Of a stretch of DNA of 64,000 bases, positions 1 to 64,000 are shown piece by piece. Within the stretch, counting starts at the first letter, position 1. Every line of letters starts with the position of its first letter. This stretch comes from Desulfatiglandales bacterium. Lineage in GTDB: Bacteria > Desulfobacterota > DSM-4660 > Desulfatiglandales > Desulfatiglandaceae. Location: positions 4,960,001 through 5,024,000 of the forward strand of contig OY759599.1 in NCBI GenBank assembly GCA_963662465.1, in the 5' to 3' direction. The notes beneath the pieces are model-generated. The model was given only the letters and a program-made list of their open reading frames with translations. It was not told the DNA's origin and ran no database searches. The translations under genes were made by a program, and so were the position numbers.

Positions 1-313
1 TGAAGTCTACGATGGTATTTCGGGTCAGACAGTCCGGACAGTGGATGCGAAAGGGGATATAGGTGGTTCCTTTGAATTCACAGTCCGGATCATCGCACCG
101 GGTGCCCAGTAGTTTCCCCTGGGAAAGGTTTTCAAAAAACGGCGCTTCCCCACCGTAGCTGTGGATGTAAATCATTTCCCTGGGATTGGTGACACCCATG
201 AGTTTCCACCCGTCCTCTTCGTTTCGAATGGGCGTGTTGGGGGTGATGTGGTGGAAGTCCCCTTTAATTTTATATTGTCCGTTTTTGACCTTTACGGTTC
301 CAAATATGCTCAT
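1..313 (-). CDS. Zn-ribbon/OB-fold (DUF35-like) thiolase partner protein, runs off the window edge
   Basis: Not in the ORF track. ATG at 313 after a GGAGG RBS. Translates MSIFGTVKVK...YGGEAPFFENLSQGKLLGTRCDDPDC...RIHCPDC, with two Cys pairs, directly downstream of the thiolase gene. Confidence 0.8.
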   Translation of the reverse strand, partial: MSIFGTVKVKNGQYKIKGDFHHITPNTPIRNEEDGWKLMGVTNPREMIYIHSYGGEAPFFENLSQGKLLGTRCDDPDCEFKGTTYIPFRIHCPDCLTRNTIVDF

Positions 314-325
314 TTTGTCCTCCCT

Positions 326-1762
326 CTAGGCGTCTTCTTTCAACAGATGGTCGGGGTCCATTAAAATGGTGGCTGTTACATGGCTTCCCACACCAGCGTG
401 GCTAATGGCCAGTGCCCGTTTGGCGTCTTTCACCTGCAGGTCGGTCCAGTCGTCGGGTTTTTCTCGTCCGAATTCTTCCCATATTTTCACATCCCCATGG
501 ATCTCCCCCCACCGGTTCCATAAATGGGAAGCAACTTCAAATACTTGCATGATGCCCGTGGCGCCCACGGCATGCATGCACCCGATGAGTCCACCCGAAA
601 GGTTGCTCGGCAGTTTGCCGGGTTTCCCCGTGTGAGGGTTGGTATGGTAGCAGTCGCCTGATTCCACGTAGTCGCGGCCATATCCGTAAGGCCGGAGTCC
701 CACATCTTCATAGGACTGCACATCACTGATGGTAAAAGCGTCATGAAGTTCGATAACGTCTAAATCTTCCATGGGGTCCACGATGCCGGTCATGCGATAC
801 CCGTAATAGGCACTCATCCTCGCGCCCAGGAACCCGGTGAAACCGGGATAACGATCTCCGCCGGGGAATCTTTCTCCCAAATCGGCGTACTGATCCGCCG
901 TCTCATTCGGCAGCAGGGGAATATCCATGTCGCGGCGACAGGCCGGCCTGAGGGTATGGCTTCCTGCCGTTACCCAGATTCTGAGGGGCTTGTTCTTTGT
1001 GTTTTTCGTCAATTCCATGGCGGTGTCTTCATCGCAGATGATGGCGCAGGCAGCGCCGACACTCATGAGACAACAATCCAAAGCACGCAGGGGATATGCG
1101 ACAACGGGCGAGTTGAGGACATCATCCACGGTAATCTTCATAGGTGCCTGGGCATAGGGATTGAAGCGGGCATAACCGTGGTGTTTAACGGCAATTTCAG
1201 CCAAGGTTCGGCGGAAAGATTCTTCTTCCTTGCCGAATACCTGCCAGTATTTCTGTGCCATGACCGCATAATAGCCGGTGTAAATGTGGCCCAGGGGTGT
1301 TTCCCAGTCCTTGTCCGCCGCGCATGAAATCAGGTGATTGCCTTCATCGGTGGGGACTTCATCCATGCGTTCCCAGCCCATGGCCAGGGTGCAATCCGAG
1401 TAGCCGGAGGCCACCGCCTTGGCTGCTTCCCAGAGGGTAGACCCACCCGTGGCGCCGCCGGTTTTCACCCCGATATTGCCCAAGGGGTCCAGACCCAGAC
1501 GATCATGAATCACGGCCTCTCCCAGAAGCTGGTCTCCGAAATGATCCGCAAAATGTCCATAGTAGCAGGAGTGAATATAGCTTTTAAGCTCTGCGGGGCT
1601 TTTGTCAATGAGCCGTGCCGCCATGGCCAGGGCATCAATGCAGAGTTCCTCCGTCCTTTTATCCGGCATGGCGCGGTCAAATTTTGACTGACCTGCCGTT
1701 ACCAGATAAACCGGACGCATGAGTTTGGGGGTTTTAAGTTGTCGATCACTAAATTTAATCAT
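326..1762 (-). CDS. Thiolase-fold (SCP2/Ltp2-like) protein lacking the nucleophilic Cys
   Basis: Motifs ELHDAF, NLSGGLIGCMHAVGATG and MGWERM; KTGGATGG occupies the usual xxACASG position. Confidence 0.85.
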   Translation of the reverse strand: MIKFSDRQLKTPKLMRPVYLVTAGQSKFDRAMPDKRTEELCIDALAMAARLIDKSPAELKSYIHSCYYGHFADHFGDQLLGEAVIHDRLGLDPLGNIGVKTGGATGGSTLWEAAKAVASGYSDCTLAMGWERMDEVPTDEGNHLISCAADKDWETPLGHIYTGYYAVMAQKYWQVFGKEEESFRRTLAEIAVKHHGYARFNPYAQAPMKITVDDVLNSPVVAYPLRALDCCLMSVGAACAIICDEDTAMELTKNTKNKPLRIWVTAGSHTLRPACRRDMDIPLLPNETADQYADLGERFPGGDRYPGFTGFLGARMSAYYGYRMTGIVDPMEDLDVIELHDAFTISDVQSYEDVGLRPYGYGRDYVESGDCYHTNPHTGKPGKLPSNLSGGLIGCMHAVGATGIMQVFEVASHLWNRWGEIHGDVKIWEEFGREKPDDWTDLQVKDAKRALAISHAGVGSHVTATILMDPDHLLKEDA

Positions 1763-1832
1763 GCCCTACCCTCCCTTTTTACAGGTTGTCAGTTTGGCCT
1801 CGCATTTTCGAAGCCTGTATTCATGGCCTGGA

Positions 1833-2375
1833 TCAGAGCGTTCCGATCCAAAGCGCAATGGCTTGTTTTTTATTGCGGTTCACGATTTTTTGTTTTTCCT
1901 TGTCCGACCAGTAATGGATGATGTCTCCCTCAAACAACGTAACCGTTTCATCGCTGCGCACCAGCTCCAATGATCCTTTGAGAATACAGAGCAGCTCCTG
2001 ACCGTTATTGATCTCTTCTCTGACCGGAATGGATTTGTTGGGCATCAAAACGAGGATGGCGCTATCGATGACAGTTCTGTTTTCGGGTGGAAAAAATCGT
2101 CGGGTGATAAATCCGGTATGGGGCAGATCCACATCGTCCCATTCCTGCTTTCGGATAACAGCCAGGCGTTCCTGTTCTTTCATCTGATTCAAAATATCCC
2201 CGGCATTGACCCCAATGGCATTGCAGATTTTCATGAGGGTGTCCACGGAGGGGGATTTGACATTGTTTTCCACCTGGCTCATAAATCCTTCGGAAATGCC
2301 CGATTTTTCCGCTATGGCCTTCAGGGTTAGCTTTCTGTCTTTTCGGTGTCTTCGAATCAGGGGGCCGAGATTCAT
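1833..2375 (-). CDS. XRE-family HTH regulator with C-terminal cupin
   Basis: LTLKAIAEKSGISEGFMSQVENNVKSPS HTH; cupin motif ELLCILKGSL. Confidence 0.9.
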   Translation of the reverse strand: MNLGPLIRRHRKDRKLTLKAIAEKSGISEGFMSQVENNVKSPSVDTLMKICNAIGVNAGDILNQMKEQERLAVIRKQEWDDVDLPHTGFITRRFFPPENRTVIDSAILVLMPNKSIPVREEINNGQELLCILKGSLELVRSDETVTLFEGDIIHYWSDKEKQKIVNRNKKQAIALWIGTL

Positions 2376-2779
2376 GATGAAAGCGCCTTCAATAAGAGTT
2401 GAAGAATTTCGCGTACAACATTTGCTATAGGTTAATTTTTCTTATAGATTAACATTTACCTTACTGTCAATATCTTTTTGCGTTTTCAAGTAATCTTTTT
2501 TTTCACTAAACGTAATCTGTTAGCATTTAAAGTAAAAAAGCATCTTCGCCACTTCATGGGATGACTCGAAAGTTGACCTGTGCTAAAACATTACCTATAA
2601 GATGAATCCTTTTTTGTTGACAGGTTTTGGCTCCTGTCTGTACATTGAAGAGCGATATCGTTAGCGGGAAGGAGTCCCTAACTATTACGATTCAGACTGA
2701 AGAGCAGTGTAAGGTGGAACATTTTGTCTCTGTTTTCTCATGAAACGGCGTTAAGCCAAAAGAAGATGAAGGAGAACAA

Positions 2780-3931
2780 ATGGATTTTAGTCTTTCGATG
2801 GAACAAGAGATTTTACGTAATTCGGTACGCGATTTTGCCGAAAATGAGATTAAACCTGTTGCCGGAGAATTAGATGAAAAAGAGACGTTTTCCTATGAAA
2901 CCATGAAGAAAATGGCGGAACTGGGACTTTTTGGGATGTTCGTCTCGGAAAAGTACGGTGGCCAGGGAATGGATTATGTCTCCTACATTATCGCCACCGA
3001 AGAGATCGCACGCATCGATGGTTCCCATGCCGCCACCGTAGCCGCCGGCAATTCCCTGGGAATCGGCCCCCTTTACTATTTTGGAAATGAAGAACAGAAA
3101 CATCGGTATCTTCCCAAACTGTGCAGTGGCGAGGCCCTTTGGGGGTTTGGCCTGACAGAACCGGATGCCGGATCGGATGCCGCCAATTCCAAAACAACCG
3201 CTGTTTTGGATGGAGACGAATGGGTCATTAACGGCAGCAAAATCTTTATCACCAATGCCTCCACCGATATTACATCAGGCGTCACCGCCCTCTGCCGAAC
3301 GGGCACGCGTAAAGATGGCCGGCCCGAGCTTAGCTGCATTCTCATTGAAGCAGGCGCCCCCGGGTTTGAAGCACGGGAAATGCATGGCAAACTCATGTGG
3401 CGCGCCTCCAACACCAGCGAGCTCTATTTTGACGACTGCCGGGTGCCCAAAGAGAACATGCTGGGTCCCAGGGGCGACGGTTTCCATCAAATGATGCAGA
3501 CCCTGGACGGCGGTCGGTTGTCCATCGGCGCCATGGGACTGGGTGGGGCACAGGGGTGCTTCGACCTGGCCCTGAAATACAGTAAGGAGCGGTCCCAGTT
3601 TGGAAAACCCATCTCCAATTTTCAGGTAAATGCGTTTAAATTGGCGGATATGGCACTGGAAATTGAATGCGCTCGGCTAATTCTCTATAAGGCCTGCTGG
3701 CTCAGGGACCAACAAAAATCTTTTTCCAAGGAAGCGGCCATGGCCAAGCTTCACTGTTCCGAAGTGATGTACCGATGCGCCAACCATGCCGTCCAGCTCC
3801 ATGGGGGATACGGGCTCATGAAGGAATACGACGTGGAGCGCTTCTACCGGGACCAGAAGCTTCTGGAGATCGGAGAAGGCACTTCGGAAGTGCAACGGAT
3901 TGTCATTTCAAGACTCATAGGCGCACTTTAA
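2780..3931 (+). CDS. Acyl-CoA dehydrogenase
   Basis: FGLTEPDAGSDA, INGSKIFITN, QLHGGYG, EIGEGTSEVQR. Confidence 0.95.
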   Translation: MDFSLSMEQEILRNSVRDFAENEIKPVAGELDEKETFSYETMKKMAELGLFGMFVSEKYGGQGMDYVSYIIATEEIARIDGSHAATVAAGNSLGIGPLYYFGNEEQKHRYLPKLCSGEALWGFGLTEPDAGSDAANSKTTAVLDGDEWVINGSKIFITNASTDITSGVTALCRTGTRKDGRPELSCILIEAGAPGFEAREMHGKLMWRASNTSELYFDDCRVPKENMLGPRGDGFHQMMQTLDGGRLSIGAMGLGGAQGCFDLALKYSKERSQFGKPISNFQVNAFKLADMALEIECARLILYKACWLRDQQKSFSKEAAMAKLHCSEVMYRCANHAVQLHGGYGLMKEYDVERFYRDQKLLEIGEGTSEVQRIVISRLIGAL

Positions 3932-3968
3932 ACCCTTAAACCAAGAAAGACGAACGAAACACAACCTC

Positions 3969-5789
3969 ATGTTAGATTATATTCTGGGCAAAGAGATTGC
4001 CGCCTATGTAAAACGCCACCGGGGCATGGTCGTCTGTGCTCTGGCGCTTATGATCGTAGCCTCCCTTTTTCAGGTGGTACCGGTTTATCTGCTTCAGCCT
4101 TTTGTGGACGAAGGAATGAAAACAGGGGCAGCCCCCGTGGCCTGGAAGATCCCATGGTTTGCCTTTGACGGCGATTCATTGTTTTCCATCACGCGAACTG
4201 ATGTGACAGTGGTCAAAGACATCTCACCCAACCGGCTTCTGGTCCTGTTGACCCTGGTGGCGTTTATATCGATTTTCATCAAATCCATTGCCACGTACCT
4301 GGCCGGCCTGGCAGCAGCCTCTTTTTCCAATAAGGCCGTAAAATCCGTGAGAATCGACCTGTTTGACAAATTTATTGCCCTTCCCCAAGGATTCCATCAC
4401 AAAACAAAAGCAGGTGAACTCATTGCCCGGTCCACGGCGGATTTGTCCGTATTGCAGAGCCTGATTTCAGAAATTCTTCTGGGACTTATCGAATATCCCC
4501 TGACCGCGCTGGTTTTTCTGATGTACCTGTTTGTCATGAACCTCAAGATGACCCTGCTGGTGTTTTTTATGGTTCCCTTAATCGCCCTTCTGATCCGGTT
4601 GTTCGGCCGAAAGGTGAAGAAAAACTCTACGCTGGTTCAAACCGCCACCGCCGATGTGACCTCCACCTACCATGAAACCCTTCTCTGCCTTAAATTGGTA
4701 CAGGGATTTTTCATGGGAAAACGGGAGTCTGAGCGTTTCAGCGGCCTGGCGGAAAACCTCTATCAAAAAATTATGCGGTGGAACCGATGGCACCTGGGGC
4801 TGGGGCCTTTGATGGATACGGTGGTCTTTCTGGTGATGCCCGCGATTCTAATCGTTGGAAAGGTCTATTTTCATCATACCCTGGGGGAACTGCTGGCCAT
4901 GGCCTATGCCTTTTCCCGGGTATACCGGCCCATCAAGCGACTGGCCCTGGTCAACAACCACATCAAGACCCTTCAGGGCGCCACGGACCGGGTTTTCCAA
5001 ATCATGGAAACCGTCCCGGATATCCGGGACAAGGCAAACGCAAAGGCGCTTTCCCGGAAAAAGGGCACCATTGAATTTGATCACGTAAATTTCGCCTACG
5101 CCCCCACCGAACCGGTACTCAGGGATGTTTCCTTTAAACTGAAGGAAGGAGAGATGGCGGCATTTGTGGGGTCCACCGGGGCGGGAAAAAGCACCCTGCT
5201 GGATCTGATCCCCCGGTTCTACGATGTCACGGGCGGCGCGATTTTGATTGATGGAAACGATGTGCGTGACGTGACGTTGAAATCCCTTCGGAGACGCATC
5301 GGGATTGTGAACCAGGATATTTTGCTTTTTAATGAAACCATTTCCTATAACATCAGCTACGGAGATCCAGGGAAAAGCGCCCAGGAGATCGAGGCCGCAG
5401 CAAAAGCGGCTTACGCCCATGACTTCATCATGGCCCAACCCAAGGGCTATGATACCACCGTGGGGGATATGGGGAGCCTGTTGTCCGGAGGGCAGCGGCA
5501 ACGCATTGCCATTGCCAGGGCCATTCTGGTGGAGCCCGCCATTCTGATGCTGGACGAGGCGGCATCGGCCCTGGATGCCGAGAGTGAGGGGCACGTTCAA
5601 CGCGCCATTGAAGGGCTCAAGGGGTCGCGAACCATCCTAACTGTGGCCCACAGGCTCAGCACCATTCGAAAAGCAGACTGTATCTTTGTGCTGGAAGCGG
5701 GCCGGATCGTAGAATCCGGAACCCTTTCGGAGCTGTTACAGCTGAACGGACGATTCAAACAGCTCCATGATATGCAATTCAAGGTGTAG
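3969..5789 (+). CDS. ABC exporter, fused permease/ATPase (MsbA-like)
   Basis: N-terminal TM helices; Walker A GSTGAGKST; LSGGQRQR; LDEAASALD. Confidence 0.92.
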   Translation: MLDYILGKEIAAYVKRHRGMVVCALALMIVASLFQVVPVYLLQPFVDEGMKTGAAPVAWKIPWFAFDGDSLFSITRTDVTVVKDISPNRLLVLLTLVAFISIFIKSIATYLAGLAAASFSNKAVKSVRIDLFDKFIALPQGFHHKTKAGELIARSTADLSVLQSLISEILLGLIEYPLTALVFLMYLFVMNLKMTLLVFFMVPLIALLIRLFGRKVKKNSTLVQTATADVTSTYHETLLCLKLVQGFFMGKRESERFSGLAENLYQKIMRWNRWHLGLGPLMDTVVFLVMPAILIVGKVYFHHTLGELLAMAYAFSRVYRPIKRLALVNNHIKTLQGATDRVFQIMETVPDIRDKANAKALSRKKGTIEFDHVNFAYAPTEPVLRDVSFKLKEGEMAAFVGSTGAGKSTLLDLIPRFYDVTGGAILIDGNDVRDVTLKSLRRRIGIVNQDILLFNETISYNISYGDPGKSAQEIEAAAKAAYAHDFIMAQPKGYDTTVGDMGSLLSGGQRQRIAIARAILVEPAILMLDEAASALDAESEGHVQRAIEGLKGSRTILTVAHRLSTIRKADCIFVLEAGRIVESGTLSELLQLNGRFKQLHDMQFKV

Positions 5790-5874
5790 AAAAAAACGCC
5801 CGACCTGCAGTCACGCCATTTCGGCGTCATATCCTACCTAAACTGAACCACTACCCAACCGGGTACTTTTTCGC

Positions 5875-6129
5875 TTACAATTTCCCCCTGACATATTCAG
5901 CAATCCGGTTAATGGTGGTGAGCTTCGTGTAATCGTCTTCATCGATCCTGATGCCGTATTCATCCTGCAACACGAGTGCCACCGTGGCCAAGTCCATGCT
6001 GTCAATGCCCACCTCATCCACCAGATCAATTTCAGGATCAAATGTTTCGGGGGTCACATCCTCAAGTTTCAGTTCTTCGATCATAATTTTCGCAATATGG
6101 ACGGCGATGTCCTTTAAACCATTTTTCAC
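5875..6129 (-). CDS. Acyl carrier protein
   Basis: 84 aa, acidic, GIDSMD phosphopantetheine motif. Confidence 0.9.
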   Translation of the reverse strand: MKNGLKDIAVHIAKIMIEELKLEDVTPETFDPEIDLVDEVGIDSMDLATVALVLQDEYGIRIDEDDYTKLTTINRIAEYVRGKL

Positions 6130-6154
6130 CTTATTCTTCCTCCTTCACGGGGTC

Positions 6155-6517
6155 TCAGCCCAAATCTTTCACCAAAAGCACGCCATTGCATGCCAGTTCA
6201 TCTTCAACCAGGATCCGAAAGGCGTAAGCCCCTTCCTTCGATTTCCGGGATGTCGCAATGATTTGCAACTTTTGTTTGGGTCTTATTATTTTTTTAAACC
6301 GCACCTTCTTGAATCCTGCAACCGTAAGATTTTGTTTGCCGCACATTTTGATTACATCAAAGGCCATTTCCAGTTGTGCGATCGCAGGGAGTATGGGATC
6401 TTCGGGAAAATGGCCGTCAAACCAGGGGGAATCTGGCAATACCTCAGCATTCAAGATCATTTGATCTGAACCGGAACATGCCAGGTCCAAGATGGAATAC
6501 CATTTCATTGCGCTCAC
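6155..6517 (-). CDS. FabA/FabZ-like hotdog dehydratase (ApeI-like)
   Basis: WFDGHFPEDPILPAIAQLE motif. Confidence 0.85.
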   Translation of the reverse strand: MSAMKWYSILDLACSGSDQMILNAEVLPDSPWFDGHFPEDPILPAIAQLEMAFDVIKMCGKQNLTVAGFKKVRFKKIIRPKQKLQIIATSRKSKEGAYAFRILVEDELACNGVLLVKDLG

Positions 6518-6533
6518 CCTTATCAGCCCCTCG

Positions 6534-7883
6534 TTAACGAATTAAATGCTCCCACAGGGGACCCGAGTGTCCCCTCTCATACAGCCGGGCCACAATGCCT
6601 GCCGTGTTGTCGCCGCCGGAACCCACCACCCAATTGGGGCGTTTCCGGGCGTGCGCCTCAAACCGCTGAAGGATTTCTTCCCGGCGAATCTTTTTGGACG
6701 CGTAGAAGCAGGGCTCAAGAAGATTTTGGGAGGCGGATATTTGTTCTTCCGCTACAGCCATGTCATAAAGATCCGTATGCGGATAAATCCGCAAGGCGGG
6801 GAAAAAAAAGAAAACACCGCGGGTTAATTTTTCAATATTGTTAAGGGTTTCATCCACGGAATCCCCATCTTCACCCGGGCCTCCCAGCAGAAAAAAATGT
6901 GAAACGTATAATCCGCTGGCAATGGCAGCCTTGTGCGCACGAAAAACATGCGCTGTCCGAAACGGTTTTTCGTAGGATTTGAGCATGGGATCACATAAGG
7001 ACTCCGTGCCGAATTCCGCATGGGTTAAACCTGCTCGCGCCATGAGTTCAAAGTATCCGCCAGGCGGATTCACAGGCGCAAAAAAAGCACCCCAGGGAAT
7101 CTTGACGCCGGCGTCAATAAATGCTTCCGCCACCGCCATACTGTGGGCCGTATGGGAATTGAATACGGAATCCGTTACAAAAAAGTATTTCGCCCCGGCC
7201 CTCTGGAGGCGCAAGGCGTCTTCCGCCGCCGCTTCAGGGGGGAGCAACCGCAGCCTTCTTCCCTCAATATGGGGATAGGTGCAGTAGATGCACCTGAAGG
7301 GACACCCTCGCTTGGTCTGAAGGTTCAGCATCCCCCCGTTTTTGAGATAATATTGCAGGTGCAGGCTGTCGGGCAGATGGTTTCTGCCCCATGAACCAGC
7401 TAACGGCGGGGGGATGGTTTTTGGTCCGGTTTGGGTCACAACGCCGGGGATGTCGTTTATTGGCTCATTTTTTTCCATGGCTCCCAGCAAATCGGCCAGT
7501 CGCTCTCCTTCGCCCACAATACCATATTCCGCCCCGAGAGCCGCCATCATCTCTTCCGGAAAGAGGGTAAAACCACTGCCCCCCAAAACCAGGGGGCCTT
7601 GGGTGTGTGTTCGGATGGCATTTGCAACGCTTCGGTATTCCGCCACAAAACTGCGTTGATCCGTTTGATCCGTGTTATCGATGTTTCTTAAAGACATGCC
7701 CATGATATCCGGGACAAAGGAATCGATCATCCGGATCAATGAATCAATACCCCCCAGCGCATTCACATCCGCAATCCGCACCTCATGATGGGACGAAATG
7801 GCATCCGCCACATGGTCGAGGCCCAAAGGGTATACCGGATAGGGTGTGGTCAGCGTATTGGCTGAAATCAGCAGGACCTTCAT
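6534..7883 (-). CDS. B12-binding radical SAM protein, lipid-biosynthesis type
   Basis: PYPVYPLGL and SLRNIDN B12-binding N-terminus; QTKRGCPFRCIYCTYP CxxxCxxC; lies in an ACP/KS operon. Confidence 0.88.
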   Translation of the reverse strand: MKVLLISANTLTTPYPVYPLGLDHVADAISSHHEVRIADVNALGGIDSLIRMIDSFVPDIMGMSLRNIDNTDQTDQRSFVAEYRSVANAIRTHTQGPLVLGGSGFTLFPEEMMAALGAEYGIVGEGERLADLLGAMEKNEPINDIPGVVTQTGPKTIPPPLAGSWGRNHLPDSLHLQYYLKNGGMLNLQTKRGCPFRCIYCTYPHIEGRRLRLLPPEAAAEDALRLQRAGAKYFFVTDSVFNSHTAHSMAVAEAFIDAGVKIPWGAFFAPVNPPGGYFELMARAGLTHAEFGTESLCDPMLKSYEKPFRTAHVFRAHKAAIASGLYVSHFFLLGGPGEDGDSVDETLNNIEKLTRGVFFFFPALRIYPHTDLYDMAVAEEQISASQNLLEPCFYASKKIRREEILQRFEAHARKRPNWVVGSGGDNTAGIVARLYERGHSGPLWEHLIR

Positions 7884-10057
7884 GGTGACTCTTCCGGGGG
7901 ATAAACACCAACAGCAGTGACAAAGGAACCCAGACCCAACAAAAGAATCCCTTTCCCATTCAGGTGTATCGGGATCTCACCTGTTTTCACCAATGCCACC
8001 GCAAGGACCGCCGCCACGGCCGAGGCCGAAGCGAATTGGCCTACCAATCGTCTGTAATCAATGGTGGGTCCGTTAAAACCGGTCTCCTGGATAAACAAGT
8101 GAAGCTGTTTGAGGCTTTCCAAATAAATTCCGGCGGGCAAACCCGCCAAAACAGCTCCGAAGTTTTGCTTTATGGTTTCAGGTCCTCCCAAACGCTCAAT
8201 CAGCAATGCCATGACATTCGGATTTCCGTTTGTATTTTCATAGAACAGCGGCGCCAACTTCGGACCTGAACATGTTCTTCCGCACTGCAGAAGCAAGGCG
8301 CCACCCCCATCGGAAGGGACCTCCGTCCGTGCCGCAAAAGGATCAAACAGCCGGGACAATACCGGATGGAATTCATCGGCCCCCATCACCAGAAACGGTT
8401 TATCCCCCTCCTTTGCCAAAAGATTCGCTGCCATTAATGCCTGTTCGAAAGAATAGTCTCCCCCGGTGGTGGTTATATTCGCCCCCCTGGCATTAAACCT
8501 TACGGCAATTTGACCAGCGGTGGCATTATGTACGGAACCGATAAAATCAGTGGGGCTGGAAAACCGTTCGCCCGTTTCATACAAATGACTCAAAAAATCG
8601 TGGGTTTCCGAAAGGGCGCCCCATCCCGTACCCAAAAAAACAGCCCCCGGTTTTGGGTCCGCGCAAGCATCCTCACAAGCGGCCACGGCCAGGGAAAGGC
8701 CCATTCGGGAAAGCCGTTTGAGACGCCGGACGGTTTTGGAAGAAAGGGAGCGGACCATCTCCTTTTCAGGAAGCAGTCCCTCACAGCTCAGGCCCTTCGA
8801 AAAATCCGTCAGCGTTTGGTTTTTATTCCCCGCCCCCGTTAAACAGGCGCTTCCCATTACCGCCAGGTGCAAGGGTAATTCCCGGGAGGGCGAACGTTGT
8901 GCCACCCTCGATCTTCCGATAATAATGCTTGCATTGCTGCCGCCAAAGCCGAAGGAGTTGGAGAGTACGGTTTTGATGGGCGTCTTTATTGATTTCCTCA
9001 CCGGGTTCACCCCTAATCGGGGGTCGGGCCTGTGGCACCCCACACCGGCGGGCGCAACGCCTTCTTCAATGCACTTGACGGCAATCACCGCCTCAACAGC
9101 CCCCGCCGCCGAGAGACTGTGGCCAAAGGTTCCCTTCACCGACGAAACAAGGGGCCCCTGTTGATCAAAGAGACGATTGAAGGCCTTGGCTTCCGACAGA
9201 TCATTGTCGATGGTGCCGGTGCCATGAAAGTTGACATAATCAATGTCCGATGGGGTCATTCCCGCGTCGGCCAGCGCCCCTTTCATGGCGCTCAGGGCAC
9301 CCCGGCCCTCGGGGTCCGGAGAGGCGGGATGATAGGCGTCGCACGTAAGACCCGCGCCCAAAACCTCAATGGCGTCGGGATCAATGATGTGATCTTCTCC
9401 CCAGATGTCCCATCCTTCGAGGAGCAGCATCCCGGCGCCCTCCGAAACGGTGAGTCCCCGCCGGTCCCGGTCCAGGGGGCGGGCCCCCTGGGGATCAATC
9501 AATTGCAGAGAATGAAAACCGAAATAGGTGAGGCGGCACAACGATTCAGCCCCCCCCGCAAGCACCCTTTTGACCCGGCCGCTTTTCAACAGGGCTGCGG
9601 CGATGGCGATGGCCGCGGCGCCCGATGAACAGGCCGTTGAAACCGTGATCACAGGCCCTTTGCAGTTCAGTTTCAGGGCGAGATACTCGGCGACTGACCC
9701 GGCGCCATGGTATGAAAACAGCAATGGATCCGACTGCTTCCCTTTCAACAATTTTTCGGTTCGACTCATCCCGCCCGTTGTGGTACCCATGACAATGGCG
9801 TCGGGCGGGCCATTACAACCGGCCATGGCTTCATTTGCCGCCATAAGCGCCACCCGGTGTGTTCTGGGAGGTCCCTCCGGGGAACCTAATCCACTGACTT
9901 CCCCTACGGGAAAAGAGAGATCCACTGCCGTGGGAAAGAGAGTGAACGTTCCAATACCGGTTTCATTCCTCTTCAATGCAGCCCAGTTTTGGGCCACACC
10001 GATGGCCACGGGCGTGATCAGCCCCATGCCGGCAACGATTACACGAATGTCTGTCAC
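7880..10057 (-). CDS. Beta-ketoacyl-ACP synthase fused to a chain-length-factor-like domain
   Basis: KS catalytic TACSSG / HGTGT / GHSL and SNSFGFGG; C-terminal domain of about 330 aa with RRLKRLSRM and SPTDFIGSVHNA and no catalytic Cys. Confidence 0.88.
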   Translation of the reverse strand: MTDIRVIVAGMGLITPVAIGVAQNWAALKRNETGIGTFTLFPTAVDLSFPVGEVSGLGSPEGPPRTHRVALMAANEAMAGCNGPPDAIVMGTTTGGMSRTEKLLKGKQSDPLLFSYHGAGSVAEYLALKLNCKGPVITVSTACSSGAAAIAIAAALLKSGRVKRVLAGGAESLCRLTYFGFHSLQLIDPQGARPLDRDRRGLTVSEGAGMLLLEGWDIWGEDHIIDPDAIEVLGAGLTCDAYHPASPDPEGRGALSAMKGALADAGMTPSDIDYVNFHGTGTIDNDLSEAKAFNRLFDQQGPLVSSVKGTFGHSLSAAGAVEAVIAVKCIEEGVAPAGVGCHRPDPRLGVNPVRKSIKTPIKTVLSNSFGFGGSNASIIIGRSRVAQRSPSRELPLHLAVMGSACLTGAGNKNQTLTDFSKGLSCEGLLPEKEMVRSLSSKTVRRLKRLSRMGLSLAVAACEDACADPKPGAVFLGTGWGALSETHDFLSHLYETGERFSSPTDFIGSVHNATAGQIAVRFNARGANITTTGGDYSFEQALMAANLLAKEGDKPFLVMGADEFHPVLSRLFDPFAARTEVPSDGGGALLLQCGRTCSGPKLAPLFYENTNGNPNVMALLIERLGGPETIKQNFGAVLAGLPAGIYLESLKQLHLFIQETGFNGPTIDYRRLVGQFASASAVAAVLAVALVKTGEIPIHLNGKGILLLGLGSFVTAVGVYPPEESP

Positions 10058-10320
10058 AAGGTTCCCGCCGGCGTATTTTCTCGAATATAGGCGGCAAGGG
10101 CTTTCAGGTTGGCGAAAACACGGGCCCCCAACTCTTTATTGTCTATTTTCAGGCCGTAATCCTTTTCAATCATGATGACCAGTTCCAACACATCGATGGA
10201 GTCCAACCCCAGATCTCCGCCCACCAGTTGGTCTTCTTCGCCGATATCTTCCGGCGACACTTCTTCGAGTCTCAGGGTGTCAATTATTTTAATCCGCAGT
10301 TCATCGATCAAGTTACGCAT
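10054..10320 (-). CDS. Acyl carrier protein
   Basis: LGLDSIDVLELV motif. Confidence 0.92.
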   Translation of the reverse strand: MRNLIDELRIKIIDTLRLEEVSPEDIGEEDQLVGGDLGLDSIDVLELVIMIEKDYGLKIDNKELGARVFANLKALAAYIRENTPAGTL

Positions 10321-10500
10321 AAATTTTTCCCGTAAAAGGTTCGCTTTTCAGCCCGAAATTTCAAAATCTGGGATTGCCACTTTACAGAAGCGGCAAAGTA
10401 TCGTAAAAAACTCTTTAAAATATCATGATCCCTTGTTTCGGTCAATGTCAATTTCGAAAACATGATCCTGGATGATTTTAATATGTTCGGAGGGTAACCC

Positions 10501-10929
10501 ATGCTGATTGATGATGTGGAGCGTCTAATTCCCCACCGAAACCGCATGAAGCTCATTGATGAAATTATTTCCGTGAATGAAAGCTTGGCTGTTACAGCGT
10601 CTACCATAACCGAAACCTGGCCCATGATTGAAAATGGCTTCGTCAACCCCCTTGTTCTGGTGGAACTGGTGGCGCAGACCGCGGGGGTATGCATCGGATG
10701 GACGGAACGTCAAAAAAAGGGAAATGATCGGGACGGAACCGGGTGGATTGTGGGGATCAAGGAATCGGTTTTGCACTGCGATCATCTCCCGGTAAATGGC
10801 CGCATCATAACGGAAGCCAGAAAAGTGTTCCAGGTTGAACATTACAGCGAAATTACGGGAACAACGCGCATGGGAAACGAAATCGTCGCGGAAATAAAGT
10901 TGCAGGTGCTACAATCGGAGACCGAATAA
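10501..10929 (+). CDS. Hotdog-fold dehydratase (ApeP-like)
   Basis: LIPHRNRMKLID and ELVAQT motifs. Confidence 0.82.
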   Translation: MLIDDVERLIPHRNRMKLIDEIISVNESLAVTASTITETWPMIENGFVNPLVLVELVAQTAGVCIGWTERQKKGNDRDGTGWIVGIKESVLHCDHLPVNGRIITEARKVFQVEHYSEITGTTRMGNEIVAEIKLQVLQSETE

Positions 10930-10996
10930 CTGCGGTTTTGAGTTTTGAGTTTTTCTACCAATGAATTCAAGTTTTTATGTTGAAGAGGTTTTGCTT

Positions 10997-11722
10997 ATGG
11001 ATAAAGGCGTGGCAGTGGTGACAGGGGGGAGCCGGGGTATCGGACGTGCCATATGCCTGGAACTGGCCGGCGAAAAATACTTTGTGGTGGTCAATTTTCA
11101 TTCCAATTCAAAAGCCGCGGAAGAAACCCTTGAGATGATCGAAGCCCGAGGGGGGAAAGGTGAAATCAGCCGATTTGACGTCTCCAACGCCAGGGAAACC
11201 CGGGAAGCCATTCAAGATATTATCCGTCGGCACGACCGCATTCAGGTACTGGTCAACAATGCGGGCATTACGGCGGATGGACTCTTTGTTTTTATGACGG
11301 AGGATGAATGGGACAGCGTCATCAACATCCACCTGAAAGGGTTTTACAATGTTACCCGGCCCGTTCTTGAAAATATGGTGGCCCACAAACAGGGAAGCAT
11401 CGTGAGTATATCCTCCGTGTCGGGAATCGTGGGGCACCGGGGGCAAGCCAATTATTCGGCGGCCAAGGCCGGGCTCATCGGCGCCGGCCGCGCCATCGCC
11501 GCCGAAGTGGCACGCCTGGGCATCAGGGTCAATGTGGTGGCGCCGGGGTTGATTCAAACGGAAATGATCGAAGATATTCCAAAGGGACAGATTAAAGGGC
11601 TGATTCCCATGGCCCGGGTGGGTCGGCCCGAAGAGGTGGCTACCGTGGTGCGGTTCCTCTGTTCCGAAAATGCGTCCTATGTGACGGGCCAGGTGATTTC
11701 CGTCAATGGGGGGATGGTTTGA
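10997..11722 (+). CDS. fabG: 3-oxoacyl-ACP reductase
   Basis: TGGSRGIG, NNAG and YSAAK SDR motifs; start reassigned to MDKGV. Confidence 0.9.
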   Translation: MDKGVAVVTGGSRGIGRAICLELAGEKYFVVVNFHSNSKAAEETLEMIEARGGKGEISRFDVSNARETREAIQDIIRRHDRIQVLVNNAGITADGLFVFMTEDEWDSVINIHLKGFYNVTRPVLENMVAHKQGSIVSISSVSGIVGHRGQANYSAAKAGLIGAGRAIAAEVARLGIRVNVVAPGLIQTEMIEDIPKGQIKGLIPMARVGRPEEVATVVRFLCSENASYVTGQVISVNGGMV

Positions 11723-11723
11723 T

Positions 11724-12338
11724 ATGGAAAGGAATATAAAATGGCTGATAATACTGGCCGTCTCTTTTTTCATGGCCGTCCCCGGGGCCCAGGCCGGGGA
11801 TTGGGATCAGATCCGGGAGGAAGCAGGCAATATTCAAACCATCAGCGCTCATTTTGTTCAGGAAAAACACCTTGAAATTTTGATAAGGCCATTGATATCC
11901 AAAGGCGCCTTTTATTTTTCGGCGCCCGGATCACTCAGATGGGAGTACTTTTCTCCCATCAAGAGCATTCTGTTGATGCATAACGGAAAAATCCGCCGGT
12001 TCATTGGAAACGAAAACGGGTTCAAGGAAAACGCTAGCCCCGGACTTCAAGCCATGGAAATGGTGCTTGAAGAAATTGCCCTGTGGCTGAAGGGAGAATT
12101 TTCCCATAACCCCGATTATATCGCAACGCTTACGGGGGATAATAAAATTGTGATGACGCCGAAAAACAAGGCTTTTTCAAAAATCATTCAAAAAATTGAA
12201 ATCCTGCTTTCAGACCAGCCAGGCGTCATTGAATCCGTAACCATTTATGAGGAAAAGACCTCTTTCACCAGGATTCTGTTCCAGGATGTCAAAATCAATC
12301 AGGGGCTGGCGGACATTCTTTTTGAATCCATCCCATAG
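11724..12338 (+). CDS. LolA-like outer-membrane lipoprotein carrier
   Basis: Signal peptide; FVQEKHL...PGSLRWEYFSP. Confidence 0.82.
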   Translation: MERNIKWLIILAVSFFMAVPGAQAGDWDQIREEAGNIQTISAHFVQEKHLEILIRPLISKGAFYFSAPGSLRWEYFSPIKSILLMHNGKIRRFIGNENGFKENASPGLQAMEMVLEEIALWLKGEFSHNPDYIATLTGDNKIVMTPKNKAFSKIIQKIEILLSDQPGVIESVTIYEEKTSFTRILFQDVKINQGLADILFESIP

Positions 12339-12347
12339 GAAAGCCTG

Positions 12348-13049
12348 ATGAAAACCCTAACCACTCGGAAAAACGTTCAAATTCTGATTTTGCGCCTTTC
12401 AGGAATGCTGCTTCTGACAACCTGCGCCGGCATGCCTGACATCAAGACCATGGACGTGTCCCGGGTTCCGGAAACGCTGATGCGTTGCGAAAACGTATTT
12501 CCCAGGGGGAAATGGCAATTCGCCCATGCCATCGAGGCCGATCTGGGGGGCGGGCAGGAGGCGCGGTTGATCGGCGTCACCGAACTGTCGTCCAATCCGG
12601 AACGGATTCATGCCGTCATGATGACCATCGAGGGCCTGGTTCTTTTTGACGCTCTTCATGACGGCCAATTAACCATCAACCGGGGCATTGCCCCCTTTGA
12701 CTCCCGGGAATTTGCTCAGGGGTTAATGGACGATATTCGGTTGATATTTTTTAAACCCCATGGCGACCCCATTGGCGTGGGTGTTATCGACCGGGGATGT
12801 GACGTGTGCCGATGCCAGTCAGGCAATGCGATGGTTGATGTGATGGTTTGTCCGGATTACCTGTTTGAAATCCGTCAATACGAAAATGAACAATTGACCC
12901 GTACGGTTTCAGCCCCTTTGAAACCCACGGGCAGTCGGAAAACAGCAAACGCTTTCCCGGAACAAATAACACTGACGGCACAGGGCCCCGCTCACTATCG
13001 CCTGACCCTGCGGCTGATCAGTGCGGAACAGATCAGTACGGGCAGATGA
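12348..13049 (+). CDS. Putative lipoprotein (DUF3261-like)
   Basis: Lipobox-like LTTC; follows lolA in a lipid cluster. Confidence 0.55.
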   Translation: MKTLTTRKNVQILILRLSGMLLLTTCAGMPDIKTMDVSRVPETLMRCENVFPRGKWQFAHAIEADLGGGQEARLIGVTELSSNPERIHAVMMTIEGLVLFDALHDGQLTINRGIAPFDSREFAQGLMDDIRLIFFKPHGDPIGVGVIDRGCDVCRCQSGNAMVDVMVCPDYLFEIRQYENEQLTRTVSAPLKPTGSRKTANAFPEQITLTAQGPAHYRLTLRLISAEQISTGR

Positions 13050-13075
13050 TGATCCGCCCTTGACAGGATATCCTA

Positions 13076-14338
13076 ATGAAATTTAGATTGATTTACCCTA
13101 AATGGGCAAAGCTTGACAGCCAAACCGAATTCCATTTGCCGCCCCATGGACCCGTTGTTTTCGCTGCTGCCCTTCCCGACCATGTGGCAGTGGAATTTAT
13201 CGATGAAAACCTTGAAGAGATTCCCTTTGACGACCCGGTGGACTTTGTGGGTATCTCCATGATGCTGACCATTCAGGTAAAAAGGGGATGGGAAATTGCC
13301 GATACCTACCGTAAAAAAGGTATTAAGGTGATATTCGGTGGTATCGCTACCATGCTGCATGCCGAAGAAACCCAGGCCCACGGGGACGCGGTGTTCCTGG
13401 GAGAAGCTGAAGGCCGCATGGAAAAGGTTTTTTCGGACTTTGAAAGGAACCGGCTACAGCCGGTCTATGACTATCTTGATGACCGTCCCCCCATCGATAC
13501 GGTGGGAATTGCCCGGCGGGATCTCCTGAAACGGGATCTCTACAATTACAGGGGCGTTCAAATGGTGGATCTGGTACACGCATCGAGAGGGTGTCGCTTC
13601 CATTGTTACCCCTGCGCCGTGGCCTATCTGGGGGGGCGGGTGTTCAGACCCCGTCCCATTGACAAAGCCATCGCCGAAATGGAAAGCATCGACAACAATC
13701 GCTTGTTCATTGTGGATAATTCACTGGCCCAGAACACCCAATGGGAGATGGACCTTTTCCGGGAAATGATCCCCCTCAAAAAAAAATGGTGCAGCCACCC
13801 CATCGAGGATAAACCTGAAGTTTTGGATCTGGCAGCGCAAGCCGGCGCCTGGTACGTGTATCAGGCGGTTTTTGACACTTCCGACTACATCAGGGACCGC
13901 ATCAGGCGGTACCACGATCATGGCATTTTGGTGGAAGGCACCATCCTTCTGGGGCTGGATCACCACACAGAGGAGTATATCCGGGAATTGATCGACTTCC
14001 TCCTCGAAATTGACCTGGACCTGGCGGAATTTACAGTGCTGACCCCTTTTCCCCATACCCGGGCGTTTAATGATCTGAAAAAGCAAAACCGAATTTTTTC
14101 TGATAACTGGAACGATTATTCAGCGGATAAGGTAGTCTATCACCCGAAGCACATGTCGGCTGAGAGACTGCAGGAACTGTTCCATTATGCCTGGGATGCT
14201 TTTTACCGGGACGAATCCCAACAGATGAAAATGTTCAAACTGCTTCAAACAGTGGTTGAAAGGGAAAAGCAAGATAACACTTTCAGACCCAGAAAGCGGG
14301 AGTTGGCGAAACGGGCCTTTGGCAGAAAGTCGCATTAG
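13076..14338 (+). CDS. B12-binding radical SAM protein
   Basis: ASRGCRFHCYPC; GGIATM...GEAE B12-binding domain; LTPFPHT. Confidence 0.88.
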   Translation: MKFRLIYPKWAKLDSQTEFHLPPHGPVVFAAALPDHVAVEFIDENLEEIPFDDPVDFVGISMMLTIQVKRGWEIADTYRKKGIKVIFGGIATMLHAEETQAHGDAVFLGEAEGRMEKVFSDFERNRLQPVYDYLDDRPPIDTVGIARRDLLKRDLYNYRGVQMVDLVHASRGCRFHCYPCAVAYLGGRVFRPRPIDKAIAEMESIDNNRLFIVDNSLAQNTQWEMDLFREMIPLKKKWCSHPIEDKPEVLDLAAQAGAWYVYQAVFDTSDYIRDRIRRYHDHGILVEGTILLGLDHHTEEYIRELIDFLLEIDLDLAEFTVLTPFPHTRAFNDLKKQNRIFSDNWNDYSADKVVYHPKHMSAERLQELFHYAWDAFYRDESQQMKMFKLLQTVVEREKQDNTFRPRKRELAKRAFGRKSH

Positions 14339-14370
14339 GAAAACAGCCTTTTTCCTTGCCGGAAAGCCGG

Positions 14371-14595
14371 TTATTTCTTGGGGGTAGATGGTTTTCGGAA
14401 AAAGTTCGCTTTGACCCAGTTCCAGTTCAGGATCACGTGCAGCACCGCCACGATGGCAAAAACGATACCGCCTCCTTCGTGCATGACTTCGAATACCCTG
14501 TGGGGCAACATATGGTGCAAAAGTCCCACAAGGACCTGGTTGATCAGCAGAGCCCCGAGTAAGAGGTTGATAATCTTCAGAATGAATTTCTTCAT
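14371..14595 (-). CDS. Small His-containing membrane protein (DUF4405-like)
   Basis: Two TM helices with HEGGG and LHVILNWNWV. Confidence 0.7.
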   Translation of the reverse strand: MKKFILKIINLLLGALLINQVLVGLLHHMLPHRVFEVMHEGGGIVFAIVAVLHVILNWNWVKANFFRKPSTPKK

Positions 14596-14719
14596 AAATT
14601 TCTCCTTCTCATGCTTCATTGATTGAACATCACAAACATGACCCATTACTATCATGCTCTGTTATGGATGTGAAGTTCCAATGGGGATGTCAAACAAAAC
14701 ATTTTCTTCAAAAAAACAG

Positions 14720-14767
14720 TTGACAAGAAAATTTTCATCTGATAAAAGCCAATCAAACGTTTGTTGG
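14720..14767 (+). promoter_or_regulatory. Sigma70 promoter with candidate TetR operator
   Basis: TTGACA(14720)-17 bp-TAAAAG followed by imperfect palindrome CCAATCAAACGTTTGTTGG (14749-14767). Confidence 0.55.
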
Positions 14768-14779
14768 AATTTTATAGAA

Positions 14780-15355
14780 ATGACCAAAAAAGCTGATAAG
14801 ATTAAAGAAATTCATAGCGTCGTCACCCGGCTGTTTGCCCAAAAGGGGTATCATAATACCTCCATGCGGGAAATCGCACGGGGACTCGGCATGAACCAGT
14901 CCTCCCTCTACCATTATTTTGCCGGCAAGGAGGATATTCTGTTCACCCTGATCAACGATGCCATGGACGACGCCCTGAGCACCCTGGAAGAGATTTGCAA
15001 AACCGATTTGTCGCCCCACGGCAAACTCAACCAGGTTCTCAGTTTTTACGCCCACTACTATACGGGAGATCTGGACCGTCTCGTGTTGCTGGTGAATGAA
15101 CAGGGCAACCTGGGGAAGGATTACCGTGGGATGCTTATCAAAAAGGAACGGCGTTATGTGCATCTTATTCAGTCCATTTTGAAGGCGTTGGCCGATGAGG
15201 GCCGAATGAAGCCCATTCCCCCGGCGGTGGCCGCCTTTGCCTTTTTCGGCATGGTCCACTATACCATCAAGTGGTATGACAAGGATGGTCCGATAAAATC
15301 CGGAGAACTGGCGGATTATTTTCTGGAAATCTTTACAAAAGGGATTTTTTTATAA
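14780..15355 (+). CDS. TetR/AcrR family regulator (KstR2-like C-terminus)
   Basis: LFAQKGYHNTSMREIARGLGMNQSSLYHYFAGKEDIL. Confidence 0.92.
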   Translation: MTKKADKIKEIHSVVTRLFAQKGYHNTSMREIARGLGMNQSSLYHYFAGKEDILFTLINDAMDDALSTLEEICKTDLSPHGKLNQVLSFYAHYYTGDLDRLVLLVNEQGNLGKDYRGMLIKKERRYVHLIQSILKALADEGRMKPIPPAVAAFAFFGMVHYTIKWYDKDGPIKSGELADYFLEIFTKGIFL

Positions 15356-15397
15356 GTCTGATGATGGTTGATTATCTTTTTTAAAGGAGTAAACATA

Positions 15398-17425
15398 ATG
15401 GTATCTTTTCCTTCACTTGCCGTCCAGGGAGACTTCGGAATTCCCGGTTATGTCTTCGCATGGATCATCGCCATTGCGGCCCTTACGGTCTTCGCTTTCA
15501 TTATTCGAACCCGCATCCACCTTCTTCTGGTCAGCCAGAAAGACCCTCGCTTTTCAAACTGGAAAGAGCGCTTCCTGGGCCTGATCGATTACGGGTTCAT
15601 TCAAAAACGCCAACCCCGATACCTGTGGGCGGGCATCATTCACATCATGATATTCTGGGGGTTTATGGTGCTGGGGTTAAGGTCCCTGGACCTGGTAACC
15701 GAAGGTTTGGGAATCCCCATTTTTCGCCCCTTCATGCACAGCCCGTTTGGCGCATTTTACAACTCCATGAAGGACATTTTTGAGTTAATCGTTCTCGTCG
15801 CCTGCATATGGGCCATTCTCAGGCGGGCCATTGTCAAACCCAAGCGATACGAAGGAAGTCACCTCGTTGAAGCTTATCTGGTGCTGGGGCTCATCAGTTT
15901 CCTCATGATCACGGATATGTTCTTTGAAGGAAGCGGGATTCTGCTCACCGGCGGGGCGCGGGGGTGGCTCCCGGCGGCATGGCTCGCGACGCTTTTTCTG
16001 CCGACCAGCCACCCCGGCGCCCTATCCGTGATCCTTTACGTCACCTACTGGCTTCATATCCTGGCCTTCTTTCTTTTCTTGAACCTGCTCCCCCTGTCCA
16101 AACACTTTCACATCATCACAGCCCTTCCCAATGTTTTCTTCAGAAAACTCAAGAAAGGCGAGATCAAGCCCGCCAAATATGGCGTGGATGATATCTTTGA
16201 ACTGGAAAGTCTGGGGGTTGAAAAAATCGAGGATTTTACCTGGAAACATGTTCTCGATCTCTATACCTGTACGGAATGCGGTCGTTGTACGGACAACTGT
16301 CCGGCCAACGCCATTGGAAGGCCCCTTTCCCCCAAATTGCTCACCATCAAGCTCAGGGACCATGCCTATGAAAAATACCCCATTCTGCCCTTCCTTGGGC
16401 AGAGCAAACAGGAAGAGGCCGAAGTTCCCATGGTGGGGGGCGTCATCGGACTGGATGAACTATGGTCCTGCACCACCTGCGGCGCCTGTGAGGAAGAGTG
16501 TCCCGTATTTATCGAATACATCAACAAAATCATCGATATGCGGCGGCATGTGCTGGAGACCTCCCAGAACCCCAGCACGTTCAACCAGATCCTCATGTAT
16601 GTGGAGAAAACGGGCAACCCCTTCGGCAAACCGGCCGTCAAACGGGCCGACTGGGTAAAGGAACAGGAAGTCCCCGATGTAAAAATCCTGAAGGCGGGGG
16701 ACAGCGTGGATATCCTGTACTATGTGGACGGGTACGCGTCCTTCGATCCCCAATCCCAGAAAATCGCCGCCGCCATTTGCAGGGGATTCAATCTTGCGGG
16801 CATGGACTTCGGCATTCTCGGAAAACTGGAAAAGGACACGGGTCACCAGGTGCGGCGCATGGGCGAAGAAGGATTGTTTCAGATGCTGGTGGAGGAAAAC
16901 ACGGAGACCCTTTCAAGCATCGATTTCAAGTGGATTGTTACCACGGACCCGCATGCTTACAACGCGCTTAAAAAAGATTATCCCACAGACTATAAGGTTT
17001 TCCATTATGCACAGTTCTTTTTGTCCCTGGTGGAAACGGGTCATTTACGGCCCAATAAGGGGGTCGATCCCAAGGACCTTTATACCTACCACGATCCTTG
17101 CTACCTGGGCAGACACAGCGGCATTTACGACGAACCCCGGCGACTGCTCACATCCATCCCGGATCTTCGGCTGGTGGAAATGGAACGCAGCCGGGACCGC
17201 AGTTTCTGTTGCGGCGGCGGCGACGTGACGCTGTGGCACGAAGTTGCAGAGGAACAGCGCATGGCGGAAAAAAGGATCCACATGGCCCTTGAAACGGGGG
17301 CCAATGTGATGGTTACAGCCTGCCCGTTCTGTCTCATCCATTTTGAAGACGCCATCAAAACTGCGGGTCTTGAAGATAAAATCAGAGTGGTGGACTTGAT
17401 GGAGCTTTTTATGTCGGCGTTTTAA
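15398..17425 (+). CDS. Membrane heme b/FeS/CCG oxidoreductase (FadF/EMO-like ETF:menaquinone oxidoreductase)
   Basis: TM domain with conserved His; CTECGRC and CTTCGAC; YHDPCYLGR; CCGGG; adjacent to etfBA. Confidence 0.85.
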   Translation: MVSFPSLAVQGDFGIPGYVFAWIIAIAALTVFAFIIRTRIHLLLVSQKDPRFSNWKERFLGLIDYGFIQKRQPRYLWAGIIHIMIFWGFMVLGLRSLDLVTEGLGIPIFRPFMHSPFGAFYNSMKDIFELIVLVACIWAILRRAIVKPKRYEGSHLVEAYLVLGLISFLMITDMFFEGSGILLTGGARGWLPAAWLATLFLPTSHPGALSVILYVTYWLHILAFFLFLNLLPLSKHFHIITALPNVFFRKLKKGEIKPAKYGVDDIFELESLGVEKIEDFTWKHVLDLYTCTECGRCTDNCPANAIGRPLSPKLLTIKLRDHAYEKYPILPFLGQSKQEEAEVPMVGGVIGLDELWSCTTCGACEEECPVFIEYINKIIDMRRHVLETSQNPSTFNQILMYVEKTGNPFGKPAVKRADWVKEQEVPDVKILKAGDSVDILYYVDGYASFDPQSQKIAAAICRGFNLAGMDFGILGKLEKDTGHQVRRMGEEGLFQMLVEENTETLSSIDFKWIVTTDPHAYNALKKDYPTDYKVFHYAQFFLSLVETGHLRPNKGVDPKDLYTYHDPCYLGRHSGIYDEPRRLLTSIPDLRLVEMERSRDRSFCCGGGDVTLWHEVAEEQRMAEKRIHMALETGANVMVTACPFCLIHFEDAIKTAGLEDKIRVVDLMELFMSAF

Positions 17426-17468
17426 CCTTATCATTCATTCCGGCTTGTCCGGGCTAGGAGGTAAACAC

Positions 17469-18248
17469 ATGAACATTATTGTTTGCGTTAAACGGGTTCC
17501 CCTTACCCAAGAGGTGGATCTGGAAATTGACAGTACCCGAAAAGGGATTAAAAAAGACGCACTGGCCTACGTCATCAACGATTGGGACAACTATGCCATT
17601 GAAGCGGCGGTGCAGCTTCAGGAAGCCCTGGGCGGAGAAGTGACCGCCGTTGCCATCGGAGACGAAGAGGATGAAGAGGTGCTGCGAAGGGCACTGGCCA
17701 TGGGGGCGGACCGGGCCATTAGAATTGACCCGGGGGACCTTATCCCGGATGGTGATCTCAACGCGAAAATTCTGGCCAAAGCCATTTCCGACCTGGACTA
17801 CGACCTGATTTTTACCCGGGTTCAGTCGGAAGACGACAACACGGGGATGGTGGGGATCATGCTGGCGGAGCAGTTGGGCCTGGCCCATGCGGCCATTGCC
17901 AACGGCATTGAACCGGAAGACGGAACCGTCAAGGTTCGGGTGGAGCTGGAAGGGGGCATCGATGAAGTTTCCCGGATCCAGTTGCCGGCCCTCTTAACCG
18001 TTCAGACCGGCATCAACGAACCCCGGTATGTGTCCATCATGGGCATTCGAAAGGCCAAAAAGAAAGAATTGAAGGTGGTTTCCTTAAACGATCTGGGTTT
18101 TTCAACCGATGACTTGACACCGCAAACCCTCATCGAAGAGGTTTTTCTGCCCCCTGAAACCGAGGGCGCTGAAATGCTCGAAGGGGATTCCGCCACGGTG
18201 GCTGAAGCCATTATCCGCATTATGGGAGAAAAGGGGGTGACGATCTAA
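17469..18248 (+). CDS. etfB: Electron transfer flavoprotein beta subunit
   Basis: MNIIVCVKRVP, ALAMGAD, NEPRY. Confidence 0.95.
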   Translation: MNIIVCVKRVPLTQEVDLEIDSTRKGIKKDALAYVINDWDNYAIEAAVQLQEALGGEVTAVAIGDEEDEEVLRRALAMGADRAIRIDPGDLIPDGDLNAKILAKAISDLDYDLIFTRVQSEDDNTGMVGIMLAEQLGLAHAAIANGIEPEDGTVKVRVELEGGIDEVSRIQLPALLTVQTGINEPRYVSIMGIRKAKKKELKVVSLNDLGFSTDDLTPQTLIEEVFLPPETEGAEMLEGDSATVAEAIIRIMGEKGVTI

Positions 18249-19220
18249 ATGGGCGATATATTCGTGATTGCAGAACACCGAAACGGGGAACTCCGGGACA
18301 TTACCTTTGAAATGCTGAAAAAAGCGGATGCGCTGGCCCAGGCCATGTCCTGCAACGTAACGGCTGTATTATTGGGGGGACCGAGCGAGGCCTTTGCGGA
18401 TGATCTGGCAAAATGGGCCGACCGGGTACTGGTCTTTGAAGATGAAAGACTGAAAACCTACAATTCAGACCTCTACGTCGGTATTTTGGCGGCAACGGTG
18501 CAGACGCAGCAACCCTTTCTTACCCTCATGGGACACACCTCCTGGGGCATGGATTATGCCCCTGCTCTGGCGGTGAAGACCGGTTATCCTCTGAGTACGG
18601 ATGCCTCCGACATTCTTTTGGAAGAAGGACGTCCCCAGGTGATTCGCCAGATGTACAGCGGTAAATTGTTTTCGAGGATTTCCTTTAAACCATCCCCGGG
18701 TTATCTGGTAACCGTAAGACCGGGGGCCTTCAAGGCGGAACCCGCGGGCGACAAAGAGGGCGAAGTGGTTCGGGAGGCCCTTCCGGAGGGTCTTCCAAGT
18801 CCTCGCCGGGAATTTCTGGAGTTTGAAGACACGGCTGCCGGCGATGTGGACATTACCCAGGCTGACCTGCTGGTATCGGTGGGTCGGGGGGTCGGTGAAG
18901 CGGATAACATCGCTGCGGTGCAGGAACTGGCCGACATCCTGGGCGGGACCCTTTCCTGTTCCAGACCGGTGGTGGACAAAAACTGGCTTCCCAAGTTTCA
19001 CCAGGTGGGCACTTCCGGCAAAAGCGTTAAACCCAAAGTCTATCTGGCCCTGGGGATCAGCGGCGCTTTTCAACACGTGGCGGGCATCACGGGCGCCGAC
19101 TGTGTGATCGCCGTCAACAAGGACAAAAAGGCCCCCATCTTCAGGGTAGCGGATTACGGCATTGCCGATGATCTGTTTAATGTGGTGAACGCTCTGAAAG
19201 AAAAAGCCAAGAGCGCATAA
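18249..19220 (+). CDS. etfA: Electron transfer flavoprotein alpha subunit
   Basis: QVGTSGK, GISGAFQHVAG, NKDKKAPIF. Confidence 0.95.
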   Translation: MGDIFVIAEHRNGELRDITFEMLKKADALAQAMSCNVTAVLLGGPSEAFADDLAKWADRVLVFEDERLKTYNSDLYVGILAATVQTQQPFLTLMGHTSWGMDYAPALAVKTGYPLSTDASDILLEEGRPQVIRQMYSGKLFSRISFKPSPGYLVTVRPGAFKAEPAGDKEGEVVREALPEGLPSPRREFLEFEDTAAGDVDITQADLLVSVGRGVGEADNIAAVQELADILGGTLSCSRPVVDKNWLPKFHQVGTSGKSVKPKVYLALGISGAFQHVAGITGADCVIAVNKDKKAPIFRVADYGIADDLFNVVNALKEKAKSA

Positions 19221-19230
19221 GCAAGCCGTA

Positions 19231-19297
19231 GTTTTAAGTTTTTCTCTCAATGAATTCCTTGTTTTTTGTGACTGGTTTTTGGGAAACAAGGCATTAA
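19231..19297 (+). repeat. Dispersed 67-bp intergenic repeat, copy 1
   Basis: 57/67 identical by hand alignment to the reverse complement of 50247-50313. Confidence 0.8.
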
Positions 19298-19399
19298 AAC
19301 ATCAACCGTCGCCTGGAACGGATATGTGGTGCGAATCCGTTTCAGGCGCGAATATTATATTATTCCATCCCCGATGAAATCGGTTTCAGGAGGAGACCC

Positions 19400-20542
19400 A
19401 TGGATTTTGGTTTAAATAAAGAACAACAGGATATTGTGGCCGCTGCAAAGGAGTTTGCACGGGGGGAATTTCCGGATCGGGCACAGGAATTCGACCGGAA
19501 CGAAACATTTGACCAGGATCTGTGGCGCAAAGCATGCGAATTGGGTTTTGTGGGCGTCTTCATTCCCGAAGAATACGAAGGGGCCGGTTACGGGTTTCTG
19601 GAACATTGCCTGATTACCGAAGAATTCTGGGCGGCGGATCCGGGCATCGGGCAGGCCGTTCTGTCATGCACCTTCGGCGCCGAACTGCTGATACTGTTTG
19701 GAACCGAGGCCCAAAAACAGGAGGTGCTGCCGAAACTGGTGGCGGGAGAGGCGGTGCTGGCCACAGCCATCACCGAACCCGATGCGGGCAGTGATCCGAC
19801 CGGCGCTGTAACCTCGGCGGTCAAGGATGGCGACAACTGGGTCATTAACGGCAACAAGATGTTTGCCACCAACGGTGATCTGGCTGACTATATGATGACC
19901 TTCTGCCTGACGGATCCCGAAAACCCTTCCCGGCACCGTCGGCACAGTTTTATCCTTATTCCCACCCAAACCAAGGGGTATGAATCCAACAAGCTGCACG
20001 GTAAAATGGGTATCCGGGCCTCCGATACGGCGGAATTGAGCCTGAGCGACCTTCGGGTTCCTCTTGAAAACCTGGTGGGAAAAGAAGGGGAAGGGTTCCA
20101 TGAACTCATGGCCTTTTTTAACCGAACCCGGCTTCACATCTGCGCGCAGGGGGTAGGCCTGGCCAGGGCCGCTCTTGAAGAAGCCGTTCGTCATACCAAG
20201 GAAAGGCGCCAGTTCGGTGCGCCCCTGGCCTCCTTTCAAAATACCCAGTTCAAGCTGGCTGAGATGGCCACCTGGACCAAAGCCGCCAGGAACCTCTATT
20301 ATGAAGCCGCCTGGCAGATGGACCACGGAAAAATAGACCATGCGCTCATCGCCATGGCCAAATGGTATTCCGCTGAAAATGCCGTCCGTTGCGCGGACAT
20401 GGCCCTTCAGATGTATGGGGGGTACGGCTATATTGACGAATACAAAGTTCAGCGGCTTTATCGGGATGCCAAAATCCTGGAGATTTACGAAGGAACCAAA
20501 GAGATGGAAAAAACCATTATTGCCGGGACCCTGGTGGGGTAA
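19400..20542 (+). CDS. Acyl-CoA dehydrogenase
   Basis: ITEPDAGSD, QMYGGYG, EIYEGTKE. Confidence 0.95.
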   Translation: MDFGLNKEQQDIVAAAKEFARGEFPDRAQEFDRNETFDQDLWRKACELGFVGVFIPEEYEGAGYGFLEHCLITEEFWAADPGIGQAVLSCTFGAELLILFGTEAQKQEVLPKLVAGEAVLATAITEPDAGSDPTGAVTSAVKDGDNWVINGNKMFATNGDLADYMMTFCLTDPENPSRHRRHSFILIPTQTKGYESNKLHGKMGIRASDTAELSLSDLRVPLENLVGKEGEGFHELMAFFNRTRLHICAQGVGLARAALEEAVRHTKERRQFGAPLASFQNTQFKLAEMATWTKAARNLYYEAAWQMDHGKIDHALIAMAKWYSAENAVRCADMALQMYGGYGYIDEYKVQRLYRDAKILEIYEGTKEMEKTIIAGTLVG

Positions 20543-20913
20543 GGGGCAACTCTTTTTGGAGCCTTACCCCCGCAGCCGTTCACAGAGTGCAGGGGCTACG
20601 ATCGCAAGCCGGGACAAAATGTTTGAACACGATTTGAAAGATTAAATGATGACCAGAATTGCCATTGGCCGATGAAACGCAAACAAAAGGATGTAAAGGG
20701 GTTTGAAGGAACTTGTCCTGACGTCGGATTCTAATCCAGTTCATCGCAACCGTCAACCGGGCAGCGGGCCTGCAAAGCTCTCGACGTAAAACTCACGGCT
20801 GAAGCCGTACATGGGTAGGGTTTTTGCTTGACGGCGGGGTGTTTGTACGGGGATTTTGGCCGGTACATTCTCATCAAACACAAAAGCAGGTTGTACAAAC
20901 GCACGCAGCTGCT

Positions 20914-20939
20914 GTAGAGACAAGGCATGCCTTGTCTCT
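20914..20939. repeat. GTAG-type REP palindrome
   Basis: GTAGAGACAAGGCATGCCTTGTCTCT; second copy at 36646-36670. Confidence 0.75.
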
Positions 20940-21267
20940 GGGGGGAGTTTCATGCTTGGAAACGAAATACATGGGAACAAAAGTGTAAACTCGAAAATGA
21001 TGAAATCCATTCACAGTGATCTCTGGGCCTTGAAAATATATGCTATAAGTTCAGGTAGTTATATTTACGCCCCCAAATTCGTTATAATCAGAAATTATTC
21101 AAGTTTTTTAATAGCTTAACTACCTAAAAAGCCATCAAGGCGTCGTTTTTGAGTAAATAGCAAAAAGGACAAAGATTTTTATTAAGCAGTTTTTTTGGCG
21201 CACAATAAACATAAAACTGTACAAATTAAACCCAGTACACAAAACAGCTTTGGAAAGATAGCAAAAA

Positions 21268-22806
21268 TCAGGAGTTTTCCGGATCAAAATCGAGCGGGCT
21301 TCTAATCTCTTTTGCCGGCATGCTTTTGATGACATGCGTATAGATCATCGTTGTCCGAACATCGCTATGCCCCAAGAGGTCTTGGATCGTTCGGATGTCG
21401 TAGTTGGCCTGCAACAGATGGGTCGCAAAACTGTGGCGAAAAGTATGCGCGGTAACGCGTTTATACAGTTTTGCCTTTCGTACGGCATCCCTGATGGCGC
21501 GTTGCACATGACTTTCATGGATATGATATCTTTTTTTTTCTCCCGTGTCCCTAACGGTGGTAAGGGAAAGGCCGGGGAAAACCCATTGCCAAGCCAATTC
21601 TTTGGCCGCATTTTTATATTTTTTATCCAACCGCCCCTTTAAGAAGGCGCCGGCGTACCCGACATTCAAATCCTTTTCATGCAAATCGGCGGCCACATCG
21701 AATTGCATACGGATTTCCGGTATGACCGTTTCCGGCAAAGGGACGGAGCGGTCTTTTTTTCCTTTACCGTCATGTACGGTCAGCATACAACCCTCGAGGT
21801 CGAAATCAGCAAGGCGAAGGTTGAGACATTCAAACAATCGTAATCCACAACCGTAGAGCAATTTCACGATGAGGTCATACGGATGGGAAAGATGCGTCAA
21901 AACCAGATCAATTTCCCGCCTCGACAACACCACCGGCCTATACGGTTTCTGCTTTGCTCTGACAACGTTCTTTATGTCGCCAGGTTCCCGTTTCATAACA
22001 TGACGGAAAAAAAACAACAAGGCATTGAATGCTTGATTCTGAGTTGAAGCGGAGACCTTTCTTTTCACAGCCAGAAATGTCAAAAAGGCTTTGTAATCTT
22101 CGTCGGTGACCGCTGCCAACGTTTTGGATTTGGTGAAGACCTGAAACTTGCGGAGCCACATTGAATAGCTCTTCAATGTCTTGGGAGAGTACTGCAGAAC
22201 CATGATTTCATCACGGAGGCCATCAAAGGCGAATTTCCAGCTTGTGCCGATTTCAACCGGTTGATCTGATGTTTGCCGTTTATTGCAAATAGTTTTGTCA
22301 AAAAACCCAGAAGGTTTTCGATCCGCCTCTTGACAGGTAGTTTTCGATATCTCCTCTGCGAATTTTTGGTCCCCGAAACCCTGACAACCCGTCCGGGAGG
22401 GCGGGACGTCCACAGGCCCGGCTTGAACGGCATTTGAACGTTTCGCGGCGGACGCGGCAAAAACAGTTGTATCGTTATCTGGAAAGATCTCGGCCTTTTT
22501 GACGGACGTATTCTTTCGAATTGTCACATATTCGGCAACCGAGGGCCTTTCTTTGACGGTTTCATAATACAAAGAAACGGCATCCGAGGCTTGTCTGATT
22601 TGATAATCTTTCTGTTTTTTCTGATGGCGTTTTTCGATAAAATGACTGAGGCTTTCATGTTTTGAGACCGGATGATAATATTTTTGGCAAAAATCCCAGT
22701 AAAATCGAAGCCATTTTTTGTAATATGCCTGAAATCGCTTTTAAACGGGTTTCCTATCCAGAAAATGCTGAAAACGCGCTATGATGTCTGGCGGAACTGG
22801 AATCAT
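21268..22806 (-). pseudogene. intI: Long-form integron integrase with an in-frame TAA at codon 22; a TTG-started 434-aa product remains possible
   Basis: LYGCGLR, GKGKKDR, integron-specific insertion KKYKNAAKELAWQWVFP, HTFRHSFATHLL, LGHSDVRTTMIYTH. The upstream frame reads MIPVPP...RKPV*KRFQAYYKKWLRFYWDFC in frame after a GGAGG RBS. Confidence 0.85.
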
Positions 22807-22950
22807 GATATGCCCTCCTATTGGATGTTCAATATTACAAATACGCACAATATACGGAACGCATACGCCATGCCATTTATCTTTGTCAATAATAATTTCA
22901 TGCCGGCTTTTAACCGGCAAATCATAATGAGCCTCAGAGAAAAAGCCGGA

Positions 22951-23172
22951 AATTAGCAATTCTCATTTTGGAATTACGATCTCCTCATCCTGCTTTACAC
23001 GCCCTATGTTGGAACCCGCTTCTGGACGATCTGCGTCCTAAATCATGAATATCCCCAATTTAAACAAGTGTTTTTCGAGTTTGCCGCAGGACGCGGAGCG
23101 TCCCAAAACTATTCCCACATTAGAACGTATGAACGAGAGCGAAAGCCACATCTCTAATGAGAATTGCTAATT
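22951..23172. mobile_element. MITE/REPIN-like element of about 220 bp
   Basis: Perfect 17-bp terminal IR AATTAGCAATTCTCATT; internal inverted GGACGC(A/G)GA(T/G)CGTCC hairpins at 23024-23038 and 23089-23103. Confidence 0.65.
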
Positions 23173-23264
23173 AAATATTTTACAGAGAATAAAAACATTG
23201 CCCTTGCATTTTTCCATCGAATAATTTACAGAATATAGATTCCAGGGGGAGATTGGTTCGATTT

Positions 23265-23326
23265 TGTCGGATAACATGCAGAAACGGATATTTGATGACA
23301 AAAAAAACCGTATAATCACTGGTTCG
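23265..23326 (+). other. Putative integron attI site (core GTT at 23322)
   Basis: Lies between divergent intI and the first cassette; CGTATAATCACTG-GTT. Confidence 0.55.
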
Positions 23327-23943
23327 TTGCGACACGAAGTCGCTTTAAATATATGTTTTCACAGAAGAATCGTGGAAACCCGGTGTTCCGCCACCGGCAT
23401 CCTAGGGAGGCATGCTGCCGTTGCGCTGATGACGGGGTGTGAAGCCCTCCCGACAATGTACCGAGGACCTTTGAAGTTGGAAAGTCGGGACAGAAAGCGT
23501 GAGTGGACTGTTCCTCTGGAAGCCTCATCCGGATTAGGGCTGGGATTGACTGATATGGTCAGTATATTCAAACACCTGCAGTATCGTAAACAGCAACAAG
23601 CCAAAGAGGCCGATAGGCTTGGACCAAACGGTGTGCGGCCAGGTCGGGAGTCTCGAACGTACGCCCGGCGCGGATGTTGTGCCGCCGGTATAGGGGGTGG
23701 ACCTAAGTCAGTTAACAGTATTTATTGCGGAACGTGGTAAGCTCGTAACATCGCCATAAAGTTTTGTGGCAAGCCAACCGTGAGGCAGGCCGTTGGTGTT
23801 GCGGGTGCAAGACGCCTTACCAAGCCAATGCCCTCCTGTAATGGGTGGAATACCGAGTTATCTCCGGCCCGAAAGGGAGCTGAATTTTGGCGGGTGCTCA
23901 TGCGTGAGATAATTTGAAGAACCTTCTGATGGGAGAATAGCAA

Positions 23944-24065
23944 ATGACGGTCTTCGTGACTGGTGCACTTCCACAACAAGCTCCAAACTGGCAACTCATT
24001 AATTGGGATGTCGTCAAGAGTAACGTGAAAAAGGCTTCAAATGCGTATTGCGCAGGCGGTTAACA
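23944..24065 (+). pseudogene. N-terminal remnant of the intron reverse transcriptase
   Basis: MTVFVTGALPQQAPNWQLINWDVVKSNVK, frameshift, then RLQMRIAQAV, joined almost directly to domain V. Confidence 0.75.
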
Positions 24066-24178
24066 ACCGCCGGACTCTTCTGATGAGAAAGGGTCTTACT
24101 GAGGGCTTGAGCCGTATGCTGGGAAACTCGCGTCTACGGTTCTGAGGGTAATAGCGGCATAATACACACCTCCGTACG

Positions 24179-26272
24179 TTATTGAAAATTAAAGACTTGT
24201 TGTTTTGAGTTTCTTGAAAGCGGGCTCTTTGGAAGCCCGGAATGAGCTGCCTTTTTTATCACTTCAGATTCAAGGTCCTTTTTTGAAATGATCCATGGAG
24301 CACCGGAACATACTCGCTTGGCGGGTAGAATCTCATGTTGTATAAGTCTCCAAACTTTGGTGCTGCCAATACCCAGCCTTTCGCTTGCTTCAGCTACCGT
24401 ATATTCTTCTCGTCGCTGCCTCTCTCCTTCATGATATACAGGGATATTATGCCTATTTCGAAATGAACGCAACCTTACCGGATTCCAGGTATATCCCTTT
24501 GTAGTCTTTGTACCCACACGGTTGAGAAAGGCCACGATGTGTTTATCAGGCATAATTCTAGCCAAATCGGATATTATCTTTTTTGTATCAACATCGGTTT
24601 TCAATGGGTAACTGGAAGACTTATTCTTCAATACCTCCAATTCCGTATGCTCACCCCCTTCCCAGTGAATGATTAATTTGATCTTTTGATCTTCCAAATA
24701 AACAACGATCTCTTTGATAACCGTCCGGATTATACGCTTCTTTAAATCCAAAGAGCAAAACGGATCATTCCATACACGAGGTAAATCTTTTGATAGATCT
24801 CTGATCTCAGTCTCCTCCTCAGGGGAAAGCGAAGGGGTGTTCGATCCCATGGCGTCAACCTCATTCTCCAATCTTGCTACCTTAACAAGAGCGTCATTCC
24901 AATCCTTCTCCAATGTAGATGCTACCAAACGATTATCAGGGTCTACTGCATTGTATTGACGTTTTGCCCGTAAAGCTTCATAACGCGCTTGTTCCAACTC
25001 CAGTTCCCGTTGCCGTTTCACTGAATCCGATTCATGGTTGATTTTCTTTATCGCCTCTAAAGAAGCTTCTAATCCTATCGGTGATAATACTTTCAAAAGA
25101 AAATCCGTAACAGCCCGGTCAACACGAAATCCACCAAATGATATACACGCCTTTCCTGTCTCGGTACCTCGTTTGCGGCTACACTCATAACGTTTATGAG
25201 TTCCATTACGGCCTTGGTATCGTACAATTAACTTTCTGCCGCAATGACCGCATCTTAACAAACCTCCAAGCAATGCCTTTCCTCCGCGAACAGATCCTCT
25301 CACCACCGGCCTTTTCTTATTTGTATTTTGAGTTAGTATCTCCATGTTATACTGGTACTCTTCCCATGTGATGTAACCTTCATGGTGATCCAATATTAAA
25401 ACGTCCCAATCCTTTTGTTCCTTACGAATACCCTTCCTCAGTCGCTTGCGCCCATTTTCAAAAGTTACCTCTGTTTTAGTCCGGCCATAGACGTAGGCGC
25501 CGGCGTAAATTGGGTTGTTCACTATATGCGACAAGGTATGAGCAGACGGTAGTTTCCACTCTATCCTACGTTCCCCTTTACCGCTGGAAACAACAGCAAT
25601 CTCAATCTGTTCATCTAAAAACCAATGATACACCCGACGAAGAGTACCATATTCCTTGAATTTCGTGAATACCAAATCAATGACTTCTTGAATTCGTTTG
25701 TCAGGATTCTTTTTCAGCTTATTATCCCTAGTCTTTATATAGGCTGCCGGTACAGTAAGATATAATTCTCCCCGCTTCGCTTTTTGTTGTATTGCCGCCT
25801 GAGAACGCTCCTTTAATAGGCTCAATTCCATTGCACTCATTTCTCCCTTTAAGCCCAGGAGCAAACGATCATTTGACACGTTTAGGTCATAAACAGCTCC
25901 TTGATCTACAAGAACCGTTTTTTTAAGTGCACAGATCTCAAGCAACGTATGCCACTCTCGACCGTTGCGGGCCAACCTCGATGATTCAATCGAGAAAATA
26001 CCCCCTATTCTTCCTTCACACACAGATGAAAGAAGATTCTGGAATCCTTTTCTGTCAACGCATCCCGATGCAGTTATTCCCAAATCACTATCTATCATCC
26101 ATATGTTTTTCTCGTTCCATCCTAATTCTTTTGCCCTTTCTACCAAGCCATATTGTAAAAGTTGGCTTTCACGATGCTGTAGAACTTGGCCCGGTGTTGA
26201 CTGACGGATATATATACATGCTTCCCGACTAATATGTTCAGCATTGATTTTATTGCTCATGCTCATTTCCAC
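24179..26272 (-). CDS. Large serine recombinase (resolvase, recombinase, Zn-ribbon and C-terminal HTH domains)
   Basis: YIRQS catalytic Ser, SRLARN, NPIYAGAY, LRCGHCG, VDPDNRLVA. Confidence 0.93.
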   Translation of the reverse strand: MEMSMSNKINAEHISREACIYIRQSTPGQVLQHRESQLLQYGLVERAKELGWNEKNIWMIDSDLGITASGCVDRKGFQNLLSSVCEGRIGGIFSIESSRLARNGREWHTLLEICALKKTVLVDQGAVYDLNVSNDRLLLGLKGEMSAMELSLLKERSQAAIQQKAKRGELYLTVPAAYIKTRDNKLKKNPDKRIQEVIDLVFTKFKEYGTLRRVYHWFLDEQIEIAVVSSGKGERRIEWKLPSAHTLSHIVNNPIYAGAYVYGRTKTEVTFENGRKRLRKGIRKEQKDWDVLILDHHEGYITWEEYQYNMEILTQNTNKKRPVVRGSVRGGKALLGGLLRCGHCGRKLIVRYQGRNGTHKRYECSRKRGTETGKACISFGGFRVDRAVTDFLLKVLSPIGLEASLEAIKKINHESDSVKRQRELELEQARYEALRAKRQYNAVDPDNRLVASTLEKDWNDALVKVARLENEVDAMGSNTPSLSPEEETEIRDLSKDLPRVWNDPFCSLDLKKRIIRTVIKEIVVYLEDQKIKLIIHWEGGEHTELEVLKNKSSSYPLKTDVDTKKIISDLARIMPDKHIVAFLNRVGTKTTKGYTWNPVRLRSFRNRHNIPVYHEGERQRREEYTVAEASERLGIGSTKVWRLIQHEILPAKRVCSGAPWIISKKDLESEVIKKAAHSGLPKSPLSRNSKQQVFNFQ

Positions 26273-26283
26273 CTTTCTTTTCT

Positions 26284-26841
26284 CGAAATGTCAACCGAAA
26301 ATTGACCTCTTGCGACAACCGAATTTTGACCCCCATATGAGTAATTGTAAGCTGCGACGAGGTCATAGAAGGCTCCGGTGGCTCCTGCCGAAATATCCAT
26401 TAAAAGAGCGACCATAACCGCACCTTAGTCAGCTTCCGACCAGATAATCATCTGGTAAGTCGAGAAAACCCTTTTTCGTCGCTAATTCGAGTTCAATCAA
26501 ATACCCTATCTCGCCTTTCATTTTGATCTGTGAAACCATCCACTTCCGTAACCGAATCGTGACGGGGATACGCCTCAGATGTTCAGGACTCCTTTTTCGA
26601 CCAGCGCCTTTTCGACTCCCACCTCTCATTTTCATCGCTCCTTTTCACCTTCAAATTCGTCCAATATTTTTGAATACCGTGTACGTTTTTCAGTTAAACA
26701 CCTATTTCTATCGGAAAATAAGCTATTTATGATTTATCGTTACGATTTTTCTGAGTCGGATTAAGCTGCTTGCTTCAACAACTCCAGTCTCTTGACTGCT
26801 TCCAATATCAGACCGCGATTTTACGTTAGTGAAACTACTTC
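26284..26841. mobile_element. 558-bp secondary insertion with an IS21-like end
   Basis: Flanked by TCTTTTCT direct repeats (26276-83, 26842-49); tandem CAACCGAA(A/T)(A/T)TTGACC repeats at the left end. Confidence 0.5.
26429..26635 (-). CDS. Small basic putative DNA-binding protein
   Basis: RGGSRKGAGRK motif followed by RHH-like VTIRL; RBS AAGGAG. Confidence 0.6.
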   Translation of the reverse strand: MKMRGGSRKGAGRKRSPEHLRRIPVTIRLRKWMVSQIKMKGEIGYLIELELATKKGFLDLPDDYLVGS

Positions 26842-26996
26842 TCTTTTCTATTTCTGTTACCCTCAGAATTTTGCCAGAAACCTGACAGAAGCTCTGCAAG
26901 GAAATCAATCAATCTATTTCGTGTTTCTATTGGAATTTCGATCGGTGATGGTAAATAATCCCAAAGCCGAAGTTGATGATATTTTTGTTTCGTCAT
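26835..26996 (-). CDS. Small hypothetical protein of the LSR element
   Basis: MTKQKYHQLRLWDYLP...; RBS GGAGG; lies between the DUF5372-like gene and the LSR. Confidence 0.5.
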   Translation of the reverse strand: MTKQKYHQLRLWDYLPSPIEIPIETRNRLIDFLAELLSGFWQNSEGNRNRKEK

Positions 26997-27304
26997 CTTT
27001 CCTCCTTGTTTTCGAATTGACTTCATCAGGAGGAAACGGTATTTTTCTATTCACTATTAAGCAATATAAATTCTTAAGCGCCCTGATTTCGATAGCGGGT
27101 TTTGAGCCGAGGGATATCTTTTCATACTTTGGATTGGTCATCCACGCAGGTATCAATTCATGGCGACCATCAGGTTTCTTTGTTACAAAACAAGTTTCTC
27201 CACGATGGTTTCTGGTACCTACCACATAAATTTCTTCACCGGTTCTTGGGTGAAAGGGGTAATATACCCGAGTTATAAACTGGTTTTGATGGGCATTATA
27301 TAGT
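26914..27304 (-). CDS. DUF5372-like protein of the LSR element (start uncertain, frame crosses the element end)
   Basis: YPFHPRTG...DGRHELIPAWMT motif. Confidence 0.65.
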
Positions 27305-27370
27305 GGTTCTGAGGGGGCTTGGGGATGGCAACATCCCCTGGCTACCCGGCTTTTCTCAATCAAAAACGGC

Positions 27371-27400
27371 TTGTCTCAAAGCCACCGTCTCAGGTATAAT
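27371..27400 (+). promoter_or_regulatory. Cassette-borne sigma70 promoter for the TA pair
   Basis: TTGTCT-18 bp-TATAAT. Confidence 0.6.
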
Positions 27401-27441
27401 GAGGGGGTGTTCTTTTACAAATAACTTTGGATGATTAATCG

Positions 27442-27732
27442 ATGAGTATTCAATTTGAATGGGACAAAAATAAAGCGAAAACGAATCTCAAGAAACACAA
27501 AGTTAGTTTTGATGAAGCAAGTACTGTTTTCAGTGACCCATTAGCTTTGATATTTGATGATGAAGAACACTCTACGTCAGAAGAGTTACGTGAAATCATC
27601 ATCGGAAATTCTGAGAAAAGACGACTGTTATTGACCAGTTTCACAGAACGACTAGAAGATATTGTGCGGATAATTAGCTCACGTTTAGCGACAAACCATG
27701 AACGAAAGGATTATGAAGAAAATGCCTACTAA
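27442..27732 (+). CDS. brnT: BrnT family toxin (integron cassette)
   Basis: FEWDKNKAKTNLKKHKVSFDEA...RIISSRLATNHER. Confidence 0.92.
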   Translation: MSIQFEWDKNKAKTNLKKHKVSFDEASTVFSDPLALIFDDEEHSTSEELREIIIGNSEKRRLLLTSFTERLEDIVRIISSRLATNHERKDYEENAY

Positions 27733-27985
27733 TTCAGCAATTGACGATTTAAAACCAGAATATAAGTTTGATTATAGTAAAGCACGTCCGAATCGTTTTG
27801 CTAAACGAGTCACTGAGGATAGTGTTATTGTGGTGCTTGACCCTGATGTAGCACAGGTTTTTACTTCTGCGGAGGCAGTCAATGCTGTTTTACGAGCGCT
27901 CATTCAAAACATGCCTAATGTTACTATTCCAGCACAAGTTACAGAGGTTCTCACGGCAAACAAACATCATGGTTCAATCCGCTAA
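27713..27985 (+). CDS. BrnA-like antitoxin
   Basis: LKPEYKFDYSKARPNRFA, VVLDPDVAQVF; overlaps the toxin; stop codon lies within attC R''. Confidence 0.8.
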   Translation: MKKMPTNSAIDDLKPEYKFDYSKARPNRFAKRVTEDSVIVVLDPDVAQVFTSAEAVNAVLRALIQNMPNVTIPAQVTEVLTANKHHGSIR

Positions 27986-28673
27986 CCAAGCGCTCCTCGC
28001 GCCGAGGTAAGCCCGAAACCTTGGGAACCCGCGTAAATCGGGATGAAATTGGTTATTGTTATCCAGTGGGTGATCGCGGAAAGCGAAAGTCCCACCCGAG
28101 CAGAGGTTAGCCACCAGCTCGGTAGTGAAGTCCACGTGCAAACCGGGTAACCGGCGTACGGAGCTGGACGGAACGAGAATCCAGGCTGCGTATTGAGCCC
28201 CGAAAAATGTATAGTTGTGGTCATTGGATAACCCTGTGAAATCAGGGGAACGCCGACGCTTTGGAGCAAGCGGAAGACAGCAGACCTTGATGCGCCATGG
28301 CGAGTGTTGAGGTTGCCACCGGGGTCTTAGACCAGGGCATGGATTCAAATGGATAGCTCGGGAACTCGGGAGAACCAAAAGTTTCCTTGTTTAGAGACCC
28401 GGAAGATGAGGGGCGCCGGGAGATTAAGAGCCCTGGCGTTTGCGGGCTGCTTTCACCTGCAAATGAGTCGCAAGAAACACAAAGAAAGAAAGCAGGCAGG
28501 GTATCAGGTGTGGACAGCGAAAAGCGAACGTGCCTGAGAGGGACTTTTGGTAGTCTTAGCGGAACATAGTACCGATGGCGCCGAGGATGGTGCTGGGAAG
28601 GTGGGGAAGTGGCGCCCAAGCGACCCACTGTAGGGAAGGTGAAGCAGGGTATAACGTTTTTCTGATAGGAACT

Positions 28674-30374
28674 ATGGAAGACACTCAGAGGTCACAACCC
28701 ATATCAATGGAAAATCAGGAAATTGCGGAGCAGGTTGCCCAGAAGTCCGAAGAACCGAGTACACATGGTCTCCCCGTACTGGTCAGTGAATCAAGTCTTG
28801 CCCGGGTAGCAATACGGGGGATGGCCGATTCGCAAACGGTGTTCTCATCACTTGCGCATTGGACCGACTTTGATTTATTGAAAAAGTCATTCAAGGCATT
28901 GAGTAAGAATGAGTCAACCGGAGTTGATAGGATAACGGCGAAGGACTATGCTGTCGATCTTAATGAAAACCTCTATAAACTGTACGAACGGCTGCAAAGA
29001 GGGCAGTACGTTGCATCTCCGGTCAAGCGCATATGGGTGGACAAGGAAGGCGGTAAAAAGAGACCGATAGGGATTCCGGCGTTGGAGGACAAGATTGTCC
29101 AGAAAGCGGTGGCGACTTTGCTGGGGCTGGCTTACGAACCCTTGTTTTATGAAGTTTCCCATGGATTTCGGGAAGGTCACAGTCAACACCTGGCGCTGAA
29201 AGAACTTCGTGAAAAGTGTGCCGGTTTGAACATAAACTGGATTTTGAGCGCGGATATTACGGGACTATTTGACAATATAGATCACTCATTATTACGAGAA
29301 ATACTGCGTAAAAGGGTGAATGATGGCGGCATCCTGCGGCTAATCGGCAAGTGGTTGAACGCCGGGGTCGTGGAGGGTGACGAAACCATATACCCTGAGA
29401 AAGGAACGCCTCAAGGCGGGTTATGCAAAGCTTTGCATAACCCGCCTTATGCCAAGTTGCCGATTATGCAAAGTAAACCGCTAAAGCTACCAGATTTCCA
29501 ACACCTTCACTGAGTTTACTTTGCATAATATCACGGGTATCTCAAACTTGAAATCCAATTAAACGATGCAGCATCCTTGGTTTATTTTGGATAAAATGAT
29601 CTGGTTTTTTTCCGACAAATGATTTTGTGAGCTTTTCGCTCAGTCATCATTAGCAAAGATTATGCTAAGTAAATCAAAAAGAAACCCTTGAATTCCAATG
29701 CGTTTTATGGCTTACTTTGCATAATTACTTTCTTTGCATAAGGCGGCGTCATTTCACCGGTGCTGAGTAATATATTTTTGCACGAGGTGCTGGACGGCTG
29801 GTTTGTCAAAGAAGTTGAACCGAGGCTGAAGGGGAAGTGTTTTTTGGTCCGCTTTGCGGATGATTTCATAATCGGGTTTCAATTGAAGTCTGATGCTGAA
29901 CGGTTGATGGCAGTTTTGCCCAAGCGTTTTGAGAAATACAAGCTAAGCCTTCACCCGGGAAAGACCAGATTGATAGCCTTTGGAAGGCCAATGGCCGGTG
30001 CAAAGCGTGAGACCTTTGATTTCTTAGGTTTTACCTACTACTGGGGCAGGTCCTTAAAGGGGCGGTGGGTGATTAAGAAGAAGACGGCTGGTAAGCGTTT
30101 AAGGCGTTTTCTGAGTATGACGTGGAGTTGGTGTAAGGAGAGCCGCCATGATCCCATGAAGGAGCAGCATGAGATTTTATGCAGCAAACTTCGGGGGTTC
30201 TATCAATATTTTGGTGTACGCTCGAACTACAAAGCACTTGAAGTGGCGTATGAATACGCGATGAAGGCCTGGCGTTACTGGCTAAGCCGGAGGAGTTCCG
30301 ACGGCCTGGTGTTGTTTGCAGACCTGCAAAGGAGCCACCCACTGCCAATTCCGAAAATAGTCCACGGATTCTGA
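28674..30374 (+). pseudogene. ltrA: Group II intron reverse transcriptase/maturase disrupted at PQGG
   Basis: RPIGIPALEDK, SHGFR, GTPQGG|VISPVLSN, RFADD, FDFLGF. Removing 29420-29746 restores a 457-aa ORF with no endonuclease domain. Confidence 0.92.
29420..29746. mobile_element. Gene-less 327-bp element with TTATGC/GCATAA arms (RIT-like miniature element)
   Basis: Symmetric TTATGC (29447, 29464, 29660) and GCATAA (29523, 29719, 29736) sites; 36-bp perfect palindrome 29413-29448; AAGGCGG at both junctions. Confidence 0.8.
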
Positions 30375-30687
30375 AACCACTGGGGCAGCAAAGTTATTCG
30401 CCGGTCGGGGTGTCGCCTGGCTGGTTGATGGTCTGGTAAAAAGGACCTGAACCGAGAAACCGGATGAGGGAAATCTTCACGTCCGAATCTGCGGGGGGAG
30501 CGCCGGGCAACCGGTGCTTCTACCCGGAACCAGACGCCTGATACTTGGGCGGTCCTAGCGAGGGGGGCCGGAGGAGGCGCTGGTGAGCTTGTCGTTCCTA
30601 TAATGCACATCCTTTCGCTTGACTCCTTTGGAGATTTTTTCTAATCTCATGCTACAATCTACGCTTTTGCAAGGGGGGAATCGGATC

Positions 30688-32772
30688 ATGGCCGAAGAGA
30701 AAAGGATGAATTTCGGAAACCAACTGGCCCAGGAAAAAAGTCCCTACCTTCTACAGCATGCCGACAACCCGGTTCACTGGCTTCCCTGGGGAAGCAACGC
30801 CTTTGAAAAAGCAAAAGCCGAAGACAAGCCCATTTTCCTGTCCATTGGTTACGCCACCTGTCACTGGTGCCACGTGATGGCCCATGAATCCTTTGAAGAT
30901 GATGAAGTAGCTGCAATCCTGAATAAATATTATGTTTCCATCAAGGTTGACCGTGAAGAACGTCCCGATGTGGACAAAATCTACATGTCCGTATGTCAGG
31001 CCCTGACCGGTCGCGGCGGCTGGCCCCTCACCGTTCTCATGACCCCTGACAGCAAGCCTTTTTTTGCGGGGTCCTATTTTCCCAAAACCAGCCGAATGGG
31101 CATGCCGGGGCTGATGGACATCCTCAACCAGTTGGCCGCCATGTGGCAAAATGATCGAAACCGGATACTAATCTCAGGCGATAAAATTGTGGAGGCCATT
31201 CAACCCGGAGCGAACAGTGGTCCATCGACCTCACTGCCCGATAAAGAAATCTTGAAAACCGCCTACAATCAGTTGGCGCAAAGTTTTGACGCCCGGTGGG
31301 GCGGTTTCAACAAAGCCCCGAAATTCCCTACTCCCCACAACCTGACCTTCCTATTGAGACAACATCAACGGGACCCTGGCTCAAAAGCGCTTGAAATGGT
31401 GGAAAAGACACTGGATGCCATGAGAAACGGCGGCATCTTTGACCAGGTGGGCTTTGGGTTTCACCGGTACTCCGTGGATGACCAATGGCTGGCGCCCCAC
31501 TTTGAGAAAATGCTTTATGATCAGGCCCTGCTGGCCATGGCTTACATGGAGACCTATCAGGTCACGGGAAAAGACCGTTTTGCTCAGGTTGCCCTAGATA
31601 TTTTCACCTATGTATTAAGGGATATGACCGACCCCGGAGGGGGATTTTATTCCGCCGAAGACGCCGACAGTGAGGGAGAAGAGGGTCTTTTTTACGTGTG
31701 GACCCCGGCGCAGGTTAAAAAATGTCTCGGGGAGGAGCAAGGCGATCTCTTCTGCCGGTTTTACGACATTAGGGTCAATGGGAATTTTGAAGGGGGAAAA
31801 AGTATTCCCCACATAACACTTTCTCCGAAAGCATTTGCGGAGAAAGAAGGGATCGACCTGCAACACCTTTTAGCGCGCCTCGAAAACGCGAGAGAGAAAC
31901 TCTTTGATAACCGTAAAAATCGCATTCATCCCCTGAAAGACGATAAAATTATTACCTCCTGGAACGGATTGATGATTGCCGCCCTGGCAAAAGGGGCACA
32001 GGCACTGGGGGACACCCACTATACCGAAGCCGCCGAAAATGCCGTCCGTTTTATCCTCGAAAACCTTCGAGATCCAAATGGCAGACTGCTGCGTCGCTAT
32101 AGGGAACGTGAAGCCGCACTTCCCGCCTACCTGGACGACTATGCCTTCCTGGTGTGGGGACTGCTGGAACTTTATGAGGCCACATTCAATATTGTCTGGC
32201 TTGAAACGGCCATCCGGCTCAATCAAGATATGATCGATATTTTCTGGGACGAGGCGGACGGGGGCCTTTTTTTCACCGGAAAGGGGAATGAAAATCTGAT
32301 CACCCAAAGCAAGGAAGTTTACGATGGAGCACTCCCCTCGGGAAACTCAGTAGTAGCACTGAATTTTCTGCGATTGAACCGAATGACGGGAGATTCGGAT
32401 TTGGCGCAAAAACTCGACCGACTCATGGTCGCTTTTTCCGGACAGGTCAAGAATGTCCCCATGGCCCATACCCAGTTTCTGGCTGCCGTGGATTTCATGG
32501 TGGGTCCCGGTCGGGAAATCGTCATCACCGGAGATCTTGCCCTGGAGACTACCCGCGCCATGGCAAAAACCATTCAACAAAAGTTTCTGCCCAACAAAGT
32601 GTTGTTGTTACGACCGGATGAGAGACCGATTGCCGACAAATACATTGCCTTGGCGCCCTTTCTGGCGGGCATGCACTCTCAAAACCGGAAGCCGACGGTC
32701 TATATTTGCGAACAGTACGCCTGCAAGGCACCCGTTACAACCCTGGAGGATTTAGAGACCGCCCTCAACTGA
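30688..32772 (+). CDS. Thioredoxin-domain protein (YyaL/DUF255 family)
   Basis: [35 protein letters not shown]. Confidence 0.93.
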
Positions 32773-32823
32773 AAGTAATGCATGACATTAGCAAAAATCT
32801 TTGCCGACACAAGGATTCAAAAT

Positions 32824-33699
32824 TTAAATTAAATTGACGGCATTTGGATCTAATCCCATGCCCCGTAACCAGTCTTGAATGGCCCTGAAAAGAAGCCGGT
32901 AGTATGCATCCATGCCGCCCAGTCCCCGCCGTCCAAAATAGTAATTGATCTCCAGAAAAAGCGGCAATGGAACCGGCTCCAAAAGGGGAAATACAAAATC
33001 CACGGCAGCCAGATTAATCCCCGTGCGTCTCGCCAGCGCCTGCGCCTGTGCCTTTCCTTTTTCCTGAAGCTCAGGTAACCACTCATGGTCAATGCGAGCG
33101 CCCTTGCTGATGGTAGTAATGACTTGTCCCACTTCGACGGGGCGTTTCCAGTAGCTTATAACCTGGTCGCCCATAATGACCGCTCGGAGCACATTCCCTC
33201 CTGAGGGCACAAAATCCTGCGTCACAAACCCTTTGTTTCCGTCCCCCTCCCGCAAAGCCATGGCACCCAACGCCGCCTCCAGGGATTCCCGTCCTTTTAC
33301 CATAAAAACGCCTTCGGCTTCGTGGCTCACATCGTCCTTGACCACAAAGGGAAAGGGATGCGGCATTCCAGCGGCGCCGAAAACGACATTTTTGAATGCC
33401 TCAACCGTCTTCCAACGAAAGGTTTTGGGATGAGGCAATTGAAATTCCTGGAACAAACGACTTTGTCCGACCTTACCGGGGTAGGCTTGGCGCATTTTAT
33501 AACTGGGAAACATGTTTATTCCGGCTTCGGAACACGCACTTACCAGGCTTTCCACCCGTCCCTGGGGTAAAATAACGGCCTGCGCGCCGCGAATCAGTCG
33601 GAGGTTTTCCTCATTGAGAGCGCGAGCTCCCAGAATAATCTGGCAGTCGGCTGTAAAACAGGGGTGAAAGGACAGGATCATGGCTGTTGTTGACCTCAT
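32824..33699 (-). CDS. RimK-like ATP-grasp ligase
   Basis: LPHPKT, PFVVK, QDFVP, LAAVDF, LEINY. Confidence 0.8.
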   Translation of the reverse strand: MRSTTAMILSFHPCFTADCQIILGARALNEENLRLIRGAQAVILPQGRVESLVSACSEAGINMFPSYKMRQAYPGKVGQSRLFQEFQLPHPKTFRWKTVEAFKNVVFGAAGMPHPFPFVVKDDVSHEAEGVFMVKGRESLEAALGAMALREGDGNKGFVTQDFVPSGGNVLRAVIMGDQVISYWKRPVEVGQVITTISKGARIDHEWLPELQEKGKAQAQALARRTGINLAAVDFVFPLLEPVPLPLFLEINYYFGRRGLGGMDAYYRLLFRAIQDWLRGMGLDPNAVNLI

Positions 33700-33838
33700 T
33701 CAGGTGGCTTCTGTTTCAGGCGATGTCAAGTGCGACACCCGGAACATCGGGTTCCGAACTAAAAAAACCGATGTTTGACTTTGTCTTTGCTTGTGACTAT
33801 ATTGGGGGACTTATACGATACAATCAAGGAGCAAAACA

Positions 33839-34084
33839 ATGCCTATTTATGAATTCAAATGCCTTGAGTGCGGTGAAGTTTTTGAAAAGCTGTTTATGAA
33901 CTCGGATGAAAAAGCCGATCTCTCATGTCCCAAGTGTTCGTCATACACCCTTCAAAAGGTGGCCAGCGCCACCAATTATGCCCTGGGTGTGGGACCTGGG
34001 GGCAATCAACCCAAGATGACAACCAAATCTTGCGGTTCGGGCAACCAGTGCATGACCCTGGACTTGCCGGGACCATCAAGATAA
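33839..34084 (+). CDS. FmdB-family zinc-ribbon protein
   Basis: MPIYEFKCLECG...CPKC. Confidence 0.9.
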   Translation: MPIYEFKCLECGEVFEKLFMNSDEKADLSCPKCSSYTLQKVASATNYALGVGPGGNQPKMTTKSCGSGNQCMTLDLPGPSR

Positions 34085-34362
34085 TGGATATGCCTGCCTT
34101 GCCACTGCTGAAACGGGAACTTGACGAAGATGATAAGTTCCATATCACGGATCTCTTTCATCGGGAAATTGCCGCCCGGCTTTTACGCATGGATGCACGA
34201 ATCGGAAACATCTGCTGTGAATTTGCCGGACCCCAGTACCGGAATTGGATACTTGAATTCAAATCCTCCCGGTGGGGGCTGGAAGTGGTTGATTTTGAAT
34301 ACGACGAAGACGCTAGAAGCTTCGATTTGCCATCACCTGTCACTATTTTGGAACGATATTGA
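34084..34362 (+). CDS. Hypothetical protein
   Basis: Coupled to both neighbours; MDMPALPLL...VVDFEYDED. Confidence 0.65.
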   Translation: MDMPALPLLKRELDEDDKFHITDLFHREIAARLLRMDARIGNICCEFAGPQYRNWILEFKSSRWGLEVVDFEYDEDARSFDLPSPVTILERY

Positions 34363-34364
34363 AA

Positions 34365-35462
34365 ATGTTTGATCAAAAATTTTTTGGAAGAGAACCGGTC
34401 CAAAGGGCCAAATGCCCTTTTTGCGATTTGCCCGTTGAAAAACCAAAAGAACTGGCCACCCGAAAACCCGGGGAAATGCCCGTCGGCATATGTTCATGCG
34501 GCGCCGTGTATGCCTGCGATGAAACCGGCCATAACCTGGGAGCGGCCCTGATTGAAGCCCTGCTGTTCGGCTGTAACATGGACTGGGACCTGGCATGGGG
34601 GCTGGTGGCGGATGAGGATTATAAACAAGAAATCCTTGAGAATTACGATCTCATCACACACCTGGTGATCCCTTCCGGAACCTATGAGGGCAGAAGAATA
34701 TCCGGGGCCCTTTATTTTATCCGGCTGCATCAGGAAGTGCAGGAAGTTACTGCCCAGGGGGCCAGGGAGCGACTGAATAACGCTGTCAACCATACACCCA
34801 GATCATGGGATAAACAAAGTCGCACCCACAACATGAGCAAGAAAGAGGTGGAAAAAAAGGTCAAGGCATACCAGATAGACCCCATACTGGATGCCGCTCG
34901 GAACGACAAAAAGGTCATCCGGTATCTTCAGCGCCTGCTCTATTCAGGGGACAGTCTGCTTCGCCACAGGGCTGCCGAAGCCCTTGGCCGCGCTTGCGCC
35001 ATTGTCGGAGACAAGGACCCGGGAATGGTTTCCAAACTCCTGCAGGGGCTTTTTTATTCTCTCACGGATACGGCGGCGTTTCCCCTGGGCGCTTTTGAGG
35101 CCATTGGTGAGATCATTACCCATCGGCCCGATCTGTATGGCGGATATACGGCCCAACTCTACCAGTTCACGGGGGATGTTAACCGCCGGATCGATGCTTT
35201 GAAAGCCCTCGGGAGAATTTCGACAACCCAGGCGCCTTTCATCCGCAAGCACACCCTCTACTTTTTTGCCTTTCTTGAAGACCAGGATCCTTCGGTCCGT
35301 GGATATACCACATGGCTCATGGGCAATATCGGGGCTCACGAAGCCGGGAAAGACATGGAAAAGCTTTTGGATGACCCCCATGAAATCGAGATCTACGAAA
35401 CCGGCAATATCCGAAAAATATCGGTGGGTCAAATCGCTTCAGAAGCTCTGAAGAAACTATGA
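34365..35462 (+). CDS. Zn-finger plus HEAT-repeat protein (DVU0298-like)
   Basis: CPFC...CSCG N-terminus; HEAT repeats RAAEALG and EAIGEII. Confidence 0.7.
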   Translation: MFDQKFFGREPVQRAKCPFCDLPVEKPKELATRKPGEMPVGICSCGAVYACDETGHNLGAALIEALLFGCNMDWDLAWGLVADEDYKQEILENYDLITHLVIPSGTYEGRRISGALYFIRLHQEVQEVTAQGARERLNNAVNHTPRSWDKQSRTHNMSKKEVEKKVKAYQIDPILDAARNDKKVIRYLQRLLYSGDSLLRHRAAEALGRACAIVGDKDPGMVSKLLQGLFYSLTDTAAFPLGAFEAIGEIITHRPDLYGGYTAQLYQFTGDVNRRIDALKALGRISTTQAPFIRKHTLYFFAFLEDQDPSVRGYTTWLMGNIGAHEAGKDMEKLLDDPHEIEIYETGNIRKISVGQIASEALKKL

Positions 35463-36601
35463 TTGTTTCATATCTATTCGCTTCCCCGGAAGGCGATATT
35501 CCCCTTGAACCGGAAGATCTGTCCAAACCGTTCCGCATAGCGCCCGAAAAAAACCACCCTGTTCTGACCCTTGGCAACTATTTTGATACCCTCAAGGCAT
35601 GTGTTTTGAAAAACCAGGGAGAACTCCTGCAACGCATACTGAAAAATGGACGGCATTGGCGCCTGGAGGATCTATGGAAAATCAAAATTCGCAGTGAAAA
35701 GCATGGCATCCTTTATCACGTGGCCGGCGTCGAAGTGTTTATAAAAGAAACCCGGACAAAATTTACACTGAGTACGGCCATTTCCAGGAAAGGCATTGAA
35801 TGCCTGGTACGCGAACATGACACGCTGGCTCATTTAAACAGTACCTTTGATTTATCATTTTTGCCGGAAATTTACGGCATCAGGGAATTGGCATATCAAA
35901 CGAAACAGGGAACAGCCGAAAAGATGGTCATCCTGATCGCCCAATGGTTTGAGGATTACCATGAATGGCATATGGTCATGGACCCGACGGACGGCAGACA
36001 AAAAATTCAAATCTGGGACTTGAAAAGAGGCCATCGATATGCTTCTTCCACTGAAGGATTTCACATTTTTGAGGAATCCTCCAAAATCCTGGCCCTTTAT
36101 TATGACGGTCGGGATTTCAGCCGGATTGGTGCCTGGCATCATGCGGCCGGAGACTTTATCATCAACGCTCGGGAGGATGGGGGAATAAATGTCAGGCTGA
36201 CCACCGTTCGGGAATACGAGCCGCTGCTGGAAACGGAAAATGCCGGCCCCATGATTGCCATGGCCTATTTTTTCCTGGATACAACGGTCAGGATGCGGCT
36301 CGACAGGCTGGATGGGGTCGGAGAAACGGTTTGGGCGGGCGATTTTGCCGTAACCGCCACCGTCAAGGGATTTATTGAAGGACTTCGTGCGCGGGAAATA
36401 AAAGGAAATGGTGTTGCGGGGGTCCGGACGGCGGACCTTCTTTCCCTGCTGCAATCTTTCGACAAACCGGAACTCAGCCAGGTTTTCGAGCCGCTGCTGG
36501 CCCATTACGCGGCACGGGGTTCAAATGACATGGGTCCCATAAGTGCCCACATTGCCGATCACATCAGCTGCCTGCGCCAAGCCCTTCAGGATTTTCATTG
36601 A
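35459..36601 (+). CDS. Hypothetical protein, possibly kinase-like fold
   Basis: 380-aa coupled ORF; KHGILYH, WHHAAGDF, RMRLDRLDGVG. Confidence 0.65.
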   Translation: MIVSYLFASPEGDIPLEPEDLSKPFRIAPEKNHPVLTLGNYFDTLKACVLKNQGELLQRILKNGRHWRLEDLWKIKIRSEKHGILYHVAGVEVFIKETRTKFTLSTAISRKGIECLVREHDTLAHLNSTFDLSFLPEIYGIRELAYQTKQGTAEKMVILIAQWFEDYHEWHMVMDPTDGRQKIQIWDLKRGHRYASSTEGFHIFEESSKILALYYDGRDFSRIGAWHHAAGDFIINAREDGGINVRLTTVREYEPLLETENAGPMIAMAYFFLDTTVRMRLDRLDGVGETVWAGDFAVTATVKGFIEGLRAREIKGNGVAGVRTADLLSLLQSFDKPELSQVFEPLLAHYAARGSNDMGPISAHIADHISCLRQALQDFH

Positions 36602-36645
36602 CCCGTTTGCATCATCCCGGATACCTATAATTCTCCTGCCCGTCC

Positions 36646-36670
36646 GTAGAGACAAGGCATGCCTTGTCTC
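36646..36670. repeat. GTAG-type REP palindrome, copy 2
   Basis: GTAGAGACAAGGCATGCCTTGTCTC. Confidence 0.75.
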
Positions 36671-36672
36671 AC

Positions 36673-37095
36673 CTATCGATCATACGGCGACAGTACTGGA
36701 ATAATTTGTTTTTTGTTTTTCCGATAGATGCCAAAATCAGTATCAATCGTAAAAACAGCGCTTTCGGCGTATACTTCTGCCATTTTCACCAGGCAGGCAT
36801 CTGCCAACGACATCGGAACATTGGAATATTTCCGCGAAAGCCAGGCCATTTGGCTTATATGCTCAATCATTCTAAAAGGAATATCCAAGATCCTTCGTTT
36901 AAGAAGTTCAAAAACAGCGATTTGTCCTCCATCAAAACCACCGAGAAGAAAACATGCCTCTGATAACACGGCTTCACACGTCAACAAAGGGGGCTCAATC
37001 TGCGCCCATTGCAATGTCGCCCACTTATGGTATTTGTCCCTGCCGTTAATAATCGCCACAAGAGGCCCGGTATCCAAAATAACACGTCGCTTCAT
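36673..37095 (-). CDS. vapC: PIN-domain (VapC) toxin
   Basis: ILDTGPLVA, EAVLSE, MSLADA, FTIDTDF. Confidence 0.9.
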   Translation of the reverse strand: MKRRVILDTGPLVAIINGRDKYHKWATLQWAQIEPPLLTCEAVLSEACFLLGGFDGGQIAVFELLKRRILDIPFRMIEHISQMAWLSRKYSNVPMSLADACLVKMAEVYAESAVFTIDTDFGIYRKNKKQIIPVLSPYDR

Positions 37096-37331
37096 TTGCC
37101 GTAACCACGCATGTGCTTTTGATGAAAAGACAGGTCCACCGGTCCCTTCACAGATCCCACAAGATCTTTAGCAAGATCTAAACAGGATCCCTTTGGGGCG
37201 TGAAGGTCTCCTGCTATAAATGTCTCAATGGCTTCTCTTAACAGTGCAGACCTGCTTTCACCTCTTTCCCTCGCCATGGAATCAAGATTTACAAGCAATG
37301 ATTCCGACAACTTGAGTGACAATGTTTTCAT
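37092..37331 (-). CDS. Ribbon-helix-helix antitoxin
   Basis: MKTLSLKL...SRSALLREAI; overlaps the toxin start. Confidence 0.85.
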   Translation of the reverse strand: MKTLSLKLSESLLVNLDSMARERGESRSALLREAIETFIAGDLHAPKGSCLDLAKDLVGSVKGPVDLSFHQKHMRGYGK

Positions 37332-37457
37332 AACACCCTCCCCTTATAATACCATCCTGACCGAAGGGTAATACCACGGCGATTTTATGTCAAGAATATA
37401 ATGAGAAGCAAAATGCCCTTGATGGGGGAATGGGAGTGGCCGAAACGATGATCAAAG

Positions 37458-38111
37458 TCAGCTGCCTGCGTCAGGCCCTTCAGGATTTTCATTGACCAGA
37501 TCTTCCACGGTTGTCTTGATGATTTTCGGAATAGAGATCAGCAGGGATGCCCTTTCCTCGGCAGAATCATTTTTGATATTCTCCAGAAGGTCCCTGGATA
37601 ATTCAAACAGCTCCTTCTGTACCCCATCCATGTTAAAGATGGGATAGGCCTGACCCTTCTTGAAGCCGGTGCTGCCGCAAATCCGCGGCACCCGATGGAC
37701 CATGGTGGGAATACCGTAAACCCGACAGGTGATGGGGCGATAAGGGTACAGAATGCAAGCGTCTTCATCGTTGAGCAGGGGACAGCGAATTCTCGCTCTG
37801 GCCATGGAATAGGCACTCATCTGGGGATCATCCCTGAACTCCCCAAGGGTTCTTTGAAGAATTTCAAGCTCCTTTTCCGCTGCAAGCCCCCTTGCCAGGG
37901 CCGCATTTTTCTCCGTTTCCCCAAGCTGATCGAAATCATGCTTCAAAAAAACGGCTTCGATCAGAAAAAGTCCAAACACGGCGTGACAGCAATCCGCGCA
38001 GCCGGGCTTGCAGGCAATACAATCCGGATATTCCCTTGCCATCCGCTCAAAGGACTTGTCTGCTCGACTGACCAGTCTATCGTAAGGCTCAAATAAATAA
38101 GAAAAATCCAT
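37458..38111 (-). CDS. YkgJ family cysteine-cluster protein
   Basis: CKPGCADCC...CPLL...CILYPYRPITCRVYG. Confidence 0.9.
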   Translation of the reverse strand: MDFSYLFEPYDRLVSRADKSFERMAREYPDCIACKPGCADCCHAVFGLFLIEAVFLKHDFDQLGETEKNAALARGLAAEKELEILQRTLGEFRDDPQMSAYSMARARIRCPLLNDEDACILYPYRPITCRVYGIPTMVHRVPRICGSTGFKKGQAYPIFNMDGVQKELFELSRDLLENIKNDSAEERASLLISIPKIIKTTVEDLVNENPEGPDAGS

Positions 38112-38113
38112 TT

Positions 38114-38734
38114 TTATCGATGCGGCTCCAATGCTTTTAGAAACTCGGGATGAGGGTCAAGCCCTAAGGCAACCGCCTTGTCCAAATTTTCAATGGCCTT
38201 CGAATAATCACCCTTATTGTAATAGGCGGAGGCGAGGTTGTTCCGACCGAGAGCGAAATCAGGGGCAAGCGCCGCCATTTTTTCCCCGGTTTCAATGGCT
38301 TTTTCAATCTCATCATTTTGCAAATAGGCGTTGGTCAGATTGTTCCAGGCTTGAATAATCTCCGGATTCAGTTCAATGGCTTTGGTAAGGGCATTAATGG
38401 CCTCTTCGGTTTTCATCATCTGAAGATAAGCGAAACCGAGGTTGGCGTATCCCCGTGCGTATCGGGGCTCTATCTGAATCGCTCTCTCATTGACATGAAT
38501 AACCCTCTCCAGATCCCCCTTCTTAAAGTAAATATAACCCAGGTTAACAAATGCTTCAAACATTCGCGCGCTGTTTTCAATGGCGTCGTTAAAGGCGCCG
38601 ATGGCCTCATCCAGCTTTCCCTGTTCCATGAGGGAAACCCCCTCATTATATTGTGTGCTGGCGCATTCCGTATCTTCATCCCGTATTTGTTTTTGCTTGA
38701 AAATAAACTCTTCCGAGTCCTGTGGCGTCTTCAT
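38114..38734 (-). CDS. Tetratricopeptide repeat protein
   Basis: Repeated NLG/A TPR units. Confidence 0.9.
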   Translation of the reverse strand: MKTPQDSEEFIFKQKQIRDEDTECASTQYNEGVSLMEQGKLDEAIGAFNDAIENSARMFEAFVNLGYIYFKKGDLERVIHVNERAIQIEPRYARGYANLGFAYLQMMKTEEAINALTKAIELNPEIIQAWNNLTNAYLQNDEIEKAIETGEKMAALAPDFALGRNNLASAYYNKGDYSKAIENLDKAVALGLDPHPEFLKALEPHR

Positions 38735-38743
38735 GGTATACCT

Positions 38744-40072
38744 CTAAGCTTGGTTAAAATCAGAAGAAAAAAAACTCTTCATAACGTTAATAAATTCTTC
38801 TCCGCGATGGGCGGTGGACGGCTTTGATTTTTCAGATACCAGCACATCCTTCTTTAAAAAGGGCAAAAAATCCGACACCCCCGGAACCACGACCCTGACA
38901 ACGGGAAACCCCAAAACAGGATGAGTATGGTTCAAAATAATCGCGTCGGTTTTCAAATGTCGGCAGATCCCCTTAAGGTCATCAATCTCTTCAAAGATGT
39001 CTTTGCATTTTTTTTCCCTGAAAGGCGTTGGCTTTCCATTTTCCAAAAATGAAATATCTTTCAACGCCACACCGCATCGCATGAGCATATAGTAATCATC
39101 AACCGCTGCCTTGCGAACCACCGCTTTATCAAAATTGGGCCTTGATTTTTTAAGTGTGGCACGCCCCTGTACGCCCTCCGTAAAACATCGGGTTAACCCC
39201 TCCATGAGGTTAAAAGATGCCCCAGGCGTGAGGACCCGGTGTTCGAGACGATCCGGGGCCAGGTTGTGGTTGGTGTACAAAACGCCGATCACCGGCAGCA
39301 TGCCGTCAAATGAAAGGTCCTTGATAAGCACTGAAATGTTCTGTTTCTCATAAAACCCGATCATTTCCTGAACAAAGGGGTCTTTCACGGTCCGGCTGTC
39401 GATGGTGGGGACTTCTTTTTCGGGTCTGACAACCCGAATCTGCACATATCGTTCAAATATCTCACAAGTGGCCTGCACAAGGGCTTCTTCAAGGGTATTG
39501 CCGGCGGCCATGCCATTGGACCCATGAATATAGTTGACAAAATTGACAGGCACCTTAATATTTTGCTGCTTCACCAGTGAAAAACCATCCACCCAATGAC
39601 GGCACATTTCGCTGTTTTTAATGCTTTGGATATCTTCTGTTGACAAATGGGTTTCCTTTTGCAGCAACGCTTCCACCGTCAACGGATGGTCCAGCTCATC
39701 CTGGTGGGCATTGACGTAACCTTCCATCCATTCAAAATTGAGAAACCGCCTGGCGTCCCGGCCATATAACGCCGGCATATTGAACCGAACCTGTTCTTCA
39801 AAGACCGGATAAAACATACCGGCACTCAGCCGTTCGGTCAATTCCGCCAATGCGCTGGCTTCACAAAGAGAAGCGGTTGTTCCCTTCCCTTCACAGATGA
39901 TCTTGATTGAATCAATCCAGATTTGCCCCCAGTAGAGATTGTCCGCTGCCTTGAATTGCCGGTATTCCGGTTGAAGGCGCAAGCGTTTAAACCCCTTCCG
40001 AATTCGGTCGATGGTGTTGGCGGGAATATCGCATTTCCCATAATCGTTTCTAACAAAGTTCCGCAATTTCAT
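38744..40072 (-). CDS. YcaO-like protein
   Basis: GKG...ASALAELTER, SNGMAAGNTLEEA...EIFER, TEGVQGR, PVVRVVVPG. Confidence 0.9.
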   Translation of the reverse strand: MKLRNFVRNDYGKCDIPANTIDRIRKGFKRLRLQPEYRQFKAADNLYWGQIWIDSIKIICEGKGTTASLCEASALAELTERLSAGMFYPVFEEQVRFNMPALYGRDARRFLNFEWMEGYVNAHQDELDHPLTVEALLQKETHLSTEDIQSIKNSEMCRHWVDGFSLVKQQNIKVPVNFVNYIHGSNGMAAGNTLEEALVQATCEIFERYVQIRVVRPEKEVPTIDSRTVKDPFVQEMIGFYEKQNISVLIKDLSFDGMLPVIGVLYTNHNLAPDRLEHRVLTPGASFNLMEGLTRCFTEGVQGRATLKKSRPNFDKAVVRKAAVDDYYMLMRCGVALKDISFLENGKPTPFREKKCKDIFEEIDDLKGICRHLKTDAIILNHTHPVLGFPVVRVVVPGVSDFLPFLKKDVLVSEKSKPSTAHRGEEFINVMKSFFSSDFNQA

Positions 40073-40162
40073 GCCGGATATCCCTTACATTTCCGCCGGA
40101 TCGAATTCATCTTAAACCCCATAAACCGGGAACCCATCCGTTAAACATCCAATCCACATGAA

Positions 40163-40204
40163 GCAAAAAGGCCGCAACCCAACCGGGACAGCGACCTCTT
40201 TGCT
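40163..40204 (-). terminator. Possible terminator after dsrD
   Basis: Imperfect GC stem AGGTCGC...GCGGCCT followed by TTTT on the minus strand. Confidence 0.45.
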
Positions 40205-40247
40205 ATCAGTTCGTCTTTATTGGTACAGCAAGCCAAAACAATCTTTT

Positions 40248-40478
40248 CTAATGATCTTCCGTTTGTCCTCTCCCTTTCATACCGTACATGGTGCTGCTGC
40301 CGGTGGAAAAATAGATCAGTTTTTCTTCAGTAATCAACGCAGTGGCAGCCTTTTTGATCATCCTGGCCTTGGCATCCGGAAGCACCTTCTGAACCGCTTT
40401 CTGGATGTCGTTAAAATAGAATTTGCTTTTTTTGCTATTTTCAGCAAATTCCATAATGGCTTTTTTCATGTCTTCCAT
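40248..40478 (-). CDS. dsrD: Dissimilatory sulfite reductase D
   Basis: KSKFYFND...YFSTGSSTMYG. Confidence 0.95.
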   Translation of the reverse strand: MEDMKKAIMEFAENSKKSKFYFNDIQKAVQKVLPDAKARMIKKAATALITEEKLIYFSTGSSTMYGMKGRGQTEDH

Positions 40479-40569
40479 TGTTGCTCCTTTATGTCATATT
40501 CCGTCCGGGGAAGAGACGTTTTGCAAGCATGGTTCCCCCCCCCCCGGGCGGAACTAATTGAGCATTCGT

Positions 40570-41757
40570 TTATTTGATGCCGTTGACGGCTCTTGATACA
40601 GCCCAGGACGCCTCGGTATATTTAAACTGAGTGGATGTCCTGTAGGTATCATACTGGAGTCGGTAATCATCAATAAGATGTTCCGTAAAGGGAAGATCGC
40701 ATTTTTCAAAGAATTTTTCCCAGCCGATTCTCTCGGCCCAGTCGCCAATACGCTCATATTTGTTGGCGTCCCCTGCGTAAGCATTAATGATCTGCTTGAC
40801 GTTCTCGCACACCTCAGGGAATCTCGGGAAGGTGTTGGGCAGCGCCGGTACAACCACCTTGGAAAATTTGGGCGGTGAAATCCGGTTGGAAACCTTGCCG
40901 CCCGCCATAATGGTAACACAGTCCCCTTCACTATCCGACAGGGGCAGGGCCATACACATGGTGTAGCAGTTACCGCAGAACATACAACGTTCGCTCTTAA
41001 TCTTGACCGCTTTTTTGCCGGATTCGGTTTTGGCGGGCGAAATAGCGGCTGTGGGGCAAGCCGCAATGACCAGCGGAATTTCGCAGTACTGATCCAAGAC
41101 TTCGGCGTCCACAATCGGCGGTTTCCGGTGATATCCCAGAAGGGCGATATCGGAACAATGCACGGCCCCGCACATATTGAGGCAGCAGGCCATGGACACA
41201 CGGACCTGGGCCGGCAGACTCATGCCCTGGAAATGGTCAAAAAGATCATCCATGACGGCCTTGACCATACTGGAAGCATCCGTAGCAGGCGTATGGCAAT
41301 GAATATAACCCTGAGTATGGATGATATTGGTGACGCCGGCCCCCGTGCCGCCAATGGGGAATTTATAACTGCCGGTAACATGCTTACGGCTCTGAAGGTC
41401 CTTTTTCAGGGCCTCCATTTTGCTCTGGCTGTCCACCATAAATTCCAGGTTATTTCGCGTGGTAAACCGCATGAACCCGTCACAGTGTTTGTCGGCGATT
41501 TCACAGATTTCCCGAACATTTTCAACGCTCATGTAACGGCAACCGCCGCACCGGACGGTAAAGACCTTGTCGCCGCTTTCGGCCACATGCACCAGAATGC
41601 CGGGTTCCAGAATATCGTGGTACAGCCATTTGCCGTAATTATTCTGAATAACCGAAGGAAAATACTGCCAGAAATGCCGAGGACCAAGATCCGTCAGACG
41701 GTTTTCCATGGGTTTTTCAGGATTATATAGTCCTAGTCTTTCTAATGATAATGCCAT
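40570..41757 (-). CDS. dsrB: Dissimilatory sulfite reductase beta subunit
   Basis: [34 protein letters not shown]. Confidence 0.98.
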
Positions 41758-41769
41758 TATAGATTCCTC

Positions 41770-43188
41770 CTATCTTGCATGTCTGGATCGGTAGTCGTCG
41801 ATATCGCGGTCCCATCCACCGGGCACATCCTCTTCCTTCCAGAAGATGTAGGGGTTGCTTCTCGGCTCTCTCACCATCTGCGGCATGGGCGGAATCTCCA
41901 GGACCTGCAGCAACTTGGCGACACCCTGACGCTGGATCAGCTCGCCCAAACGTTCACGGTTCTTCCCTTCTTCCGGCCACCATTCCCAGATTTTTTCCAC
42001 GATTTCCTTGATATTGTCATAAGGCGCTTCGCATTCCATGAAAGGAATCGTCAGAATACCCATCTGGGCGCCGTCCAAGATGGGGGCTTTGGCGCCGAAC
42101 TGGATGCTGCATCCTGTTTCAACACCGGGTCTCAGGGCTCTCGGCATGACGTTGATGCAATGCATGCAACGGGTGCATTCCTTGTCGTCGATCATGAGTT
42201 TGCCGTCTTCCATCCACATGCAGTTGGTGGGACACAGGTTAATCACTTCTTTTTCAATGTTGAAGGCGCCCCAGTCTTTGCCCGCATGGGCGCCGGCGTT
42301 GGGTGCAATTTCACCACCGATATAGGCCTGTACCGCTTCCTGATCGATCCGAATATTGTCTTTCCATGTACCGATAAAGCTCATATCCGACCGGGCAATG
42401 GAGGCCACGCAACCGTTGGGGCAGCCATCAAATTTAAACTTAAATTTGTAGGGAAAAGCCGGACGGTGCAGCTCATCCTGATAAAAATGGGTCAATTCGT
42501 AACACATGCCCTGGGTGTCAATACAGGAGTATTCACAACGAGCCTTGCCGATACAGCAGGACGGCGTACGAAGATTGGAACCGGAACCGCCCAGATCCTG
42601 CTGAAGGACGTGCCCCAATTCATAAAAAATGGGCTCCAACTGCTCGGTAGTGGTCCCGATGCAGACCATATCGCCCGTGGAACCATGAAAATTCATCAAG
42701 CCGCTGCCCCGATACTCCCAAAGGTCGCAAACACACCGGAGATAATCGCTGGAATAGAACTTACTGGCAGGCTGGTTGATACGCATGGTATGAAAATGCG
42801 CAATAGAAGGGAACCTTTCGGGCAAATCCGAATACCTGCCGATAACGCCGCCGCCGTAACCGAACACGCCCACGATGCCGCCATGTTTCCAGTGGGTTTC
42901 CTTGTCGTCATAGGAAACCTGGAGCTGTCCCATCAGATCCTCGACCACGTCTCGATCGATCAACATGCGGTCATCGGCCAGATTTTTGCGGTGAAGGGCC
43001 TCTCGTTTGGAATCCGCTACAAAACTCGGCCAGGGACCTTTTTCCAGTTCGTCCAGATCGGGGATGTCATGTTTGCATTTATATGCCTTGAGTTCATCCT
43101 CCGTATAGTTGTTCAGCTCCTCATCCGTGTAGATGCGAAGCTCGTCGTACTTCAATACTTTTTGTTCTTCGTTGGGTTCAAAAGCCAT
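41770..43188 (-). CDS. dsrA: Dissimilatory sulfite reductase alpha subunit
   Basis: GPWPSFV, THWKHGGIVGVFGYGGG, KFDGCPNGC. Confidence 0.98.
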   Translation of the reverse strand: MAFEPNEEQKVLKYDELRIYTDEELNNYTEDELKAYKCKHDIPDLDELEKGPWPSFVADSKREALHRKNLADDRMLIDRDVVEDLMGQLQVSYDDKETHWKHGGIVGVFGYGGGVIGRYSDLPERFPSIAHFHTMRINQPASKFYSSDYLRCVCDLWEYRGSGLMNFHGSTGDMVCIGTTTEQLEPIFYELGHVLQQDLGGSGSNLRTPSCCIGKARCEYSCIDTQGMCYELTHFYQDELHRPAFPYKFKFKFDGCPNGCVASIARSDMSFIGTWKDNIRIDQEAVQAYIGGEIAPNAGAHAGKDWGAFNIEKEVINLCPTNCMWMEDGKLMIDDKECTRCMHCINVMPRALRPGVETGCSIQFGAKAPILDGAQMGILTIPFMECEAPYDNIKEIVEKIWEWWPEEGKNRERLGELIQRQGVAKLLQVLEIPPMPQMVREPRSNPYIFWKEEDVPGGWDRDIDDYRSRHAR

Positions 43189-43566
43189 TAGACTTGCCTC
43201 CTTAAAATGTTATGACATCAAGGTATCGCTAAGGAATTTCTCCTAAAACTAGTGCCGACCGTCACCTCCTCCCCAAATAATTCTGATCCGCGGCAGGGAT
43301 ACTGAAAATATGTTTAACCCTATTTTCCACCGAATCCTGAAATAAACGATCCGATTTCAGTCGCTGCTTGTACAAATACGAATTGACCAATTAATCAGAT
43401 AGTTAATAATCAAAAGGTCGATAGGATGTCAATAAAAAAAAACGGAACGGTTCCATGACTTTTTTGTTGACAATTTTAAGAGACCGTGTTCCTTATTTCG
43501 GCCATGATGGGTTACAATCATAAATCACAACCACTCAAAACCAAATTGATAAAAAGAGACGCTGAT

Positions 43567-44988
43567 ATGCATCCCCGCGTAATTATTGCCGCCCTGAAAG
43601 GCGGATCCGGTAAAACCATTCTTTCCCTGGGCCTTGCCGCAGCCTGGCGGGAAGCAGGCTACATCGTTGCACCTTTTAAAAAAGGACCCGATTTTATTGA
43701 CGCCGGCTGGCTTTCCCTGGCAACGGGAAAGAAATGTTATAACCTGGATCCTTTTCTAATGAATGAAGAACAGATCCTGAACTCCTTTCTGAAACATTCC
43801 GAAAGCGCGGAGATTGCCATTATTGAAGGGAACAGAGGGATCTATGACGGCCTCGACCTCAATGGGTGCTGCAGCACTGCCGAACTGGCCAGACTGCTTA
43901 AAGCGCCGGTGCTGATTGTTTTGGACGTCACCATGACAACGCGTACCATGGCAGCCGTCGTTCAAGGATGCCAGGTATTTGATCCGGACCTGAACATTGC
44001 CGGCGTTATTCTCAACCGAGTGGCCGGGCCCCGACAGAAGAAACTGATTACGGAAGCCATTTGGAAATACTGCGGCATCCCCGTGGTGGGTTCAATTCCA
44101 AAACTTAGGGAACACCCCTTTCCGGAAAGGCATATGGGCCTGGTCCCCCACCAGGAGAGCGACCGGGCGCAAAAAGCCATTTCATGGGCCAAAAAAACCG
44201 TCATGGACAACCTGCAACTGGAACATATCCGGGAAATCGCCGACCGGGCCCCGCAACTGGAGGGAATAACACCCTCCAGTAAACCGGCAACCTTCCCTGA
44301 AAATGAAACCTTACACCCGCGAATTGGTTTTATAAGGGATCAGGCCCTGTGGTTCTATTATCCTGAAAACCTGTCTCAACTTGAGGATCTGGGGGCAGAG
44401 CTGATTGAACTGGACGCCCTTTCATCAACCCGGTTGCCGAAGCTGGATGCGCTCTATATTGGTGGGGGATTTCCCGAAACGCAGGCCCGGGCCCTGGCCG
44501 ATAACGCCTCTTTTCGAAATGCCCTGAAACAGGAAATCGAAGCGGGACTTCCCGTTTATGCCGAGTGTGGCGGGCTCATTTATCTGGGAGAAAGGATTCT
44601 GCTGGATAGCGGGAATTATCCGATGGTCGGAGCGCTTCCCATGGAATTCGTTTTTCAAAAAAAGCCACAGGGGCACGGATATACCGTATTGGAAACCCGC
44701 GGTCAAAATCCCTACTACCCCATTGGGGAAACACTGCGTGGGCACGAATTCCACTATTCAAAAGCCGTGTTTACCGCTTCGAAAGAGCCGGTCCATTTTG
44801 CCTTTAATGTAAAACGAGGTCACGGCATCGACGGTGCAAGAGATGGGATTTGCAAGAAAAATGTATTGGGCACTTATACGCATATTCATGCGGCCGGTCA
44901 GTCCAAGTGGGCTAAAGGCCTTTTCAGGGCAGCTCTCAATCACCAAAAAAAGTGGTCAACGGCCAAAGAAGGGGAAAAGAATATTTGA
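43567..44988 (+). CDS. dsrN: Cobyrinate a,c-diamide synthase-like siroheme amidase
   Basis: GGSGKT, FKKGPDFID, YAECGG, GHEFHYS; dsr context. Confidence 0.88.
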   Translation: MHPRVIIAALKGGSGKTILSLGLAAAWREAGYIVAPFKKGPDFIDAGWLSLATGKKCYNLDPFLMNEEQILNSFLKHSESAEIAIIEGNRGIYDGLDLNGCCSTAELARLLKAPVLIVLDVTMTTRTMAAVVQGCQVFDPDLNIAGVILNRVAGPRQKKLITEAIWKYCGIPVVGSIPKLREHPFPERHMGLVPHQESDRAQKAISWAKKTVMDNLQLEHIREIADRAPQLEGITPSSKPATFPENETLHPRIGFIRDQALWFYYPENLSQLEDLGAELIELDALSSTRLPKLDALYIGGGFPETQARALADNASFRNALKQEIEAGLPVYAECGGLIYLGERILLDSGNYPMVGALPMEFVFQKKPQGHGYTVLETRGQNPYYPIGETLRGHEFHYSKAVFTASKEPVHFAFNVKRGHGIDGARDGICKKNVLGTYTHIHAAGQSKWAKGLFRAALNHQKKWSTAKEGEKNI

Positions 44989-45102
44989 CAACATAAAAAA
45001 TGGGAATTATACTGTTTTGATTGTGTATGGAGATGGACGAAAAAAATTTTCAGACAAGATATCTTGGAGTATCTTAAATTAACAAAGGGAGGTTAATTAG
45101 TT

Positions 45103-45420
45103 ATGCCGACAGTAGAATTTGAGGGAACCAGCTATGACGTTGATGAAGACGGGTTCATTGATGACTTCGCCCACTGGGATGTAGGATGGATGAGTTATGT
45201 AAAGACAAGCGAGGGCATTGACGAGATTACGGACGAACACAAAAAGGTCGTTGATGTTTTACAGGAGTACTACAAGAAAAACGGCATCGCACCCATGGTC
45301 AGAATTCTGTCCAAAGTCACCGGCTACAAACTGAAATATATCTACGAACTGTTCCCTTCAGGACCGGGCAAAGGCGCCTGTAAAATGGCTGGACTTCCCA
45401 AACCGACCGGTTGCGTATAA
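45103..45420 (+). CDS. dsrC: DsrC sulfur carrier
   Basis: C-terminal GACKMAGLPKPTGCV with both Cys. Confidence 0.97.
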   Translation: MPTVEFEGTSYDVDEDGFIDDFAHWDVGWMSYVKTSEGIDEITDEHKKVVDVLQEYYKKNGIAPMVRILSKVTGYKLKYIYELFPSGPGKGACKMAGLPKPTGCV

Positions 45421-45476
45421 CCATTTGGATGGGAATTTTGGAGAATCACTGCATTCCCCGAAAATTAAAAGGCACT

Positions 45477-45526
45477 AAAAAAAAGGCACACAGAAAACAA
45501 TATTCAGTTTTCTTGTGCCTTTTTTC
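45477..45526. terminator. Bidirectional intrinsic terminator
   Basis: A-run, GGCACA...TGTGCC stem, T-run between convergent genes. Confidence 0.7.
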
Positions 45527-45529
45527 CGT

Positions 45530-46336
45530 TTACGTGTAAAGTTTGGGCCGTCGCTGGGACAGGAAATATTTCATTCGATGTTCCCTGATGTTTTTCAGCG
45601 TTTCACCTTTCAGTACCGCGAAAAGGATCTTTTCCCCTTTCCCTTGAAACTGCGCTAACAGTCTTCCATCAGGACCCAACACCAGGGCGACCCCAGGAAA
45701 TGAGAGCCCGGCGCCGTTTTCACCCACCGGATTGCAGGCCACCACAAAAACGCCATTGTCAAAGGCCCTGGCCGAGAGGTGACGCATCCAGCTCTTCATC
45801 TTTTCTTCCGGATCACCCCTGGGAGAAGCATGTGGGAAAAAAAGGATATCCGCCCCCTTGAGTGCCATGGTTGTGCTGATCTCCGGGAAATGGGCATCAT
45901 AACAGAGTTGAATACCAAAGGTCCAACTCCCGCAGGTAAAAACACCAAGCTCTTCCCCTGGGGCATAAACACCTTTCTCAGTGGGGGACAGATGCGTTTT
46001 GCGGTATATGCCAACCAGGCCTTCAGGACCCGCAACCACCTGTGAAACGAAAGGTTTTTCCTGACCCCCATGCTCGATTACACCCACCATCAGCACAATG
46101 CCCATATCCCGGCCCAATCGAATCAAACGATCCAGAATCTTGTCGGTGTCTCCGGCACTGCAATATTTTCCAGGATTTTCCAGGGCATAACCGGTGGCCG
46201 CAAACTCAGGGAAGCAGACCATCCGGGCGCCCTCCTGAGCCGCTGCCGAAGCCATCCCCGCAATCCGGTCCATATTCCCTCGAATATCCCCAAGGACTGA
46301 GTTCATGCAGACAACGGCAATTTTGAGATCCATCAT
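45530..46336 (-). CDS. Nitrilase-family carbon-nitrogen hydrolase
   Basis: FPE, YRKTHL and LCYD catalytic triad motifs. Confidence 0.9.
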   Translation of the reverse strand: MMDLKIAVVCMNSVLGDIRGNMDRIAGMASAAAQEGARMVCFPEFAATGYALENPGKYCSAGDTDKILDRLIRLGRDMGIVLMVGVIEHGGQEKPFVSQVVAGPEGLVGIYRKTHLSPTEKGVYAPGEELGVFTCGSWTFGIQLCYDAHFPEISTTMALKGADILFFPHASPRGDPEEKMKSWMRHLSARAFDNGVFVVACNPVGENGAGLSFPGVALVLGPDGRLLAQFQGKGEKILFAVLKGETLKNIREHRMKYFLSQRRPKLYT

Positions 46337-47394
46337 TTGTTTCGGTTTTCCGGTCTCAAAGCCCTGACGGCTGCCCCGGCCCGCCACATCTCGGAGTCCC
46401 TGATTTCCGAGAGTTCCCGGTCAAGTCCATCCCGATAGTCGTCCCGGCTGTTGGCGTCCAGAACAATCCGGGCTTCCTTTCCGGATTTGACGCTTTCATA
46501 AAGATCGTCAAATACGGGGGCCACGGCCTCTTTGAACTTTCCACGCCAATCCAGGGCGCCCCGCTGGGCTGTGGTGCTGCAGTTTCCGAACATCCAGTCC
46601 ATGCCGTTTTCCGCCACCAGGCGGATAAGGCTCTGGGTCAGCTCTTCAACGGTTTCATTGAAGGCCTCACTGGGGCTGTGCCCATGCTTGCGCAGAAGGT
46701 CATACTGAGCTTCCATGACGCCGGCCAGGCAACCCATCAATACCCCCCGTTCACCGGTCAAATCACTGAACACCTCTTTTTCAAAGGTCGTTGGAAAAAG
46801 ATAACCACTCCCAATGGCCACGCCAAGGGCCAGGGTGCGTTCCCGGGCACGACCCGTATAGTCCTGAAATATGGCAAAACTGGAGTTGATGCCGCTGCCG
46901 GCCAGGAAATTTCTGCGAACGGTTTTGCCGCTTCCCTTTGGGGCCACCAGTATTACATCCACATCCTTGGGGGGGACGATACCCGTCTGGTCCTTGTAAG
47001 TGACCCCAAAACCATGGGAAAAATAAAGCGCATCCCCCGAATTCAAACAGGCCTTAATGCTGGGCCATGTGGCCACCTGGCCGGCATCAGACACCAGATA
47101 CTGAATAACCGTCGCGCGTTTTGCGGCTTCCTCCAGTGAAAACAACGTCTCACCCGGAACAAAGCCATCCTCGATGGCGCGGTTCCAGGAGGGACTCCCA
47201 TCACGCTGCCCCACGATCACCGTAAACCCGTTATCTTTCATATTAAGGGCCTGACCCGGTCCCTGCACGCCGTACCCCAGAACAGCAATGGTTTCATTTT
47301 CCAGGACCTTTTGCGCTTTTTCCAGGCTGAACTCCGCCAAGGTGATCACCTCTTCAATCGTACCGCCAAAATCAATCTGCGCCATTTCTTTCAC
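46333..47394 (-). CDS. ilvC: Ketol-acid reductoisomerase
   Basis: GYGVQG, VAPKGSG, SDLTGERG. Confidence 0.95.
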   Translation of the reverse strand: MKEMAQIDFGGTIEEVITLAEFSLEKAQKVLENETIAVLGYGVQGPGQALNMKDNGFTVIVGQRDGSPSWNRAIEDGFVPGETLFSLEEAAKRATVIQYLVSDAGQVATWPSIKACLNSGDALYFSHGFGVTYKDQTGIVPPKDVDVILVAPKGSGKTVRRNFLAGSGINSSFAIFQDYTGRARERTLALGVAIGSGYLFPTTFEKEVFSDLTGERGVLMGCLAGVMEAQYDLLRKHGHSPSEAFNETVEELTQSLIRLVAENGMDWMFGNCSTTAQRGALDWRGKFKEAVAPVFDDLYESVKSGKEARIVLDANSRDDYRDGLDRELSEIRDSEMWRAGAAVRALRPENRNK

Positions 47395-47397
47395 TCC

Positions 47398-47895
47398 CTA
47401 TTTCTTTTTTTCGCGAGGCAGTGCAATGGTTCCCGTCCTCGCAATTTCTTTAATGCCCATTGGCTTTAAAAGGCCCAGGATCGCATCGATTTTCTCCAGA
47501 TCCCCCGTGACCTCCAAGGTATAGCATTCCGCTCCCACATCCACTACTCTTCCTCTGAAAATGTCAACGATCCTCAGGATTTCAGCCCGATGTCCGTTTT
47601 TGGCGCTTACCTTGATGAGTGCCAGGTCCCGTTGAACAAATGCAGTATCCGCAAAATCCACTACCTTGATAACATTGATCAACTTGTTCAACTGCTTTTT
47701 GATCTGTTCAATCACCACCAGGTCCCCAAGGGTGACCAGTGTAATCCTCGACACCTCTGCTTCCGCGGTTTCAGCCACACAGAGACTTTCAATATTGAAC
47801 CCCCTGCCGCTGAAAAGGCCTACGATACGGGACAAGACCCCCGGTTGATTGTCCACCATCAGCGACAGAATATGTTTTTCCGACTTATCATTCAT
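47398..47895 (-). CDS. ilvN: Acetolactate synthase small subunit
   Basis: NQPGVLSRIVGLFSGRGFNIESL ACT domain. Confidence 0.95.
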   Translation of the reverse strand: MNDKSEKHILSLMVDNQPGVLSRIVGLFSGRGFNIESLCVAETAEAEVSRITLVTLGDLVVIEQIKKQLNKLINVIKVVDFADTAFVQRDLALIKVSAKNGHRAEILRIVDIFRGRVVDVGAECYTLEVTGDLEKIDAILGLLKPMGIKEIARTGTIALPREKKK

Positions 47896-47947
47896 GTATT
47901 CTCCCCCACCTGCTAACAGCTAATCGCTAACGGCTAACAGCTTCCTT

Positions 47948-49633
47948 TCAAACCAGCAACATTTCAGTAATAGGCGCACCCGCCGGAACCATTGGATAAA
48001 CATTTTCCTCTCTTTCCACCCTGAACTCCATAATCACGGTCCTGCCGGTGGAAAGCCCCTCACGAAGCACGGGTTCAACCTCCTCAGGCCGCGTGGCGCG
48101 CAATCCCACGGCGCCATAGGCCTCCGCCAGCTTGAGGAAATCGGGGGCATGTTCCATGGGAGTGCCCGCATAGCATTTATCATAAAAGAGTTCCTGCCAC
48201 TGCCGCACCATACCCAGGTACTGATTGTTCAGAATTACCACCTTGATGGGCAACCCGTACTGAACGGCGGTTGCCAGTTCCTGGATATTCATCTGAATGC
48301 TGCCGTCGCCGGCAATGTCCACCACCAGCTTGTCCGGACAGGCCATTTGCGCGCCAATGGCGGCCGGCAACCCGAAACCCATACAGCCAAGGCCCCCCGA
48401 GGTAATAAAACAGTTGGGCCGGTCAAAATGGTAGTACTGGGCCGCCCACATCTGATTCTGCCCCACTTCGGTGGTGATGATGGCCTCGCCTTTTGTGAGC
48501 CGGTACAGCGTCTCCACCACATATTGAGGTTTAATCACCTCCTGCTGGTGGTATTCCAGTTTTTTGGTGCTTTTCCATTCCTCAATCTCATCAAACCAAC
48601 GCTTACGCGAACCGTTGAAAACACCTCCCACCTGGGCGGTTACCAGTTCATTCAGCATTTCCAGCGTTTGCCGGCAATCCCCCACCACGGGAATGGCCAC
48701 CGGAATGTTTTTTCGAATGGATGTGGGATCAATATCAATGTGTACAATTTTGGCTTTCGGCGCAAAGGCGTCTATCTTTCCGGTCACCCGGTCATCAAAA
48801 CGGACGCCAATGGCAATCATCAAGTCGCAGTTGCCGGAAGCCATATTGGCCCGATAAGTGCCGTGCATACCAATCATGCCCAGCCATTTCGGCGTACCGG
48901 TGGGAAATCCGCCCAGTCCCATCAACGTAGTGGTCACCGGGGATTCAATGGCTTCGGCAAATTTTCGCAATTCATCCGCCGCCTTTGAAAGGATAACGCC
49001 GCCGCCTGCCAGGATCAAAGGCTTTTTGGCCTTTTTGATCAGCTCAACCACCTTGCCCAACTGCCTGACGTTGGGCTTGTAGTTGGGCTGATAAGACTTC
49101 AGGTGAACCGCTTTGACCGGTTTCAATTTCGTTGTGCAGGACATCATGTCCTTAGGAAGATCCACCAGGACCGGCCCCGGTCGACCACTCCTGGCAATAT
49201 GGAACGCCTCCCGAATCGTTTGCTCAAGGTCCTCGATCTTTGTAATCAGATAATTGTGCTTGGTGCAGGGCCGGGTAATCCCGACAATATCCACCTCCTG
49301 AAAGGCGTCATTGCCAATCAACCCGGTGGGCACCTGTCCCGTAAAAATGACAATGGGGATTGAATCCGCGTAAGCCGCAGCAATACCGCTGACCGTATTG
49401 GTAGCTCCCGGGCCGGATGTGACCAGACAAACCCCCACCTCCCCCGAAGCCCTGGCATATCCATCCGCCGCATGGACCGCCCCCTGCTCATGGCGCACCA
49501 GGATATGCTTGAAATCCGTCTTGCTCAATGCATCATATATGTCGATGACGGCCGCCCCGGGATAACCGAAAATGGTACTCACCCCTTCATCTTTCAGGAC
49601 TTTCAGCAATATTTCAGTTCCTGTTCGTTTAAT
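47948..49633 (-). CDS. ilvB: Acetolactate synthase large subunit, probable ATT start
   Basis: FGYPG, RHEQGA, TSGPGATN, GDGS...NN. Confidence 0.93.
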   Translation of the reverse strand: MKRTGTEILLKVLKDEGVSTIFGYPGAAVIDIYDALSKTDFKHILVRHEQGAVHAADGYARASGEVGVCLVTSGPGATNTVSGIAAAYADSIPIVIFTGQVPTGLIGNDAFQEVDIVGITRPCTKHNYLITKIEDLEQTIREAFHIARSGRPGPVLVDLPKDMMSCTTKLKPVKAVHLKSYQPNYKPNVRQLGKVVELIKKAKKPLILAGGGVILSKAADELRKFAEAIESPVTTTLMGLGGFPTGTPKWLGMIGMHGTYRANMASGNCDLMIAIGVRFDDRVTGKIDAFAPKAKIVHIDIDPTSIRKNIPVAIPVVGDCRQTLEMLNELVTAQVGGVFNGSRKRWFDEIEEWKSTKKLEYHQQEVIKPQYVVETLYRLTKGEAIITTEVGQNQMWAAQYYHFDRPNCFITSGGLGCMGFGLPAAIGAQMACPDKLVVDIAGDGSIQMNIQELATAVQYGLPIKVVILNNQYLGMVRQWQELFYDKCYAGTPMEHAPDFLKLAEAYGAVGLRATRPEEVEPVLREGLSTGRTVIMEFRVEREENVYPMVPAGAPITEMLLV

Positions 49634-49744
49634 AACAACACCCCCTTTTTATCAGTGGTCAGAGATCAGAGGTCAGAAGTCAGTGGCCTCAAAAATCGAA
49701 CCACCCTTTTCTCCAGGAAAATCGATACACAAACCCATGGGAAA

Positions 49745-50245
49745 TTATTTCGAATCCATGGTCGATTTCTTAATGTAATTAACCAAGCCGCCACATTCCA
49801 CAATCTTCTGCATAAAGGACGGCAGGGGCATGGCCTTTATGACCTGGCCGCTTTCTTCACTTCGAATTTCCCCTGAAGCAAGATCGATGCTGACAAGGTC
49901 GCCTTCCGCCATGAGATCAAAGGCGTCCGGCGCTTCCAGAATAGGGAGACCGATGTTAAACGCATTTCGATAAAATATTCTGGCAAAACTTTTGGCGATA
50001 ATACAGTCAATACCCGCCGCCTTTATGGCAATGGGCGCATGTTCCCTGCTGGATCCACAACCGAAATTTTCACCGGCAACCATGATATCGCCTGATTTTA
50101 CCCGTGTGGCGAAATCTGGTCTCAGATCCGCAAAACAGTTTTTTGCCAGTTCGTTTTTGTCCGATACATTCAAAAACCTGGCCGGAATAATCAAATCCGT
50201 ATCGATATGATCCCCAAACTTCCAGACGCTGCCTTTCAATTTCAT
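49745..50245 (-). CDS. leuD: 3-isopropylmalate dehydratase small subunit
   Basis: IDTDLIIP, NFGCGSSREHA. Confidence 0.95.
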   Translation of the reverse strand: MKLKGSVWKFGDHIDTDLIIPARFLNVSDKNELAKNCFADLRPDFATRVKSGDIMVAGENFGCGSSREHAPIAIKAAGIDCIIAKSFARIFYRNAFNIGLPILEAPDAFDLMAEGDLVSIDLASGEIRSEESGQVIKAMPLPSFMQKIVECGGLVNYIKKSTMDSK

Positions 50246-50246
50246 A

Positions 50247-50313
50247 TTAGTCCCTTATTTCCAAAAAACCTGTCACAAAAAACAGGAAAGTCATTGACAG
50301 AACAACTTAAAAC
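50247..50313 (-). repeat. Dispersed 67-bp intergenic repeat, copy 2
   Basis: Matches 19231-19297. Confidence 0.8.
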
Positions 50314-50334
50314 TTAAAACCTAAAACTTCGATA

Positions 50335-51594
50335 TCAGATCTCTTCCGGGCTGCCGATCCTGCCCAGAATCGCCGAGGCTGCCGCCACTGCCGGTCCCGC
50401 CAGATAGACGTCGCTCTCACTGTGGCCCATACGACCGATAAAATTCCGATTGGTGGTGGAAAGGGCTTTTTCCCCTTTGGCGAGGATTCCCAGATGTCCA
50501 CCCAGGCATGGCCCGCAACTGGGGGGACCAATCACGGCGCCCGCATCAAGCAACGTTTCAAGAATTCCCTCCTTCATGGCTTCCTTGTAAATGGCGGGGG
50601 ACCCCGGTATCACAATAAGCCGGGTTTTTTGAGCCGCAACACGCCCTTTTAAAATTTTAGCCGCCATTCTTAAATCGCTCATTCGTCCGTTGGTACATGA
50701 ACCGATAAAAACCTGATCCAGAGCCACCCTGTCCACGGAAGATACCGGCAATACATTGTCCGGCGAGTGGGGGCAGGCTACCTGAAGGGAAATCTCACTC
50801 ACATCGATCTGAATCGTTTCTTCATACTGGGCATCCGGATCACTATTCCAATAAGTCCATTCCCGATTTGTTCTGCCTTCCAAATAGGATCGCACCCGAT
50901 CATCCGGCTCAAAAATGCCGTTTTTAGCGCCGGCCTCCACGGCCATGTTGGCCATGGTGAACCGATCATCCATGGGAAGATCCGTTATGGCGGAACCGGT
51001 AAACTCCAAGGTCTTGTATCGCGCGCCCTGAACACTCAGTCGGCCGATGGTAAACAGGATCAAGTCTTTTCCGCCAACCCACGGCCCGAGGGTTCCTTCA
51101 TACACCAGTTTGATGGCCTCGGGGACCTTAAGCCAGGTATGACCGGTGGCCATAATCGCCCCCAGATCCGTGCTGCCCACTCCCGCCGAGAAGGCGCCCA
51201 AGGCGCCATAGGTACAGGTATGACTGTCTGCCCCGATCACCAGATCCCCCGGAACCACCAAGCCTTTTTCCGGCAGGATCACATGCTCTATTCCCGCTTC
51301 GCCCACCCTAAAATAGTGTTTGATATCATATTGATAGGCGAACATTTCCATGATTTTGGCCTGTTCCGCGGAAGGAATATCCTTATTGGGAACAAAGTGG
51401 TCCGGTACAAGTGCGATTTTTTCCCGGTCAAAAACATCCGGCATCCCCAATTCATGAAATACCTTAATGGCCAAAGGCGCTGTAATGTCATTGGCCAATG
51501 CGAGATCCACCTGAACCTGGACCAGCTCACCAGGGCAAACAGACTCCTTCCCCGCATGGGCCGCGAGGATCTTTTCCGTGATTGTCATGCTCAT
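50335..51594 (-). CDS. leuC: 3-isopropylmalate dehydratase large subunit
   Basis: DSHTCT, IGSCTNGR, CGPCLG. Confidence 0.95.
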   Translation of the reverse strand: MSMTITEKILAAHAGKESVCPGELVQVQVDLALANDITAPLAIKVFHELGMPDVFDREKIALVPDHFVPNKDIPSAEQAKIMEMFAYQYDIKHYFRVGEAGIEHVILPEKGLVVPGDLVIGADSHTCTYGALGAFSAGVGSTDLGAIMATGHTWLKVPEAIKLVYEGTLGPWVGGKDLILFTIGRLSVQGARYKTLEFTGSAITDLPMDDRFTMANMAVEAGAKNGIFEPDDRVRSYLEGRTNREWTYWNSDPDAQYEETIQIDVSEISLQVACPHSPDNVLPVSSVDRVALDQVFIGSCTNGRMSDLRMAAKILKGRVAAQKTRLIVIPGSPAIYKEAMKEGILETLLDAGAVIGPPSCGPCLGGHLGILAKGEKALSTTNRNFIGRMGHSESDVYLAGPAVAAASAILGRIGSPEEI

Positions 51595-51732
51595 TAAATC
51601 ATTACCTCCTGAGCTGTTAGCTGTTAACTGTTAGCTATTAGCCTTGAAATTTTATGGTTCTGCATTACGTACTATTCAATCCATCGGTTATCACCGGCGT
51701 TCCCCGAACGCGTCGGCGTTTTAAGCTAACAG

Positions 51733-53280
51733 CTAAAAGCTTACAGCTTCATTAGGAGACAACCTGGGATTCTGTTTCAGATATTCCAACCGGTTCAATC
51801 CGTTGACAAAGGCTTTTGCACTGGCGGTGATAATATCAGAGTCGGTGCCCTTGCCTAAAGCCACAAGTCCATTCTCCTGCAACCGCGCCGTTACTTCGCC
51901 CTGTGCATCCATTCCGCCGGTAATAGCGTTCACCGAAAACCGCATCAGCCTGGCGGCGCTGCCCGTCATCTTGACAATGGTATTAAAAGCCGCGTCGATG
52001 GGACCCACGCCAAAACCGGCGCTCTGGGCCTCTTCGTCCTTAATTTTCAATCTTACGGTGGCTGTGGGAACCGCGACGGTGCCACTAACCACGTTCAGGT
52101 AAAGAAGTTCATAAACATCGGGAACACGCAGAATTTCCTCGGCCACCAACGCCTCGATATCCTCTTCCAGGATTTCTTTTCGTTTGTCCGCCAATTGCTT
52201 GAATTTTCCAAAAAGGGTGTTCAGTTCCTCTTTTTGTAATTCATAACCCATTTGGCGCAATCTTTCATCGAAGGCGTGTCGACCCGAATGTTTCCCTATG
52301 ACCATGCGGTTGCCAGCAAGCCCTACGGTATCCGGACTCATGATTTCATAGGTCATGGGGTTTTTGAGGACCCCGTCCTGATGGATGCCGGCTTCATGGG
52401 CAAAGGCGTTGGCCCCCACAATGGCTTTGTTGGGTTGCACCACGATGCCCGTAATCATAGAAACCAGACGGCTGGTAGGATGAATCTCCCGAGTATTGAT
52501 GCCGGTGGTCAAAGCCATCCGATCCCGCCGGGTAAAAAGAGTCATCACCATCTCTTCCAGTGAGGTATTGCCGGCACGTTCCCCAATGCCGTTGATGGTG
52601 ACCTCCGCCTGCCGGGCCCCGGCTTTAATGCCCGCCAGGGTATTGGCCGTGGCAAGCCCCAGGTCATTGTGGCAGTGGACACTCATGACGGCCTGGTGGA
52701 TATTGGGCGTATGCGCCCGAACATAAGAGATCAATGCGCTGAACTCTTCGGGAACCGTATAGCCTACCGTGTCGGGAAGGTTGATGGTAGTGGCGCCGGC
52801 CGCGATCACGGCCTCAAATATTCGGCAAAGAAAATCCCGATCCGACCGGGTGCCGTCCTCGGTTGAAAATTCCACACTGTCACAGAGGCTTCTGGCGTAT
52901 TTAACGCTTTCAACCGCTTCGCGCACAACCTCATCACGGCTCATTTTCAGTTTGTATTTCAGATGGATATCGGAAGTAGCAATAAAGGTGTGGATCCTTG
53001 GATGAGCCGCTTCACGAACCGCCGCCCATGCCTGGTCAATATCATTTTTGGCGGTTCTGGCGAGGCCCGCTATCTCCACATTTCTGATTTTTCCGGCGAT
53101 CATTTGAACCGATTCAAAATCCCCCGGAGACGAGGCTGGAAAACCCGCCTCCATCACATCCACCCCGAGCTTCTCCAGCTGTTTGGCGATTCGCAATTTT
53201 TCGGCGCTGTTCATGCTGGCGCCGGGGGACTGTTCCCCGTCCCTCAAGGTGGTATCAAAAAAAATAACACGATCTTCCAT
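51733..53280 (-). CDS. leuA: 2-isopropylmalate synthase
   Basis: DTTLRDGEQSPG, HCHNDLG, HEAGIHQDG. Confidence 0.95.
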   Translation of the reverse strand: MEDRVIFFDTTLRDGEQSPGASMNSAEKLRIAKQLEKLGVDVMEAGFPASSPGDFESVQMIAGKIRNVEIAGLARTAKNDIDQAWAAVREAAHPRIHTFIATSDIHLKYKLKMSRDEVVREAVESVKYARSLCDSVEFSTEDGTRSDRDFLCRIFEAVIAAGATTINLPDTVGYTVPEEFSALISYVRAHTPNIHQAVMSVHCHNDLGLATANTLAGIKAGARQAEVTINGIGERAGNTSLEEMVMTLFTRRDRMALTTGINTREIHPTSRLVSMITGIVVQPNKAIVGANAFAHEAGIHQDGVLKNPMTYEIMSPDTVGLAGNRMVIGKHSGRHAFDERLRQMGYELQKEELNTLFGKFKQLADKRKEILEEDIEALVAEEILRVPDVYELLYLNVVSGTVAVPTATVRLKIKDEEAQSAGFGVGPIDAAFNTIVKMTGSAARLMRFSVNAITGGMDAQGEVTARLQENGLVALGKGTDSDIITASAKAFVNGLNRLEYLKQNPRLSPNEAVSF

Positions 53281-53325
53281 TGACTTTTGCTCCTTAATAA
53301 AGAAACGTCGGTAAAAAATTATCTT

Positions 53326-54900
53326 TTAGGGTTTATTTAATTCTTTCAGCAGTTTGTACTGAACACTATCCACCAGGGCCTGCCAACTGGCCTCAATAAC
53401 ATTTTCCGATACCCCGATGGTGGACCAGATCTCACGGGAATCCCTTGATTCAATCTGGACCCGGACTTTGGCCGCGGTAGCATCGCCCCCGTCAATAACG
53501 CGTACTTTAAAGTCCACCAGGGCCATTTCACTGATCTGGGGGAAAAACTTGCTCAGCGCTTTTCTGAGCGCATTGTCAAGGGCATTAACCGGGCCTTCAC
53601 CCTCAGCAGCGGTGATCTCATGTTCATCTCCCACTGCGATTTTAATGGTCGCCTGCGATGTACTGGCTTTATCACCATCCTTTTCAGTGGTCACCCGCAA
53701 CGATTCCAAAACAAAAGGCTCATCAAACTGGCCCGTCACCTTCTTGATCAACAGTTCCAATGACCCTTCAGCCGCATCAAACTGGTAGCCCTCGTCTTCC
53801 AGCCGTTTGATTTCACGAACAATTTTTTCACTTCCATAACCGTTGCCGCCCAACTTAATCCCCATTTCACGGGACTTGAAATCGATATTGCTCTTGCCTG
53901 AAAGGTCCGACACCAGAACACGCCGACGATTGCCCACCTGTTCGGGAGGAATATGCTCATAGGCTTCGGGGAGTTTCAATATGGCGCTCACATGCACCCC
54001 ACCCTTGTGGGCAAAAGCGCTTTTCCCCACAAAAGGACGGTGATTCAGGGGGGGGACATTGGCAACTTCACTCACAAAACGCGAAAGCTCCGTCAATTGC
54101 CTGAGACTTTCATCTGAAACGCATTTTTTGCCCATTTTAAAATGGAGGTTGCCCATAACCGATATGAGGTCGGCATTGCCACAGCGCTCCCCATAACCAT
54201 TGATAGTACCCTGGACCATGCTTCCCCCTTCCTGAACCGACACCAGCGAATTGGCAAGGGCCAGACCGCAGTCATTATGCGCATGAATTCCCAATGGCAC
54301 AGCTAATCGTGTTTTGACCTCCTTCATAATGGTTTCCACGTCACAGGGCAGGGTCCCCCCGTTGGTATCGCACAATACAATAAAGTCGGCGCCTCCCGCT
54401 TCAGCCGCTTTGATGGCACTAAGCGCATAAGCCCGATTCCGTTTATATCCGTCAAAAAAATGCTCCGCATCGAAAATAACCTGTCGGTCTTCATTTTTCA
54501 GGCAGGCGACCGTATCTTCAATCATGGCCAAATTTTCGTCCAGGGAAACACCCAGAATCCGAGACGCATGGAGGTCCCAGGTTTTCCCAAAAATGGTGAG
54601 GGTCTCCGCTTCGGTTTTTAAAAGGGCGCGAACATTATCGTCATCTTCCGGTTTTATCCGGGGACGCCGCGTGCTGCCAAAAGCGGTCAGGCGGGCAATG
54701 CGAAAGTTGATTTGTTTTGCCATTTCGAAAAAACGTTCGTCCTTTGGGTTACTGCCGGGCCAGCCGCCTTCAATATAATGAATACCGAAGTCATCGAGCT
54801 TCCGAGCGATTCTCAGCTTATCTTCCGCTGAAAGATTCACCTGTTCACCCTGTGTACCGTCGCGTAGGGTCGTGTCATAGATAAAGATGTCTTTGGCCAT
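53326..54900 (-). CDS. cimA: Citramalate synthase
   Basis: DTTLRDGTQGE, EGGWPGSNPKD, DAEHFFDG, AHKGGVH. Confidence 0.93.
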   Translation of the reverse strand: MAKDIFIYDTTLRDGTQGEQVNLSAEDKLRIARKLDDFGIHYIEGGWPGSNPKDERFFEMAKQINFRIARLTAFGSTRRPRIKPEDDDNVRALLKTEAETLTIFGKTWDLHASRILGVSLDENLAMIEDTVACLKNEDRQVIFDAEHFFDGYKRNRAYALSAIKAAEAGGADFIVLCDTNGGTLPCDVETIMKEVKTRLAVPLGIHAHNDCGLALANSLVSVQEGGSMVQGTINGYGERCGNADLISVMGNLHFKMGKKCVSDESLRQLTELSRFVSEVANVPPLNHRPFVGKSAFAHKGGVHVSAILKLPEAYEHIPPEQVGNRRRVLVSDLSGKSNIDFKSREMGIKLGGNGYGSEKIVREIKRLEDEGYQFDAAEGSLELLIKKVTGQFDEPFVLESLRVTTEKDGDKASTSQATIKIAVGDEHEITAAEGEGPVNALDNALRKALSKFFPQISEMALVDFKVRVIDGGDATAAKVRVQIESRDSREIWSTIGVSENVIEASWQALVDSVQYKLLKELNKP

Positions 54901-54955
54901 TCTTTTTCTCCAATATCATTCGGGACTAAATGCCCCGATATTTCGGCTTTCCGGC

Positions 54956-54990
54956 AAAAAAAAACCGTTATCAGGAAGACCTGATAACGG
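54956..54990 (-). terminator. Attenuator terminator upstream of cimA
   Basis: 11-bp perfect stem CCGTTATCAGG/CCTGATAACGG with 4-nt loop and T9. Confidence 0.9.
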
Positions 54991-55015
54991 CTGGGGGAAA
55001 ATCTGTTTGGGGCTG

Positions 55016-55147
55016 CTACGTCATTATCAGGTCCTGGCTTTTGGTTTTCGCAACCAAAAGAAGAAGAAGAAGAAGAAGAAGCAACAAGGATACGAGAATC
55101 CCTGCTGCGCTGATAATGGCGATAATGCTGTTGGGTGTCGAAATCAT
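55016..55147 (-). CDS. Branched-chain amino acid attenuator leader peptide (43 aa)
   Basis: MISTPNSIIAIISAAGILVSLLLLLLLLLLLVAKTKSQDLIMT; its 3' GACCTGATAA can pair with the terminator 5' arm. Confidence 0.88.
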   Translation of the reverse strand: MISTPNSIIAIISAAGILVSLLLLLLLLLLLVAKTKSQDLIMT

Positions 55148-55255
55148 TTTATAAATACAGTGCCTAAAAAGTCGAGCGTTTCTATAAAGGGGAACTTATA
55201 TGCCAAAAAAATTTTCTTGTCAAGTACTTTTTTTCATCTCTTTACTCAGACCGGA

Positions 55256-55422
55256 TCAGCCCGTTTTTCCAGTCAGCGCCACCACCGGTTGGCGAAGCCT
55301 TGCCGACAACTGAAACAACAGCTTTGTCGCCACCTGATTGACCTCCATGACCAACCCATAGGTTTGAGCTGTTCGCAGAAAGGCCGCTCCACCAGATCGT
55401 ATTCCCATTGGATATTGCTCAT
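55256..55422 (-). pseudogene. Type I restriction subunit HsdR N-terminal remnant
   Basis: MSNIQWEYDLVERPFCEQLKPMGWSW coupled by ATGA to rhuM, then loses frame. Confidence 0.5.
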
Positions 55423-56040
55423 GATTCAGCCTCGTCCTTATCCACGGATTCCGCAGATTCACGCTGATTTTGGGGTATGTTCAGATCAATTTGTTTCAGC
55501 ATCCTGTCGAAGTCGCTTTCAAACAGCCGGTCCTGAACAATACGGTATTTCTCAAATGCTGAGCCGAATTTCCCGGATTTCTTCCAGCAGACGTTCATAG
55601 TAGTCCTCGCCCAGGAATGTGCCGTTTTCCATGCGCTTTTTATCCAGCACATAGCCCTTGACGGCAAATTCCCGCAACACGCGGGTAGCCCACTGGCGGA
55701 ATTGCGTCGCCCGCACTGAATTGACTCGGTAGCCCACGGATATGATGGCATCCAGATTGTAAAAATCGACATCGCGGGCAACCTGTCGTGTACCTTCCTG
55801 CTGAACTATTCGAAATTTTCGAATAGTTGCCTCCGGATGCATCTCTCCGCTTTCATAGACCTCTTTCAGATGGTAATTGATCGTGTTGACGCCCACATCG
55901 AACAATGTGGCCATCAGTTTCTAAGATAGCCAGATGGTTTCATCCTCATACCGAGCCTCAATGCTCTGACCTCCCGCCTGACCGGTGAAAATGAGAAACT
56001 CCGCCGTGCTGTTGCGGATCAGTTGCTTTTTCTCTTTCAT
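55419..56040 (-). pseudogene. RhuM-family protein pseudogene
   Basis: IRNSTAEFLIF...WLS*KLMATLF (TAG at 55921-23), YNLDAIISVGYRVNS; internal deletion with frameshift to FEKYRIVQDRLFESDFD. Confidence 0.85.
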
Positions 56041-56344
56041 ACCCCACCATCTCCTTCCATAAGGGTTTCAGGAACAAAGAACTCATAATGGAAATCTGAA
56101 TTTTCATAGAAAAACATCCTCCCGACCCATTTGAGTTTTGCCTGTTTTGACACTTAATTCCAAGGGATATACCTGCATTCGCTTATAAAGAAACACACCC
56201 GAAGTCAAGGCAATGGTTTATTGTTGGAAAACATGATATAATGAAGAATATTTTTTTAAACTTTTTATCTATTGCAGTGTAAGCTGAAAATTGCAATCTT
56301 TTAAAATTTCAAATGTCTTTGGGTAGATTTTAAGAAATAAAAAA

Positions 56345-58033
56345 ATGAAAATATTACTCATATATCCTTATTTTGTTGAAGCCAGGGTCCATGAAGAAGA
56401 GGTGGGCGTTCCGCCCATGGGTCTCTTTTATGTGGGGGCTGTCCTGAAGGAAAGCGGCTATGACGTGGAAATCCTGGATTGGCACCATTTGACCAAATCA
56501 CCGGATGTTATAGCGGCGGCGTTAAAAGAAAAAAACCCCGGCGTAATCGGATTTTCAGTACTTCAAGCGAACCGCTGGGGGGCCATTGAGATTGCGCAAT
56601 CGGCCAAAGCAATCAATCCCTCGGTCACAATCGTTTTTGGCGGCATCGGCGCCACTTTCCTGTGGAAGCACTTCCTCACCCACTTTGAGGCTGTGGACTT
56701 CTGTGTTCTGGGGGAAGGGGAATATCCCTTCCTGAATCTGGTGCAAGCCCTTGAGAAAAATTCGCCCAAAAACCTGAAAGACATAAAAGGCATCGCCTTC
56801 AGGTCTCCAAAGGGCCCCATAAAAACAGATGATGCCGAACCGATCGAAAACCTGGATCATCTGCCCATCCCATCAACCTATTTCGATTATCAGCATGTCA
56901 CCTCTACCCGAGGCTGCACGGGTAATTGCACTTTCTGCGGCTCACCTCAGTTCTGGGGCCGTAAAGTTCGTTTTCATTCTCCGCGCTATTTTGTGGAACA
57001 GTTGACGCGCCTTTATAACAGGGGGATTACATTTTTCTATTTTTCAGATGATACGTTCATGCTCAAAAAAAAGCGCGTGATTGAAATCTGCCAAAAAATC
57101 ATTGACCGAGGGCTTAACATTTCCTGGTTTGCCATCTCCCGGGTGGATCTGGTGGACGAAGAAGTTCTGGTTTGGATGAGAAAGGCAGGCTGCACTCAGA
57201 TCAGCTACGGGGTGGAGAGTGGTTCTGAAAAAATAAGGAATTTTCTGAACAAAAACATTCAAACACAACAGATCAAAAAAGCGTTTAAGATAACACAGCA
57301 ATATGGCATTTTGGCACGCGCCTATTTCATTTACGGTTCCCCGGGCGAAAATCGGCGCACCATTCAGGACTCCATCGACCTCATCCATGAAATAAAACCG
57401 CTGAGCGCCATTTTTTACATTCTGGACATTTTCCCCGGTACAACCCTTTATGACAATTTTTTGAAACAATCCGGGCTTACAGATGACATATGGCTCAAAA
57501 AGATTGAAGATATCCTGTACTTTGAAACGGATCCCAGGTTATCCCAGGAATTGCTCCTTGCTTTCGGCAAAGAACTTCGAACGGCATTTCATGAAGCGGT
57601 TTCAGGCTTTGCAAAAAACATTGAACTCACAGACCGGAAGGATTTTCGTCGCCTGAACGCTGATTTTCTTTCCAGGTTGGCCATGACCTTCAGTCATGGA
57701 GACTATGCGAAAATTGAAAGTATTCCCGATAAACAAGAAACAGCGGAAAACCTATATAAAAGGTCCCTGGATTATGCACCCAATGATCGGGCCTACCTGG
57801 GATTGGGAATGATTAAGCAGAATGAAAGGGCCTTTGATGAATCCATTGCCTTTCTTAAGGAAGGGGTACGGTTATTCCCTGGAAATGATCAACTGAAACT
57901 CTGCCAGGGGATCAGTCACATGAACCTGAGGGAGTTCCAAACAGCACTTGGCTGTTTTGCGGGGATACGGGATTCAAAACAAGCGGAACCCTACAAAGAG
58001 GCATGTTACAAAGCGCTTGAGATAAGAAAGTGA
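56345..58033 (+). CDS. B12-binding radical SAM protein with C-terminal TPR
   Basis: PPMGL, TRGCTGNCTFC, YGVESGS, TPR-like tail. Confidence 0.88.
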   Translation: MKILLIYPYFVEARVHEEEVGVPPMGLFYVGAVLKESGYDVEILDWHHLTKSPDVIAAALKEKNPGVIGFSVLQANRWGAIEIAQSAKAINPSVTIVFGGIGATFLWKHFLTHFEAVDFCVLGEGEYPFLNLVQALEKNSPKNLKDIKGIAFRSPKGPIKTDDAEPIENLDHLPIPSTYFDYQHVTSTRGCTGNCTFCGSPQFWGRKVRFHSPRYFVEQLTRLYNRGITFFYFSDDTFMLKKKRVIEICQKIIDRGLNISWFAISRVDLVDEEVLVWMRKAGCTQISYGVESGSEKIRNFLNKNIQTQQIKKAFKITQQYGILARAYFIYGSPGENRRTIQDSIDLIHEIKPLSAIFYILDIFPGTTLYDNFLKQSGLTDDIWLKKIEDILYFETDPRLSQELLLAFGKELRTAFHEAVSGFAKNIELTDRKDFRRLNADFLSRLAMTFSHGDYAKIESIPDKQETAENLYKRSLDYAPNDRAYLGLGMIKQNERAFDESIAFLKEGVRLFPGNDQLKLCQGISHMNLREFQTALGCFAGIRDSKQAEPYKEACYKALEIRK

Positions 58034-58050
58034 AATACAGGCTTAACCAA

Positions 58051-59436
58051 TCACAATTTTTCAAGCCGGTACCGCAGGGAACGCAGGTTAATACCCAAGA
58101 GATCCGCTGCCCGCTGTTTTGACCCCTGAGCCATTTTCATAGCCTGCGTCACATACTCCCTTTCAATTTCAGACATCACCTCGTCCAATTGAATCCCGTT
58201 TGGATCAAAAGGTCTCATTTGGCCTATTTTTTCAGAACCAGTTCCCGTACGCAAATTCGACAAAGTCAGGCTCCCCGGCAGGACAATATTTGAAGTCTCC
58301 AGCGCCACGCTTCGCTCGACGATATTCTCCAATTCCCTGACATTGCCGGGAAAAGCATATTCCTCCAGAATTGCCATGGCATAAGCGGAGATTTTACCAA
58401 TGTCTTTTCCCATCTCCAAGGAATATTTTTCGAGAAAATGCTGGGCCAGTCGAGGAATATCGCCTTTTCTCTCCCTCAAGGGGGGGAGGACAATGGGAAT
58501 CACGTTTAACCGAAAATAAAGATCCTCTCTGAAATTGCCATTGATCACTTCCGCTTCGAGATCTTTATTGGTGGCGGCAATGAAACGAACATCAACAACT
58601 TGCACGTCGGTGCCGCCAACGGCCGTAAAGGTTCTATCTTGGATAACCCGCAGCAACTTCACCTGGATGACCGGAGATAATTCACCAATTTCATCTAAAA
58701 AGACCGTCCCCCCATCGGCGACCCCGAACAGTCCTTCTTTATCGGCCATAGCGCCCGTAAAGGCCCCTTTTTTATAACCGAAAAGCTCGCTTTCGATGAG
58801 ATTCTCAGGAATCCCCGCACAATTAATCACGACAATGGGTCTATTTTTGCGGTTGCTGCAGTTATGAATGGCTCGCGCCACCAACTCCTTTCCAGTCCCG
58901 CTTTCACCCGAAATCAAAATATTGGTTCTGGTGCCGGCCACCCGTCGGATAAGATCATACACTTTCCGCATCCGCAGACTTTCACCAATGAGCGAACCGA
59001 AATGAGACTCTTCTTTGATTGATTCGAAATTTTCATGAGGAACCACGTGAACCGATTTCAATGCATCAGCAATAATCCGCTTGAAATCATGAACCTTAAA
59101 GGGCTTGGGCACATAGTCATAAGCGCCCTCTTTCATGGCCTCAACGGCGGTTTCAGCCGTGGCAAAAGCGGAAATCAAAACGACCACGGTAGAGGGATTT
59201 ACCTCCTTAACTTTTTTCAGCACCCCCAGCCCATCAATTTTTTTCATTCGAATATCGGTAATAACCAGATCGAAGGGCTCTTTTACTAGAAGCAGACAGG
59301 CTTCTTCGCCGTCCTTGGCGCAAACCACATGGTAACCCTCCTTGGCCAACATGATATCCAAGAACTCCCGCATGCTCTTTTCATCATCAACTACAAGGAT
59401 CTTTGGTCTCTCGCTGATAGACAATCTTCCCTCCAA
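58051..59436 (-). CDS. Sigma54-dependent response regulator (PilR/NtrC-like)
   Basis: ILVVDDE receiver, GESGTGKE, GAFTGA, Fis-type HTH. Confidence 0.93.
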   Translation of the reverse strand: MEGRLSISERPKILVVDDEKSMREFLDIMLAKEGYHVVCAKDGEEACLLLVKEPFDLVITDIRMKKIDGLGVLKKVKEVNPSTVVVLISAFATAETAVEAMKEGAYDYVPKPFKVHDFKRIIADALKSVHVVPHENFESIKEESHFGSLIGESLRMRKVYDLIRRVAGTRTNILISGESGTGKELVARAIHNCSNRKNRPIVVINCAGIPENLIESELFGYKKGAFTGAMADKEGLFGVADGGTVFLDEIGELSPVIQVKLLRVIQDRTFTAVGGTDVQVVDVRFIAATNKDLEAEVINGNFREDLYFRLNVIPIVLPPLRERKGDIPRLAQHFLEKYSLEMGKDIGKISAYAMAILEEYAFPGNVRELENIVERSVALETSNIVLPGSLTLSNLRTGTGSEKIGQMRPFDPNGIQLDEVMSEIEREYVTQAMKMAQGSKQRAADLLGINLRSLRYRLEKL

Positions 59437-60691
59437 CCATTGTCAAGTCGTTTCGCCCTTTCATCATTCTTCCTAAGAAAGGGGAATTCTTACTTTTTGA
59501 AAGAATATCCCTTTCTTCGAAACGATATTCACACGCCATATCAATAATGGCCAGATCAGCGTTTTCACCTTCTTTAATTCGGCCGCCGGGAATCCCCAAA
59601 ATACCGGCGCCATTAGCGGAGAGCTTTGAAACAGCATCCGGCAAGGTAATAATCCCTTCTCTCACCAGTTCCAGCGTCAAAGGAAGAGCCGTTTGAAGTC
59701 CAATCATTCCAAAAGCCGCTTTATCAAATTCCACATCCTTCGCGAGTCGGTCATGAGGCGCATGGTCCGTGGCAATCACATCGATAACGCCATCAGCAAG
59801 ACCCTTTTTAATGCCGGCGACATCTTCCGACGTCCGCAATGGCGGGTTGACTTTATATCGTGTATCATATCCCACGAGAGATTCATGCGTCAGTGTAAAG
59901 TAGTGGGGGGTGGTTTCAGCGGTCACAGGAAGGCCCTCATCCTTGGCGCGACGCACCAATTCAACCGAAACAGCGGTGCTGACGTGAGCAATGTGAACCG
60001 GACATCCGGTCAGTCGCGCAAGAGAAATTTCTCTGTAAACAAAAATATCCTCGCTTGCGCACGGTATCCCCGGTAAACCGATCCGCGTTGAAACCGCCCC
60101 TTCATGCATCACCCCGCCTCCGGACAGATTAAGATCCTCGCAGTGTGAAATCACGGTCAACCCACAATACCGTGCGTATTCAAGTGCCCGTCTCATCAAT
60201 TCACTGTTAACAACCGGAAAGCCGTCATCTGAAACACCCACGGCGCCGGCGGCAGCTAACTCGCAAAAATCAACAAGGGATTCCCCCTTCTGCCCTTTTG
60301 ATATGGCGGCAATAGGATAAACCGCGGCTGCGCAAGCCCTTTTACCCTGTTCAATAATAAACTCCGTAACGGAACGGCAATCGTTAGGCGGATCGGTATT
60401 CGGCATACAAGCCACAGCGGAATAGCCGCCGGCAGCGGCAGCCAAGGCCCCGCTGGCAATGGTTTCTTTGTACTCGTACCCGGGCTCTCTCAAATGAGCG
60501 TGAATATCCACCAAACCGGGAATTACAATTTTACCGAAGGCATCAATGGTTGTTGAAACCGCCGTTGCTTCGCCAAAAGTACCCTTTGGCAAAATTCTTG
60601 AGATCTTTCCATTCTCAATCAATAAATCTCTGTCCTCTACAGTACCCAAATGAGGATCAACAACCTTACCCCCTTTAATTAATATTATCAC
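59387..60691 (-). CDS. pyrC: Dihydroorotase
   Basis: [21 protein letters not shown] start at 60691. Confidence 0.93.
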
Positions 60692-61616
60692 TCTTTGCGC
60701 CTCCAATGAAAAGATAAAGAACCGCCATGCGCACGGCAACGCCATTGGCCACTTGGTCAAGAATGACTGAGTAAGGTCCATCCGCAACCTCATTGGAAAT
60801 CTCAACACCCCGATTCAAAGGGCCTGGATGCATCACAATCACGTCTTCCTTAGCACCCTTGAGCATATCTTCATTGAGGCAAAAAAAAGCGCTATACTCT
60901 CGAAGACTTGGAAAAAGGAGCTTGTTTTGTCGTTCCAACTGAACCCGCAACAACATTATCACATCGCAATCTTTGACCGCAATCGCCGGATCAGCGGAAA
61001 CAGATACGCCCATGGCCTCTATCCCTTTGGGAATCAAGGTTGGCGGCCCCGCAATCTTTACCTTCGCCCCCATTTTGACCAAGCCTATAATATCGGATCT
61101 AGCCACCCGACTGTGTGCGATATCCCCAACAATAGCGATTTTCAACCCTTTAATGGCGCCTTTTTTTTCCCGGATCGTATACAAATCAAGCAATGCCTGC
61201 GTCGGGTGTTCATTAACGCCGTCACCGGCGTTAATAACGGAAGCTCTCACCTCTTTTGCAAAGACATGGGGGGCGCCGCTTGAGGAGTGCCGCAAAACAA
61301 TAACGTCCGGATTCATTGCCTGAAGGTTTCTAGCGGTATCGAGAAGCGTTTCGCCTTTAACCATGCTGCTCGTTGAAGCCGAAAGGCTGAAAGTGTCTGC
61401 GCTCAACCGTTTCGCGGCAATTTCGAATGAGGTCCGCGTCCTGGTGCTGGGCTCGTAGAAAAAATTAATGACACTCTTGCCTCTGAGCGTCGGCGCCTTT
61501 TTGATATCTCTCACGGAAATGGACTTCAGGGACTCCGCGGTATCCAGAATTAACCCAATGTCTTCAACAGACAATGCCTCCATGCCAAGGAGGTCTTTAT
61601 GTTGGAATTTCCTCAC
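60675..61616 (-). CDS. pyrB: Aspartate carbamoyltransferase catalytic subunit
   Basis: EPSTRTR, HPTQ, MHPGP. Confidence 0.96.
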
Positions 61617-61629
61617 AGTCAACTCCCCG

Positions 61630-61666
61630 AAAAAAACCCTCTTGCCCGAATCGGGCAAGAGGGTTT
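61630..61666 (-). terminator. Strong intrinsic terminator just upstream of pyrB
   Basis: AAACCCTCTTGCCCGA/TCGGGCAAGAGGGTTT perfect stem with T7 tail. Confidence 0.85.
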
Positions 61667-61809
61667 CAATTGTTTCTCCCACTTGGTTCCATGACCTATC
61701 TATACATTATACGCACAGCTCATGCCTTTCAGCAACAGCCAAATGCCTATTGATGTCGAAACGAAAGTGTCCCCAAAAAAATCTCTTGAAGACACAATTC
61801 AAATTCCGA

Positions 61810-62193
61810 TCAGTTCTTTGCAGCGCTCTCACCCTCTTCCTTGGCCAATAGTTGTACCACGGAAATGGAGGCGCTATCTCCCTTTCGAAAGCCCTTTTTG
61901 ATGATTCTAAGATACCCACCCTGCCTGTTCGAATACCGATGCTTCAATTCATCAAAAAGTCTATGGGTAACATTTTTATCCTGCATATAGCTAAGGGCCT
62001 GACGCCTCGCATGAAGATCGCCTCTTTTTGCAAGCGTAATCATCTTTTCGGCAATCGGCCTGATCGCTTTGGCTTTGGCGTCAGTGGTTTCTATCTGCTC
62101 ATATTTAAAAAGCGACGTCACCATATTTCTCAGCATCGCCCTGCGATGACTCGTATTCCGCCCTAACTGATTTCCAGCCTTCCTGTGCCTCAT
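61810..62193 (-). CDS. rplQ: 50S ribosomal protein L17
   Basis: MRHRK...[12 protein letters not shown]. Confidence 0.98.
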
Positions 62194-62204
62194 CGATTTT
62201 TCCC

Positions 62205-63398
62205 CTATTCCTGATCCTTTTTGTCACCATTCTCTTCTTCTAAGTCTTCGCCTCTTTGCACAGTAGAAGTTTCATCATCCTCCCCTACCATCAATGCAGC
62301 CTCTTCTTCATCTTCAGGAAGAATCTCGTCTTCATCGAACGAATCAGTGTTGTCCTCTTCTTCATCCAAGTCCTGGGAGGGCGCAAAAAAATCAAGTTTC
62401 ATGCCCAAAGAAAGCCCCATATCAGTCAAAATGGCTTTTATTTCATTTAAAGATTTCCGTCCAAAATTCTTTGTTTTGAGCATTTCAGCATCTGTCTTCT
62501 GAACCAATTCGCCAATGAGATTAATCTTGGCATTTTGCAAACAATTGGCAGACCGAACGGATAATTCAAGATCGGAAACCGGGCGGAAAAGGTTCTCGTT
62601 AACATCTTCGTTCTGGCTAACTTCTTCTTCCTCAAAAGGTTCAGCTTCTTCTTCAAAATTAATAAACGGATTCATCTGTTCCTTGAGGATCTTAGCTGCA
62701 AAAGCAACTGCGTCTTCAGGAAAAACACTTCCATCAGTCCAGACCTCCAAGGTAAGCTTATCATAATCCGTAACTTGCCCTACTCTCGAATTGGTGATCA
62801 CATAATTAACTTTTTGAACACACGAAAACGCTGCATCAATGGCGATAACCCCGATGGGCATACTTTCGTCTTTAAGCCTTTCAGCGGGAACATACCCCTT
62901 GCCCATTCTGACCACCATCTCCATATTCAACTTGCCTTCTTTGTTCAAGGTGGCAATGTGCTGATCAGGTTCAAGAATCTCTACAAAACCCTCAGTTTGA
63001 ATATCCCCCGCCGTAACGACGCCTTCACCTTCTCGACTGATATGAATAATAGCTTCTTCAACATCAAGGGCCTTAAGTTTAATCTCCTTCAGATTGAGAA
63101 TGATATCTGTAACATCCTCCAACACACCGGGTATGCTGGAGAATTCATGAACGACGCCGTCAAACTTAACAGATACAATCGCCGCCCCCTGCAGGGATGA
63201 TAGCAGAATTCGCCTCAACGAATTTCCGATCGTAATGCCAAAGCCCCTCTCCAGCGGCTCACATACAAATTTACCGTAAGTATTTGTATTGTTTTCTTGA
63301 TCGATTTCAATCCGTTTTGGTTTTATCAACTCCCGCCAATTTCTGCTTTTTAGATCTGCCAAAAAAGCCTCCCCATTGATTGATTCACTTTTTTGCAA
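62205..63398 (-). CDS. rpoA: RNA polymerase alpha subunit
   Basis: [40 protein letters not shown]. Confidence 0.98.
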
Positions 63399-63430
63399 TG
63401 CATCCTCAGTAAATTCTCAGCTGAATCATC

Positions 63431-64000
63431 CTACTTCGAGTATAATTCGACAATAAGCTGTTCCTGAATCGGCATCGTTAGATCTTCTCGATTTGGCAGC
63501 CCCTTCATTGTCCCCTTATAGGCTGCCTTATCTACTTCCATCCAGCCTGGAACACCACGCCTGACCACTGTCTCCAGAGCCTCAACAATCTGGGAAATTT
63601 CTCGACTTTTCTCCTTTGGCTCAACAACATCACCCATTTTCACCTGAAATGAGGGAATATTGACTTTTCTCTGGTTGACTAAAAAGTGATTATGTCTAAC
63701 CAACTGCCGAGCCTGTGTTCTGGAGGCGGCAAAACCCATCTTATACACAACATTATCCAATCTACTTTCAAGCAACAGGAGCAGATTCGTGCCGGTAATG
63801 CCCTTTTGTTTATCCGCCCTATAGTAATATCCCTTAAACTGTTTCTCCAGGATACCATAAATTCTTTTAACCTTCTGTTTCTCTCTGAGCTGCTGGTTGT
63901 AGTCAGAGAGCTTTCCCCCTCTTCGCTGGCCATGCTGTCCAGGCGCATAGGCCCGCCTCTCAAATGCGCATTTATCTCCGTAGCAACGATCTCCCTTAAG
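63431..64000 (-). CDS. rpsD: 30S ribosomal protein S4, start outside the window
   Basis: [10 protein letters not shown]...ARQLVRH, IVELYSK. Confidence 0.97.

Follow-up and report, generated by a model that had tools for sequence, protein, structure and literature searches.

Group II introns specialised on the attC sites of integrons have been described as the group IIC-attC introns (S.ma.I2 and relatives), which belong to class C and occupy the bottom strand at R'', facing against the cassettes (PMC3001079, PMC7923331). A different arrangement is found in UHB.I2, an IIB1/CL1 intron from a soda-lake metagenome (Sonbol and Siam 2021, PMC7923331) that starts with UUGCG and lies directly behind an attC, oriented with the cassettes and near toxin-antitoxin cassettes; in the available part of that report it is one case, and its EBS match to attC is not worked out. 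The same source places the class E fragments H.ha.F1 and F2 in a cassette array, with their 5′ ends and target position undefined, and a class C intron is known from the top strand inside attC, at a position that may overlap L''. IS1111-attC insertion sequences (ISKpn4, ISPst6; PMC11187229) likewise reach a fixed attC position under RNA guidance, although they are DNA transposons with a seekRNA. RIT elements (PMC3414803, PMC8138268) measure about 3.4-3.5 kb, carry three tyrosine recombinases, terminal inverted repeats and a palindrome at one end, and use mobile-element genes as targets, and site-specific large serine recombinases (Durrant 2023, PMC10083194) combine resolvase, recombinase and zinc-ribbon domains with a conserved site.

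We analysed a window of 64,000 nucleotides (the whole stretch of DNA under study) from a Desulfatiglandales bacterium, in which counterparts of several of these systems lie within one integron (Table 1). In contrast to the IIC-attC introns, both group II introns here are on the plus strand with the cassette and neither is class C, intron 1 lying at R' and intron 2 at L''; a class C RT was not found for either, the RT of intron 2 forming a clade apart and intron 1 having an EBS2. Intron 1 is of the UHB.I2 kind, which is represented here by 27 copies, among them an ORF-deleted member and some at attI, and intron 2 has top-strand insertion inside attC in common with the class C intron; both are retroelements, unlike the IS1111-attC transposons.

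The integron platform and its single cassette

The preliminary description had read this locus as an integron with six insertions around one cassette. Every part that it listed is present at 21268..30600, and the integron itself was confirmed, with an integrase match above the TIGR02249 cut-off of 265 bits and recognisable attI and attC sites. The number of insertions at this locus is four rather than six, because all six sister intI-attI platforms have the MITE-like element and all seven copies of the recombinase element contain the 558-bp piece.

Table 1. Features of the integron locus, in window coordinates
Feature	Position	Strand	Evidence
intI, integron integrase, long N-terminal type	21268..22806	-	TIGR02249, 371.6 bits
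MITE-like element, 222 bp, 17-bp inverted ends	22951..23172		inverted ends and copies
attI	23292..23328	+	one of 10 such sites in the genome, common consensus
Group II intron 1, IIB/CL-like, ORF-deleted	23327..27350	+	RF02012, 93.8 bits; ends from aligned copies
Large-serine-recombinase element, 3167 bp	24149..27315	-	PF00239, PF07508, PF13408
558-bp insert in recombinase element	26284..26841		8-bp direct repeats
Promoter-like site of cassette	27371..27400	+	10/12 consensus matches
BrnT-family toxin gene (type II toxin-antitoxin)	27442..27732	+	PF04365, 86.8 bits, E=1e-24
Putative antitoxin ORF	27698..27985	+	context only
attC 5′ part: R'', 5-nt spacer, first five L'' bases	27981..27996	+	site family
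Group II intron 2, class E by elimination	27997..30528	+	RF02005, 99.7 bits
Gene-less RIT element, 321 bp (327 with 6-bp repeat)	29421..29741		ends common with three-recombinase elements
attC 3′ part: rest of L'', stem, L', spacer, R'	30529..30600	+	profile match from model position 18

Both recombination sites are genuine. The attI site adjoins intI in divergent orientation and ends in GTT, the attI-like match at 23292-23324 has a consensus common to 10 sites, and its crossover would fall between 23322 (G) and 23323 (TT), within an R box at 23322-23328; R' is identical to the R'' of the next attC at two of these 10 sites. The attC is interrupted by intron 2 at 27996/30529. After removal of the intron in silico, it matched a profile of the remaining attC sites in the genome (a family of 55 hits) at E=3e-25 over profile positions 2-82, with the R' GTT at 30594-30596. 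The rebuilt site folds on the bottom strand with bulged G and T and with R'', L'', L' and R' boxes present, its folding energy by itself being unexceptional (29 of 200 shuffles fold equally well). A generic attC detector, which gives 0.34 hits per kb of random DNA, was applied only beside sites of this family.

In the assembled sequence the integrase gene carries the nonsense codon reported earlier: codon 22 is TAA (22741-22743), where four sister copies have Gln. The catalytic core is intact and its motifs were located; the stop falls within an N-terminal domain shared by 18 of 23 relatives. The genome has six platforms of this type, all lacking an intact intI and each broken differently; its three intact integrases, encoded elsewhere, are of another type. 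On this comparison the integrase would be frozen, by the stop and by the lack of an intact cognate copy. The MITE-like element between intI and attI has terminal repeats and dispersed copies, with no clear target duplication and no partner transposase identified; it recurs in three stand-alone relatives as well as in the sister platforms, gave no match in the G134 platform, and is by these occurrences an inherited part of the platform type, not an insertion made here.

The cassette encodes a BrnT-family toxin and a putative antitoxin; the latter had no Pfam match up to E=5 (the BrnA domain was sought) and only unnamed atlas matches, and homologues of it immediately follow brnT homologues at three further loci of the genome and in L079. 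Because promoter and terminator scans found no more sites than in shuffled sequence, the promoter-like site is a lead only. With 2.5 kb separating the two parts of its attC inside L'', the BrnT cassette should not be excisable by IntI. The proposal that the array is frozen thus stands for the cassette and for the integrase, and fails for the intron at attI, which had been thought to block the site: intron 1 begins four bases past the crossover, 3′ of G/TT, attI is left intact, and its 7-bp R box has the same sequence with or without the intron.

Two intron lineages at integron recombination sites

Intron 1 starts with TTGCG, and its protein gene is almost wholly deleted; with the ORF gone, its CL label derives from two features that it has in common with UHB.I2, the UUGCG start and the position, and from approximately 65% similarity to RT-bearing copies. 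Roughly half of the attC and attI sites in the genome are occupied by an intron at the same spot. The 27 copies of this kind follow an attC (20), an attI (4) or another intron (3). At attC sites, both EBS1 and EBS2 of this lineage pair with the 5′ exon, as for CL1/IIB1 introns, with four to six of six EBS2 bases paired at all 19 attC sites where EBS2 was found. At all four attI sites two of six are paired, and at the attI of this locus EBS1 alone pairs with the 5′ exon (5 of 6, in the correct register). The predicted EBS1 and EBS2 of intron 1 suit attC and not attI. A longer EBS1 candidate (7 bases), which would shift the junction by two bases, disagreed with the loop positions of the sister types.

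A rather unlikely, though serious, alternative holds that attI is itself a real target of the lineage, into which intron 1 homed directly, and that the locus grew by simple successive insertions with no recombination. Besides the EBS1 match in correct register, an intron-type start follows half of the attI sites (5 of 10), about as often as at attC sites; EBS2 pairs only 2-3 of 6 bases at the three copies behind other introns, suggesting that it is not always needed, and it is dispensable for in vitro splicing of IIE/IIF introns (PMC3753933). Against this stand the absence of IBS2 at 4/4 attI sites and its presence at 19/19 attC sites. Direct insertion at attI would agree with the explanation that we prefer; the no-recombination part is doubtful, as domain VI and the downstream R'' in the window are foreign to the intron-1 type.

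Intron 2 starts with TCGCG and ends with GGA, and its DV/DVI fold is significant (z=-3.6), whereas the d3 hairpin folds by themselves are not. Its RT gene (28674-30374) is cut in two by the mini element, with TIGR04416 matching both halves. In an RT tree with D, g1, g2/F and g3/F references and without a class E or CL reference, the intron-2 clade (support 100/98) is sister to the class D reference (84/79) and apart from g1, g2/F and g3/F; class D and class E RTs are sisters (PMC3552965). The clade is also apart from a class-C-type RT of the genome, labelled so by its DV/DVI and terminator-type dispersal rather than by a named reference. An intact relative encodes 457 aa with RT and maturase only and without an endonuclease domain. 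No intact RT of this type was found in the genome, and sampling 401 genomes across the phylum added no match at E<=1e-120; within the order, intron-2-type matches occur in 34 of 209 genomes.

Intron 2 splits the inner L'' box of attC on the top strand, as do its relatives by the same sequence comparison. All six intron-2-type 5′ ends in the genome lie at the same point of an attC half. Among 32 distinct exons, 24 have an AAC (R''-like) 9-11 nt before the insertion; five control windows give 0-2 of 32, and a sixth, which includes the spacer of the family, gives 7 of 32. EBS1 and IBS1 form 62 of 70 possible pairs over 14 distinct combinations (shuffled 40.2 +/- 3.5, with 0 of 20000 reaching 62, kin not being independent), the L'' letters and EBS1 covary while the AAC distance stays fixed, and the EBS2 bulge ends in GTT in 10 of 14. 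On the 3′ side, where the tests are weak, the flanks of the complete copies L075 and L282 rebuild attC, a strict 3′-exon test is passed by 6 of 23 exons of relatives (background 3.3%), two of them weakly so that four are clear, and a looser test by 11 of 23 against a 22% background. The deeper relatives L083 and L084 have a non-attC target repeat, and together with the 3′-exon counts this makes L'' homing frequent, not exclusive.

These data also bear on the notion that the position of intron 2 is incidental, any five-base match being sufficient and attC merely abundant intergenic DNA. The small number of downstream exons that clearly complete an attC (4 of 23), the other repeat used by the basal relatives and the shortness of EBS1 speak for it; we nevertheless judge it improbable, given the AAC held at fixed distance in 24 of 32 exons while L'' and EBS1 covary and the 6/6 copies at one attC position. 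The L''-splitting habit appears to be undescribed, a literature search having found no L''-homing group II intron lineage.

Elements nested within the introns

The recombinase element, which is bounded by two copies of an 11-bp sequence, contains the recombinase ORF (24179-26272), a 63-aa ORF (26835-27026) and a DUF5372-like ORF, and is present in seven copies in the genome at 99%. Its target is the intron DV/DVI junction: domain VI follows all seven copies and domain V precedes six, and the ends of relatives L002 and L003 match a DV/DVI profile, as do those of L001 and L004 by eye. It thus shares domains and a conserved site with the described large serine recombinases, with a non-coding ribozyme junction as its target; the main text of Durrant 2023 (PMC10083194), as far as available, does not mention group II introns or DUF5372. 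The 558-bp insert, which has an IS21-type right end and a small ORF and resembles the end of the genome's IS21, is in all seven copies and absent from L001-L004, so that by this distribution it was inherited with the element, not inserted at this locus.

The 5′ part and domain VI of intron 1 probably derive from different introns, forming a chimera with its join across the recombinase element. A sister intron (98.5%) has a different domain VI and self-consistent R'/R'' boxes, whereas those of the window mismatch; the seven element copies are mosaics, and at C1:2364285 a CL-type intron combines a domain VI of class E type with boxes that do not match. Mismatch of R' and R'' is not confined to loci with the element: of 40 neighbouring site pairs lacking it only 20 match, in part because attC sites of other families escaped detection.

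The mini element sits in the PQGG codons of the intron-2 RT gene. Like RIT elements it has terminal inverted repeats, a palindrome on one end and a mobile-element gene as target; it differs in being gene-less and in its target, transposase and radC being those named in the available parts of PMC3414803 and PMC8138268, where the intron RT PQGG is not named. Metagenome elements with the same ends carry three tyrosine recombinase genes, and the mini element is therefore a non-autonomous derivative. All eight of its places in the genome are at RT PQGG, RT motifs flank 46 of 71 distinct metagenome ends of this kind, and two other runs hold the empty RT form with the 327 bases skipped. No autonomous partner was found in the genome (best matches 24-41% identity, with different ends), and among 209 genomes of the order the end pattern occurs in one, the window's own.

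Such a pile-up could in principle come from misassembly of near-identical repeats, as the introns, the attC sites and the recombinase element all occur in several copies (up to 99%). The whole stretch is not spanned by any single contig, and the left and right flanks of the recombinase element (3.2 kb) are unbridged among the contigs listed. We consider an artefact very improbable: in run X1 one contig covers 27290-28025 without differences and others cover 30228-30537 and 24138-24758, although the assembly may itself have been made from X1, whose support is then not independent. No spliced intron or rejoined attC was seen in four runs, which consist of contigs and cannot show expression. Comparison of the yyaL-like region, proposed earlier for the interval between the ACD and yyaL-like genes, revealed no empty site in the two closest relatives: upstream of the yyaL-like gene, both G134 (90%) and G135 (80%) have a pilin cluster, not an acyl-CoA dehydrogenase gene, similarity begins about 10 bases past the attC GTT, and none of the yyaL-like loci compared adjoined a dehydrogenase gene.

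Origin and meaning of the nested array

The nesting is not chance, every layer being site-specific. We think it probable that the locus is a chromosomal integron platform in decay, onto which four site-specific parasites were stacked, each targeting a conserved sequence of the layer below, followed by recombination between copies; from positions, pairings and their recurrence across copies and genomes we infer reverse splicing, the order of events, the recombination event and the loss of function. The IIB/CL-like lineage would reverse splice into the top strand 2-4 bases past the attC GTT by EBS1/EBS2 pairing and then ride at the 5′ end of the next cassette with attC unharmed, reaching attI through a cassette moved by IntI or through EBS1-only insertion. 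The class-E-like lineage would reverse splice into top-strand L'' about ten bases past the R'' AAC, its EBS1 reading the first five L'' bases and its EBS2 GUU probably reading AAC, which would split the hairpin and lock the cassette. The serine-recombinase element would then integrate between domains V and VI and the RIT mini-element in the PQGG codons, and recombination of recombinase-element (or intron) copies may have joined attI and the 5′ intron part to the domain VI and BrnT cassette belonging to a different intron, leaving a one-cassette array. Both introns are predicted to be dead here.

On this reading the nesting stems from target specificity and not from selection for array freezing. 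Selection, in which insertions and stop were kept because an array frozen around a toxin-antitoxin cassette benefits the host, could draw on the split attC, the truncated intI and a sole cassette that encodes a toxin-antitoxin pair and has a promoter-like site of its own, and such cassettes are reported as array stabilisers in the available part of PMC8876359, so that stabilisation by this pair is plausible. As an origin of the nesting we judge it improbable: the same insertions occur at equivalent sites genome-wide with any cassette, all six platforms of the type are broken, each differently, the attI boxes are unchanged by the intron, and nothing more in the block is worth protecting.

More tentatively, and short of what we would call probable, the element-bearing DV/DVI junction may be a portable recombination point that swaps domain VI and downstream cassettes, with the class-E-type lineage reading attC directly and locking cassettes (its GUU stays fixed, facing the invariant AAC of R'', and its EBS1 can be retargeted on L''), and the CL-type riding them harmlessly. 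If true, integron arrays would gain a second, IntI-independent route of rearrangement. One locus here presents ribozyme and RT motifs as landing pads for two recombinase families and offers natural attB/attP pairs and readable RIT junctions; the intact L075 and L282 are material for a direct homing test. Since L''-split attC sites are invisible to integron finders, arrays in such genomes would be undercounted. Beside the known bottom-strand route of IIC-attC introns and the barely described one at R', top-strand, site-destroying insertion inside L'' would be a third route by which group II introns exploit integrons.

Intron 2 and its place in attC

The source genome, a single 8.16-Mb contig with the window at C1:4960001-5024000, holds 55 matches to one attC family, 10 attI-like sites sharing one consensus and 49 matches to a profile of intron domains V and VI (DV/DVI), so that sister copies were available for comparing every part of the locus.

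Features of the locus in window coordinates
Feature	Position	Strand	Description
Left flank	15368-20542		Fe-S oxidoreductase-like ORF; acyl-CoA dehydrogenase gene
Repeats between dehydrogenase gene and intI	20592-21004		families of ~155 bp and ~183 bp, short palindrome
intI ORF	21268-22572	-	TIGR02249, 371.6 bits
intI gene start	22806		
attI end	23324		...CTGGTT
Intron 1	23327-27350		at attI
Recombinase element	24149-27315		3167 bp; open 697-aa large serine recombinase
Intron 2	27997-30528		splits attC
Mini element			321 bp + 6-bp repeat; in PQGG codons of intron 2 reverse transcriptase (RT)

Removal of intron 2 in silico rebuilt a full attC family site (E=3e-25 against a family profile trained without the window's own site), bearing out the preliminary description, and the bottom strand of this site has a predicted fold with bulged G and T. 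The cut falls after the fifth base of the L'' box, at most one base from the first extrahelical base, and all six intron-2-type 5′ ends in the genome lie at the same point, as does one 3′ remnant. The attC boxes are named, and the crossover is placed, according to PMC7923331 and common usage.

The 5′ region of intron 2 had matches in 34 of the 209 genomes of the order. For 32 distinct 5′ exons (30 loci, two dropped for want of a flank, four added), AAC ended 9-11 bases upstream of the insertion in 24, versus 0-2 exons in control windows and 7 in the window where the family spacer itself has AAC. The intron's EBS1 covaries with the exon: over 14 combinations, 62 of 70 positions pair, against 40.2 when shuffled, and 0 of 20,000 shuffles reached 62, in a test that kinship inflates. 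In 10 of 14, GTT closes the EBS2 bulge. Two complete copies, L075 (2197 nt with an open RT, in G128) and L282 (on a plasmid of Desulfosarcina sp. BuS5), have flanks that rebuild attC. Support from the 3′ side is weaker: 6 of 23 exons passed a strict attC test (4 clearly; 3.3% background), and a looser version was passed by 11 of 23 (22% background). Two relatives with ~63% RT identity (L083, L084) are inserted in a short repeated intergenic element rather than in attC. The literature searched held no report of introns in L'', a point on which the supplement of PMC7923331 may bear; non-C introns in arrays have a precedent in the class D intron that PMC3552965 (table S1) records from an integron cassette of Vibrio.

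In a tree of 16 RTs, from which L282 was left out, the lineage is sister to a class D reference and apart from the g1, g2/F and g3/F references; since PMC3552965 reports classes D and E as sisters, intron 2 is likely class E. Elsewhere in the genome, a family of small cassettes (C1:4892303, 2278964, 277784, 3302095 and 7892174) has a body like the initial 70 bases of intron 2, with an attC behind it, and is possibly intron-derived.

The mini element is a non-autonomous RIT, with no close autonomous partner found in the source genome. At this point, contigs from two further runs are shorter by exactly 327 bases. All eight genomic copies lie in RT PQGG codons, across three intron types. Its end pattern matched at least 127 metagenome stretches, of which 75 loci were analysed, several with full three-recombinase elements; among 71 distinct ends with at least 30 flanking bases, 46 adjoined RT motifs, 23 none and 2 the palindrome only. 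No report of RIT elements in RT genes was found in the literature searched. The body occurs in both orientations relative to the palindrome (C1:3346638 and 3350322 versus 292779), which suggests inversion between an internal site and the far junction. Among intron-2 relatives, a different, 551-aa serine-recombinase element occupies the same PQGG target (L076:4530-6760, G133), and full RITs of other families lie inside domain V (L076:7470 onward, L081:4490 onward, L298/L305).

Intron 1 and the recombinase element

Intron 1 begins four bases past the inferred G/TT crossover, and its protein gene survives only as short remnants. Of 27 genomic copies of its kind, 20 stand behind attC, 4 behind attI and 3 behind another intron. 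In these copies, the EBS1 loop complements R' (e.g., GCGAAC and GTTCGC), and the L'-R' spacer is complemented by EBS2 (ACAAGC). At attC, EBS2 could be located for 19 sites (it is absent from one copy) and pairs at 4-6 of 6 positions at all 19; at all four attI sites it pairs at 2 of 6. The lineage is thus adapted to attC. We lean slightly towards intron 1 having been carried to attI at the 5′ end of a cassette; the alternative is insertion guided by EBS1 only.

An 11-bp sequence from the end of domain V stands on either side of the recombinase element, which displaces domain VI of intron 1 by 3.2 kb. Domain VI follows all seven genomic copies and domain V precedes six of them; the ends of two of four relatives (71-82% identity) match the DV/DVI profile, and the other two are alike by eye. 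Of 17 more distant loci of the order, three (L010, L011, L025) are located within RT genes of introns, and another two (L012, L016) adjoin or interrupt genes for tyrosine recombinases; the recombinases of these five have 33-36% identity. The literature searched held no report of a serine recombinase at DV/DVI; the supplement of PMC10083194 may bear on target positions. The 558-bp insert, bounded by 8-bp repeats and carrying an IS21-type element's right end, is, as first described, a real insertion relative to the four relatives, but it is already present in all seven copies. The recombinase element appears to be active, or to have been so until recently.

Intron 1 is probably a chimera. A sister at C1:3306435 is 98.5% identical with a different domain VI, and its flanking R' (GTTCG+C) agrees with the R'' that follows (GCGAAC); in the window, T is the first base of the 3′ exon and the downstream R'' (GCTAAC) predicts GTTAGC, another type's target. 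The seven recombinase-element copies share blocks in mutually incompatible patterns, and C1:2364285 is a clear chimera lacking the element. Counting against this reading is the frequent mismatch among all neighbours, R' and R'' matching in 20 of 40 pairs overall (8 of 10 among those <2 kb apart). Exchanged domain VI without the element was seen at three places, C1:2364285-2366564 (the chimera just named), 3353258-3354082 and 3348955-3351517, with mismatched boxes in two.

The integrase platform and the BrnT cassette

The block lies at a synteny break. Two ORFs of the left flank are presumably electron-transfer flavoprotein-like, and the repeat families beside intI are dispersed and each multi-copy in the genome; the 155-bp repeat (window 20620-20746) has relatives in the ~200-bp units of a tandem array at C1:1480220-1482486.

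The proposed nonsense codon in intI was borne out: codon 22 is TAA, with Gln there in four sister copies. The N-terminal domain, kept in 18 of 23 family relatives, is lost; one relative (L239, G134) has a stop in the same domain at a different codon. Translation may restart downstream, because three GTG/TTG codons stand between the stop and the core. All six same-type platforms in the genome are damaged, be it by a stop, by insertion, by deletion or by truncation. A second integrase type (41-42% identity) is present as three open genes elsewhere in the genome, with other attI sites; behind attI of each, the first cassette (C1:3288640, 4425411 and 6792683, upstream of the three intact intI) is a transposase unit, presumably IS91-like, that begins immediately behind GTT, and such units also follow several attC sites. 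The 222-bp inverted-repeat element, read earlier as a MITE inserted at this locus, occurs in all six platforms and in three stand-alone relatives, with no match in the G134 platform; it is therefore an old insertion that this locus inherited.

The cassette carries brnT (PF04365); a partner ORF that overlaps it had no Pfam match but has homologues behind brnT homologues elsewhere. This putative toxin-antitoxin pair may, as first suggested, stabilise the block. The idea of a frozen array holds in part: the split attC would lock the BrnT cassette and the platform has no intact cognate integrase, but intron 1 at attI is apparently not responsible, the R box reading GTTCGTT with it and predicted identical without it. 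We infer that both introns are dead, intron 1 because its ORF is absent and domain VI displaced, intron 2 because its RT is split. The apparent L''-homing lineage is the component for which the literature searched gave no earlier description; the locus as a whole is a real stack, unusually dense yet explicable.

Follow-up and report, generated by a model that had tools for sequence, protein, structure and literature searches.

The window, the whole 64,000-nucleotide stretch of Desulfatiglandales DNA that was analysed, contains an ORF-less group II intron split by an inserted element precisely between domain V (DV) and domain VI (DVI), its two most conserved hairpins (Table 1). An integron-type tyrosine integrase gene, recognized by a TIGR02249 match above cut-off, lies upstream of the intron. 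The insert is bounded by a direct repeat of the 11-mer GGTTCTGAGGG, located at 24138-24148 and 27305-27315. Between the repeats lie a gene for a large serine recombinase (LSR), small ORFs, and a minus-strand frame (26914-27363) that crosses the right end. The original prediction, made from the letters alone, had described an 11-bp direct repeat around a unit of about 3.17 kb and a frame running across its right end; both descriptions are confirmed.

Table 1. Features of the split intron and the inserted element (positions in the window; DV and DVI, intron domains V and VI).
Feature	Position	Strand	Remarks
Integron integrase gene, upstream of intron	21268..22572	-	TIGR02249, 371.6 bits (cut-off 265)
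Host intron 5' part, domain I to DV plus linker	23326..24148	+	ORF-less; RT-start remnant
Left 11-bp attL/attR identity block, GGTTCTGAGGG	24138..24148	.	DV end, linker, DVI start
Element body	24149..27304	-	3,156 bp; 3,167 bp including one core copy
Start module of split gene	24149..24173	-	GGAGG 24173-24169; ATG 24160-24158; 5 nt past LSR stop
Large serine recombinase (LSR), 697 aa	24179..26272	-	Pfam Resolvase, Recombinase, Zn_ribbon_recom, HTH_17
68-aa ORF, accessory	26429..26635	-	No Pfam or NCBIfam family
Conserved 53-aa ORF	26835..26996	-	Own AAGGAGG site; no Pfam family
DUF5372-like gene body	26914..27315	-	Without own start codon; core = first codons
Right 11-bp identity block	27305..27315	.	
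Host DVI and intron 3' end	27313..27350	+	Hairpin, bulge near 3' end

The 5' part of the intron matches the Rfam model RF02012 (group-II-D1D4-7) at 23379-23540, with 93.8 bits against a cut-off of 34. Its start corresponds to the equivalent start of a sister intron that is 99% identical. The DV helix occupies 24109-24142; the RF00029 match that contains it (24107-24177) scores 37.1 bits in the split state, and intact sister DV/DVI junctions score 52.6-67.5 bits. The left 11-mer comprises the final five bases of DV, the linker, and the first G residues of DVI. The DVI hairpin, with its bulged nucleotide, follows the right 11-mer and ends at 27350; the flanks of the copies part company directly after ...CCCGGC. 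Joined in silico, the two flanks fold as DV, a 3-nt linker, and DVI, so the earlier expectation that removal of the unit would rejoin a normal DV-DVI is upheld.

The LSR contains the domains Resolvase (PF00239; residues 19-169; E 7.3e-19), Recombinase (PF07508; residues 195-315; E 4.8e-13), and Zn_ribbon_recom (PF13408; residues 334-377; E 7e-8), along with HTH_17 at the carboxyl terminus. In its YIRQST motif, residues R23, S25, and T26 are invariant in all four sequences of alignment A1, including the serine of R-Q-S-T. The stretch around residues 398-475, with the conserved YNAVDPDNRLVA, looks coiled-coil-like by eye. The NCBIfam matches, to XisF and Ccr, fall far below their cut-offs. The LSR frame is open in all six full copies of the element, in keeping with the intact recombinase described earlier.

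The frame that crosses the right end proves to be part of a split gene. At the left end, just behind the LSR stop codon, a ribosome-binding site and ATG form a start module, which in the integrated state encodes MPLLPSEP followed by a stop inside DV. This module is present at all eight left ends, with the variant AGAGG in one (L043). The body of the gene lies at the opposite end, and none of these bodies has its own start codon. In each of the four elements with both ends visible, the start module reads through the core into the body in frame. The resulting protein, as read across the circle joint, has 137 residues, and the piece separated by integration is the start module of four codons plus the core. 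Thus, the gene would be whole only on the excised circle, as had been proposed, and only there is it predicted from sequence to be co-transcribed with the LSR gene.

The name given to this gene fares less well. Although the frame is present, its match to Pfam DUF5372 (PF17342) reaches 20.3-20.6 bits (E 4.7e-4 for the best) against a gathering cut-off of 25; matches occur in five of seven relatives, every one below cut-off. The protein is therefore termed DUF5372-like only. Its AF2 model has a mean pLDDT of 60.6, with core residues 10-60 at 85-90. Foldseek retrieved no PDB structure similar to the model at E <= 0.001. A wide VIA-align search returned SH3/KOW/Tudor-like small barrels (best Z 4.5), which are generic folds, so no function is drawn from them. 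Of the small ORFs, the 53-aa frame has tblastn matches in 8 of 12 close loci; the 68-aa frame was found by tblastn in none of the related loci searched, and its region is absent from L025-type elements. Searches with the 53-, 68-, and 50-aa ORFs and their relatives found nothing in Pfam at E <= 1 except a chance ACT_5 match, and nothing in NCBIfam.

Seven copies of the element are present in the genome: six full copies, at 99-100% identity, and one interrupted by an IS. They vary at 46 sites, arranged in mosaic blocks. Six of the seven left ends abut the 3' strand of DV; on the right, every one of the seven adjoins a DVI-type hairpin. Three intron lineages serve as hosts: the window's intron; a family of ~700-nt ORF-less introns, five of whose seven members are occupied, at five different sites; and a third, of which the sole trace is the right flank of copy F. 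The window's intron is 66-79% identical to the other hosts, while the element copies are 99-100% identical. Within the second lineage, the occupied copy B clusters with two empty copies at several SNPs, and the grouping of the introns is not mirrored in the mosaic pattern of their elements.

The 11-mer itself is informative. Genome-wide, GGTTCTGAGGG occurs 21 times, against 3.8 expected; twelve of these mark where six element copies begin or end, and two belong to empty intron sites. Among the 54 RF00029 matches in the genome, all occupied junctions have the exact 11-mer. Junctions that differ from it are unoccupied: 13 of 13 copies with GGTTCgGAGGG, and 10 of 10 with GGTTCTtAGAGGG.

Copy F departs from this pattern. 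Its left flank is not DV and sits in a repeated unit; other copies of that unit reach a DV/DVI junction ~2.7 kb further on. At its right junction, TG replaces the expected AG; in addition, a T is missing from this copy. A single clean integration was rejected as the origin of copy F, given a left junction within a repeat that elsewhere continues for ~2.7 kb to a DV/DVI junction. The simplest reading is integration followed by an adjacent deletion, which leaves the missing T and the TG centre unexplained.

Imperfect inverted arms had been noted just inside both ends; however, they are weak, since the best inverted symmetry in attP, 11 of 22 positions about the core AG, is reached by 47% of shuffles. 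Scanned for promoters and terminators, the element yielded 6 promoter-like sites, where 6.7 were expected, and no usable promoter call. Logan contigs from four runs, searched over 23300-27500, contain neither the circle joint nor the emptied site; such contigs drop rare forms, so this absence speaks neither for nor against activity.

Relatives in other samples extend the pattern. The close relatives comprise twelve loci, with LSRs that are 70-84% identical in amino acid sequence. Their left flank is DV in four of the six readable cases (L027, L039, and L045 by Rfam; L042 by eye), and their right flank is a DVI hairpin in three of four. The exceptions are L040 and L043 on the left, and L039 on the right. 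A further indication comes from database homologues of the boundary gene: 23 of 30 have N-terminal extensions that correspond to antisense DVI peptides, of four types. Diverged relatives are located at the DV/DVI junctions of yet other introns, each with its own core sequence, and the centre of the relatives' core is TG rather than the AG found here. Homologous elements at unrelated sites with variable repeats, the pattern expected of a chance target duplication, are not what was found: apart from the exceptions named, copies and relatives with readable flanks lie at DV/DVI junctions.

Beyond this group the association fades. Distant LSRs (33-40% identical) gave an Rfam intron match at none of 16 loci, which suggests that the DV/DVI habit is confined to the close clade; a tblastn search with the window's RT gave two weak hits. 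One distant LSR, L065 (38% identical), is located within an intron, with an intact DV-DVI downstream of it on the same strand. None of the other 208 genomes in the class contains the conserved 26-nt left-end pattern, and a search of 400 other genomes of the phylum with the LSR protein found two distant relatives only, 38% and 42% identical. Metagenome-assembled genomes often leave repeats unassembled, so misses in these genome searches are not evidence of absence.

Together, these comparisons of sequence point to an IS-like integrative element that is moved by its LSR and for which attB is, very probably, the DNA encoding the group II intron DV/DVI junction. The copies in different introns and the matched cores of the relatives both support the use of this junction as attB, which the original prediction had offered as a possibility. 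The putative attP core mimics the DV/DVI junction, and the other cores of the relatives match other introns. The LSR would pair attP of the excised circle with an intron junction and exchange strands at the central dinucleotide, most likely AG in GGTTCTG-AG-GG (TG in the relatives). Exchange at this position would impose one fixed orientation, antisense to the intron. Separation of DV from DVI by 3.2 kb should stop splicing, and precise excision would restore the junction. For the element, introns would constitute a safe, conserved, and self-spreading landing pad.

The mobility of the landing pad itself suggests a different history, in which a single entry into an intron was followed by copying of the element around the genome as cargo of a retrohoming intron, with an LSR that does not choose introns. 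The host introns are indeed mobile, with many genomic copies, and five of the seven element copies are concentrated in one ORF-less family at five sites. However, near-identical elements also occupy the window's intron, which has diverged well away from the other hosts, and lie beside a third type of DVI. Moreover, occupied copy B clusters with empty copies, the polymorphism blocks of the element do not follow the intron grouping, and the cores of the relatives match their own, differing host junctions. Given how group II introns catalyse their reactions, a DV and DVI held 3.2 kb apart should also disable both splicing and reverse splicing. As a general account, such copying is improbable, although the five copies in a single intron family mean that some could have spread as intron passengers.

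It is extremely improbable that the intron location is fortuitous, the 11-mer being a target-site duplication left by low-specificity transposition that happened to fall in an intron. The three flanks that are not DV (F left, L040, and L043) would fit such an origin, but the identical 11-mer recurs at six copies, more than half of its genomic occurrences are element ends, and DVI flanks mark 23 of the 30 homologues. The block of identity also changes length, from 11 bp in this element to 6 bp in L039 and 5 bp in L045. The three blocks overlap at one dinucleotide only, a scheme that copy F does not fit. This shrinkage argues for identity between attP and attB rather than a target duplication, and serine recombinases make no such duplication (PMC11722253). 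A composite unit is somewhat less far-fetched but still very improbable. Chimeric elements built from an intron plus an IS exist for group I introns (PMC4227781), and by analogy the LSR would move intron and element together while the ribozyme spliced the whole from transcripts; the position of L065 within its intron, upstream of an intact DV-DVI, would suit this arrangement. Here, by contrast, the same intron families occur without the element, the element genes are antisense to the intron, DV and DVI are separated, and the outer limits coincide with the ends of ordinary intron copies. Identity blocks and points of flank divergence inside the intron delimit only the 3.2-kb unit between the att sites.

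The preferred reading, an LSR element that targets the DV/DVI junction, leaves a role to be found for the split gene. A complex model of the DUF5372-like protein with the LSR scored 0.64 in all three runs, against 0.00 for the best of three controls. Of 157 solved complexes, 116 attain this level, as do 2 of 215 mismatched pairs; the calibration is rough here owing to the use of our own alignments, which are shallow (8 and 7 rows). At least 50% of contacts are shared between the runs, and the pLDDT of the partner is 57 or more. Modelled contacts on the LSR involve residues 337-347, 395-408, and 480-544. The protein is thus predicted to sit on the junction between zinc-ribbon and coiled-coil, where directionality factors bind integrase (zinc-ribbon DBD2; PMC12286644). 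As a prediction, the model favours the earlier proposal that this protein could be a directionality factor.

The direction of recombination is a separate question. With its gene split by attP, the partner could not be produced normally while the element is integrated, the reverse of what would be required of an excision factor. Our best guess is that the topology of the element sets the direction, with the factor favouring integration of the circle. By canonical logic, a recombination directionality factor (RDF) made only on the circle would block reintegration, and the proposed direction is for that reason a guess. It is conceivable, though on balance doubtful, that these parts form a self-resetting switch: the partner gene would be whole only on the circle, last in a ring-shaped operon behind the LSR gene, and taken apart when the element integrates. 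Were the partner to promote attP x attB recombination, the reverse of phage logic, then the LSR alone would excise the element, and the integration factor would be supplied by the circle itself. Such a switch would permit cut-and-paste movement between intron cores without host input, and the family would represent a natural series of LSRs in which att cores and a readable RNA-gene target have co-evolved.

The locus presents a third layer of nested parasitism: an integron platform, introns settled there, and a DNA element that apparently uses the intron catalytic core. It suggests that evolution can lead a serine integrase to recognize DNA encoding a conserved ribozyme core. Related attP and attB pairs with AG or TG centres could teach how LSR specificity shifts, knowledge of use in integrase engineering. 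A gene for an RDF-like partner that is complete only on the circle would give a mobile element a simple, testable means of telling its integrated state from its excised one. In terms of intron biology, the insert may be a natural and possibly reversible off-switch between DV and DVI. Full-text searches of the literature outside subscription journals found no paper on an LSR element in group II intron domain V and none on DUF5372; among the papers listed by broader searches, none is recognizable from its title or opening lines as an account of such an element.

Clostridial LSR transposons such as Tn4451/Tn4453 (TnpX) and Tn5397 (TndX) excise as circles and reinsert at short cores. The present element resembles them in its small to middling size and in having an LSR as its only mobility enzyme, a likeness of organisation. 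In Tn4451, the circle joint reportedly creates a tnpX promoter that is absent from the integrated form, a finding credited to Lyras and Rood in 2000; the joint described here instead completes a coding frame with its ribosome site. The target also differs from those of Tn4451 and Tn5397, being the conserved ribozyme-coding junction of another mobile element, and no resistance gene is carried as cargo.

The IS1111-attC group and the class C-attC introns target conserved repeats of other elements. Similarly, the element described here exploits a site that is conserved, multi-copy, and harmless and that is part of another genetic element, although both enzyme class and target differ. Partition of an element's gene has a precedent in SSV1-type integration, where attP lies inside the tyrosine integrase gene, which integration splits. 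In both cases excision would restore the gene; however, SSV1 splits its integrase gene, whereas here the split gene is accessory and only the start module, four codons and the core, is separated.

With phage-type systems, namely phiC31/gp3, Bxb1/gp47, and SPbeta SprA/SprB, the element shares the domain set and, probably, the attP/attB logic without target duplication, and its small partner is likewise predicted on the zinc-ribbon at the coiled-coil junction, as in integrase-RDF pairs (PMC12286644, PMC5814800, and PMC11722253). Unlike phage integrases, it is multi-copy and IS-like, and its LSR contains an additional carboxyl-terminal HTH_17 domain.

The element encoding the large serine recombinase (LSR) is, as originally predicted, bounded by an 11-bp direct repeat, and its flanks rejoin as domain V (DV) and domain VI (DVI) of a group II intron. 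The opening bases of the left repeat are the last five bases of the DV helix. The right repeat continues into a hairpin that carries a bulged nucleotide, ends at 27350, and has the shape of DVI. Joining the two flanks computationally gives a fold with DV, a 3-nt linker, and DVI. Left of the element, the host intron is ORF-less and keeps a remnant of a reverse transcriptase (RT) start. All genes inside the repeats share one strand. The DUF5372 identity proposed for the boundary frame is a genuine match, but at 20.3–20.6 bits it lies below the Pfam cut-off of 25.

Features of the element, its host intron, and their surroundings (window positions)
Feature	Position	Strand	Remarks
Integron integrase gene	21268-22572		TIGR02249, 371.6 bits (cut-off 265); upstream of host intron
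Host intron, group-II-D1D4-7 (Rfam)	23379-23540		93.8 bits; left of element
Host intron, DV helix	24109-24142		RF00029 match 24107-24177, 37.1 bits
11-mer GGTTCTGAGGG	24138-24148 and 27305-27315		bounds element at both ends
LSR		minus	697 aa; Resolvase, Recombinase, Zn_ribbon_recom, C-terminal HTH_17
68-aa ORF		minus	inside element
53-aa ORF		minus	inside element; own AAGGAGG site
DUF5372-like frame		minus	continues past right end of element
BrnT-toxin-like ORF and overlapping partner ORF	27442-27985		directly after host intron
Second group II intron	D1-D4 28086-28334; DV-DVI 30455-30529

The host intron appears to be placed at the head of an integron cassette array, because the integrase gene lies upstream and the BrnT-like ORF pair directly downstream; the second intron follows this cassette. 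A 5' flank motif is common to host introns. The second intron's RT gene is split, directly after its G-T-P-Q-G-G codons, by a gene-free insert of about 327 nt (29420–29746) with the direct repeat AAGGCGG on either side.

The 8.16-Mb genome (G000) contains six full copies of the 3,156-bp element (99–100% identity) and one interrupted by a 2,850-bp IS. (In this copy, G, at G000:C1:3315896–3318745, the IS-like insert breaks the LSR gene; a second copy of the insert lies at 2503313–2506162.) The DV 3' strand adjoins the left end in six of the seven copies, and a DVI-type hairpin adjoins the right end in all seven. More than one host intron is involved: many positions distinguish the window's DV from that of five other copies; its intron is 66–79% identical to those of the other copies over domains I–IV; the right end of copy F sits in the DVI of a third intron family; and the 3' exon flanks all differ. 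A genome scan with RF00029 returned 54 DV-DVI matches. Occupied junctions were found with the exact 11-mer (six of eight), and none among those reading GGTTCgGAGGG (13 copies) or GGTTCTtAGAGGG (10 copies). The genome has 21 occurrences of the 11-mer, where 3.8 would be expected, and 12 of them are element ends. Joined element ends, the circle joint, were found in the assembly for none of the seven copies.

Five copies occupy a single family of ~700-nt introns, five of whose seven members are filled, so hitch-hiking had to be weighed: some of these copies may have arisen as passengers of retrohoming introns. Yet near-identical elements sit in introns of different lineages and, within the family, occupied copy B agrees at several SNPs with the two empty members rather than with C, D, E, or G. 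Moreover, the 46 variable sites of the element form mosaic blocks that do not match the intron grouping (one block, for instance, sets A–D apart from E–G, and another D and F from all others). Separation of DV from DVI by 3.2 kb is also expected to disable a group II ribozyme, and with it such passage.

Two introns combine the DV of one family with the DVI of another (G000:C1:2366487–2366562 and 3307323–3307399); one of them, the sister that matches the window's intron at 99% identity, carries a DVI quite unlike the window's. Att-site exchange between different copies of the element could be the source of such chimeras.

The attP regions (the element's site on the excised circle) of the window and of three related loci from other samples (L039, L025, and L045), aligned on conserved arm motifs, show identical 28-nt spacing. 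The block of identity between left and right junctions is 11 bp in the window, 6 bp (TCTGTG) in L039, and 5 bp (TGGGG) in L045. Its varying length among relatives indicates that the repeat is identity between attP and attB, the intron site, rather than a target-site duplication. The three blocks overlap at one dinucleotide position only (AG in the window and L027; TG in L039, L042, L045, and L025), which is the likely crossover. The imperfect inverted arms of the original prediction are weak: attP symmetry peaks at this same dinucleotide, but its best value, 11/22, is reached by 47% of shuffles.

Copy F departs from this pattern: it has TG at the dinucleotide place of its right junction, unlike the window's AG, and its left junction falls inside a repeat whose other copies run about 2.7 kb on to a DV/DVI junction. 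Copy F may be read as integration followed by adjacent deletion, which does not account for every detail. This repeat, at least about 963 nt long, is found at G000:C1:6826403–6827369 and about 16 other places; in two cases its start directly follows an intron 3' end, and it also forms an array of eight copies with 1,609-nt spacing (4413001–4425229).

Scans of species genomes and metagenomes identified 12 related loci (LSR 70–84% identical), most on 2.3–3.8-kb contigs, as expected for collapsed repeats. Introns at the flanks of close homologues had been anticipated, and most readable flanks contain them. The left flank is DV in four of the six loci where it can be read (L027, L039, and L045 by Rfam; L042 by eye), the exceptions being L040, with intron domains I–IV 240 nt away, and L043; the right flank, legible in four, is a bulged DVI hairpin in three (L026, L028, and L044; not L039). 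The boundary-gene body has 57 database homologues, 30 of which keep the N-terminal anchor, where gene callers extended the protein into the flank. In 23 of these 30 the extension is antisense translation of DVI, in four types that each match a DVI seen as DNA. Because the protein clusters partly overlap the 12 loci, these are not two entirely independent samples. Database protein P0009 is 99% identical to the window's body with a different antisense-DVI extension (RVGQG type, resembling the empty site at 3354006), which suggests that the same element occupies such an intron in another sample.

Distant LSRs (33–40% identical) gave an intron RNA match at none of 16 loci, nor did L064 (42% identical). 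The LSR of L065 (38% identical; G384:C425, 2470–4983), which has one in-frame TAG, is located within an intron, with an intact DV-DVI 205 nt downstream on the same strand; D1-D4 of another intron comes next.

At the element's left end, GGAGG follows five bases behind the LSR stop, and eight bases later comes an ATG; while the element is integrated, this start module reads MPLLPSEP, then meets a stop in DV. At the right end, the body lacks its own start codon ahead of the conserved domain, and its frame crosses the core using the same PSEP codons. On the circle, therefore, both parts would form one 137-aa frame immediately behind the LSR gene and in the same orientation. Completion on the circle, as first proposed, is borne out by the start module at all eight left ends and by an in-frame join in all four elements whose two ends can be seen (the window, L039, and, through their contig ends, L025 and L045). 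The circle-form start is not clearly present in any of the 30 database proteins.

The protein is modeled as a confident small barrel (residues 10–60) followed by a helix; its fold matches were generic only. Each of three complex-model runs with the LSR scored 0.64, and each of three controls 0.00; the 0.64 mark is met by 116 of 157 solved complexes and two of 215 mismatched pairs, counts that are only rough for our own alignments. At least 50% of contacts agree between runs, with partner pLDDT of at least 57. The predicted contacts lie on the LSR zinc ribbon (337–347) and at 395–408 and 480–544, ranges that by eye flank a putative coiled coil and extend behind it. Because of these modeled contacts, the protein looks like a partner of the recombination directionality factor (RDF) type.

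To that extent the models agree with the suggested directionality factor; the canonical excision role fits a circle-only gene poorly. An RDF of the canonical kind, if produced on the circle alone, would impede reintegration and be unable to initiate excision. For this reason we tentatively favor, as possible rather than probable, a reversed logic in which the partner would help the circle integrate and the LSR alone would excise. Alternatively, the protein may be a canonical RDF whose expression depends on read-in from flanking sequence; in several copies the frame is open for 26–83 codons upstream.

Full-text literature, with subscription journals outside coverage, yielded no description of a group II intron that hosts an LSR element. 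Its nearest known counterparts are the TnpX and TndX transposons and phage integrase–RDF pairs.

Follow-up and report, generated by a model that had tools for sequence, protein, structure and literature searches.

The window, meaning the whole 64,000-nucleotide stretch of Desulfatiglandales bacterium DNA that was analysed, contains a group II intron whose reverse transcriptase (RT) gene is interrupted by an insert of 327 bp (Table 1). A ribozyme D1-D4 match (RF02005, 99.7 bits) lies upstream of the insert at 28086-28334, and TIGR04416 matches both RT halves, at scores under its cut-off because the halves are fragments. As originally predicted, the insert is gene-less and sits in the PQGG codons of the RT: removal of 327 bp yields the junction GTPQGGVISP and a 457-aa open reading frame (ORF) from the ATG at 28674. 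The reading frame of the RT 5' half extends into the insert and meets a stop at 29513, which leaves the window intron without a protein of its own. The core has 35% G+C and a longest stop-free frame of at most 33 codons. That 327 is a multiple of three is incidental, since the copies in another intron family measure 324-326 bp. Elsewhere in the window, an integron integrase scoring above the TIGR02249 cut-off lies at 21268-22572, a BrnT-type toxin-antitoxin pair precedes the intron at 27442-27985, and a multi-copy repeat of ~68 bp, which we take to be attC-like, directly follows the intron on its 3' side at 30529-30597.

Table 1. Features of the insert and its host intron, in window coordinates
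Feature	Position	Strand	Remarks
Host group II intron, approximate limits	27986..30529	+	Limits estimated by BLAST; insert within ORF
5' half of group II intron RT gene	28674..29414	+	Last codons Pro-Gln
Spacer s1, GGCGGG	29415..29420	+	Likely supplied by the element
Constant 20-bp palindrome, TTATGCAAAGCTTTGCATAA	29421..29440	no strand	Two back-to-back recombinase arms
Spacer s2, CCCGCC (reverse complement GGCGGG)	29441..29446	-	Target-type spacer inside the element
Core, 295 bp	29447..29741		
ritC-end module	29447..29579	-	Double arm, third arm inverted and 65 bp further on, decayed final ritC codons
Approximate deletion joint	29580..29617		Gap between two intact-element matches, core nt 134-171
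ritA-end module	29618..29741	-	Upstream region, third arm, terminal double arm
Spacer s3, GGCGGC	29742..29747	+	Gly-Gly codons of the intron itself
3' half of RT/maturase gene (VISP..., FADD)	29748..30374	+	

Recombination sites and assembly support

The mirror-symmetric ends described in the original prediction are all present. The TTATGC arms of the left end begin at 29447 and 29464 and the GCATAA arms of the right end at 29719 and 29736, each pair 17 bp apart, and the two 65-bp TTATGC...GCATAA spans occupy 29464-29528 and 29660-29724. T(A/T)ATGC sub-repeats have reportedly been noted in recombinase-in-trio (RIT) elements by Ricker in 2013. The terminal inverted arms share 79% identity over 38 nt, which agrees with the inverted repeat of ~28-34 bp with a flanking palindrome that characterizes RITs. 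The predicted 36-bp palindrome is perfect at 29413-29448, but only 20 of its 36 bp are constant among copies; sister copies carry perfect palindromes of 20, 30 or 36 bp, and the 20-bp part is identical in RIT lineages with other targets. Only two features extend it to 36 bp in the window: s1 and s2 are reverse complements of each other, and the Gln codon, CAA, shares its final AA with the arm. Three dif-like cores had been proposed; the middle one is indeed a full arm-6-arm site, while the outer two are hybrids of element and target.

The palindrome is genuine: neither chance nor an assembly artefact accounts for it, the latter check resting on contigs, none of those listed crossing the left junction of the window copy itself. 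The 8.16-Mb genome contains five perfect palindromes of at least 36 bp, three of which belong to this element, and the palindrome of a sister copy is spanned by one contig from run X2. In run X1, the core contig has a depth of 125.8 vs 38-47 in the single-copy flanks (~40), which fits three near-identical copies. Both runs possibly or probably derive from the source sample of the assembly. The circles and inversions that had been suggested did not turn up: X1 and X2 contigs, which drop rare forms, contain no circle, no inversion joint and no excised allele. Runs X3 and X8 show a 327-base skip that joins 29412 to 29740 with seven shared letters, which gives the empty allele the spacer GGCGGC. 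At window position 29712, X1 and X2 both have a loose end that leads into another element with the common terminal arms; its sequence is absent from this genome (G000) and may belong to a relative carried by a different organism in the sample.

Parent trios and copies in the genome

The insert is almost certainly a gene-less miniature derived from a RIT element. Over core nt 1-133, identity is 83% (133 nt) to the ritC end of the intact element L036 and 80% to that of L075; over core nt 172-295, it is 86% (125 nt) and 80% to the corresponding ritA ends, the alignments at the two ends being 123-133 nt long. Recombinase-encoding elements with homologous ends, which the prediction required, do exist. 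A decayed ritC remnant on the minus strand reads DAASFNWISSL, vs DAALLDWLSSL in RitC of L036. Judging from these alignments, approximately 3.1 kb comprising ritA, ritB and most of ritC is missing at the deletion joint. Intact trios in other genomes share the palindrome, the arms and the PQ/G codons of intron RTs (the slash marking the point of insertion) and occur in both orientations; together with the presence of one core in separate intron families, this bears out the proposal of a non-autonomous mini-RIT.

The three proteins of these trios belong to the Phage_integrase family, are encoded by overlapping genes and keep the R, HxxR(H), H and Y positions, with Y/D changes in the HxxR box of RitB. 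Grouping as RitA/B/C is based on comparison of the parent trio with a trio on pHG1 (RitA 34%, RitC 45% identity), whose end shows the same spacer-palindrome-spacer-arm order. Three adjacent, overlapping recombinase genes are found in L007, L036, L075 and others and are lacking in the window element, and cores of intact relatives are mostly 3.29-3.68 kb, close to the ~3.5 kb of RITs, vs 327 bp here. The window element, having no ORF, is therefore filed as a RIT derivative and not as a complete RIT. No fourth long ORF (250-aa floor) occurs in the intact elements examined.

The autonomous partner that had been expected in the host genome is missing from the assembly. None of its 58 Phage_integrase matches belongs to a cognate trio, the best RitC match reaching 36% identity vs 66-79% within the clade, and the genome's other trios have different arms (TTATGCCG, TTATGTTG and TCCAAAC). 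Without a cognate recombinase in the genome, present mobility is doubtful; its past movement was probably the work, in trans, of a cognate RitABC trio no longer present in the assembly. Miniatures and intact trios do coexist in each of two other genomes (G105 and G107). Full-length relatives of the window family of miniatures occur in this genome, G106 and G107 at 74-84% identity (74-81% in the latter two). Miniatures range from 272 to 551 bp and have unrelated middles, indicating repeated origin. MITE-type derivatives of insertion sequences arise by internal deletion, keep both ends and are moved in trans, with DDE ends and target duplication. The RIT miniatures resemble them in internal deletion with retention of the ends, in mobilization in trans and in repeated origin, but have tyrosine-recombinase sites and no DDE ends with target duplication.

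The genome carries eight copies of the element, every one at the PQ/GG codons of intron RTs, in three intron families; the 20-bp palindrome core is found at seven loci. The cores fall into three subtypes that are 80-84% alike. The window core is identical to that of the 3216k copy, which lies in a different intron family, and 98% identical to that of the 3338k copy in a third, which points to movement in trans. Near-identical introns at 292k, 3346k and 3350k share one 293-bp core, which is forward in the first and flipped in the other two, and a truncated copy at 2365k has a window-type core in flipped orientation; both orientations are thus represented. The spacers s1, reverse-complemented s2 and s3 read GGCGGG, GGAGGC and GGGGGT in the 3216k copy, GGCGGC, GGCGGG and GGCGGG in the 3338k copy, and GGCGGG, GGGGGT and GGCGGG in the 6842k copy. 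Four filled introns (292k, 3338k, 3346k and 3350k; G000:C1) show 2-4 differences over 900 bp downstream and 19-32 upstream, the latter largely within the intron's first 400 bases, a distribution that suggests 5' mosaicism among these copies.

In the commonest host intron family, six of six copies of one sub-lineage are filled vs none of five sister copies, which could reflect either a past burst, at a time when the genome still had a cognate trio, or transport of the element through retrohoming in trans. The same pattern, together with the restoration of the RT frame by precise excision, could be taken to indicate a domesticated on/off switch, in which excision or flipping of the element regulates retromobility. 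Such a role is very improbable: lineage-wide filling equally fits a parasite, the genome has no cognate recombinase, neither core orientation permits read-through, and no empty allele of the window intron exists in the genome or in the X1 and X2 contigs.

Spacers and the route of insertion

The palindrome lies beside the RT 5' half in 55 of 55 loci and beside the 3' half in none, and s2, which was left free in the search pattern, starts with GG in reverse complement in 125 of 126 metagenome matches. Metagenome contigs with a palindrome at both ends (L150, L160/161, L164/165 and L220) were excluded as possible collapsed repeats. Spacers were compared in 39 distinct complete RT-targeting elements, excluding L141, whose G run is one base short, L215, whose flank is not long enough, and L030, which has an interrupted end. 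With s2 reverse-complemented, all three spacers are equal in nine elements and all differ in 12; agreement is restricted to s1 and s2 in five, to s2 and s3 in five and to s1 and s3 in eight. The 'inverted target' s2, unlike both outer spacers in 20/39 elements, is a carried spacer and no copy of the present target, as a hairpin origin would have had it. The three 6-base spacers likely record earlier targets.

These figures bear on a hairpin or folded single-strand intermediate, integron-like, in which s1, the palindrome and s2 would form the stem and the inverted spacer would be copied from the target. The strand at the left junction does form a perfect stem (-63.5 kcal/mol, z -7.8), as any palindrome would, and s1 equals reverse-complemented s2 in 18/55 loci vs 2.4 when shuffled and in 42/113 vs 6.3. 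In Nielsen 2017 (PMC5737581), exonuclease-resistant RIT DNA with no mappable circle is described and hairpins are proposed; L010, a coreless palindrome-spacer-palindrome insert, would also accord with such a form. This route is nonetheless distinctly unlikely, given that s1 and s2 are non-complementary in 25 of the 39 complete elements and that all three spacers differ in 12, and an excess of s1/s2 matches would also result if a single intron family were visited again and again.

For 13 filled sites an empty allele could be identified: six among sister introns in this genome, the window site (X3 and X8), four in G108 and two in G106. The palindrome-distal spacer s3 equals the empty-site spacer in 13/13, and s1 is native in 7/12; the source of most of these alleles is a sister intron or another strain, and the cleanly informative cases number four of 13 (the 3338k copy, the window, L007 and L081), all agreeing. 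Outer spacers s1 and s3 differ in 22/39 complete elements, by up to three of six bases, with mismatches at positions 1-6 numbering 1, 0, 14, 6, 5 and 18. The sparing of positions 1-2 is confounded with conservation of the glycine codons. Among the matches listed, 59 GTDB loci with non-PQ targets, which include L041, probably a chance match, and a small number of RT loci that escaped the filter, show s1 equal to reverse-complemented s2 in 33 vs 1.4 when shuffled, with s1/s2 mismatches by position of 1, 5, 13, 9, 8 and 18.

Spacers follow the target class across lineages, GGNGGN at RTs, TTYTTN at an IS66 transposase and TAYGGN at a Y2 transposase (L116 skipped in this comparison and in the shuffled counts above), and the internal spacer s2 co-varies with target class as the original prediction had proposed to check. 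Covariation of this kind would be expected if spacers guided target choice through DNA pairing, a form of programmable insertion. There is strong reason to doubt such guidance, and it can be given hardly any weight: the s1/s3 differences speak against spacer-encoded choice, six bases are too few to specify one site in an 8-Mb genome, and trios with different targets differ in protein (RitA 25-35% identity between target classes, 66-75% within).

The observations are probably best explained by a two-site circle with strand-biased exchange, as in SE/Tn554 elements. A RIT element that was internally deleted and kept only its end sites would have entered the Gly-Gly codons of PQGG, truncating the RT gene. 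The element would leave as a circle in the order core end, spacer, palindrome, spacer, core end, which, the palindrome being symmetric, would present two back-to-back attachment sites that are equivalent. Recombination with PQ/GG could take place at either one, and after either exchange the palindrome would join the RT 5' half, with the core in either orientation; the spacer used in the exchange would become s1 and the unused one s2, the 'inverted target'. Exchange is predicted to be biased to the RT sense strand, with a cut just before the first G (between 29414 and 29415), so that the far junction would retain the target's six bases and spacer positions 3-6 could tolerate mismatches. Replicative resolution after a sense-strand cut would account for the spared positions 1-2 and for the native far spacer, and would parallel the fingerprint rule of SE/Tn554 elements (PMC10214605). 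Target choice would rest on protein recognition of the flanking codons, with no pairing of spacers.

An L020-type circle is predicted to give two products, and both occur in G108, as L081 and L141. L143 and L007 of the same genome are not one step away from such a circle and need in-place inversion or mismatch repair. In-place inversion is also the basis of another explanation, under which the element would integrate through a single attachment site, and the second orientation and the changing s2 would arise by later inverton-like flipping of the core. Spacers s2 and s3 do form inverted sites around the core, the identical core occurs in both orientations in near-identical introns (292k vs 3346k and 3350k), and the step from L007 to L081 fits a single inversion with a mismatched spacer. 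As a general account it is unlikely: inversion followed by replication should equalize s2 and s3, which differ in 25 of the 39 complete elements, and should sometimes leave a foreign s3, observed in 0/13; the X1 and X2 contigs, moreover, contain no inversion joint.

The plasmid record NZ_CP039728.1 contains an intact RT-targeting trio (L266) between two RT 3' halves, with no palindrome, an arrangement that fits recombination of the internal site with a second intron. The palindrome of the reciprocal product is absent from that record, and a plasmid BLAST of the element's end matched only NZ_CP039728.1. Retrohoming of the intron, and not the recombinase, may account for the spread of some copies.

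Coupling sequences of Tn916-type elements and Xer/dif cores consist of a 6-bp, potentially non-identical overlap between inverted recombinase arms. The present element shares 6-bp spacers between inverted arms with both, but its target spacer is always at one junction where this is testable, and arms occur four times per end region. Closer likeness exists to the SE/Tn554 elements of PMC10214605, which also combine several tyrosine recombinases with target specificity and make no true target duplication. In those elements a donor 6-bp spacer goes to one fixed junction and the target's 6 bp stay at the other, a rule that the present element may follow. The SE/Tn554 circle, copied out without leaving an empty site, has one attachment site and a Srap/TnpC-type helper, whereas two spacers surround a palindrome here, two orientations occur, and the trios examined have no such helper gene.

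Both the RIT family and its flanking palindrome are already in print, and the finding stays within this known family. Van Houdt 2012 (PMC3414803) gives RITs as ~3.5 kb long with a 28-9 bp inverted repeat and an overlapping palindrome, records insertions in a transposase gene and radC, and reports no convincing core or arm sites. Measured against PMC3414803, PMC5737581 and PMC8138268 (Smyshlyaev 2021), the parents are RIT-like in their ~3.45 kb, three overlapping tyrosine recombinase genes, terminal inverted repeats, one-sided palindrome and insertion in genes of other mobile elements. The miniature departs from the RITs described there in being gene-less and ~300 bp long and in targeting the PQGG codons of group II intron RTs, and the present elements do so in their three readable spacers, two orientations and visible core and arm sites. 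Literature searches gave no account of mini-RITs or of RIT insertion in intron RTs among the matches listed; Ricker 2013 may cover part of this. PMC10214605 (Mob DNA 2023) lists RIT movement as untested. A natural minimal donor of ~330 bp, a Pro-Gln/Gly-x codon consensus, a predicted cut and marked spacers make the RIT mechanism directly testable and provide a model for the movement of a poorly understood family. Relatives of the element occupy the same two-glycine-codon site in many bacteria.

The element is also an example of a mobile element specialized in disabling another, with eight intron RT copies affected in this genome. A wider reading, tentative and somewhat short of probable, is that RITs are codon-targeted hyperparasites with a two-faced circle, a 6-bp record of their last two targets and a module that lineages have retargeted. 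One invariant 20-bp palindrome would supply both attachment sites, single-strand exchange would write the spacer record, and separate lineages would each have turned this module on conserved codons, in intron RTs in some and in IS66 or Y2 transposases in others. Were this so, the 327-bp miniature would be a complete natural donor substrate for knockout of group II intron RTs across many phyla.

Distribution and related lineages

A GTDB scan with a palindrome-based pattern returned at least 115 stretches. Many of the matches listed are intact trios, in records labelled gamma-, beta-, alpha- and deltaproteobacteria and in other phyla, and the non-PQ targets are, among others, IS66 and Y2 transposases and a different RT motif. 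Closer to the host, the palindrome was found in 0/104 genomes of the family and 1/400 of the phylum, and the core in 0/208 of the order; many of these genomes are fragmented, so that these counts are no proof of absence, and the core search was insensitive (three candidates scored per genome, only three of the eight own copies listed).

The same 20-bp palindrome is present in L008, L028 and L038, which represent lineages targeting IS66 and Y2 transposase codons. Across these lineages the palindrome is better conserved than the inner arms, and the L028 trio is only 25-37% identical to RT-targeting trios. A further RIT lineage (L013 and L031), with a variant palindrome centre, lies at the PIGN motif of another RT class, its palindrome adjoining the 3' half of the target RT gene.

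The genome of the window also hosts four copies of an unrelated intact RIT (G000:C1 1582166-1585620, 2491k-2494k, 4393k-4401k and 7140k-7143k), which has its own near-palindrome and 6-bp spacers in the same layout. Three copies lie one way and one is flipped, the flipped copy carrying a foreign s2, CCATTA; the target reads DNNICER, presumably an IS66 transposase motif. A third trio (G000:C1 281932-285430 and 7045550-7051340) repeats the layout with a different 20-bp palindrome, AAATCCAAACGTTTGGATTT, and sits in genes of another RIT-like trio, a RIT targeting a RIT.

Palindrome-spacer-palindrome inserts without a core occur at L010:5001-5052, where the insert splits the PQGG codons of an intron RT, and at L053:5001-5052. 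The palindrome itself equals a pair of 10-bp termini placed end to end, a possible clue to how it arose. At G105:C1:5557185, an orphan palindrome with both spacers follows an RT 5' half and is fused to unrelated DNA.
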